Assembly: GCF_009914755.1 (NCBI RefSeq)
Contig: NC_060938.1
Source: the human T2T-CHM13v2.0 reference genome, Homo sapiens
Reading direction: 5' to 3' (one strand)
DNA length: 64,000 bases
Part shown: positions 1-64,000 of the stretch, piece after piece
How positions within the stretch are numbered: the stretch's first letter is position 1
How the letters are laid out: each line of letters opens with the position of its first letter
The notes under the pieces: generated by a model
Seen by the model: only the letters and a program-made list of their open reading frames with translations
Database searches by the model: none
Told to the model about the DNA's origin: nothing
Program-made: the position numbers and the translations under genes

Positions 1-1330
1 GGAGCTGTATAGAAACTTCGTTCTATTATTCCTGGGAAATGTATTAAGGTGATCGTTCCTTTTTTGACTCAGTTTGCTCTAGAAAGGAGAAATAAGATTC
101 ATTTTTACAAACTTAGGAATAGTTGGCAACAATAACTTTGTAAATTATGACAGTATTTGCTTTATTTTCATCCTGAGGATATTAAGAGCTAACTAGAATT
201 AGGCCAGAGGTTTACGTTATAAGTAATGGTGTATGTTGGTAAATGTTTGACAACTTTTTTTTTAAAAAGCAGCCTTATTTGTAGCATTTGCTGAGTTCTG
301 TAGTATGAATACTTCCACCATGGCCAGTTTCAAGCTACCAACATGATGTCACTGAATGAGGAGTCTTGGAAGATAATGCTTAAAGTAGGCTTTCCTGAGC
401 CAAGTGTGATTTGGTTAATTTTAAGGAAGGAAAGTATGGTAATTTGTAATTTAGCTAAACTAAGACAGATTAGGGTAAGTGATGGGAGTGCCTTACTACT
501 GTTTAGATGTGGACGTGTTGTAAAAAGCACAGAAGTGACAAAGGATAGCAGAGGACACCTGCGTCTGCAGATACTAAAACAGAAAACAGTAGACCTTGTA
601 CCTTTGATAAGCGTCTAGTACAGTGTGGCAGTTCTCAATCACTGCTCTCCGTAATCATCAGAAACTCTATGTGTTATGATTCAGAATTTTCTAGTAGAGT
701 CCAAAGGAAGTTATAAATTGGATTCCAAATAAGTTTCTTAATGTTTTCTTCATTTGTTGCCTATTACTATCTTCAAGAACTTGTTGAAATTATATTTTAT
801 TTGCTAACCCTCTGTCTTAACTACCCTTCCATTAGTAATTTATGTTTGATAAAAAAATTTTAGAAGGCATTTGACATGCTAACAGAAGAGCAAAAAGTAG
901 GTAGCAAAGACATTTACTCAAGCTTGGTAATACTGAGGATAAAATATTACACATCAATTTATTTTCAAGGTAATGAATTATTATAGGAGTAAAATTAGCT
1001 GAATTTTTAGCTGCATTCAACATTTTGGAAATTTTTCTTCAATTTCAATAATTTTTTAGCATAGTATTTTCAGTAATAGTAATCATAATTGAATTCAAAC
1101 TATAATGTGATGCAATTTAAAAAAATATGATAGCTGAATCTGTAGATAAAATCAAACCAGTAGAGTAATTTTCATTCGGGTCAGGGAATTCCTAGAATGA
1201 AATATTCAAATTTGGGGTAATATGTATAAACAAGTTTTTAAATCACTGTAATGTAGTATGTATTTTTTTTGCTTTTATTTTGGCCTGCATTAAAATCTTT
1301 GAATCTTTTGGTTTATTTTTCTTTAACAAG

Positions 1331-1357
1331 TTTGTTGAAGGATCACAAATATCAGAG
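1331..1357 (+). CDS. MIA2: Probable alternative in-frame microexon of MIA2/CTAGE5 (FVEGSQISE)
   Basis: U-rich tract then taacaag| acceptor; 27 nt open in phase 0; donor GAG|gtatgt; the next exon (1922) also starts in phase 0. Confidence 0.7.
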
Positions 1358-1567
1358 GTATGTTTATTATAGTATTTAAAATCCATTTGGAATAATCCAA
1401 TAACTAATCATTTTAAATTAAAAAGGTCATAGAAAATAGGTCTTAATTCAATATGGAATATTATCATGAAGCAGCCTTGATTTTTTTTTAGTTGATTTTT
1501 TATGTCATGCCTTTAATTGTATTAAATTGGCTTTATTTCTCATTTTTTTCTTTATAGTGCTTTTAAG

Positions 1568-1770
1568 CAGAGGTTGGCAAACTGTGCCTAATGGGCTCTC
1601 CACTTTTTTTTGTAAAAAATTGTTTTGGAACACAGCCATGCTCATTTATGTAGGTATTGCTTTTGTTTCTCACTGCAGTGGCGTAGTTGAGTAATTGCAA
1701 CAAAGACTGCATGGCCTACGAGCCTAAAATATTTATTCTCTGGCTCTTTACAGAACTTTGCTGACCACTG
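1568..1770. mobile_element. hAT-Charlie MITE, MER58A-like
   Basis: Terminal inverted ends cagaggttggcaaac / tttgctgaccactg; internal ggaacacagccatgctcatt. Confidence 0.7.
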
Positions 1771-1921
1771 CTACAATTGCTGTTATTTTGATACTATAAA
1801 AATGAGCAAATGTATCAATGAAAGTTATTTAACTTATAGTACATATTTTTTATTATGCTCGTCTGATTTCCCTAATGAAAAATTCTTATATCTGTTTAAT
1901 AAAGTTGGCTTTCTCTCTTAG

Positions 1922-2032
1922 GCAACCTGTGAAAAGCTGAACAGGTCCAATTCTGAACTTGAGGATGAAATACTCTGTCTAGAAAAAGAGTTAAAAGAAG
2001 AGAAATCCAAACATTCTGAACAAGATGAATTG
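1922..2032 (+). CDS. MIA2: MIA2/CTAGE5 coding exon, 111 nt ([37 protein letters not shown])
   Basis: ttctctcttag| and |gtaagg; translation matches the recalled cTAGE5 coiled-coil sequence. Confidence 0.97.
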
Positions 2033-2650
2033 GTAAGGCTTTTTTATTTGAGGAGAATATAAGAAAAAGAAAGTTACTGAGCTTTAAAAAATTAATATGA
2101 TACTGGTTAAAGTATTACATTATTGTAAAAAATGTAAAGAATACAGGTGGTTGTAGAGAGCAAAATTTTCTAGATCCATTCTTTTCACTTCCCCCAGATG
2201 TTACTGTGTTAAATTTCTTGCATATTTTTATAGAAATTTTCTATATGCACTATGGAAGTAGCTCATGTAAATAAAAACTGAATAATCATGTCCATAGTGT
2301 ATATTTGTAATTACTTAACATGTATATTAACATTAAAACTTTTTCTTTTGAAAAAACCTGTCTTAATGAAAATCTTGATGTATGTGAGATTATTTAGTAA
2401 AACATGTTAGTGGACTTATCTTGAGCCTATATAACTTAAATGTTATGAAATACTAAAGTTATGAGATACTATTGTTACGTAATGTTCATATAAAATCCCT
2501 TTTAGCATATGGCTAAATAAACTGAGAAGGTTTCTTAATTTGAGCTTCACTTATGGAGCTAAAGTGTTAGGTTAACAGTATATCTAATAAACATGGCATT
2601 TTGGAAACTAGAGTTTAGTAAATATTAATTGCCTGATACTGTGTTTCTAG

Positions 2651-2722
2651 ATGGCGGATATTTCAAAAAGGATACAGTCTCTAGAAGATGAGTCAAAATC
2701 CCTCAAATCACAAGTAGCTGAA
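2651..2722 (+). CDS. MIA2: MIA2/CTAGE5 coding exon, 72 nt (MADISKRIQSLEDESKSLKSQVAE)
   Basis: tttctag| and |gtaagt; phase 0-0. Confidence 0.97.
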
Positions 2723-2880
2723 GTAAGTTGAATTAGTCTAGTAGGTCTGTTGCTTTTGGAAATAATTTTAGTTTAATTTTTTAAAATTAAGAAATAAGAC
2801 ACAATAGTAGGATTTGAGATATAGGGGATCCCAGATATGTATTTTTTTTTTTTTAACAATACCTAAATGAATTAGCATGG

Positions 2881-3147
2881 CTGTGTTGCCCAGGCTGGAG
2901 TATAGCAGCACGATCTTGGCTCACTGCAACCTCCACCTCCTGGGTTCAAGCAGTTCTCCTGCCTTAGCCTCCTGAATAGCTGGGATTACAGGCATGTGCC
3001 ACCACACCCGGCTAAGTTTTGTATTTTTAGTAGAGGCAGGGTTTCACCATGATGGCCAGGCTGGTCTTGAACTCCTGAGCTCAAGTGATCGGCCCACCTC
3101 GGCCTCCCAAAGTGCTGGGATTACAGGCATGAGCCACCACACCCAGC
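2881..3147 (-). mobile_element. Alu (AluS-like)
   Basis: Antisense Alu consensus, gcccaggctggag...cccaaagtgctgggattacagg. Confidence 0.9.
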
Positions 3148-3575
3148 TTGTATTTTTTTTTTTTTTACGTGAAGTGCTTCAGAAAAGTTCATCTTTTCAG
3201 TGGACAAGTGTTTATTGAGCTATTACTATATATTGAGGACTGGTTGCTTGACACTTAACATTAATAGACAAAAAAGTCCCCAGGAAGTTTAAATTTTAGT
3301 AGGGGAGGCAGAATAAATAGTTATCAAAATTTGCTGCACAGTACATAGAAAGTTACAAGAGGTTTGTCCAAGGTCACATCGTAGCAAGTTAGTGGGAAAG
3401 GCAGGACTAGACCTGGATTCTAGACAAGCCTTTTTTCTGCTACACCATGCTGCGTCTGCTGTTAATATTGGCATGGTTTTGCCTTTGTTTAATTCTGTGT
3501 TCTAGGGAGTATGTGTAAAGATGAGCTATGTATTAAATTAATTGTTACAAACTTGACATTTTTTGTTTCACTTAG

Positions 3576-3680
3576 GCCAAAATGACCTTCAAGATATTTC
3601 AAATGAATGAAGAACGACTGAAGATAGCAATAAAAGATGCTTTGAATGAAAATTCTCAACTTCAGGAAAGCCAGAAACAG
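3576..3680 (+). CDS. MIA2: MIA2/CTAGE5 coding exon, 105 nt ([35 protein letters not shown])
   Basis: cacttag| and |gtttgt; phase 0-0. Confidence 0.97.
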
Positions 3681-4150
3681 GTTTGTGCTCCGTAGGGACT
3701 CTTCAACTTGTGAATATGTAATTATAGATGTTCTTGTCATCCTCATGACTGACCCATGCTAGGGACAAGTATAGGCTTTTCCTTGAGAGCATGAGAGCAG
3801 GACAGTCTCCCATACATATTTCAGTGTCTGTCTCTTTTGTATAGTATACAAAAGTGTATACTTTTGGCACCCTCTACCCCAGGGCAGGGAAAGTAAGCCA
3901 GGGCATTTAGCATTTTGGTAATCATAACCAACTTCTTAAAGCCATGCCGAAGGGGTACAGAGAATATGAGTGAGGATTATTGAAGTTATAGATCTGGGGT
4001 CTAAAGATAGAAACAATTCTGGTGGCAGATCACATAAGGATGTGACATTTGCCCTCTTTCTCCCCCACATACATAGATACTCCCACGTATATTTCTTCTT
4101 CTCCTTTGCCAATGTAATTGTAACTTTTCAGTGGGAAAATTTTTCAGTGA

Positions 4151-4508
<358 letters not shown>

Positions 4509-5155
4509 TCATGGTTTGTTATTACATATTCTGTCTTATTCAATATTTTCCTTAGGGTTAATAATTGTTTTGTTTCTTGTATACTTATCCGGTTCATCTG
4601 TATGCTGTCTTCTAGAGATACAGATATCTTATTCATGCCTTCAAATGCTTTGTTTAATCTGTTAATTGCATTTTTTTTTTCTTGAAGCAGTTTTTTCTTT
4701 GGCCTCCCTTGGTTTCATAAGAACTTATTCTGTAGGTGTGTGTTCTGTTCTGTGTCCTAAGATTTCACTTCACCCCCATCCTAAAGGTTCCTCTTGTCTT
4801 TCTCCTGTGTTAGATCTTTTATTTCCCATATCTGAGCCCTTTTGCGGTTAATTCTTTTGGTTAATTTTCTGAGGAAGAGGTATAGGAGATAATTTTTTTA
4901 GAACTTACATGCCTGGAAATGTCTTGTTTCTCATACTTGTTGATATTTTGGTTGAATATATTCTGGGTTGGCATTTTTTTTTTCCTCAAAATTTTGACAC
5001 TGTCACTCCATTGTCTTGACTTTCCAATATTGCTTTTAAGAAGTCAGAAGCTATTCAGATAATTGGTCATTTTTGGAAATCTGCTTTTTTCCTCCTGGAA
5101 GCTTTTAATATCTTTTTATTGTTTCCCCTTCTCTGAAATTACAGATCATTACACA

Positions 5156-5231
5156 TCTCTTGACCTCGTGATCCACCCGCCTCGGCCTCCCAAAGTGCTA
5201 GGATTACAGGTGTGAGCCACCGCGCCTGGCC
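5156..5231 (-). mobile_element. Alu 5' fragment
   Basis: tctcttgacctcgtgatcc...gagccaccgcgcctggcc. Confidence 0.85.
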
Positions 5232-5261
5232 ACGGGCGGGGTTTTCTTTTCTTTTCTTTTT

Positions 5262-5413
5262 TTTTTTTTAATTTTTATTTTTATTATTTTTTTTTTATTA
5301 TACTCTAAGTTTTAGGGTACATGTGCACATTGTGCAGGTTAGTTACATATGTATACATGTGCCATGCTGGTGCGCTGCACCCACTAATGTGTCATCTAGC
5401 ATTAGGTATATCT
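5262..5413 (-). mobile_element. L1HS-Ta, severely 5'-truncated (3'UTR end plus poly(A))
   Basis: Minus strand reads gctagatgacACAttagtggg and cttaGagtataat, the two Ta diagnostics. Direct repeat tcttttcttttt at 5250-5261 and 5411-5422. Confidence 0.88.
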
Positions 5414-5422
5414 TTTCTTTTT

Positions 5423-5725
5423 GTTGTTTTTTTTTTGTTTTTGAGATGGAGTCTTGCCTTGTTGATCAGGCTGGAGTTCAATGGCCTGATCTTGGCTCAC
5501 TGCAACCTCCACCTCCCGCGTTCAAGTGATTCTCGTGCCTCAGCCTCCCGAGTAGCTGGGATTATAGGTGTCTGCCACCACGCCCGGCTAATTTTTTGTA
5601 TTTTTAATAGAGACGGAGTTTCACCATGTTGGCCAGGCTGGTCTTGAACTCCTGACCTGAGGTGATCCACTCACCTCGGCCTCCCAAAGTGCTGAGATTA
5701 CAAGCGCGAGCCACCACGCCCGGCT
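5423..5725 (-). mobile_element. Alu (AluS-like)
   Basis: Full antisense Alu; its tail hosts the L1HS insertion. Confidence 0.9.
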
Positions 5726-5753
5726 ATTGGTGGGCTTTTCTATAGGATATATA

Positions 5754-6040
5754 TTTTTTTTGTGACAGAGTCTCACTTTGTCACCCAGTCTGGAGTTCAT
5801 GGCGCTATCTCAGCTCACTATAACCTCTGCTGCCCGGGTTCAAGTGATTCTCCTGCCTCAGCCTCCCGAGTAGCTGGGATTGCAGGCATGTACCACCATC
5901 TGACTAATTTTTATGTTTTTAGTAGAGATGGGGTTTCATCATGTTGGCCAGGTTGGTCTTGAACTCTTGACCTCAAGTGATCTGCTTGCCTCGGCCTCCC
6001 AAAGTGCTGGGATTACACGCATGAGCCACCACGCCTGGCC
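5754..6040 (-). mobile_element. Alu (AluS-like)
   Basis: Full antisense Alu. Confidence 0.9.
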
Positions 6041-6312
6041 AGGTTAGGGTATTTCTAATTGGAGGATTCTCAGTTGTTGGTATCTGAAGAGCATTTCCAC
6101 AGGGATGAGTCCTCCACATTTCCCATTTGGGAGGTGTAAGCCTGTTTGCCAACAGTCTTGCAACTTAGGTAAAGAATGCTGGTGTCTGACTGTTCAGTAG
6201 TCAGTTTCCTCTTAATACTTTTATGTTTTCAGTATGTTACTTCCACCTTCACCTGGATAGATGTCCCAGAGTCTCAGGTTCCACCTCTCCAAAGAATGAC
6301 CCTGTAGGGTTT

Positions 6313-6315
<3 letters not shown>

Positions 6316-6352
<37 letters not shown>

Positions 6353-6360
6353 TGTGTGTG
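6316..6360. repeat. (TG)n microsatellite
   Basis: Direct inspection. Confidence 0.95.
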
Positions 6361-7059
6361 AAAGAGACAGAGATAGAGAATGAATGAGAGAGAATGAGAA
6401 TAAGAATGTGTATATATTTATGTCATGGGAGGCTTTCCAACTGCTTTTTATACAGACTTTTGGCCAGTCCTCCTTTTTTCCAGTCCTGCTTATACCCCTG
6501 GTATTTGTGCCTTCAAATCATGAGGCTTTCTAGGGTATATCAAATCAGCCTACTTTTGGGTGTTCCTACCTTCAGGCTTAGATTTAAGTTCTCTCTAGTT
6601 GGTTGAGTCTTTTTATCACACTTCCATTTCTTTCCATTTTCTACTTCTACAATTATTTTTTGTCTCATCTCCTATTTTCTTTTTTCCTTGTGGGTTTATG
6701 CCTTTGAAAAAAAAATCTGTTTTCTGCCATTTTAATAGATTTGAGTAGAAAGTGGTGGTAAACCCTGTGTTAAATTTGCCATGTTATGATCAAAAGTGGC
6801 CTTTTCCACCTTGGAAAATATTTCACCTAGATCAGTCTTACTCTTTACAACTGTTTTCATCTAACTCCCTTGTAATAATCCAAATTCTTGAAACAAACTG
6901 TATTCACTGATGCCATGTTCTAATGCACTCCTTCTCTAATGTTTTAATACTGTATACTGTGTACTTAAGTCTCTTTACTAACTCATGAGAGATGACCTAA
7001 TCACCAAATGTGAATTTTTTCTTGGATTCTCATTTGTTTTTACCTGTATCATCTGATTC

Positions 7060-7064
<5 letters not shown>

Positions 7065-7111
<47 letters not shown>
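7065..7111. repeat. (TA)n microsatellite
   Basis: Direct inspection; about 23 perfect units. Confidence 0.95.
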
Positions 7112-7114
<3 letters not shown>

Positions 7115-7208
7115 AAAGGATTAGTTTTTCATGTGTTCGGAAATACGCTAATGAAGCCTTAGTTTTGCGGAGAAATCCAATAATTACTGTTTGGTAGAAC
7201 AGAGTTTT

Positions 7209-7303
7209 TTTGTTTTTTTTTTTTTGTTTTTTTTTTTTGTGAGCAACATGGCTGTTTATTTCACCTGGGTGCGCAGGCGGGCTGAGTCCGAAAAGAGTCA
7301 GCC
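7209..7303 (-). mobile_element. Polyadenylated HERV-H LTR7 R-region retrocopy with TSD
   Basis: Minus strand: gGCTGACTCTTTTCGGACTCAGCCCGCCTGCGCACCCAGGTGAAATAAACAGCCATGTTGCTCAC then poly(A). TSD agaacagagtttt at 7196-7208 and 7304-7316. Confidence 0.85.
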
Positions 7304-7486
7304 AGAACAGAGTTTTAAAGACTAAATAAATTTAGACTTTTTCATATATATGAGCCATTTCTTTTGTGAATTGCCTGCTCAGTCTTCTTTTTTCTTTGCC
7401 TATTTTTTCTTATTGACATCTAAGAGCTCTTTGCTTGCTAAGGTTATTAACCTTTTGCTACAAATATTATGAGAATTCCTTTCTTG

Positions 7487-7751
7487 GTGGGGTGCAGTGG
7501 GTAACACCTGTAATCTCAGTGATTTGGAAGGTCCAGGTGGGAGGATCACTTGAGGCCAGGAGTTCAAGATCAGTCTGGGCGACATAGTAAGACCTTGACT
7601 CTACAAAAAATAAAAATAAAAAAATTAGCAGAGTATGTGACATGTGCTTGTAGTCTAGTTGCTTGGGAGGGTGAGGTGAGAGAATATCTTGAGCCCAGTA
7701 GTTTGAGATTGTGGTCCAGCTTGGATGACAGAATGAGACCCTCCCTGCCTC

Positions 7752-7780
<29 letters not shown>
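7487..7780 (+). mobile_element. Alu (AluJ-like)
   Basis: Diverged sense Alu with poly(A); flanking repeat aattcctttct. Confidence 0.85.
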
Positions 7781-7782
<2 letters not shown>

Positions 7783-7973
7783 ATAATTCCTTTCTAGTTA
7801 TTTATCTTTAAATGTCATTTGTGTTATATTTGATTTGTGAAGCTTTTAAGCTTTATGTAGTCAAGTCTACCTTTTATAATGATCTTTACTTTTTGTCATG
7901 TTCAGAAAGGCTTTCCTTTCCTGTAAAAGTATATATAGTAGAATACTGTTGTGGAGAATCTGATCTGTTCTAG

Positions 7974-8207
<234 letters not shown>

Positions 8208-8549
8208 GTGGTATTTCTAAAGGTTAGTTATTTTAAGTACAAAATTGCACAATGATTTAAAAAATAAATTTTAATGCAAGTAAGGTATGATATTTTATAT
8301 GGGATATAAGGAATGGTAAGAAATGATCAAATCTAAGATATGTATATCTCAGGAAACCTTTATTTGATATAAATATATGATATAAACTAGTTGAAGAATG
8401 TGTGTGTTATTTTACACTACCCCATTTTGAAAGTTCTTTGAAAATAGGAGCCATGTTTTTCTTTTTTAAGTAGCTACATAATGCCTTCTTGGTATCTTTT
8501 AATGATTCACTTGTGTGATGAGTTGCATTTTTAAAATTTTCATTTTCAG

Positions 8550-8672
8550 CTTTTGCAAGAAGCTGAAGTATGGAAAGAACAAGTGAGTGAACTTAATAAA
8601 CAGAAAGTAACATTTGAAGACTCCAAAGTACATGCAGAACAAGTTCTAAATGATAAAGAAAGTCACATCAAG
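8550..8672 (+). CDS. MIA2: MIA2/CTAGE5 coding exon, 123 nt ([11 protein letters not shown]...NDKESHIK)
   Basis: ttttcag| and |gtaaat; phase 0-0. Confidence 0.97.
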
Positions 8673-9273
8673 GTAAATGGCTCTACTGGTTTTAGTGATC
8701 AAGTTGGCTAGAATTTTACACTAACTCTGAAATTTGAAAGCTAGTTTTTAGCAACTTTTATTTTCACAACATATTTTCATAACATATTTGGCCAGATTTT
8801 CAAATGTTTCTTGAAGACTTACAGATTTGTCATATGTACATACACATACACACACACATACTTATATGAATATTCTGTGTGTCCTTTTTTCTTCTCTGTA
8901 TTTTAGCCTAGGTATTTAATAAAGAAATAAAAATAATGGTTTCTACCATTTCTCTTCAGGATGCTATCTGCTCCTGTTAGGAGGTTGGAAGAGTTTGAGA
9001 AATTGGATGTATAGTTATATATATTAATTGAATATCTTTAATGTAACTGGTGTATGTACTTTGATGGAGAGGAATACTTTTAAAAAATAAATTTAATTGA
9101 AACTTGACTCCAGTCATAAGAATAAAAGGATTTTTTGATTTTTTAGATTTTTAAGATTTTTAAAAATCTTAATGCTGATAAATACAGATACTCAAGTGTA
9201 TCAAATAATGATATGTAAAACTAACGTTCTATAATTTACACAGTGATGTGGATGTTGTCATATTGAAAGTGAT

Positions 9274-10042
<769 letters not shown>

Positions 10043-10806
10043 GTGGCATATTGTTTTATTTATTTTTTCTAAACTTCCTCTACTAAAGGCTTTGGGATTC
10101 TTTTAAAGATAACAAGAATGAGATGCTAACCTCAAGCTCTGCTCAAAGGTATAGGCCATGTTATTTGTGCCTGGAACTCTGAAGAGAGGGAGGAGATCGA
10201 AGAGTGAAAATTGTAGATCAGTGCATTATTTTTAGGTGGGTCCCTCCAGAGGAATACATGACACGTCATTTGATTATCTGTAGTGTTAGAAAATATTTCT
10301 TTAATCAACAAAATTCAAAAAGTACTTTTGGAAAACCTCTAATGTTCCATTCAAATTCTCTTTTATAAATGTCTTTATCTCAGCTAATTGTTTCCTTGAA
10401 TAAATCAACTAAAAATCTACGATCTTTTTATACATTATGTATCTCACTGCAGATGTGTTTGGTGTCACACAGAATTTACTCTCATGTTAATTAGGGCACT
10501 GTTATTTGTGGCATGTGAGAAATGTCATATAAAAAATATTTTACTACTTTTTAGTTGCATAATATTAATATGTACTATATTTGATTTGGGAATAACTAGT
10601 TTTGGCTTTTACTTGCAGAGTTTAATAGTCAATAAATGTTACCATTTCTCAAGACTACAATATCTTAATAAGAGGTGGAAAATAAGAGCTCTTGTGTTGT
10701 TATTTATGTGGACTGATTTTTAAACTATAACTGTACATTCACAAGTTGTAAAGCTGTTAGCATAAGGCATTACCCTCTCTATTTTTCCCCTTTGTTCAAT
10801 GTCAAG

Positions 10807-10927
10807 ACTCTGACTGAACGCTTGTTAAAGATGAAAGATTGGGCTGCTATGCTTGGAGAAGACATAACGGATGATGATAACTTGGAATTAGAAATGAACA
10901 GTGAATCGGAAAATGGTGCTTACTTAG
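10807..10927 (+). CDS. MIA2: MIA2/CTAGE5 coding exon, 121 nt ([19 protein letters not shown]...ENGAYL)
   Basis: gtcaag| and |gtatta; phase 0-1. Confidence 0.96.
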
Positions 10928-12155
10928 GTATTAAGTCATGACTCATCTCCTTTTGCTAAAATGGTGACTAGCTCTTCTATTTCCTTTTCGTTCCCTGTGT
11001 GCACCATGTTCTTTATATGCTTTTACTTTGGCACATTCTGTCTGTCTGTGACACACTGTCCTTTCTCACCATCCCTTATAGTTTTTAGCTTCAGCTGGAG
11101 CACTGCCTTTTCAGTAAGTCTTTCTCCAGCTGCTCAGACACACTTACAGCCTCCTCCCTTTTTTTTGTGTATTATACATATCTTTATTATAGCCATTTTC
11201 AAAATTACATCATAATCATTTCAATGCCTGTTTTTCCCTGTACTGTAAGCTAATCAAATGGATGAATGACTAGTTTGAAGAACAAGTGTTCTATAAATAC
11301 TTCAGGATACTTCTTTTGCTTTTGTCAGAGGTTCAGATGGTTACAGTACTTTTAATGTTAGCCATTCAAATTATTATTGCCATTGATGGTTGTGCTCTGA
11401 AGTTGGCAAAAGTGGCCAAATGTAGTTTCACTATAGCCCCTTAATGTATTCTCACACCAATTCCTTTGACCTAAAAAAAACCTTTTTATTTTGAAATATG
11501 GCATCATAGGAAGTTCTAAAACTAGTACAGAGGTCCCATGTACCCCTCTCTCATTTTACCCCAGTGGCAGTTCTTCAGACTTTTATGTCATTTTTCTGTT
11601 CTCTTCCCTAGCCCCTGCATAATTAACAAATTTATTATGGAGGAAAAAGTGTGATTAAAAATTTTTTTCGTGACAACATTAATATGTTGGAAAAAATTAC
11701 ATCCCTAAAATAAGTATATAAAGTTCTGTTTGTACTTTTTCATTTCTACTTTATTATATATAAAATAATCCTTTCTCTATTTGAGAAAACTCATGCTTGT
11801 TTAATGTTATTTTAACTTGGGTTATAATTTTACTCATATTTTGGATGCTGTAAGAATCCAAGAATAGTTAATGATTGTGGTCTATATTTAGATGAATATA
11901 GAATCCTTGTTATAACTCTGTTCTTGGAGTTAGAGCTGAAGAACCTTGTTAAATGGTATGACACTTCAGTGCTTTTATTGTTTAGCTTCCTGGGAGCAGG
12001 TCCAAGGCCATTCTGCTTTATACCAAATTCTTTATTGTAGCAAGAAGAGGGATTATAAGTTTCTGGTTTAGTGAACTGATAAAATCATTTTGATGTCTAT
12101 TGTCGTATTGTACTATTTTCCCAAATCATTGTTGTGCTTTTGATTTTCACTGTAG

Positions 12156-12202
12156 ATAATCCTCCAAAAGGAGCTTTGAAGAAACTGATTCATGCTGCTA
12201 AG
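12156..12202 (+). CDS. MIA2: MIA2/CTAGE5 coding exon, 47 nt (DNPPKGALKKLIHAAK)
   Basis: ctgtag| and |gtttgt; phase 1-0. Confidence 0.96.
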
Positions 12203-12969
12203 GTTTGTGCTATTAGATACTTAAAAAGAATAAGGAGGAAGAAAGAGAACGTGGATTACTCATGTCCCAGTAAATGTTTAAAAAGTCCATTTTATTGTTC
12301 CCATATAAATATATTTACAAATTATCAGAATTTTCATCATCAATTGCTTTTTCCTTTCAATTATTAACTTTAGAAATTTATATAATTTTTGGAATTTATC
12401 AAAATAAAAAATTCCAAGTTCTGTACTCATTTTTCGGATAAGACTATATTTAAAATGTTTCCTGTATTTTATCTTGTAGTTCCCTCAGTGCATTCTTTTT
12501 CTTCTAGTCTCAGTATTTTCTTACCCCTTCTGCCCTATATCCTATTTTAAGTAAATACTAGATGCCTTTTTTTCTGGTTTATTCCTTCTCTTTTCCACCC
12601 TAGTAGTGTGGTATCCTCATTTTTGCTGATCTATGTGAAGTCTTGGTAATGTAGTTTGAAGGCTGCTTTAATAAAAACTTTTGTTGAAAGTAAATAGAAT
12701 GAAAATAGTCACTTTCTTAAGCAGCCAGTGAAAAGCATTCACTACTTTTCCCTGTCCCTTGTTCTGAGACTTACAAGCATTGACGACTTTGCTGGTTTTT
12801 TTAAGACGGAAGCTGCATTATGGTTTCTGTATTCCAGGTGATAATTTCATCAAAACGATAAAATCACTTAAAAAGTGTTAGGGGGGTCATACTGAGGTTT
12901 TATTTTTTATTTTTTATTTTTTTGTATAACTGATTAATGTTACTTTTTTCCTTCTTCCCTTCTTTAAAG

Positions 12970-13060
12970 TTAAATGCTTCTTTAAAAACCTTAGAAGGAG
13001 AAAGAAACCAAATTTATATTCAGTTGTCTGAAGTTGATAAAACAAAGGAAGAGCTTACAG
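12970..13060 (+). CDS. MIA2: MIA2/CTAGE5 coding exon, 91 nt ([30 protein letters not shown])
   Basis: Long pyrimidine tract then taaag|; donor |gtaggt; phase 0-1. Confidence 0.97.
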
Positions 13061-14295
13061 GTAGGTCATTGACATACATACTTTTAATGTTTTTCTAAGT
13101 AAGTACATCTCTTTGCAGAGAATGGTAAAAATGAATTGAATTAACTTTGGGAAGATCCAATTTTATTTTTTTTTAACTTTTGTTCCTGTTGGGTATTTGT
13201 GAAACATTAGTCCTGGTTTTTGTTGTCATTGTTGCTAAAGGCATATCGATTTCCTCTGTATTTATGTGAAGTTAAAATAAGGAAATTTTTTAAAAAACAT
13301 GTAAAACCGTATTTATCTTCGAATTACAGTGTTATGTGTTTGAATGGTTTTAGATGTTAAAAAGTAGCAAATTGAAACTTAATGTTTAAAGTCTTTGTTA
13401 ATTGAAAAATTGATCTTCAATAGTGGTACTATTTGCAGTATGATTCGTTCCTTTAAGGTACATACGTAGTATATTAGTACATACGAGAGTGATGTTAGAC
13501 CTGTAGAAATGAAGGTGTTGTTTTAATTGAAAACATTTATGTTTATTTTGCTGATAGTGTTTGTATTTTCAAAAAGTAAACAAGTTCTGTCAATATGTTT
13601 GAAAATTTTTAAAGTTGAGATAACTAGCATCTCATTTTGTAAAAATAAAAAATATAAAGATTTACCATATGCGTTTGCATCAGAAAAGACTGGAAGGACA
13701 TACTCAAATGTCAACAATGATTATCTCTGAATATGGGATTATGGGCAGATTTTTATATTCTTTTTACTTATCTGTATTTTCAAAAACTTCTACAGTAAGT
13801 GAACTGCATTTATAATACTGTTTTAAAAGATTGAACCACCAAAGATAGAGGTTATTAAAAAATTATATCCCTACTCACATGATTATAGTAATTGGATTAT
13901 TTTTGGATTTCAAGAAACATTAGTATTAGTTTAAGAGAATGTTGCTATATGTAAAGCATTGTACTAAAAACTATGGGAGATAAACAGAAGGAAAAGATAG
14001 CTTACTTTCAAGGAAGCTGTATTTCAAAAAATGTGTGTAGAAAGTGCCAGAGTGGCAAGGAAATTTGCTCACCAGTTATCCCACTCCTTAATACAGTTTC
14101 CTGGCAAATCTTTGTTTCTTTCTTAGACTAATACTTGGAGACCTATGTCTCCTTGTACTCTTCTTTCAAATCTAACTTTGTTTTTTTAATGGATCATGAA
14201 AGATAAATTTCTGTAATTGATGTTTTATTCATAGCATGAAGATTTTCCTCTAAACTGTTTCTTCCTTTTCTGGTAATCATTTACAGTGGTCTTTA

Positions 14296-14682
<387 letters not shown>

Positions 14683-14909
14683 TTACAATAGGGATGATTA
14701 AATTTTAATAGAGATAATACCCAACGTTAATTTCTTTACGTGATTGTTCTTGGCAATGGCTTAAAGCCTAGGTCAATGAATTTTTTTTTTTCTGATGTAG
14801 ATTAAAAAATTTCTGTGGAAAGATAGTTACGTACAATTTCCTATACATTTAATCATTTAATGTTTAGGTATTTATGTAAACTGTTCTTTTGGTTTGTATG
14901 TTTAATGGG

Positions 14910-15309
14910 TTATATTAGTCCGTTCTCACATTGCTGTAAAGAACTACCTGAAACTGAGAAGTTTGTAAAGAAAAGAGGTTTAACTGGCTCATGGTTTTGC
15001 AGGCTGTACAGGCTTCTGCTTCTGGGGAGGTGTCAGGAAATTTACAGTCATGGTGGAAGGTGAAGGGGTAGCTTCCTTACATGGTGGGAGCAGGAGGAAG
15101 AGAATGAAGGGGGAGGTGTTACACACTTTAAAACAACCAGATCTCATGAGAACTCTATCATCTAGGGGGAGACAGCGCTAGGAGGATGGTGATAAACCAT
15201 TAGAAACCACCCCCTTGGTCCAATCACCTCCCATCTGGCCCCACCTCTAACATTGGGAATTACAATTCAACATGAAAGTTGGATGGGGACACAAAGCCAA
15301 ACCATATCA
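14910..15309 (-). mobile_element. MaLR solo LTR (MST-like)
   Basis: tattagtccgttctcacattgct...caaaccatatca termini typical of MST/THE1 LTRs. Confidence 0.82.
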
Positions 15310-16053
15310 TGAGGGTTTTAGAATAATTAAATACCATTACATGTAATTACTAAAATTTTCATGCTTGTTAATACTGTTTCCAAAACTTCCCTCTTTAGGC
15401 AGAGTGAGTTTTGTCTTTTAAGATTTGTGGTGGTGATTCATATACACGTTACAGGAGATGATGCCTTCCTTCATCTTAGAGGAGTTGAGGTTATTATCTT
15501 GATACCTTAATGTTAGAGTTGTTCAGAGTTGGTACTTCAATTTTAGAGGCGCTCAGAGTTGAGGTAATTATGTTAGAAGAGAAACGAGGTTTTTAAAAAA
15601 ATTGATGCATAAATTATAAAGCATTCATAATTATTTAGAATGATTCATTTTTATTTTATAGATTTTTTTAAAGATGGCTTAGCGGTTGAAACAACGCTTA
15701 AAGTTGGTATTTTTCTCTCTGGTCTTGATCTGTTTTAAACTAGGAGTATGTTTGGGCATTTGTTATGAGAAGATCTAGATTTCTGGCTTGACTTATATGT
15801 CAAAATTTTAGCTTAAAAGGGAGGGCTAGGTAGAATTTAAGTATTATTAAGAGAGAAAGTTTTTACTAGATAAAAACAGGCATTATTCATCACCTGGAAA
15901 TAGTTTTACGGGGAATGTTGAACTACAATATCTCCCTTTAAAACTCTTATCTCCAAAACCTTCCTGAGAACTTTAGTGGCGTTTAGCTCTAAAATTGAAA
16001 ATTAGATGCTAGAATTAGAATGTTGAAGGTGTTGGGAATCCTATAAATAATAA

Positions 16054-16395
<342 letters not shown>

Positions 16396-16427
16396 TAGCT
16401 CCTTAATTCAGATATTAATGCACTCAA

Positions 16428-16970
16428 TGGAGCACTATTCAGCCATCAAAAAATAATGGGATCCTGTTTTGTGGCAACATGAGTGAGCCTATTTTAAGTG
16501 AAATAAGCCACACGAGAAAGAGAAATGGCTCATGTTCTCACTTATATATGGGAGCTAAAAAAGTTGATCTCATACAAGTAGAGAGTGGAATAGTAATAGT
16601 AATATGAGGGTGGGAAGTATAGAGGGTAGGGGGTTAGGGAGAGGTTAGTTAGCAGATACAAAATTATAACTAGATAGGTGGAACAATTTCTAATGTTCTA
16701 TAGCACTGTAGAGTGGTTAGTTAAGTTGCTGTATATTTATATTTCTTTTTCTTAGATCTACTTTATCTGTCATATTGTTATTTTTGAATAGCTAGAAGAG
16801 AGGATTTTGAATGTTCATAACATAAAGAAATGACAAATGTTAGAGGCGATGGTTATGCTAATTACCCTGATAGGATTATTACACATCGAATACCTATATT
16901 GAAATATCACACTGTACCACATAAATATGTACAATTTTTATGTGTCAATCAACTAATAACAATAAAAGCA
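16428..16970 (+). mobile_element. Old L1MA 3' end
   Basis: atggagcactattcagccat...catgttctcactt...ttaccctgat...tgtgtcaat. Confidence 0.75.
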
Positions 16971-17124
16971 TTTAGGTAAACAGAATCCCTTATAGATTTT
17001 CTGTTATTGGAAAGAGTTTAGTTTATTAATAATTTATTATTTTTAGTAATTTTTATCTTTCTGAAATGTTAATATGCAACTCAAAATGTTTCTCCTTTAA
17101 TTATGACTTAAAATTTTTATATAG

Positions 17125-17263
17125 AGCATATTAAAAATCTTCAGACTCAACAAGCATCTTTGCAGTCAGAAAACACACATTTTGAAAATGAGAATCAGAA
17201 GCTTCAACAGAAACTTAAAGTAATGACTGAATTATATCAAGAAAATGAAATGAAACTCCACAG
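17125..17263 (+). CDS. MIA2: MIA2/CTAGE5 coding exon, 139 nt ([17 protein letters not shown]...ENEMKLHR)
   Basis: tatatag| and |gtaata; phase 1-2. Confidence 0.97.
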
Positions 17264-17599
17264 GTAATAAAAATTATGTTAACTCCATTGAACAGCAAGT
17301 AAAATAGCTTTAGAGATATATGTTACATAGTTAGCTATAGTGATTATTGAAAGTTCTCAATTTATGATTAGATTGTATTTCATCAACTTATTTTTAAGAA
17401 AGGTATTTGATCTGGAGACACTTTTTTTCAACAAAGAAAATATTGTAAGTGATGTTGGAATTTCCAAGCTAGTTAACAGAATCCTCTTTAGCTCCTAGTA
17501 AGTAGTCAGCAAATTATTGCCTTAAACTTCCTAATACTGGCAGGGAATCTGAATGGACACTCTTGATTAAACTGCCCATTAATTCCATCTCTGATATAT

Positions 17600-18477
17600 G
17601 TAAAACTGATTTTTCTGTTCTGTGCAAATTGCTTCTGCCCAGGTGTTCCTTGGCTTAGTAAATGGCAGTGTCCTTTACTTAGTTACTTAGGGTGGCACCT
17701 CAAGCTGTTTTTGACTTCTCTCTTGCTTTTATATCTCCTATTTATTCTGTCATTAAATCCTGTCAGCTTTTTTATAGCCTGAATCTGACCACTTTTTACC
17801 ATCTTCCATATTAGTCTAGTCCAAGTCATCAACAGTTAATACCCGGCTTATTATAGTAGCCTTATGGGTAGTCTCCTTCTTTCCGCCCTTTCTCCTGCAC
17901 TGTGTTTTCTCTGCAACATGCAGGATGACCCTTAAAATGTGAATTGTGAGTATGGTCACTCTCGTGCTCAAAATCCCTGAGTGCCTTTATATCACACTCA
18001 ACCCACAGCTTTTATATCTTGGCCTACAAGACAGTACAGGATTGGACCCTTGGCCACCTCTTTAATTTTAGCTTATTCATGTTCTTTTTCCTCTCAGTAC
18101 CCTCCATCCAGCACTGGCCTTTTTGATGCTCTTCAGCACATTGACCTTAGGGTCTTTTGTGCTTGTTCCTTCTGCCTGGAATGATGTTTCCTTATATATT
18201 TGAATGGCTCAGTTCTTCATTTTATTAGGCCTGGGTTCAAATGTTACCTCAAAGAATCCTTCCCTGGCTACTCTAACTAAAATAATACCTGCTACTCTTT
18301 ATTCCCTTATTTTGCCTCATGGCTCTTATTGTCCTCTGATTGATTGCTTTTCTTTCTTTTATCTTCCTTACGTTAAATACAAGCTCTGAGAGAAAATTAT
18401 TTTCTTCACTTCTGTATTCCCAGTGCCTAAAGCTACATGAGACGTGTGGTAACTGTTCAGTACATGTTTGTTGAATA
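17600..18477 (+). mobile_element. L2 3' portion
   Basis: Diverged L2 3' end, ...cccagtgcct...gtttgttgaat. Confidence 0.65.
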
Positions 18478-18698
18478 TATGTACAAATATGTTCAGTGCC
18501 TTTATATATTGGAGTGAAGGAGTGTGTGTGTGTACATGCTGTTGCCTAAATGCCTAAGTACACTGAAGACCCTTGAGATATCTGAAGACTCTAGATTTTC
18601 AAATAGTGCCATGGCATGTATTTTTTTTTTTTTATCATAAAGGGTAATAAAATGTAACAGACTTTCAGGTTCCTTTAGGCTCTTAATGATAGTTATTA

Positions 18699-19351
18699 CA
18701 GTTGTTCCTTATTATTTATAGAATCTGTATTTGTGAATTGACTTACTAGCTAAAATTTATTTGTAAATCAGATCAGTACATGCAAAGCTTTTGTAGCCAT
18801 TCATGGACATATTCAGAATGATGAAAAATTTGAGTTGCCCAATGTGCATGTTCCCAGCTGAGGTCAAACAAGGTGACACTCTGCTTTCTTGTTTCAGCTC
18901 TCATTCTGTAAACAGGTGTCCTTTTTACAGTATATTTAGTGCCTCATTTTTTACATTTTTATGCTTTTTGCTGGTGATTTAGCTGTTTAAAATGCCCCCT
19001 AAGCATAGTGCTGAACTGCTATGTAGTGTTTTTAAGCACAAGAATGCTGTGATATGTGTTATGGAGAAAATACATGTGTTAGATAAACTTTGTTTAGGCA
19101 TGAATTACAGTGCTTTTGGCTGTGAGTTCAATGTCAATAAATTAACAATATATATTAAAGAAAGTATCTTTAAACAGAAGCACACAAAAAAACAAGGTTA
19201 TATATTGATTGGTTGATAAAATTGTTGTGACCAGAGGCTGTAGCAGGAAGCTAACCCTGTATTACCCTTAGGAGCAGTGATCTAGTATTTGCTAATTTAC
19301 GATGTATAGTGACTTTATGGAACAAAACTAGCACAAATAATGAGAATCTAC
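18699..19351. mobile_element. TcMar-Tigger non-autonomous element (MER82-like)
   Basis: About 650 bp with diverged inverted ends cagttgttccttattatt / aataatgagaatctact. Confidence 0.7.
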
Positions 19352-20030
19352 TTTATCTATTTGGAAACTGGTAGAGAGTACTAATGCTTCTTTGAGATCA
19401 GGATGCTGGGTAGTGCTTGGCTCATTCACTGCCAAGTTCTGTACTTCAGTCATGATTTGGATTCAGTTCACAATTAAAAAGCTGTTATTTGTTATGGCCC
19501 TTTGGCCCTTTGGGACTGCTCAGGGTATGCAAGAGACTAAACGTGACAAAATGGAAGAATTACAGTATAACTTCAGGGTTTTTCAGCCAGTATACCTAGG
19601 AGTGGGCCCTTCTTTTTAGGTTAGAATGAAAGGTATTAAAGTAAAACTTGGATATAAAAGTGATTGAGGTGAAAGAAATATTTTTGAGTGTATCTTTTGA
19701 ATAAAAAAAGTATATGGTTGATTATAGAATTTTGATGAGTAATGTTTAACATTTCAAAGAAAAGGTATTTTCTTTAGATTTTTAAAGGAAGGATAGGAAA
19801 CTGAGTAGTACCCTAGTTGTGTGTGTTGTTCACAGGATTTCATTCATTAGTTTAAAATTATTTTAAATTCCTAAAATATTTTACATTTCCTTCTTATATT
19901 TAACTAGCAAGTAGTTTATATTACTGAAATTTAATGAATTATGCCATTGGCACTTCTTCAGAGTAGAATATTGAGTTGATAGTACCAGTGAAGTGTTTAT
20001 GGATGTTGGCTTGATGTTTTTCATGACTGA

Positions 20031-20420
<390 letters not shown>

Positions 20421-20438
20421 CTTGATGTGTTACTTTAA

Positions 20439-20757
<319 letters not shown>

Positions 20758-21289
20758 AAGATATGATATTTTTAAGTCATATCATCAGGTCTCCTTTCAC
20801 AGTGTAATTTCTATTATTAATAGGCCCACCCAAATTCAATGGGAAGGTACATAAACCTCACCTTTTATCAGGAGAGGTGTCAAAGAATTTCTGGCTATCT
20901 TCAGTCTACACAGTCTGTAAAAACACATCTCTCTTCCATATCCATGCCCGTCGCACTTTCGTGCTTTTCCTAAGGAGATGACTTATTTTCTTATAACATC
21001 CATGAAAGTGATTGACCTTAGGGAATGCTTTCTAAGCAATAGGTAATGTAGTGTGTAGAATACAAAATATTTACTGCCATACTGCAAGACTTCTTCAGTA
21101 GTTTGTCTTGTTCTTCTCAAAGTTCATGAAGAAGGGAAGATATCCATTTAGGACTCCAAATGTGTTTTCCTGTGGTGTTCAATAAATATTTCTTGGGTGA
21201 CCAAGATATATTAATGATAGTATGTGAAATGAAACAACATGGGTATTATAGCATAAAAGAGTCACTGCTTATGAGCTCTAGGCTTTGGT

Positions 21290-21440
21290 TTAATTATTTC
21301 TCTGTGCTTCATTGTCGTTTTTGTAAGATGGGAATAACAGTACCACCCTTCTTGTAGAGCTGTTGTGGTAATTAAATAATACATGTAGAAGTCTGAGAAC
21401 AGTTTTTGGCACATACTAATGGCTCAATAAGTTATCTATT
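21290..21440 (+). mobile_element. MIR
   Basis: tgtaagatgggaataacagtacc...tggcacatac...ctcaataa core. Confidence 0.6.
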
Positions 21441-21965
21441 ATTATTATTAATAGAATTAGATGTAGTAAATAGGACTGCTACTACTACTGTTTACTTTGG
21501 TTTCATTGTAATTATAATTGTGTGTGTGTGTGTGTGCGTGTGTGTTTACTTGCCTGGAAGCCTAATCACTAACCAATATAAAAATTAACGAAACACATTT
21601 TATTAATTGGTGACTTCTTACTAGCAAATGTAATGCTTGTTTATACAGAAAGACTTGATAAGTGATAGTCATAATAGTTTTTATTAAATATATCTTTGAT
21701 CCTATTTTTAAGATAAATTTATATAGAAAACTCTTGAAACTATTAGTAGTTCTGTATTAGACACAATGCTTTACAATTTCGGTTTATAATAAATTCAACA
21801 CCAGGAATATTTACACAGATACTTTTTTTTTCCTTGTAGGTGATGTTTTCAGTGGTATTTTAGAAATCATTTGACAGGAATCACCAGTTTTTTCACAATT
21901 AAAAATATAGAATTGATTATCTTTTGACATGTATTAAGAGAATTATAACATTTTTTGTTTTTAAG

Positions 21966-22067
21966 GAAATTAACAGTAGAGGAAAATTATCGGTTAGAGA
22001 AAGAAGAGAAACTTTCTAAAGTAGATGAAAAGATCAGCCATGCCACTGAAGAGCTGGAGACCTATAG
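21966..22067 (+). CDS. MIA2: MIA2/CTAGE5 coding exon, 102 nt ([34 protein letters not shown])
   Basis: tttttaag| and |gtatta; phase 2-2. Confidence 0.97.
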
Positions 22068-22695
22068 GTATTAAATACATTTTTCTGGTTTCTTTTTTGG
22101 AATGGGAAGAGTATCTAAAAAACTTAATGCCAGAAAAATAATAAATCAAATGAAAATAGAAAACATTTTAAAATCTGACAGGTGGTACAGACAAAAAAAT
22201 AATATATTTTTGTCTCATCACTTTTCATTCAGATTTCTTGGTCTTGAGCAATTATACAGAAAATATAAAGAGGAAAAATGTTTTTCTTTCAGGTTGTGTG
22301 ATTTTTAAAATCTCTCAAAGTTGAATATGGACAATTCTATTTTATGTTAGTGTCAATATGAATAGATATTAATTTTAAGGTCCTTCCTCATTGGTTCAAA
22401 TTGAGAAGAATGTATGTAATATTAGTGAATCAATAGGTGTGCCACAAAAAGAAGAGTGAGCCATAGAGCATTTGGAAGTATTTAAAAGACTATAAATCTA
22501 GATTTTACCTTGGTTTGATCCTTACTAGATCCCAGGAAATAGAAAATATAGAGAAAAAAAGATTCAGCAGTATCCCAAATAGTTGTGATACTTCATTTTA
22601 CCTCAGAAAGAGCAAGCTTGCTTTTTATCCAAAATAAGTTATCTTGTTAATCTCACAAAAGTACCAAGTAACATTTTACTTCACAATGGTTGCTA

Positions 22696-23027
<332 letters not shown>

Positions 23028-23365
23028 TGACCAACATCTGAATAAATCTTCTAGGATCATTCTTCTTAAAAATAAAAAAAAAACAACACAATATACCACG
23101 TAAATATTTATGTGACTTTGGGTTTAGGTAAACTCAAGTAGTAGTATTAAGTTGTAATCAATGTTAAAATTAGTTTAGGAAAAAATATACTGTAGAACCT
23201 GTCAGAGGTGATTATTTCTTAATGTGGAGTTCTGGAGTTTTTTTTTTTTTTTTTTTCATGAAGTAGAGCATTCTGGGTTTTCTAATAAATATTTTTTTAG
23301 TAGAGAGTATGTTCTGTCATTTCATGTTATATGTTAATAGTAGAATAATTATTCGTTCCATTTAG

Positions 23366-23426
23366 AAAGCGAGCCAAAGATCTTGAAGAAGAATTGGAGA
23401 GAACTATTCATTCTTATCAAGGGCAG
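23366..23426 (+). CDS. MIA2: MIA2/CTAGE5 coding exon, 61 nt (KRAKDLEEELERTIHSYQGQ)
   Basis: catttag| and |gtatat; phase 2-0. Confidence 0.97.
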
Positions 23427-23427
23427 G

Positions 23428-23487
<60 letters not shown>
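23427..23487. repeat. (AT)n(GT)21(AT)n microsatellite starting at the splice donor
   Basis: Direct inspection. Confidence 0.95.
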
Positions 23488-23626
23488 ATTTAAAACAATT
23501 CTGATTTCTTTGAATTGATGCAGGAATATAATTACTTGACCAGTTGTATACCTCTTTTGAGGTGTTGCATGTGGCTGTGGGACATTTCCCAGGAGCCAAA
23601 GATTCTGAGATAAGAAATCTTATTTA

Positions 23627-23963
<337 letters not shown>

Positions 23964-24313
23964 TTGCCGTATCTCCTGCTGCTTTGGGAAGGTAGATTGC
24001 ATCACATAAATGTGTATCAACAGTGGGGTCTCATACTCAGTCAGGCTAGTTATATGTTAACTGGCAATTCCTGTTGATTATTACATAAAGTAAAAGTTTA
24101 CCAAACAAAAAATTTAATTGTCTTTACATTCAGTTTTTGTTTTAAAATATAATAGATTATGTATACATGAAAATTTGCTTTAAAAATGTTGCCTACTCTT
24201 CAGAGATGCTTGGGATAGTTTTGAGTTGTGCACTACATCATAGTGGTAGATGTGAATGTTTTTTACTTAAGAAAAATAATGGTCAGTAGCATTTTAATTA
24301 CTTTCTTTTTCAG

Positions 24314-24349
24314 ATTATTTCCCATGAGAAAAAAGCACATGATAATTGG
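24314..24349 (+). CDS. MIA2: MIA2/CTAGE5 coding exon, 36 nt (IISHEKKAHDNW)
   Basis: tttttcag| and |gtaagt; phase 0-0. Confidence 0.97.
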
Positions 24350-24999
24350 GTAAGTTTAAAATTTCCTTAAGTCTCTTTTGTCAAATTGTATTTTTTTTTC
24401 AGAAGATACGTTGTTTATTTAAATTAGATGAAAATAAATATAGTATTCTAAAAAATCAGTTTCTTTTAATTTTACAAGTAGTGAAATTATGTTCCTTGTG
24501 AACTAGTTTGTTCCAACACAGTTATTAGAAAAATCTGATTTTTCCTTCTTTGCTTTTATCACATTGCTTCTTTGAAAGGAGTTTATACTCCATGGGGAAG
24601 GTGATATAATGTTCATGGACTGATTGTTCCAGGGCACTGGATTGCCACTAATTAGTTGTGGACAAGCTACTTAAAATTCTTTGGGCCTATTTCCTCATTT
24701 GTGTAACAATGGGATTAGATTAAGTGATCTTAGAAGCCCCTTCTAGTTCTAAAAGTCATAAAATTCAGTTACCTGATCCTCAGTGTTGAATTACTGGGTA
24801 CACATTAAGAAAAGGGTCATCATGAGAAATAGTGTATTTGTGCTCCAGAGGAACTAACTGTGTGAGGAAGTGATGAGGATGCAGATTTTGACTAATTATA
24901 AGAAAGACACTGTAACATATAGGACTGTTGTAGTAGCTGGCCTTTGGAGTACTTGTCACTAGGAGTCTTCAGCAGTAGGCAGTTTGCACAGTGGGTGAA

Positions 25000-25195
25000 T
25001 ACATGGAGTCTGGAATTAGGCTGTCTTGGCTCATGTCCTGGCTTCATCACCTATCATCAGTTTTCTTACGTGTAAGATAGAGATAGCAGTAGTACCTATT
25101 TCATAGGGTTATTGTGATGATTAAATTCATGTAAGGTTGTTGCCAAATGCCTGACACACAGTATACATTCAGTGAATGTTAACTGTTGTTATTGT
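25000..25195 (+). mobile_element. MIR
   Basis: cagttttcttacgtgtaagat...cctatttcatagggttattgtg...tgcctgacacacagta. Confidence 0.6.
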
Positions 25196-26574
25196 TGTAG
25201 TGAAGCTTGGTAGGTATTTCTTAGACATGTTGGAGTGGAGATTCCAGCCTAGGGTGAGAGATTAGGTGTGGTGAATGTCTAGGTCCTCCTCAGTTGTAAG
25301 ATTCTGTATGCTTTAGTATTGAGGGTTCAAATGAAAATTTGTTACTAAATTAAGCTGGGCTTGGAGATGAATTTAGTTAACCACTGCTCACCACTTGTAA
25401 AATACTTAGGTGTAGATTACTCTTTGAAGATGGAGAGGTCCACACACAGTCCCAGGGTAAGACGGTAACCAGGCTGTTTCTGGAAGGGCAGCAGGAACAT
25501 CTTACAGATCTTACAGAGACACTGACTTGTAAAGATTAGAATGAAAACCACAAACAACAATGGCCAAGAAGGGAATATGCTGAGGCCCAGAGGTAACAAT
25601 TCCACATCCCTCCCTCACCGCTGCGTATTTAGTGAAGTCTTCTAAGGTAGATAAAGGTTATCTCAGATGACATGGGTAGAGGCTACAAAGAGACAGTTAA
25701 GCAGTTGGATATAAAGATCGGGACAGCCAGATGACACCTAGGATATATCTGTCCTCACGTGTTCTAGAGCACAGGGCAGGCAGGAAAACCCAAGGAACCA
25801 CAGGCTAAAGAATTACATATCAGGAAGGTCACTTGGGAGAAGCTCCACAGACAAGGTGTGTTTTTAGCTGAATTGGGATTGGTAGAGGGAATGAAAGTGA
25901 CACTGAGCAGTAGCTTGTCACACGCTCCAGAGCTGAGCTACCCACAGGAGCAGACGGGTCTGGGCAGAAGACAGTTAATAGGAGAGGCTCATATTAGTTT
26001 CTGAAAAGTCACATGGTAACAGAGTTTAACTTGTTTTTTAGGGAAAAAGTGTTCATTTCAATGAACTAATCACCCAATCAGATAGAACCCAGGCTGGCTG
26101 AGTTTAGAGTCCATGAGGCTCTGAACGTTTGACCCCAGGGTGGATGGGGACAAGGACATGGCTCACACTGTCAACTTTAGAGATTTGAGGGTAGGGGGAT
26201 AATAAAGTCTCAACTACACAAAAAGGATGTTTATTAAAATCTCTTGTGTTCTAGGCACTGTACTTAAAGGCCTTTTACATACATTACTTGTTCAATCTAC
26301 TCAGTAACTGTAAAGTTGGTACTATAATCCCAGATTTATGGATGAGGAAACAGCCTAAGGTCATGGACTAGAGGGTAAAGAGTGGGTATAGAAATTCTGA
26401 TCTTTCAGAGTCTAAGTCTTACACTTTTTCTTACTTCAGTGATTATGATTTGTATACCATTGTTGTGATATATATATATTTTTAAGAAATTTAATGAATG
26501 TTTATATTGACATATTTATGCTTATTTTTTAAGTTTATATAAATATATTTTTAAAATGTGTTATTTTCTTCAAG

Positions 26575-26642
26575 TTGGCAGCTCGGAATGCTGAAAGAAA
26601 CCTCAATGATTTAAGGAAAGAAAATGCTCACAACAGACAAAA
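26575..26642 (+). CDS. MIA2: MIA2/CTAGE5 coding exon, 68 nt (LAARNAERNLNDLRKENAHNRQK)
   Basis: ttcttcaag| and |gtaagt; phase 0-2. Confidence 0.97.
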
Positions 26643-27839
26643 GTAAGTATCTTAGTGGGAACATTTAAAATTAGTTATTCTGTTATTTCGTTAATTAGGT
26701 AATACTTTTATAAGGTTAAGCAAGAAAACTTGCAGTGAATCCAGCATATCTTGTGAGATATCTATTAGTTTTACTAGGAATGTCTAGTTTGTTTTGTCTG
26801 TTGAAGTACTTGTCTTAGGTCACTGAAGTGGCACTTGGAGGAAACTGTTAACAGATTATTCTGCAAAAAGTATAACTAGAATTTTTTTTAAACCAGTGTA
26901 GATGGATGGAGGTAAAAATGGATGGAAAGAGAAGGGGTGAATCTCTCTGACATAGTAATGCCCAGAATATCAGCCTCTTTTAATGGATAAGTAGATAGGA
27001 TAATATTCATTAATTTCTCTCATTTCCTGGTTTTGTAGTATTGGGTGACATTGTTTTACAATAATAAAATGAAAGGTAGAATAAAAGTCTACAATGTACA
27101 ATAGCAGGGAAGAATAAGTGCTTTTCTGTGAAGATGATAACAGTCTTCCTAGAGTGTTATAATTTCTTGTCACAATGTACTGTTAACATTATCCAATATT
27201 AGTTTTTAGTCCTCTTGCTTGTCTTTTCTAGTCTCAGAAATTAAAATCAAATTATTAAATGTTTTATATCTCATGATTAAGAACTAGAAATAAGATTCTT
27301 TTAAAATGTCACATTTGTAGGATAAAAAGTTTACGAGTAAGATAGTAGGACAAATTAATGGGATTTCCAGTGTTGTAACTGGAATCATGAGTGTCACGTT
27401 ACAATGGAAAGCATACATGACTCAAAGCCAGGAACCCTGTGTCTTAATCCAGGCACTTTCATTGTGAATAAATATTTAAACTCCTAGCCTCAGTTTCCTT
27501 AGTTGTAAAATGATAGACTGGTTGACCTTGGAGGACTCTTGTATTTCAAAAATTTGGATTCTGTGATATAGTACTCATGGTAGTCTAGTTTTGAAGAAGA
27601 AATAAAACAATTGTAAGGCTCCACATAACATCACTATCTCTAGGGCAGCAAGAAACTGATTACCCTAGTTAATAAGCAGTGGGAGATAAAGGTGTTTTGG
27701 TCAGAATAATTTTAGAGGATCTGTTTGTTCTGTGTAGATATTAAAATAGTGAAGAGCAGCTTGTAGTTGGTAGAGGCATTTTTTCTTGTGGTGCTTCTCT
27801 TGGATGAGTAACTTAGAGATGTTTGTTCTTTATTTGCAG

Positions 27840-27922
27840 ATTAACTGAAACAGAGCTTAAATTTGAACTTTTAGAAAAAGATCCTTATGCACTCGATGTT
27901 CCAAATACAGCATTTGGCAGAG
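27840..27922 (+). CDS. MIA2: MIA2/CTAGE5 coding exon, 83 nt ([27 protein letters not shown])
   Basis: tttgcag| and |gtagtc; phase 2-1. Confidence 0.97.
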
Positions 27923-29558
27923 GTAGTCTTTTTTTTTTTACCCCTCATTTAAAATACATATTTTACATATATATATATATTGCACATATAGTTTCTATTA
28001 GTGTAAGTTAACACTGTTATTTATATAAATATTTTAGATTTTAGAACCAAGGTTCTAGACTAAGCTTTCTCATAGACTCACAAGCTTCTAGGTTTTGTTT
28101 CCTGTGCAATAATGAAAATTACTGTTGCTTTTATTTCTCAGTGGGATTTTGTAAGATGATACATATTTAGTACTTTGAGCTCCTTGAAAAGCTAGGTGCT
28201 TGGCACATAGTAAGGTACTCATTAACAATTTTCTGTGAGATTGAATGAATAAGGAGTGCTTACATGGACTAGCATTGTGACTGTTTATATATTAACTATA
28301 CTTTGGAATTTGCTTGTTTAATAATTAAAAAATAGTTTCTAATTATTTAAAAGTATCAATTTAAAATGTGGGAAAAACTCAGTCTGAGGTTTGATTGCTT
28401 TAATTACCCTCAAGGGAGGACCAATTTTTTTTGTAAGATATATTTAATATTTCTGTCCATTGTTGAGTTAGGGTCTGCAGTGATCTCAAACTATTGCAAA
28501 CAGTTTAAATTTTTTCATAATAATTTTGGTTGAATTGGAATTAAGCTTCTAAGGTACTGAAAAATCTATATATAGGTAGAATTCCATTTTAATAACCTTG
28601 GAAAGTTATAAAAATCACTTTTGAGAGTAAAATTTCATTAAAATGAAAGTCTGTTTCTACATTTAAAAAATATTAGATTATTACGAATTTCAGGTAGTAA
28701 CAAAGTTTGGATTGGGGTGAAGTATATAGAAGGATTTCTTTTTGTCTGAATCCAACACAAAATTTCAAGAAGGGTAACTAATGCTTTGATCTTTTCTTGT
28801 AGCTGGTTTGAATATTATACCAGCTACACTCATGTTTTAAATTTAACATGTTTTAAAAATGTTATTTTGGTGGTTTTTGTTTGTATTTTGTTTTTGATTT
28901 TTGACTTTGGAAACAAAACCATTATTTGAGAGTGGTGAAGTTTGTAAAGTGGTAGGTGTCTTGGCTGTATAGATTATAGATAAAGTGATTTAGTTGATAA
29001 ATTAGTATTTGTAAGCTGACTTTTTACTGGTAATGAATCAAAAGTAAATTGTGATCTTGCTTCAGAGTATTTTATGCATTTTTCTCCTCTTCATAATCTG
29101 AGCATTATTTAAACAATTCATGGCCCAATACAGCCTATCTGGCCCTGATTTAAACTGAGTACTTCTATGTTGCAACTCTCACCAGCTGAAATGTCTGGGT
29201 GCATACTGCCAGTAAAAACAAACCAAAAAAAAATCTAACTTTATGCTCCTATAACTCTAAGATATATCTCCAATATCCTTTGCTTAATATAAATGATTAT
29301 TTATCATGATCTTTTTATTCCCAGTTCGTTGATGTTTTTATTGCTTAAAGTGTCTATTTGATAGACAAATATCGAAAACACCAGGGTCTGTATTTAATTC
29401 TGTTCTATATTAGCAAAATCAAAGGATACATTCAGGACATAGATTAAACTTAAATTGGCAATAGGATGACCTGATGGTAATTGTCGAAATGGGATTCTAA
29501 CTCTGTAGTGTAGCTAAGTGAAACTATGAATTTAAATATGCTGTTTTAATTATTCCAG

Positions 29559-29687
29559 AGCATTCCCCATATGGTCCCTCACCATTGGGTTGGCCTTCAT
29601 CTGAAACAAGAGCTTTTCTCTCTCCTCCAACTTTGTTGGAGGGTCCACTCAGACTCTCACCTTTGCTTCCAGGGGGAGGAGGAAGAG
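29559..29687 (+). CDS. MIA2: MIA2/CTAGE5 coding exon, 129 nt, start of proline-rich domain ([12 protein letters not shown]...LPGGGGR)
   Basis: attccag| and |gtatat; symmetric phase 1-1, so it can be skipped in frame. Confidence 0.97.
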
Positions 29688-29843
29688 GTATATTGTTTAA
29701 ACATCTTTATTACTCTAGATTTCTTCCTTACTTTATATTTTCATCTCAACTTACCTTAAAAATGATCTGTAAAATATTTGGAAAATACAGGCATTCCTTG
29801 CACTTACTGTAGATAACTTTTATTTGGAAAAGGAGCTCTATGA

Positions 29844-30247
<404 letters not shown>

Positions 30248-30352
30248 GATAACGTATCTTTTTAAACCATATTTTTGACTTCTTAAAAACTATATATTAC
30301 ATGATATAATATAAAATTTTGTAAGACTGCATGAAATATAATAACAGTATAA

Positions 30353-30697
<345 letters not shown>

Positions 30698-30890
30698 TAA
30701 AATTATATTTTGATGAAGCATTAGAATTTGGAATTAAAAAAATTTACATTAGTATCATGATCTTTTTATTGTAGAAAATTAGAAAGTGAAATAATCTTTT
30801 TATAGACTCAAGGAAATCAGTAGTGCTCTTGTAGGCAGATTTTTGATGGGAACCTTTACTGTGGTCTGCATCATTTGTTAACACACTGGG

Positions 30891-31223
<333 letters not shown>

Positions 31224-33232
31224 TTACCCCCTTATAGGTACCTCAGGCCTAATCTTAGCTATTCTACATTTATCTCATCAGCATCACCCTGGTGTTACAA
31301 AAGGCCCTAGTACCTTTGAAAACTCCTGTGTACCTGGAGTTTTCCTTTTTTGATCTCTCACCATACTTTCTTTGTCAAGTTCCTTTAAAGTTTTATCTTA
31401 ATTTGTGGCGAAATTCAAAGATATAGGGCCTTATTTATTTCAAAATCAAAAGTCTTACATTTTCAGTTCCAAGTATGTGTTTTATAAGAGCTGATGGCAT
31501 TCTTCACCAGTGAAACATTCCCACCCTTTGTATCAGTGATTTTAACAGATTGAATTTGAGATAGGAACATAAAGTAATGAATCTAAATAAAAACACCAAA
31601 TTAAATCCAACAAATCAAAGTTCATATACTCAGATGGGTATTACTCATCTAAATAGTATCTCAGGAAGTCTGTGTACTTGTTAGTTGAAGCTGCCATTAC
31701 TCCACATATTTTTGGAACTCTTCCTTTGGAATTGCTTTCAAATAATATGAGAAAATCAACTTACTACTGTATGGTCATGAGATATTCTCCCTTTGCCCAT
31801 ATCCTGTTTGTATCCTCTTTCTCCACCCTCATTTTGCTTCACTTAGAACTGTTCCTGTCCACCTCCCAGTCCCCCCAGTAGATTGGGCCACAGCCTGGGG
31901 TCCCTACAGAGCCTCTGCTTGTGTTGATTTTGAACTGGAAGCTCCTAGGGAAAGGGACTGCCCTATAGACTGATACTTAGAGCCTTAGGGAGGCTTTGCA
32001 TTGAGCACTTCAGGAAAGAGACTGATTTTGACATTGACATGTCTGCTGCAAGCTTATGACTTAGTTCTCTAAGTCCACCCCCACCCCTCCATTTTTTACC
32101 TTGGCTTACACTAAGAAATGTATTTTGTATCATGTCATATTGTACACTAACATAAACATGATTGAAATATAATTGAAACCGCTACATGAAATAGTACTTG
32201 CCATTACAGTTTTGATGCTTTCTATTCAATTTTATCCCGTTTCATTAATTTAATCTTAATTAGCATTATTTTTTAAACTTCACACATCACAAATGAGTAG
32301 GAGCTAGCAGTCTGAAAAAACAGTGCCCTAGAAATAAGGGTATAATTGGCTAAACTGCAAATATGAGTCACTGGAAATTGAATTACATAAGTCAAGGATT
32401 GCTTGTAGTCAATTGAATATTTGGAATGATTAAAATTTACATTTGATTTCTCCTCTTCTATTTCCTCTCCTATTTAATTTAAAGATACAGTGTGTTTAGA
32501 TTATCTGCAAGGGTGTTTTACCATTTGTTTAAAAAGCTACAGAAGTTCTAGGTAAGTTGTCATCGGGTCTTACAGAGTTGATCCGAACTAAAAGTTTCTA
32601 TGATCCACCAAAGGAGGATGGAGAGTACCTGTTGTTTTTCCTTACTTTTATTATCTTTTTAATTTGAAGTTTGGATGAGTGGTATATTTGAATAATACTG
32701 AGTACAAGTAAAACAATTTCTTCTTAGAGTAAATTGTATGTAACTGGGTTTGAATAGAAAACTTTAACCATTAGAACTTTTAGGTTTGTAATATTCACTG
32801 GGTAGTCAGTTGGCCTGTAGCTTTGGTCTTCTGGAAGTAAGCAATCAGGAAGGAAAGCCTCTGAATGTCTCCTTTAAATCTCTGTGCTTCATTCCAGATG
32901 AACTCAGCCTAAATGACGACTTGCACATTTTCTGCTTTCCCAGCCTTCTTCTTCTAATGAGCTAATTATTAGGATGAAGAAGCGAGAAGGAAAGATTTGG
33001 GGAACTTAATAGAATGTATACTAATAAGGAAAAATGATAGTTTACCTCCTGATGTAAAAGCCAGTTGATCTGATTCTACTAAAGGGAGTAGATGGAAAAT
33101 TTGTTTTAAAGATTACTATATATTAAATGTGAATGCTTATGCTGATTTGTACAAGTTACCAAGAAAAGTTAAAATTAATTTTGTTCTCTTAAAGGAGGTA
33201 CTGAAATAGAGTAAGCATTTTTGTTAGACTTC

Positions 33233-33539
<307 letters not shown>

Positions 33540-33571
33540 TAGTTAGGCTTCTATTGAAAAAAAATTGTTCA

Positions 33572-33868
33572 CTGGGTGCAGTGGCTTACAACTATAATCC
33601 TAGTACTTTGGGAGGTCAAGGTGGTGGGATTGTTTGAGCCCAGGAGTTCAAGACCAGCCTGGGCAACATGGCAAAACCCTGTATCTACAAAAAATACAAC
33701 AATTAACAAAGCGTGGTGGCACATGCCTGTTGTCCCAGCTACTTGTAAGGCTGAGGTGGGAGAATTGCTTGAGCCTAGGAGGCGGAGGTTGCAGTGAGCT
33801 GAGAATCGCACCACTGCACTCCAGTCTGGGTAACAGAGTGAGTGAGACCTTGTCTCCAAAAAAAAAAA
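33572..33868 (+). mobile_element. Alu (AluJ-like)
   Basis: Sense Alu. Confidence 0.88.
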
Positions 33869-33987
33869 TTTTTTTAAGCTGTTCCTTGAGAATAATAAGC
33901 TTTTGTTTTCTGGACAATATGATTTTGAGAAGACCCCCCTTTTCCCTCTCAATGACAGATAAATGAGGTATTAATATATTTTATTGA

Positions 33988-34657
<670 letters not shown>

Positions 34658-35491
34658 TAATTAAGGTACTATCTTTTCTGTGGTCGTAAGAAGGGAACTT
34701 TAAAATTACTCCTGTTTGTAAATGTAAATATACTAGATTTTCTTATCCAAAAGAATGTTAGCTCATTTAAAGTGATTATTTCAACAGTGCTGTTGTTTTT
34801 GAAACTATCGTTTTAGACTTGTCTTCAGAACTTATGAATTCTTCTTTTGAATGTGAATTTGATATTTAGAAATCACTAAAAGCCATCTAGTGCCAGTTTA
34901 TCTGTTGTACATAATGTTTTAAATCAGGCTATTTAAAATCATTTTGGGGCAGAAGTATTTATCTTTTTTATCTTCTCATTGACTCGTAACACTATTCAGT
35001 GAATTTGGGCAGAAGTAGAGAGTCATGTTTTAACTTTGAGATGCAGTTTTTTACATGGCTCTTAAGTTAAACTGAGTACATTTCCAAAAGAGTTTTTCTG
35101 AAAAATACTTTAGTAGCAAAATTAGTAGAATAGATATAGAACTGCTAAGATGACTGTTTTAAAGGAATCATGCTCATTTGGACTATTGATATATTAGTTT
35201 AAGCAACAAAATCATTTATGTTTTTTATTTAATCATTTATTATATTTTATATTTATTTTAAATATTTTATATTTATTTTATATTATATTTTTTATTTAAT
35301 CAGTTCTTATAATTACTTTATAATTATCCTGTTACATCAGGCATAGGAATCATAGCAATTTACTTTCTACACTGTTATTTTTCAGACTTTGTATTTATAA
35401 TTTATGATTTAACCACTGATTTTATGTGTAAAACAAGTATATAAGACTTTTTAAGATGAAACAGATTTGTATGTTTTTTTTCTTTAATTAG

Positions 35492-35650
35492 GCTCACGAG
35501 GCCCAGGGAATCCTCTGGACCATCAGATTACCAATGAAAGAGGAGAATCAAGCTGTGATAGGTTAACCGATCCTCATAGGGCTCCCTCTGACACTGGGTC
35601 TCTGTCACCTCCATGGGACCAGGACCGTAGGATGATGTTTCCTCCGCCAG
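35492..35650 (+). CDS. MIA2: MIA2/CTAGE5 coding exon, 159 nt ([12 protein letters not shown]...RRMMFPPP)
   Basis: taattag| and |gtatgt; phase 1-1. Confidence 0.97.
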
Positions 35651-36199
35651 GTATGTAAAGACAATAGTTATTATTTCTCTTTGAAAGGCAGCTGGGATGT
35701 GGAATACACAGGAATGGAAGAAGGGAGGAGTATATGTTTGTTCTCTCTTAAGAAAAATCATCGTACATTTTTGAAAACAACAATGATAAATAATCTAAAC
35801 AGAATGATTTGAGATAATTGTTCATATTATAGAAAGCTGTTTTCTCCCTAAATGGAATGTTTTTATTGTTTTTGTTGCTTGTAGAGGTAATAATGCATGT
35901 TTACTTTAGAAAATCCAAACAACACAGAAATGTGTAAAGAAGTGAAAAATCCCTTTTGTCATCTTAGCGTGTCCTTCCCAGAATTTAGTTGTAGGTATAT
36001 ATCTTTTAGAGATTTTTTTGGGTATACATTTATACACATAGCTGTTCAAATTCTTTTAATCACTCTGTGCAGTTGTACCATTCATCCTCTTTTGTAATTG
36101 TCTTTTTTCACTGACCATTTTATCTCACCAAAATAAATATATTTACCAGAAGAGTCACAGCAGAATATCTTGAAATAAGATAATAACTGCCATTCAACA

Positions 36200-41511
<5,312 letters not shown>

Positions 41512-42811
41512 ACAATTTCTTGTGATCTATCTTCAGGTTTACTGACTCTTTCCTTGTCATCTCCATTCTGTTATTAAGCTTATCTAGTAAAAGTTTTATT
41601 TTAGATATATTTTTCAGGTCTAAAATTACCATTTGGTTCCTTTTTATAATTTGATTTATCTGCTGAGTTTTTTATCTTTTTATTCATTATAAGCATTTTT
41701 TTTAAACCATTGAGTATATTAGTTTTATAATAACTGCTTTAAAGTCATTGTATGGTAATTCTAACATCAGGGTCATCTTGAGGTTGGCCTCTAGTGATGA
41801 TATTTTCCCTTAAGGATGGGTCACATTCTCTTTCTTGATGAGTTTGTATTGGATACTAGACATTGTGGCAATTCTGGATTCTATTCTATTCCTCTAAGAG
41901 TGTTACTGGTCTTGCTGTAGAAGACCATTAACTTGGATGGGCTCAGACTGCAGCCTTTTCCCTTCTGTGGTGGGGAACAGCTCAAATATTAGTTCAGTTA
42001 TTTTTGCCTTAGCTGAAAACTGCTTAAATTTGCCATACACATGTGTTGCTCTGGAGTCAGCCATAGACTTGGGCAGAGATTGTACCCAGAATATTGGGCT
42101 CTACCTTTGCGGCTTTCTCCTTTCTAGGATATCCCAATCCCATTGCCTCAGGCTTGGGCTCTGTGTACTTGTTCTTCAGGCAAGAAAGTTTTATCGAGTT
42201 TTGACTGCTGTGTGCTGCAACTCACTGTGGTCTTCTATCAGGCTAAAACATAAAAATGGAAAACTCACCCCATACCCGGTTGTTACTCCTTTCTTCTTCC
42301 AAGCTCTCTCTTCTTTTCTAAGTCCTCCTGCTTTTGTTGATGCTTAAGCGCTTCAGGCAGTTATTTTTTTGCATATTGTCTGGAGTTTATACTTATGTGT
42401 AGGAGAGTCAGTCTGAATTTACTCTACCATACTAGAAATGGAACCTGGTCTCCGTACTTTTCAATCATTTGTGAGCTTCTAAATTGATACCTTCATAGAA
42501 GAGATATGGTCCATTCTACAGAGTATCTCCAAATAATGAACCTGATCCCTGTGGTTTGACAGAGGGCCAACCTGTGTCAACTATAATCTCAATGTCATAG
42601 ACAAGGGTAATTCTACAGACACAGTAAAGGAATTTTCAGTATTGTTCCAAAATTTATGATGAGTGAGAAGGGCTAAATGACTCCTGAGGCTCTAGCATGA
42701 ATTAGAGTAATGCTGATAAATGTATTTCTCAGTTAGCTTCATTCCTACCTAAAGTTAAAAAATATTCTATGTTTGCTCTTGGTATATTGGTACATGCCAT
42801 TTAAATAGTCA

Positions 42812-43132
<321 letters not shown>

Positions 43133-43198
43133 TCAGGGTTCTTTTCTTTTATGTTGTGTTTCAGTTAACGAAATGATAATGAATGAGGGGACTTAGGC

Positions 43199-43492
<294 letters not shown>

Positions 43493-43592
43493 TAGGCTTT
43501 TTAAACCTTATCATTGCTATTACTTTTTTGTGTAACCTTGAGCAATAAATTTTACCTGTCATGGTTTTCTCTCTTTCAAAATATGGTCTTCT

Positions 43593-43727
43593 GGCTGGGT
43601 GCAGTGGCTCATGCCTGTAATCCTAGCACTTTGGGAGGATGAGGTAGGAGGATTGCTTGAGGCCAGGAGTTCTGGAGCAAGCTGGCCAAAATAGTGAGAT
43701 TCTGTCTCCACAAAAAAACAAACAAAA
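43593..43727 (+). mobile_element. Alu monomer (FLAM-like)
   Basis: Left-arm only, followed by an A-rich tail. Confidence 0.75.
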
Positions 43728-44239
43728 TAGTGACTTCTGTAAAACAGAGATGGTGATATTCTAAAGTAATCTGCCTCTCTTTTATGTAAGGTTGACTTAT
43801 TGGGACTCATGAAGAGTCCTTCTCACTAATAATTGTCTTTAAGATTTTTCTTAAATTTTAAAATATTTTAGTTTAAAATACTTATGTTAAAAAAATATGA
43901 CAACTAAAATAACTAAGTTTCTGAAGAATATGGATTCTGCATTTGAGATTATCTGTCATTTAGTCTGTTAGGCATAATTTATAAAATGTATATATTTTCT
44001 TAACATGTTTCTACTTGGAAGAAGTGTTTTAGATTTCCATTGACTTAAGATGAGTTAGCAGAAATGATTTTAAATAGTTCCATATTTACAAGGAATCATT
44101 TATTTTTGCACCGTTAAATACTTTGAAAAAGGAGAAAACTTTACTTAGCTTATATAGTCAGAAAAAACTGCTCTAACTTATCTCTTTTCTCATATGCCCT
44201 ATTCCAGACATTCTTTTAAAAAATGTTTTAATAATGTTA

Positions 44240-44955
44240 TCTTTTATTTGAGATTCACAGGGTACATGTGCAGGTTTGTTACATGGGTATATTGCATGAT
44301 ACTGAAGTTTGGGGCGTGACTGAATTCATCACCCAGAAAGTGAGCATAGTACCCACAGTTTTTCAGCCCTTGCCTCCCTTTGTCTCTCCTCGCTCTACTC
44401 TGGTAGTCCCCAGTGTCTCTTGTTATCATCTTTATATCCATGTGTACCCAGTGTTTAGCTACCACTTACAAGTAAGAATGTGTTAGTTTTATATTTCTGC
44501 ATTAATTCACTTAGGATAATGGCTTCCAGCTGCATCCATGTTGTTGCAAAGGACATAATTTTATTCTTTCTTATGGCTGTGTAGTATTCTATGGTGTATA
44601 TGTACTGCATTTTCTTTATCCAGTCCACCGTTGGTGGGTATCTGGGTTGATTTCATGTCTTTGCTGTTGTGAATAGTGTTACGATAAACATGAGTGCTTG
44701 TGCCTTTTTTGTAGAACGACTTAGTTTCTTTTGGATATATACCCAGTAATGGGATTGCTGGGTCAAATGGTAGTTCTGTTTTAAGTTCTTTGAGAAATCT
44801 TCAAACTGATTTCCACAGTGGCCTAATAATTTACATTCCCTCCAACAGTGTATAAGCATTCCCTTTTCTCTACAACCTTGGCAACATCTGTTATTTTGAC
44901 TTTTTAATAGTAGCCATTCTGACTAGTGTGAGGTGGAATCTCATTGTGGTTTTGA
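44240..44955 (-). mobile_element. L1PB/L1MA 3' end
   Basis: gggtacatgtgcaggtttgttacatggg 3'UTR plus ORF2 C-terminus. Confidence 0.85.
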
Positions 44956-45381
44956 TCCAAACATTCTTATTACTTAAAGGTTTTATTAGCAAGTATACAC
45001 CTAGTTTCTTCAAGTAATCAACACTTTATTCTCATTATTTTCAGTAGCAGACTCAATCTTATAAACTAATAAGGATTTTAAAACTTTTAAGTTTTCTTTT
45101 AAAACTCTGTGGTTATTAAAGGTTAGTACACAAATTTGGCTACCTTATTAGGAAAGAGCTAATTCTGCTGAAGCATAGTATGTGTACAAAGTTTTGTACA
45201 GTGTTGAACAGTCTACAATGTATCTGTTCATCTAACATTCTTATATGTGCTTTTAATTAGTTTGCATGTTTAGAACAAGACTGGCTTAGGTGAAAAAGCA
45301 TTTGGACTGGAAATCAAGAAATTTGCTTTCTGGTTTTCACTCCTTTATCTTTTAGTGTGATTTTAAAAATTTATTAAAAAA

Positions 45382-45680
45382 TTTTTTTAGAGACAGGTTC
45401 TCACTTTGTCACCCAGCTAGAGTGCTGTGGTGTGATTATAGCTCACTGTAGCCTTGAACTCCTGATCTCAAGCAATCCTCCCCTCTCAGCCTCCCAAGTA
45501 ACTGGGACTGTAAGCACATGCCACAATGCCTGGGTAATTTTTATTTTATTTTAAATTGTTTTTGGAGACAGGTTTTTGCTGTGTTACCCAGTCTGGTGTC
45601 AAACTCTTGGCCTCAGGTGGTCCTCCCTCCTCAGCCTCCTGAATAGTGGGGGATTACAGGCACGAGCCATCGTGCCTGGC
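45382..45680 (-). mobile_element. Alu (AluJ-like)
   Basis: Diverged antisense Alu. Confidence 0.85.
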
Positions 45681-45759
45681 TTTTAGTGTGATTTTTAAAA
45701 CTTGTTTCATTTCTTTGGACCTTATATATTATATAGTGACATAACCATATAACTCCATA

Positions 45760-46995
<1,236 letters not shown>

Positions 46996-47584
46996 AAAAT
47001 CTTATTGTATATCATACACATACAGGGAAGTACAAATATTAAGCATATAATGTGATTTTTTTTCACAATTTGAGCACAGTGATATAACTAACACTCAGAT
47101 AAAGGGATAGTTTTCAGTTTGGTTTTTCATAAGTTTAATTAGAAAACTTATTTATAATTTTAGCAGAAAAAATGTTCTTGAATAATGTAAGTGAGTTGAT
47201 AATATTCACATATCATATAGTAATCACAATTAAAATTTTAACAGAAATATGTCCTGGGAATAACCAGTTCATTATAAATTCTTTATAAATACTAACCTGC
47301 AACAAAAATTTATCAATGTGACTTACCTTGCTCAGCGCTTCAGTTGTTAAGAAAAAACACAAAAGTGTTTTCATATTTAGAATGAGAACATTACAGATCA
47401 AAGAGACTTGGTAAGAAAGTAGTTTAAATTGTCCATGTAATTCTTTTGCCAGGGTTAACTGTAACAAAGGTGATTCTCATAAAAACTTTCAAGTTGTATG
47501 TGTTGGCTTGTTTTGTCTTCACTTTTAGAAATGAAAGTGAGGTATCATAATTTATTAAGTAGATAATGTCACTATCCTGTAGAT

Positions 47585-47919
47585 CAGCAGTCCCTAACCT
47601 TTTTGGCATCAGGGACTGGTTTCATGGAGCCCAGTTTTTCCATGGAGGTTGCAGGGAGGAGGATGGTTTCGGGATGAAAGTGTTCACTTCAGATCATCAG
47701 GCATTAGTTAGATTCTCATAAGGAATGCACAAGCTAGATCCCTCACATGCGCAGTTCACAGTAGGGTTTGCGCTTCTATGAGAATAGAATGCCTCAGCTG
47801 ACAGGAGGTGGAGCTTAGGTGGTAATGCTCGCTTGCCCTCCTCACCTCCTGCTGTGCAAACAGTTCCTAACAGCCCGCGGAAAGGTACTGGCCCGCAGCC
47901 CAGGGGTTAGGGACCCCTG
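47585..47919. mobile_element. hAT-Charlie MITE, MER1B-like, with 8-bp TSD
   Basis: TIRs cagcagtccctaacc / ggttagggacccctg; TSD ctgtagat at 47577-47584 and 47920-47927. Confidence 0.88.
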
Positions 47920-48293
47920 CTGTAGATGACTACATACATTTATTTATTTATTTCCCTGTCTTATGGTGCTGATTGATAACTACTTCTACTGTAGCTCAGG
48001 TTGGGATATATAGTTTGAAAATTGTTGGCATATATTTAGATAGAGAGATACAGTGGGTTAGTAGCTTTCACAAGGAGAAGGAATTAAAATGTTAACTCTA
48101 TATTTTTTGTTCTAAATATATTTTTAGGATCTATGTGCTATAGTTTGTTTCATTTTTACAAGAATTTCTACTGAACATCTTATTCAAGATGTTGGGATAA
48201 AAGATAAATTATTAAAAAGGTGTAGTTATGTATTTCAATGATGAGTTAATATAATGAAATGAATGTAATACTGAAACAGATCTTTTTCTACAA

Positions 48294-48460
48294 CAGCTCT
48301 GTCCAATAGAGCTTTCTGTAATAATAGAAATGTTTTATATCTATACTGTCCAGTACAGTAGCCACTAGGCACATGTGGCTAGTAAATACCTAATGTGTCT
48401 AGTACAACTTGAGAAACAGAATTTTTAATCTTATTGAATTTTGTCAGTTAAAATTTATTT
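48294..48460. mobile_element. hAT MITE, MER3-like
   Basis: ctgtccaatagagctttctg...gtagccactaggcacatgtggcta. Confidence 0.7.
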
Positions 48461-48474
48461 AATTTTCTTTATTA

Positions 48475-48891
<417 letters not shown>

Positions 48892-49481
48892 TAAGCATAG
48901 CAAAGAGACTAAGCAACCATACCTTGGTGGTGTAATCATGAGTTAAGTGTGGTTGCTAGCCTGGCATGTTTAAAAACTCTTTTTCTTAAAGAGCTGAACA
49001 AATAAGAGACATATAGTGTACAGCTAAATTGATGAGAACAGTTTTGACTCTTTCCTTGGGAAACAAAAGTGTGCTAAGCAGATCAAAATACCTTGGATAG
49101 CTTTGAATGCATAGGCGTAGATTTTTACTTCACTGACTCTGATTCATAGACATTTATGCTGACCATTGTCCTACATTCTGAACAGTTTTTTCAGACAAGA
49201 CTGATTTAGTAGAATTATAGTTTGTCTTAAGGCTCATTTTGATCTCTTTGATGAAAACTTGTGGTCTTCCCAAACTTAATAAGGTGTTCTGAAGTCGTGG
49301 TATATATGCTTTTATCCTCTCAGAGGATGATATTTACTTAAAGTTGTTCCTAAATTTTAGGCTACCAGTTTTTTAGGAATATATATATCTTAATCACTTA
49401 TGTCTTATATAATGATCCTTTATAAATTCTAATGATTATTCAGTTGATAAATTGCCACTGTATGTGTTTTTATAAACTTTA

Positions 49482-50051
<570 letters not shown>

Positions 50052-50639
50052 TTATAAAAGTGAAACCCTGGAATATTAAGCACAAAAGATGCTATCCAGA
50101 GTGTAATTGCAGAAATTGTGGTAGCTGGGTCAATTTATCCATTCTAAAAAGAAGGAAGGCAGAGCAAGTGAGTACAGATGTAGCTGTTGGGTGGAGGGTA
50201 AGTGGAGGTGTCCAGTTGTTTCAATTTTCTTGTTGTGGCAAGATCATCAGCTGAAGCAGGTGGTAGAGGAGAGGACTGTCAGATCTGAAGAGAAAAAAAG
50301 GTATGCAGTAGCTATTTAGGAGAGTGGAAGAACTCAAACATTAGTAAAGTGTAGTATGATTATAGGGCATTGTTGAGCATCAGTTTGAAATTTATGGTCA
50401 TAAATTTGAATGAAAAGCAGTCAATACTATATTTTTAATATAGTTTATAATCATAACAAGCTTAATTTATCATCAGATATTGATAAAGCTGTATATAGAA
50501 TGTATTTGTGTCAGACTAAATGCCTTTTATTAATCATTCTAACACTCTTAAGAGTGTTATTCTGTTATTCCCATTTTACAGATGAAGAAACAAAACCACA
50601 GAAAGGTTGGGTAACTTGGTGAACAACACAAATTGAGAT

Positions 50640-51233
50640 TTAAAAAAAAAATTTTATTATACTCTAAGTTTTAGGGTTCATGTGCACAACGTGCAGGTTT
50701 GTTACATATGTATACATGTGCCATGTTGGTGTGCTACACCCATTAACTAGTCATTTAGCATTAGGTATCTCTCCTAATGCTATCCCTCCCCCCTCCCCAC
50801 AACAGTCCCCGGTGTGTGATGTTCCCCTTCCTGTGTCCATGTGTTCTCATTGTTCAATTCCCACCTATGAGTGAGAACATGCAGTGTTTGGTTTTTTGTC
50901 CTTGCGATAGTTTGCTGAGAATGATGGTTTCCAGCTTCATCCATGTCCCTACAAAGGACATGAACTCATCATTTTTTATGGCTGCATAGTATTCCATGGT
51001 GTATATGTGCCACATTTTCTTAATCCAGTCTATCGTTGTTGGACATTTGGGTTGGTTCCAAGTCTTTGCTATTGTGAATAGTGCCTCAATAAACATATGT
51101 GTGCATGTGTCTTTATAGCAGCATGATTTATAATCCTTTGGGTATATACCCAGTAATGGGATGGCTGGATCAAATGGTAGTTCTAGTTCTAGATCCCTGA
51201 GGAATTGCCACACTGACTTCCACAATGGTTGAA
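50640..51233 (-). mobile_element. L1PA (PA3-5-like) 5'-truncated, ~590 bp
   Basis: Intact ORF2 C-terminus (...MFSLIGGN); TSD acaaattgagat at 50628-50639 and 51234-51245. Confidence 0.92.
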
Positions 51234-51775
51234 ACAAATTGAGATATTATAGCACAATCCTGGATATCACCCTTGAGAATTTACATATTAATATTTGCTT
51301 CAGATATATATGTGTTTGTGTGCGTAAATGTGTAAATAAGACATAAAAAGAAAAAGCACACTATTTACATGAATTGAACACTATTGCATTTCCTTTCCTG
51401 GGCATATTACCTTCCTCTCCTAGAAGCAGCTATTCATGAGTTTAGTGTGTGTAAACTTTCAGTTCTAATAATGATTAAAAAAAATTAAAGTTCTGTTTTA
51501 TCAGCTTTCCTTATCAGCCTTACCTACTTGAATTCTTTCCATGTTAGTATATAGAGAGTTTATCACCTTAATTGTGGTATGGTATTTCAGTGTATAAGAA
51601 ACCACAAAATGTTTAACCATTTCCTGTTGGTGAGCATTTAGAGTGTCTCCAATATCTCACCATTACTAACAGTGCTGCAGCTAGCACCCTTTTTGTACAT
51701 ATGTTCTTTCAAGATTGTCCAGGAATTGGAATTCCTAGGTAATAGGGTATGCACACTTTTGATCTTATTTTCAAT

Positions 51776-52123
<348 letters not shown>

Positions 52124-52404
52124 TGAAGTATATGAGAGTAGCTGATTTCTGCAGTATAATTCTTAGTTTGCAAAACTGCTTTAGAATGCCCAGTACACTT
52201 ATTCCCACTCCTTATTCATTTTTTTCTTATCTTTTTTTCTTCCATTCTTTCTTTCTAATCATGTCTTCTATTATAAGCGTAGAATACTATTATAGAAAAC
52301 AAAAGTTTGAAAGCAAAAAAGAAAGGGACCTTTCATGTCCTTACTTTCTGTAGTTCAGTTCAGTCTTTAATTGGTCATATGCTTTCCACATAGCTGTATC
52401 TTAT

Positions 52405-52486
52405 TATGTGTATATGTGTATGTGTATATGTGCATATGAGGGTGTGTGTATATGTGTGTATGTATGTGTGTATATGTATATGTGCA
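52405..52486. repeat. Degenerate (TG)/(TATG) tract
   Basis: Direct inspection. Confidence 0.85.
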
Positions 52487-53501
52487 TTTGACCAGAATAC
52501 CCTTGATTACTTGTTCATCTTTACTTTTCTTTCAGGGCAAGCTTTACTGCCTCTGACTCCATTTCTGATTCCTGCAATCAGAAATAGATAGTCTACCTCT
52601 TATATTATGTATATTTCCTTTTATTAAGACATTAATCACATGGTGTTTATGTGTTTCTATCAGAATTAGACTGTAAGGACATGGGGTTTATCAAGGCCAA
52701 CATTGTATTGTTTGTGCCTGACACATACTAGGCCTTGGTAAGATTTAAGGAATGAATTGCTTTTGCCAGTGGAGGGCAACATAGCCATGTAGTTTATAAA
52801 GTAGTAAATTTATAACAAAATTTTTTTATTTCTGAGGTTGTTGATGTGTGGGGATATAATTTAGAAGCAAAATAATGATGTAGTATCTGGAGACCTGATT
52901 AAAAAAGAGTTGGTGTTCAGGTTTCCTTATTTTATCCCCTTGTCCAACTCCACCATTTAATTAATCCTTTGTTTGAAGTAGAAAGGGAAAACTGAGTTTA
53001 GATCTCAGTGATTGGTATTGACCTTTTCTTTCATTAGGCTAACTCAAACCCTTTGAAACAGCTCCTCCCTAGGATTTTGAAAGGGAGTGTAAATGAGCCT
53101 TCAAACTATTTGTATCTTTCTCTCCTCAGTCACATCTCCCGACCATTGGGAGCTCATTAAATATAATTCTCTTTATTGACTCTGGTTGATGCCAGGTGGT
53201 CTCTCTGGTTTTGTGTAGGAGAGATGATGTGTCAATAAGGTCCCCTGTGGCAGAGTCAGATGAGGAGTGATATATCCAACACTGATTCTATAAAGTCAAT
53301 TAGAGGCAATTTGGGGTTGTTTACGTATATCTGTAATAGGATAGGGGAAAGTTACACAATTCACCTTCTTTGTCGTTCTCCTTATTTTTGGAGTTGGACA
53401 TATGCATGCCTAATCTAGCAGTCTGACATCACCTTTCAAGAATGAGAAACTACCTATACTTTTTCAAGAGTGATGAGTTCCACAAGGACCCAGGAATTAT
53501 T

Positions 53502-53530
53502 AAACCGCAATTACTTTTGCACCAACCTAA
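53502..53530 (-). mobile_element. Solo Hsmar1/MADE1 inverted terminal repeat
   Basis: aaaccgcaattacttttgcaccaacctaa followed by TA; no partner ITR nearby. Confidence 0.85.
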
Positions 53531-53680
53531 TACCATATTGTCATCATAAATCACCCCTGGGGACAAAGGGTGGCTGTAGAAGCACTTGAGATAGTTGGTG
53601 TCCAAATTTGTGTCTCTCCAGATGTTCTTCGTTTCAGCAGTGGTACTCATCTGTTGAGTCAGAGAGAGCTTTCCATTTAG

Positions 53681-53992
53681 TTTTTTTATTTATTTTCATT
53701 TATTTATTTATTTATTTTGAGATAGAGTCTTGCTCTGTCACCCAGGTTGGAGTGCAGTGGCATGATCTCGGCTCACTGCAACCTCTGCCCCACTGGGTTC
53801 AGGTGATTCTTCTGCCTCAGTCTCCCGAGTAGCTGGGATTACAGACTACCATGCCTGGCTAATTTTTATATTTTTAGTAGAGACAGGGTTTCACCATGTT
53901 GGCCAGGCTGGTCTGGAACTCCCGACCTTAGGTGATCCACCCGCTTCGGCCTCTCAAAGTGCTGGTATTACAGGTGTGAGCCACCATACCCG
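53681..53992 (-). mobile_element. Alu
   Basis: (TTTA)n tail plus antisense Alu. Confidence 0.9.
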
Positions 53993-54525
53993 TCTCTTTC
54001 CATTTGGTTTGGAATAGATACTAAATTCCAAAACGTCAATATTACTGAAAGTTTGACAATGATGACATCTGAATGATACTCTTTCTGCTTTGATGACAAA
54101 TTATCACCTGTTCTGGTAAATTTCTTGCTGTGCTTACGTTTTTTGTTTTTACTTTTTCCTTATGTTAGTAGATGTTTCCTGGGTCTTTTTTGATACATTG
54201 ATGTATTTACTTCCATCCATTATTAAAATGGAAAGTTAATTTACATATATATAAAACTAAATTCTGTTTTCACATATTCTAATTTACACATAGTAATTGA
54301 AATTTTCAAAATCCAAAGTAGCAGATTATGCTTGTGTTTACTATAAAGGTTATTGCCTATAGTAAAATATGCAATTCTTCTGAAATTGTCTACTGTTGTC
54401 AACCAAGAAGATGATGAGTTTAAGTGTTAGAATACAGGTCAAAAGTGTAAGTTCAATACGTTAAACTTAAGTAAACTTGATTTATATTTACATTAATGAA
54501 GACATTTTAAAAACTTATTTTCTAG

Positions 54526-54648
54526 GACAATCATATCCTGATTCAGCCCTTCCTCCACAAAGGCAAGACAGATTTTGTTCTAATTCTGGTAGACTGTCTG
54601 GACCAGCAGAACTCAGAAGTTTTAATATGCCTTCTTTGGATAAAATGG
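54526..54648 (+). CDS. MIA2: MIA2/CTAGE5 coding exon, 123 nt ([15 protein letters not shown]...MPSLDKM)
   Basis: tttctag| and |gtaaga; phase 1-1; follows an ~18.9-kb intron. Confidence 0.97.
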
Positions 54649-55361
54649 GTAAGAAGTACTTTGTGCTTTTCTTCTTTAAAAATTTTGGTGGCACACTAAA
54701 GAACTGGAAGTTAGAATAAAGACCAATATAATTGCTATCTCTAGTAGTTCCTAAGGCCAAAATCTCTTTCCTGAAAATGTCCTGGTTTTATGTTTCTTGT
54801 TATATTGTACACAGACATGGCATCCAAATATATGTTGGTGGGTTGGTTTGAGCACCATGGAAATAGGTTTACTCCATATACCTATGATGATAAATTTTAC
54901 TCTGTTCTATGACTAATTTTCTAATTTTTCTAGTCCACTTACATGTGTTCTGTTTAGTAATCAGGGAAATAAGCCAGGCAAATGTGAATGGATACATAAA
55001 AACCCACCAGAAAACAATTTAGATGCATGCTCTGTTGATATTGTAATCAGTTATATTAAACATTTCATGCTTAGATATAACTAACATGTACTGAGCAATC
55101 TACTATTTGTCAGGCTGTCTTTTACTTAAACTACCTCATAGCAACCCATTAAAGTTGGGAAATAGATGTATGCAGTGTATCAACCAGAAGTACACAACGT
55201 TAAGAAAATAAAAATTTTTTTTAAAGTCAAGATTTAAATGTATTGGTAAAAGGTTTCCTCAGGAAAGGACATATATTTATATATTATTAAATATATATAA
55301 TAAATAATGTTATATATATAATTTTAAAAATATTGATTTTCTGACATAGTAGACTATATAA

Positions 55362-55650
55362 TATAGCTGGGACTACAGGTGTGCACCACCACACATGGCT
55401 AATTTTTTGTAAAGATGAGGTTTCGACATGTTGTTGAGGCTGGTCTTGAACTCCTGGGCTCAAGCAATCCACCTGCCTTGGTCTCCCAAAGTGCTGGGAT
55501 TACAAGCATGAGACACCTTGCTCAGCCTGGAAAGTCAGTATTTTATTTTATTTATTTTTTAATTATTATTTTTGAGACAGAGTCTCTGTTGCCCAGACTG
55601 GAGTGCAGTGGCTCCATCTCGGCTCCACTGCAACCTCCGCCTCCTGGGTT
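55362..55650 (-). mobile_element. Two Alu fragments
   Basis: Partial Alu at 55362-55528; 3' fragment at 55562-55650. Confidence 0.8.
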
Positions 55651-55962
55651 AAAGAGAAACCCAGGAGGTTTCACTTGTGTCAAGCACAAGTGAAAAATGA
55701 CCAGTAAGACAAGGACATTTATAACTGGCTGAAGTCATGGACTTTGGAGTCTAGTTAGTTGGGGAAGGAAGTGAGGGAGGAAACTCAGTGGTCAGAAGCA
55801 TCAGTGACTTCCAAGGACTGATGTAGTGAGAATAAATGAGAAAGCTACAAGAGGAGAGGTAGTTGTGGTCAGAGAGGATTGCATTTCTTGATGATAACAA
55901 AGTTCGGGAACATTTATTTCGGAACAGTAGCTAAATTTCAGTAGCTAGTCTCTCTTACTTAA

Positions 55963-56058
55963 TGGAGGAATAAGGACGGAAGGAAGAAGAGGAGGAAGGA
56001 GAAGAGGATAGGAGGCAAACATAAAAGGAGGGAGGAGGAAAAGAAGGAAGGAGGGAGA
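55963..56058. repeat. Purine-rich (GGA/GAA) low-complexity tract
   Basis: Direct inspection. Confidence 0.8.
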
Positions 56059-56334
56059 TGCTTCCTCCCAGATGTCTTCTTAGCATTCTGCTCCAGCAGG
56101 ATTGCTTAGGAACTAGCCAGAGAAATAATTGCCACATGCCATCATAGAACTCTGAGTCTGCCAGAATTTCTAGGGACCTCAAGCTGTTCTTGTGGCCGCA
56201 ATATAGGATATTGGTGTCCAGCTGGCTTATGTGCCAACAAGGGGAGTGGGAAAATACCAATTTTGTGATCTGGAGATACTCTAGGAATAAAGTGATAAAT
56301 CATGTACTTTTCATGGTTTAACTTTTATGTCTAG

Positions 56335-56393
56335 ATGGGTCAATGCCTTCAGAAATGGAATCCAGTAGAAATGATACCAAAGATGATCTTGGT
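56335..56393 (+). CDS. MIA2: MIA2/CTAGE5 coding exon, 59 nt (DGSMPSEMESSRNDTKDDLG)
   Basis: gtctag| and |gtaagt; phase 1-0. Confidence 0.96.
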
Positions 56394-56397
56394 GTAA

Positions 56398-56733
<336 letters not shown>

Positions 56734-57363
56734 CTGAGCCACTGTGCCTGGCCTGTGCCTTCTAATCTCATGCTTTACTAGAATAGAAATATAGCTAATA
56801 ATCTAGGTTTTGATATAAAGCTGATTTTCTCTTTTTGATTAATATACTTTCTACTTAGCGTGAAAGCTGTTTCTTTTGTAGATGGTAACCTATGGTGATA
56901 AAATACAATTTGCAGACTAGGAGTTTGAGTTAGTTTAAGATTTTAGTTCCCTCCCCATCCTTGGATTTTTATTTGAATATTTTAAAGTATATTTTTGTTT
57001 ATTAAGATATTGATTTTTGGAAAATATAAACATAGACATTTTGCTTTTTCTTTTTTTCCAGTATATATTTGATACAATAGTATATATTTTAGTGCTCTTG
57101 GGTTAAATTTCTGTTTTATCTTTAGCCAGACTGTTACTTTGTTGGTTAAAGCTGTTTTCTGTTGACTTAATAAAATATTTATGATAACTAAAATGTGATA
57201 GCTGATACATTACTGTGGAAAGCTGTTTGAATCTTTCTCTAGAGCTTTCTAAGACTATCATGGAATGCTTTCTGTCTAGATGATTTCTTCTAAGCCTGAG
57301 ATTTTCGGGAAAATGATTGCAAATTTACTGTTTTAGTGACTGCCATATGTCAATTTGTTGTAG

Positions 57364-57598
57364 AATTTAAATGTGCCTGATTCATCTCTCCCTGCTGAAA
57401 ATGAAGCCACTGGCCCTGGCTTTGTTCCTCCACCTCTTGCTCCAATCAGAGGTCCATTGTTTCCAGTGGATGCAAGAGGCCCATTCTTGAGAAGAGGACC
57501 TCCTTTCCCCCCACCTCCTCCAGGAGCCATGTTTGGAGCTTCTCGAGATTATTTTCCACCAAGGGATTTCCCAGGTCCACCACCTGCTCCATTTGCAA
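57364..57598 (+). CDS. MIA2: MIA2/CTAGE5 penultimate coding exon, 235 nt, proline-rich (NLNVPDSS...[10 protein letters not shown]...PPPAPFA)
   Basis: ttgtag| and |gtatgc; phase 0-1; PPP motifs typical of the Sec23-binding proline-rich domain of the TANGO1/cTAGE5 family. Confidence 0.97.
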
Positions 57599-58718
57599 GT
57601 ATGCTTTTTTAAACTTTTTTTTTAAAGCTCAATATGTGTTTTATTAATCGGAGATTTAATTTTACTATCTGTTAATGTAGTAACACAGTGGAGGAAAGTT
57701 TTTTCTAGCATTCTGTGAATCTGAAAATTCTCATTACTTTTCCGAATTGGGAAGGCAGCCAGCCATAAGTGGACTGCAATGAGGTTTCAGCTTGATTCAT
57801 CTTAATAATATAGAATTATTTCTGTATTTTGGCAGTCAAGAAAATAATTGACTTTTTGCAGGTCTTACGATAAAACTAAAATTATCTGTACCTTATTTGG
57901 TAGCAACTGGTTATTCTGACAGTTAGTGAAAATAATAACTTATATTCTAGCATTAAAATTACTGGCTAAGATATTTTTTAAAGTCTTTTTCATAAGTAGT
58001 TCTGATGCAGTCCTACTTATTTAAAACTTAAAATGTATTTATTACGTTTGACCGAATTTTTGGATTTATTGAATTCTTTTAAAGCTTCACATAAGAAAAA
58101 GGGAATAATATGTTGCTTTTATATTCATACTTTACTGTTTTGAACTATAGGGTTCTGCAGAATAAATATGTGGTTACCAAATACTAGGCTTTGCCTATGA
58201 ATGTCTCATATAGTCTTTCCTTCCCTTGTTTCTCTTCTCTTTTTAAAGTTAAAGGTGAATTAAAATGAATTTTGTTTGGGGAAATTTTAAGGTGGCCTTT
58301 GATATTACTGGAAATGTTTTAGTATAATATCAAATTAGAATTGGGAATCACTAATACGAATTTTAAGTTTGTTGAAAATTATATTACATGCAGATGTTTT
58401 TTGAGGACTTTGATAATGAAAGAAAAAAGTGATTTACAGTAAGTTTTATATATTTTGAAATAATTCCTCTTTTTTAAAAAACAGGTGTTAAGATAGGACA
58501 AAAATTACATAAAAATTAATGATATTTCCTTTAATCATCTGTATTTGAAGAGGTACGTTTTTCTCAATGTAAAAATTAATTTGTTAGATCAAGTAATTAT
58601 CTAGTGTCAATTTTCAAATAAAAGAATAGGTAATGGAAGTTATAAACTTAATGATTTATTAGGGCACAGTACAGGTTCTTAAAGTTAAAAAATGTCTTTT
58701 ACCAATCTCTTTGAACAG

Positions 58719-58885
58719 TGAGAAATGTCTATCCACCGAGGGGTTTTCCTCCTTACCTTCCCCCAAGACCTGGATTTTTCCCCCCACCCCCACATTCTGA
58801 AGGTAGAAGTGAGTTCCCCTCAGGTTTGATTCCACCTTCAAATGAGCCTGCTACTGAACATCCAGAACCACAGCAAGAAACCTGA
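58719..58885 (+). CDS. MIA2: MIA2/CTAGE5 terminal coding exon (MRNVYPPRGFPP...HPEPQQET*)
   Basis: gaacag| acceptor; TGA at 58883-58885. The residue count closes at 804, matching the recalled cTAGE5 length. Confidence 0.97.
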
Positions 58886-59900
58886 CAATATTTTTGCTCT
58901 CTTCAAAAGTAATTTTGACTGATCTCATTTTCAGTTTAAGTAACTGCTGTTACTTAAGTGATTACACTTTTGCTCAAATTGAAGCTTAATGGAATTATAA
59001 TTCTCAGGATAGTATTTTGTAAATAAAGATGATTTAAATATGAATCTTATGAGTAAATTATTTCAATTTTATTTTAGACGGTATAACTATTTCAATTTGA
59101 TTAATCCACTATTATATAAACAATAGTGGGAGTTTTATATATGTAATCTTTCAGGTGGGGAGGCTTTAAATTCTGAAGTCTGTGTCTTTATGCCAAGAAC
59201 TGTATTTACTGTGGTTGTGGACAAATGTGAAAGTAACTTTATGCTTAAATAAATTATAGTTGATTTAAAGATTTGTTTGGCATTGATAATAATAAAATCA
59301 GTAGTTTTTCTATAACTATGGCTCTATTAACTTTTTTCCTTTTACCAATAACTTTGAGGTGCAAAACTCAAACTTATGTGGGTCTTTTGTGTTCAATTAT
59401 GTTATGACAAATGTGCTCTCTTTCTTGTAAATAGACATGAGTGGCCCAAAGCAACAAATTAATACACTTTTAAAAGTCAAAATTGATTATATTTTAAAGA
59501 TAACCAGGATATTATCTAATGGTGAATTGTAGAATTTTGATCTTCTTATTCACTGAGTTTCTTGCACGGTTTCTTTATTGCTTTTTTTTCCCCGCCTGTT
59601 CTTTTGTAAGGTATTTACTATTTTCTGTGGAGGATATTGAGATGTACTACAGGATAACTGTAGTGAATGATGTGTCATCATTTTGAGCTTTGGACTCAAT
59701 ATCTTTAGTGTTTCCCTAAATCAGATTTGTAGGTCATGTTAAGCTTCTTGCACATTAATATGATTATGGAAGGAAAGGCAGTGAAGCATAACTAATAAAC
59801 ATCATAATACTTAACGTTGCCCAGTTGGTTGTTTTAGTATTAGACTTTTTTTTCAATGCCAAAAGATAGAAGATTAAATATTCTTGAATAAAGCAGTGAT
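58886..59900 (+). terminator. MIA2: 3'UTR with tandem polyadenylation signals
   Basis: Repeat-free AU-rich sequence after the stop codon; AATAAA at 59022, 59248, 59291, 59794 and 59887. The true 3' end(s) cannot be determined from sequence alone. Confidence 0.7.
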
Positions 59901-60109
59901 ATATATTGGAACACTTCACCCCAGCATTTCCCCAGGTGTTGTTTGGAACACTGATCTTGTGAAGTATTTTTGCTCCCTTTCTATTCTAACCCTCACCTCA
60001 AAAAAAAAAAACAAAAAACAAAAAACTAAAAAGAAATACTTGAACTGAATGCTTGGTTAAAATATTAAGTAAAATGAAGACTGTGAAAATGTAATTACAT
60101 TTAGTGCTT

Positions 60110-60325
60110 ACCGTGGTCTGAATGTGTTCCCCAAAATTCTTATGTTGAAATACTAACCCCCAAGGTGATGTATTAGGAAGTAGCCTTTTGGGAGGTGATT
60201 AAGTTATGGGGGTGGAGACTTCATGAATGGGATTTGTGCCCTTATAAAAGAGGCTCAAGGGAGCTTGTTCACCCCTTCCACCTTGTAGGAGTATGCAGCA
60301 AGAAGGTTCCATCTCTGAGGCAGGG
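60110..60325 (+). mobile_element. MaLR LTR fragment (MLT1A/MST-like)
   Basis: tggtctgaatgtgttcccc...tgggaggtgatta...gcccttataaaagagg. Confidence 0.72.
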
Positions 60326-60342
60326 AGCTAGAAACCTCACCG

Positions 60343-60527
60343 CAGTCTCCCAAGTAGCTGGGACTACAGGCGTCCACCACCACATCTGGCGAATTTTTTT
60401 TGTATTTTTAGTAGAGACAGGGTTTCACCATGTTAGCCAGGATGGTCTCAATCTCCTGACCTCATGATCTGCCTGCCTCGTTCTGCCAGAGTGCTGGGAT
60501 TACAGGCGTGAGCCACCGCGCCTGGCC
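60343..60527 (-). mobile_element. Alu fragment
   Basis: Partial antisense Alu joined to the LTR fragment. Confidence 0.85.
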
Positions 60528-61161
60528 AGTTTATATTTCTTTCTCAGTAAATCCAGTGTCGTAATTCCTGAGTCACTCAGAAGGGAATGTTCTTAAACAT
60601 CAAAGTCAAATGACCGATTTTTTTTTTACCTTTTATTTTATTCTTCCCTCATTTGGCAGTAATAGGCTAATGATACATTTAGTTTGCTTTATACTTAGGC
60701 CAGGTATACAATTTCCCCTTCTTACTGTTCCGATGAATTTTCTTCTTCTTTTTTGTCTCCTCAAATTAACCTTTATTATATCCAGATTTAAAAAAAATTC
60801 TCTTCAATATTGTTTTTGGCTTTTTTTTTTTTTTTGGTTGAATACTTTCATCATGGAGGCCTGCTGCAAACCATACTGGTTGCTCTCTTGGCCTGTGAAC
60901 AGAGCCTGCCTTTTTACTAATTTCTTGGGATTGCTTCTCTGTTCCATGTGAATCATCTATCTTGGTGTTTTTATTTCTTTATTCTATTTTATTTATCTTG
61001 TCTTTGGTTTTGTTGGAGTTCACTCTCAAGTAAAATCTTAAAAAAGGATATATGCAATATAAAATGTGAATCCTTTGATGTCTGAAAATCTCAATTCCCC
61101 TTCTTCCTTTTATTGGTGTTAGTTTATCAGGGTATGAAATTGTAGGTCAGAATTTGGAGTA

Positions 61162-61345
61162 TAGTCACCTCTTTGGTATCTGTGGGGGACTGGTTCCAGG
61201 ACCCCCACAGATACCAAAATCCATGGATGCTCAAGTCTCTTATATAAAATGGCTTAGTATTTGCCTATAACTGTACTTCTTCCCATATATTTTAAATCAC
61301 GTCTAGTTTACTTATTAATGCTGTATAAATAGTTGTTATACTGTA
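61162..61345. mobile_element. TcMar-Tigger MITE fragment (MER2-like)
   Basis: ggtatctgtgggggactggttccaggacccc...ataccaaaatccatggatgctcaagtc. Confidence 0.75.
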
Positions 61346-61369
61346 TTTTTAAATTACATTTTTAAGGTT

Positions 61370-62195
61370 ATTTAAATAGACTAGAAGTGTATATGTTGTA
61401 CACAGAATGATATTTTGAAGTATGTATGCATGTAGAATCACTAAGTTGAGCTAGTTAACATATATTTTACCTTGGATACTCATTTTTTATATTGAGAATA
61501 CTTCAAATTTAATCTTTTAGTGATTTTTCAAGTATTAAGATATTGTTATTAGGGTCTTCAAGTTGTACAGTAGATCTCTTGAACTTATTCCTCCTGCATG
61601 ACTGAAATTTTGTATCCTTTGACCAGTATCTCCCCAGTTCCTCTTCACCCCACCCCATCCTCTTCCACTGATTCTTTTTCTTTTATTGGCACATAATATT
61701 TTACGTATTAGTGAGGTACATGTGAGTGTTACTTGCATAGACTGTGTAATGATCAAGTCAGGGTATTTGGGGGTATCCACCATCTTGAGTATTTATCATT
61801 TCTGTACATATGATTATCATTTCAAGTCCTCTTTTGTGATTACTTTGAAATATATAAAATATTGTTACTAAGTATCATCACTATCAAAATTATCAAAGAT
61901 TAGAATTTATTTCATCTAACTGTATGTTTGTACCCATAACCAACCTCTCTTCATGTTCCCCTCACACCCAAAAGCCCTTTCCAGTCTCTGGTATCTATCA
62001 TTCTATTCTCTGTGTACATGAGATTAAGTTTTTTAACTCCCCCATATGAGTGAGAACATGTGGTATTTATCATTCTGTGCCTGCCTTATTTCACTTAATT
62101 TAATGAATTCCAGTTCCATCCATGTTGCTGCAAATGATGTGATTTCATTTTTTATGACTGAATAGTATTCCTTTGTGTATATATACCACATTTTC
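61370..62195 (-). mobile_element. Two old L1MA 3' ends in tandem
   Basis: L1MA-type 3'UTR motifs (agatctcttgaacttattcctcct; atgagtgagaacatgtggtattt). Confidence 0.72.

Positions 62196-64000
<1,805 letters not shown>

What the first reader, a model, noticed from the sequence alone, without database searches (positions are those of the whole stretch)
7196..7316. SINE-like mini-element: L1-retroposed copy of a ~65-nt capped, polyadenylated HERV-H LTR7 'R-only' RNA
Seen: a 13-bp direct repeat (agaacagagtttt, 7196-7208 and 7304-7316) whose right copy ends at TTTT/AA. It encloses ~30 nt of poly(T) and a 65-nt segment. On the minus strand that segment reads G-GCTGACTCTTTTCGGACTCAGCCCGCCTGCGCACCCAGGTGAAATAAACAGCCATGTTGCTCAC-An. 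The poly(A) starts ~16 nt after AATAAA, and the 5' end can fold (GCTGA-C-TC/TTTTCG/GA-C-TCAGC). Established: this matches my recollection of the LTR7 (HERV-H) R region; TTTT/AA, a TSD and poly(A) are the hallmarks of L1 target-primed reverse transcription, whereas retroviral integration gives short TSDs and TG...CA ends; an untemplated 5' G is associated with reverse transcription through an m7G cap. Inference: no U3 or U5 is present, and the base at 7303 belongs neither to the TSD nor to the LTR consensus as I recall it. The template may therefore have been a complete tiny RNA, initiated in an LTR7 and cleaved at the same LTR's poly(A) site. That would be a fossil of short LTR7 RNAs in germline or pluripotent cells and of a non-autonomous family mobilised in trans by L1, which RepeatMasker would show only as an 'LTR7 fragment'. 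I cannot confirm that this is undescribed.
Basis: partly seen in the sequence, partly recalled or inferred. Interest (0 to 1): 0.85.

Follow-up and report, generated by a model that had tools for sequence, protein, structure and literature searches.

The report
L1-made copy of HERV-H R region
A 95-base insert in a MIA2 intron is a LINE-1-made DNA copy of only the short "R" stretch of a HERV-H retroviral LTR plus its poly(A) tail; it is a rare, inert by-product of a known process rather than a new mobile family.

Summary
A perfect 13-bp direct repeat (7196-7208 and 7304-7316) encloses 30 nt of poly(T) and a 65-nt segment, and the empty site reads TTTT/AA.

On the minus strand the segment is the R region of HERV-H LTR7 (95-97% identity to other copies). 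It ends where 40 other poly(A)-tailed HERV-H copies end. It starts at G+GCTGAC, as do 31 other retrocopies that lack U3. That G is untemplated: none of 35 scorable U3-bearing copies has G there.

Random 5' truncation is very unlikely. A second, independent R-only copy on contig 11 has the same ends.

- Only 2 of 41 poly(A)-tailed ends are R-only, and both lack the promoter, so this is not a SINE-like amplifying family.
- A complete R-only RNA is my preferred template (about 0.45) but is not shown. Loss of the interior of a full-length retrocopy by R-R recombination (about 0.28), or a template switch during copying, would give the same DNA.

The kind is already known: LTR-derived, L1-mobilised TINEs in tarsier (PMC5059674). 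Ape orthologues could not be checked.

The parts
7196..7208 (.). Target-site duplication, left copy (AGAACAGAGTTTT). It ends in the TTTT that primed reverse transcription.
   Evidence: D2, 13/13
7209..7238 (-). Poly(A) tail of the retrocopy: 30 nt, poly(T) on the + strand, with two interruptions.
7239..7302 (-). HERV-H LTR7 R region, from the inferred transcription start (GCTGAC...) to the LTR poly(A) site (...GTTGCTCAC). It includes AATAAA 16 nt before the tail and a 5' hairpin. It carries a 2-nt GC insertion relative to the other copies.
7303..7303 (-). [quoted passage not shown] It belongs neither to the target nor to the usual LTR7 base (C or T).
   Evidence: PMC3287187 passages
7304..7316 (.). 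Target-site duplication, right copy. It is followed by AAAG, so the empty site reads TTTT/AA.

Best explanation
The feature is a LINE-1-mediated (target-primed reverse transcription) insertion. Its whole content is the R region of a HERV-H LTR7 transcript: one untemplated cap-derived G, 64 nt from the LTR7 transcription start to the LTR poly(A) site, and a 30-nt poly(A) tail. It lies between 13-bp target-site duplications at a TTTT/AA nick, antisense in a MIA2 intron.

The most likely template was a complete, capped and polyadenylated 'R-only' RNA. Such an RNA would start at the promoter of one LTR7 (solo, 5' or 3') and be cleaved at the poly(A) site of the same LTR only about 65 nt downstream. 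L1 ORF2p would then have copied this tailed RNA to its capped 5' end.

Shown: the L1 hallmarks, the identity with R, both ends matching the ends of HERV-H RNA, the untemplated G, and recurrence at a second locus.

Inferred: that the RNA itself was only R, rather than the DNA having been shortened during or after copying.

The copy has no promoter and is inert. I put about 0.95 on the L1-made R-only copy as a structure and about 0.45 on the R-only RNA as its template. The confidence given is for the template.
For: 1. L1 hallmarks: a 13/13 TSD, a 30-nt tail and a TTTT/AA site.

2. The 3' end is the HERV-H poly(A) site. All 77 matches to the 19-nt junction pattern (up to 1 mismatch; reversed-pattern control 26) were read, and 41 are LTR7 R followed by poly(A) at this same site.

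3. The 5' end is the HERV-H RNA 5' end.
- 32 copies, this one included, have unrelated flank followed by G+GCTGAC. They are 27 of the 100 listed matches to the 15-mer (classified), 3 of the 7 matches, L009 and L218.
- One copy (L217) has its TSD abutting GCTGAC with no extra base.
- TATAAAA starts 30 nt upstream of that G in U3-bearing copies.

4. Fourteen 5' starts pair with poly(A)-tailed 3' ends 0.8-9.6 kb downstream on the same strand. Ten of the 14 pairs share an exact repeat of 10 nt or more, and in 5 pairs a lone G sits between the repeat and GCTGAC.

5. The G is untemplated. In 39 U3-bearing 3' ends the base at that place is C in 19, T in 16, unscorable in 4 and G in 0. The cap-G reading is in print for L1 and SVA (PMC3287187, passages).

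6. It is not random truncation.
- A second R-only copy (contig 11, L094/L115), from a different LTR7 variant, has the same 5' and 3' ends.
- Truncated copies end at scattered places: 38, 299 and 1348 nt upstream of R, and inside the 5' U5, plus two weaker candidates at 643 and 1432 nt upstream.
- By my own arithmetic, that is about 4 truncations per 24 elements per 1500 nt. This predicts about 0.005 copies ending at any one base among 41 elements, against 2 observed.

7. Precedent for the template. Tarsier TINEs are described as L1-mobilised transcripts of an LTR that has its own Pol II promoter and internal poly(A) signals (PMC5059674, passages).
Against: - No RNA evidence was available. A poly(A) site only about 65 nt from the cap is expected to be used poorly (recalled from work on promoter-proximal poly(A) sites in retroviruses; no call).
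- Only 2 of 41 tailed ends are R-only, so no abundant template is implied.
- A full-length L1-type retrocopy carries R at both ends. Recombination between them would leave exactly TSD-G-R-poly(A)-TSD.
- A switch of the growing cDNA from the 3' R to the 5' R would give the same product.
- Sequence alone cannot separate these three routes.
- The census is partial. It rests on exact or 1-mismatch words, 13 matches were not listed, the 16 matches could not be read, and R-only copies without the extra G or with decayed tails were not sought.
- No LTR7 copy with the window's 2-nt insertion was among the 40 scored matches, so no source element is identified.
Confidence: 0.45

Rival explanations
1. 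Solo-R by recombination. L1 first inserted a full-length HERV-H RNA copy (G-R-U5-internal-U3-R-poly(A)) at this site. Later, recombination or slippage between the two 65-nt R repeats removed everything between them. This is the way solo LTRs arise from proviruses.
For: - Full-length L1-type copies with R at both ends are common here. Seventeen of the 41 tailed ends are resolved as full-length: 14 pairs, one pair by coordinates only and two within single loci.
- The product would keep the original TSD, the cap G, the tail and a precise R, which is exactly what is seen.
- It needs no unusual RNA.
Against: - 65 nt is short for homologous recombination in mammals. My recalled estimate is a rate tens of times below that of 450-bp LTRs, which predicts well under one event among the few dozen full-length copies seen. 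Two R-only copies were found.
- No intermediate or hybrid R can be recognised.
Confidence: 0.28
2. Template switch during L1 reverse transcription of a full-length HERV-H RNA. After copying the 3' R, the nascent cDNA re-paired with the identical 5' R of the same or another HERV-H RNA and ran off at the cap, skipping the interior.
For: - HERV-H RNA has R at both ends, and L1 did copy such RNAs often.
- Template switching by the L1 enzyme is known from chimeric retrocopies (recalled, no call).
- The contig 11 R-only copy lies with a complete Alu inside one TSD, which could be a two-template event.
Against: - L1 ORF2p has no RNase H, so release of a 65-nt cDNA from its template for re-pairing is not expected (recalled).
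- Known L1 switches occur mostly at template 5' ends rather than internally by homology (recalled).
- The Alu on contig 11 can equally be a later insertion into the tail.
Confidence: 0.12
3. Ordinary 5' truncation. L1 copied the 3' end of a long HERV-H RNA and stopped by chance at the U3/R border, and the G came from microhomology or a source LTR that has G there.
For: - Truncated L1-type HERV-H copies exist. L113 begins 38 nt upstream of R. L222 begins 299 nt upstream, L219 1348 nt upstream and L220 in the 5' U5.
- Thirty-nine ordinary LTR7 copies do carry G at that place.
Against: - Two independent copies stop at the same base, and that base is also the start of 32 other retrocopies. The expected number at any one base is about 0.005 among 41 elements (my arithmetic).
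- None of 35 scorable U3-bearing 3' ends has G there.
Confidence: 0.02

Closest known systems
TINEs (Tarsius interspersed elements; Schmitz et al. 2016, PMC5059674; passages read)
   Same: They are short retrosequences derived from an LTR with its own Pol II promoter and internal poly(A) signal, carried into the genome by LINE-1, with an A tail. They are promoterless 'retropseudogenes' of an LTR transcript.
   Different: TINEs number about 30,000 copies from LTR77_TS and MER83B-like LTRs in tarsier. Here only 2 copies were found, from HERV-H LTR7 in human, and the unit is only the 65-nt R. Whether the human template was really a short RNA is not shown.
HERV-W processed pseudogenes (Pavlicek et al. 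2002, not held, recalled; Grandi et al. 2016, PMC5016936, passages read)
   Same: An L1-made copy of retroviral RNA that starts at R of the 5' LTR and ends at R of the 3' LTR, with a poly(A) tail and L1-type TSD.
   Different: It belongs to a different HERV group. All of U5, the interior and U3 is missing, so a single R stands for both ends.
Solo LTR
   Same: A lone LTR-derived piece left in the genome. Under the recombination rival it would be the R-level analogue of a solo LTR.
   Different: A solo LTR is a complete U3-R-U5 with short retroviral TSDs and no tail. This piece has neither U3 nor U5, and has a 13-bp TSD and a poly(A) tail.
SINEs and SVA
   Same: They are non-autonomous, mobilised by L1 through a 3' A tail, and show untemplated 5' G's on full-length copies (SVA: PMC3287187).
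   Different: SINE and SVA copies can themselves be transcribed and so found lineages. The R-only copy leaves the TATA box and U3 behind, and the two copies stem from different LTR7 variants.

Membership tests
L1-mediated retrocopy (processed pseudogene type) | Target-site duplication of roughly 7-20 bp flanking the insert | tested here: met
   13/13 direct repeat at 7196-7208 and 7304-7316
L1-mediated retrocopy (processed pseudogene type) | Poly(A) tail at the 3' end, at the RNA's own poly(A) site | tested here: met
   30-nt tail starting 16 nt after AATAAA. The same site is used in 40 other tailed HERV-H copies.
L1-mediated retrocopy (processed pseudogene type) | Insertion at an L1 endonuclease-type site (TTTT/AA) | tested here: met
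   The empty site is reconstructed as ...GAGTTTT/AAAG, with the poly(T) continuing from TTTT on the + strand.
L1-mediated retrocopy (processed pseudogene type) | Empty site in species that diverged before the insertion | not testable with these tools
   No primate genome other than the window's own is held.
HERV-H LTR7 R region | Sequence identity with the stretch between promoter and U5 in LTR7 copies | tested here: met
   94-97% identity over 59-65 nt to the 39 other scored matches. TATAAAA lies upstream and U5 downstream in the U3-bearing copies among the 30 loci read.
HERV-H LTR7 R region | 5' border equals the transcription start | tested here: inconclusive
   The border is inferred from 32 retrocopies that start at G+GCTGAC and one that starts at GCTGAC, and from the 30-nt distance to TATAAAA. 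No CAGE or primer-extension data were seen. Sjottem et al. 1996 is not held.
TINE-like LTR-derived L1-mobilised retrosequence family | Template is a transcript begun and polyadenylated within one LTR | tested here: inconclusive
   Both ends fit, but R-R recombination or a template switch gives the same DNA.
TINE-like LTR-derived L1-mobilised retrosequence family | Many copies forming a repeat family | tested here: not met
   2 R-only copies among 41 tailed R ends, and none among the other 30 R-start copies with a 5' G. The census is partial.
SINE | Copies carry their own promoter and can found new copies | tested here: not met
   The TATA box and U3 lie upstream of the retained segment and are absent from the copy. 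The two copies differ in LTR7 variant. Pol III boxes were not looked for.
Solo LTR from retroviral integration | Complete U3-R-U5 with short TSD and no tail | tested here: not met
   No U3, no U5, a 13-bp TSD and a 30-nt tail.

The most novel reading that the evidence does not exclude
LTR7 promoters in the germline or early embryo produce a discrete capped RNA of about 65 nt that is cleaved and polyadenylated at the same LTR's own poly(A) site. L1 has copied this RNA more than once. The two R-only inserts would then be the human counterpart of tarsier TINEs, and a fossil record of failure to bypass the promoter-proximal poly(A) site in a gammaretrovirus-like LTR.
Probability: 0.4. Interest if true: 0.55.

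Novelty: new member of a known kind. Interest (0 to 1): 0.42.

Why it matters
The copy itself is inert, sitting antisense in a MIA2 intron. Its value is as a marker.

- It fixes, to the base, the start and the poly(A) site of HERV-H RNA as L1 met it in the germline.
- If the template was truly R-only, it shows that the LTR7 poly(A) site can act only about 65 nt from the cap. That bears on how HERV-H transcripts, which are abundant in human pluripotent cells, escape early termination.
- Repeat annotation would call such inserts LTR7 fragments, so they may be missed or mistaken for decayed solo LTRs.
- The wider by-product may matter more. L1-made HERV-H copies appear common, whereas a review abstract calls HERV-W the sole HERV group mobilised by L1 (PMC5537654).

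Tried and rejected
- Rfam scan of 6900-7700 at E up to 1. Nothing falls on the element. There are only sub-threshold hits on the (TA)n tract (mir-1277) and on the Alu downstream.
Flanks were fetched by coordinates instead.
Six stretches of 6.5 kb were served. As a result, 16 of the 41 tailed ends remain unresolved.
- The 16 matches to the third R-start variant could not be read for the same reason. Only one coordinate pairing, with L068, could be made.
- Literature. Ten searches were run. None gave a description of L1-type HERV-H copies or of R-only copies.
- Pavlicek et al. 2002 and Sjottem et al. 1996 are not held, and supplements were not opened. Absence from print is therefore not established.
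- No age estimate is offered. The perfect TSD and intact CpGs only say the insert is not very old.
- The hairpin at the 5' end of R was not tested for covariation.

Full report
**1. The observation**

- The + strand of 7196-7316 reads AGAACAGAGTTTT, then 30 nt of T with two G's, then 65 nt, then AGAACAGAGTTTT again, followed by AAAG.
- The repeat finder gives the 13-mer pair as a perfect match. It is the only convincing direct repeat in 7000-7500.
- On the minus strand the 65 nt read G, then GCTGAC...AATAAA, then 16 nt ending GTTGCTCAC, then the poly(A).
- The + strand carries TTTT continued by poly(T) and the antisense insert, and the empty site would read TTTT/AA. This is the geometry of target-primed reverse transcription by LINE-1.
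- The 5' G is not target sequence, because the base after the other repeat copy is A.
- The RNA folds into a 5' hairpin that includes this G (-20.8 kcal/mol, z = -2.27).
- No Rfam family matches the element.

**2. What the 65 nt are**

- A search of the window's own genome gave 1432 first-look candidates. The 40 that were scored are all the same stretch of HERV-H LTR7, at 94-100% identity.
- In the loci I read, ordinary copies have TATAAAA starting 30 nt upstream of the G of GCTGAC. A GC-rich box follows the TATA, and U5 follows directly after GTTGCTCAC.
- The segment is therefore exactly the stretch between promoter and U5, which is R.
- The window copy differs from the others only by a 2-nt GC insertion. 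No scored copy shares it, so no source element is identified.

**3. The 3' end is the HERV-H poly(A) site, and L1 used HERV-H RNA often**

- The 19-nt junction (R end plus A10) with up to one mismatch occurs 77 times, against 26 for the reversed control.
- I read all 77. Forty-one are LTR7 R followed by a poly(A) tail at this same site.
- Thirty-eight of the 41 have at least 74 nt of LTR7 U3 directly upstream of R. One (L113) begins 38 nt upstream of R. Two have no U3 at all: the window copy and L094 on contig 11.

**4. The 5' end is the HERV-H RNA 5' end, and the G is untemplated**

Searches for the start of R preceded by G found the following.
- Short variant: 7 exact matches to the 24-mer. 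Four are ordinary LTRs and 3 have unrelated flank.
- Long variant: 113 matches to the 15-mer (control 3), of which 100 were listed. I read all 100: 93 newly fetched and 7 already held.
  - 37 are unrelated sequence.
  - 35 are ordinary LTR7 copies with G at that place.
  - 1 is an inverted R junction.
  - 27 have unrelated flank, then G+GCTGAC, then R and U5.

Counts of R-start copies:
- Adding L009 and L218 gives 32 copies, the window's included, that start at G+GCTGAC without U3.
- One further copy (L217) has its 14-nt TSD abutting GCTGAC with no extra base.

Pairing of 5' starts with tailed 3' ends:
- Fourteen of these 5' starts pair with tailed 3' ends 0.8-9.6 kb downstream.
- Ten of the 14 pairs share an exact repeat of 10 nt or more. 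The other four share 6-8 nt that extend with mismatches.
- In five pairs a lone G lies between the repeat and GCTGAC.

Evidence that the G is untemplated:
- In a sample not chosen for that base, the 39 U3-bearing tailed ends, the base is C in 19, T in 16, unscorable in 4 and G in 0.
- The G is therefore added at the RNA 5' end. This is the behaviour ascribed to reverse transcription of the cap in L1 and SVA insertions (PMC3287187, passages).
- Caveat: the searches required the G, so the share of full-length copies without it is unknown.

**5. Not chance truncation**

- Truncated copies do exist and end at scattered places: 38 nt upstream of R (L113), 299 nt upstream (L222), 1348 nt upstream (L219), and inside the 5' U5 (L220). 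Two weaker candidates lie 643 and 1432 nt upstream.
- Among the 24 other elements seen for at least 1.5 kb upstream, that makes about 4 truncations per 1500 nt. This predicts about 0.005 copies ending at any given base among 41 elements (my arithmetic).
- Two copies end at the very base where full-length copies start.

**6. The second R-only copy**

- On contig 11 (L094/L115), an 11-nt repeat (GGATGAAAAGG) flanks the following, in order: GCTGAC...R, a tail of 18 A's running into a short A-rich stretch with two G's, a complete Alu, and a run of 22 A's.
- Its R is a different LTR7 variant, with ATTAAA in place of AATAAA. The two copies are therefore independent events.
- The two G's before GCTGAC are also the end of the repeat, so an extra G cannot be scored there.
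- The Alu may be a later insertion into the tail, or part of a two-template event.

**7. Mechanism**

The structure is an L1-made copy of R alone. Three routes lead to it.
- (a) A complete R-only RNA, started at an LTR7 promoter and cleaved at the same LTR's poly(A) site. I prefer this route. It needs one ordinary L1 event, and LTR-derived L1-mobilised short transcripts are documented in tarsier (PMC5059674). L1 also clearly copied HERV-H RNAs of several sizes, including two copies of about 0.8 kb.
- (b) Deletion by recombination between the two R's of a full-length retrocopy. This is a real rival, because such copies are common here. However, 65 nt of homology is short, and by my recalled estimates it under-predicts two events.
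- (c) A switch of the cDNA from the 3' R to the 5' R.

Sequence cannot tell these three apart. Ape orthologues and RNA data can.

**8. Comparison with known kinds, and novelty**

- It works like a processed pseudogene of a retroviral RNA (the HERV-W type; PMC5016936). If route (a) holds, it works like a TINE.
- It is not a SINE-like family. Only two copies were found, neither has a promoter, and they come from different source variants.
- Ten literature searches found no description of R-only copies or of L1-type HERV-H copies. Key older papers are not held.
- I file it as a new member of a known kind, of moderate interest.

Noticed in passing
Own genome, loci L031-L048, L053, L068-L114, L116-L122, L124-L222: L1-type retrocopies of HERV-H RNA look common. 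There are 41 R+poly(A) ends at one junction word and 34 copies that start at R without U3, and 17 of the 41 ends are resolved as full-length with TSDs. A review abstract calls HERV-W the sole HERV group mobilised by L1 (PMC5537654). I found no paper describing this for HERV-H, but Pavlicek et al. 2002 is not held.
   Followed up: partly
L202 with L099 (contig 12, about 113,998,711-113,999,530) and L211 with L105 (contig 15, about 53,520,987-53,521,801): Two independent L1-type HERV-H retrocopies are each only about 0.8 kb from R start to tail, with TSDs of 15 and 10 nt. The equal size suggests a discrete short (spliced or deleted) HERV-H RNA. The interior was not read.
   Followed up: no
L094/L115, contig 11 about 5,690,700-5,691,120: The second R-only copy and a complete Alu lie inside one 11-nt TSD. 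This is either an Alu inserted into the R-only tail or a two-template L1 event.
   Followed up: partly
L149, contig 3 about 90,149,543: The reverse complement of the 3' part of R abuts the start of a sense R at its hairpin, forming an inverted R-R junction. It looks like a snap-back or inversion event.
   Followed up: no
L062/L123, contig 2 about 37,392,690: This retrocopy starts at G+GCTGAC inside the A-rich part of an Alu. Its R is joined directly to internal HERV-H-like sequence, with U5 and the primer-binding region missing.
   Followed up: partly
L040, L041, L042 (contig 9); L178, L179 (contig 7); L089, L090 (contig 9): Near-identical copies, flanks included, at distant places. These are segmental duplications, so a few counts above are not independent events.
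   Followed up: no
window 7053-7124: A (TA)n microsatellite gives a sub-threshold Rfam hit to mir-1277 (30.4 bits against a gathering score of 81). This is a low-complexity artefact.
   Followed up: no
window 7490-7700: An Alu element about 175 nt downstream of the insert, seen as weak Metazoa_SRP hits.
   Followed up: no
Own genome, 37 of the 93 loci L124-L216: An unrelated interspersed repeat shares the 15-mer used. Its flanks read ...caaaggaca before the word and ...AGGGGCTAATGCAGCTGG after it in most of these loci. The family was not identified.
   Followed up: no
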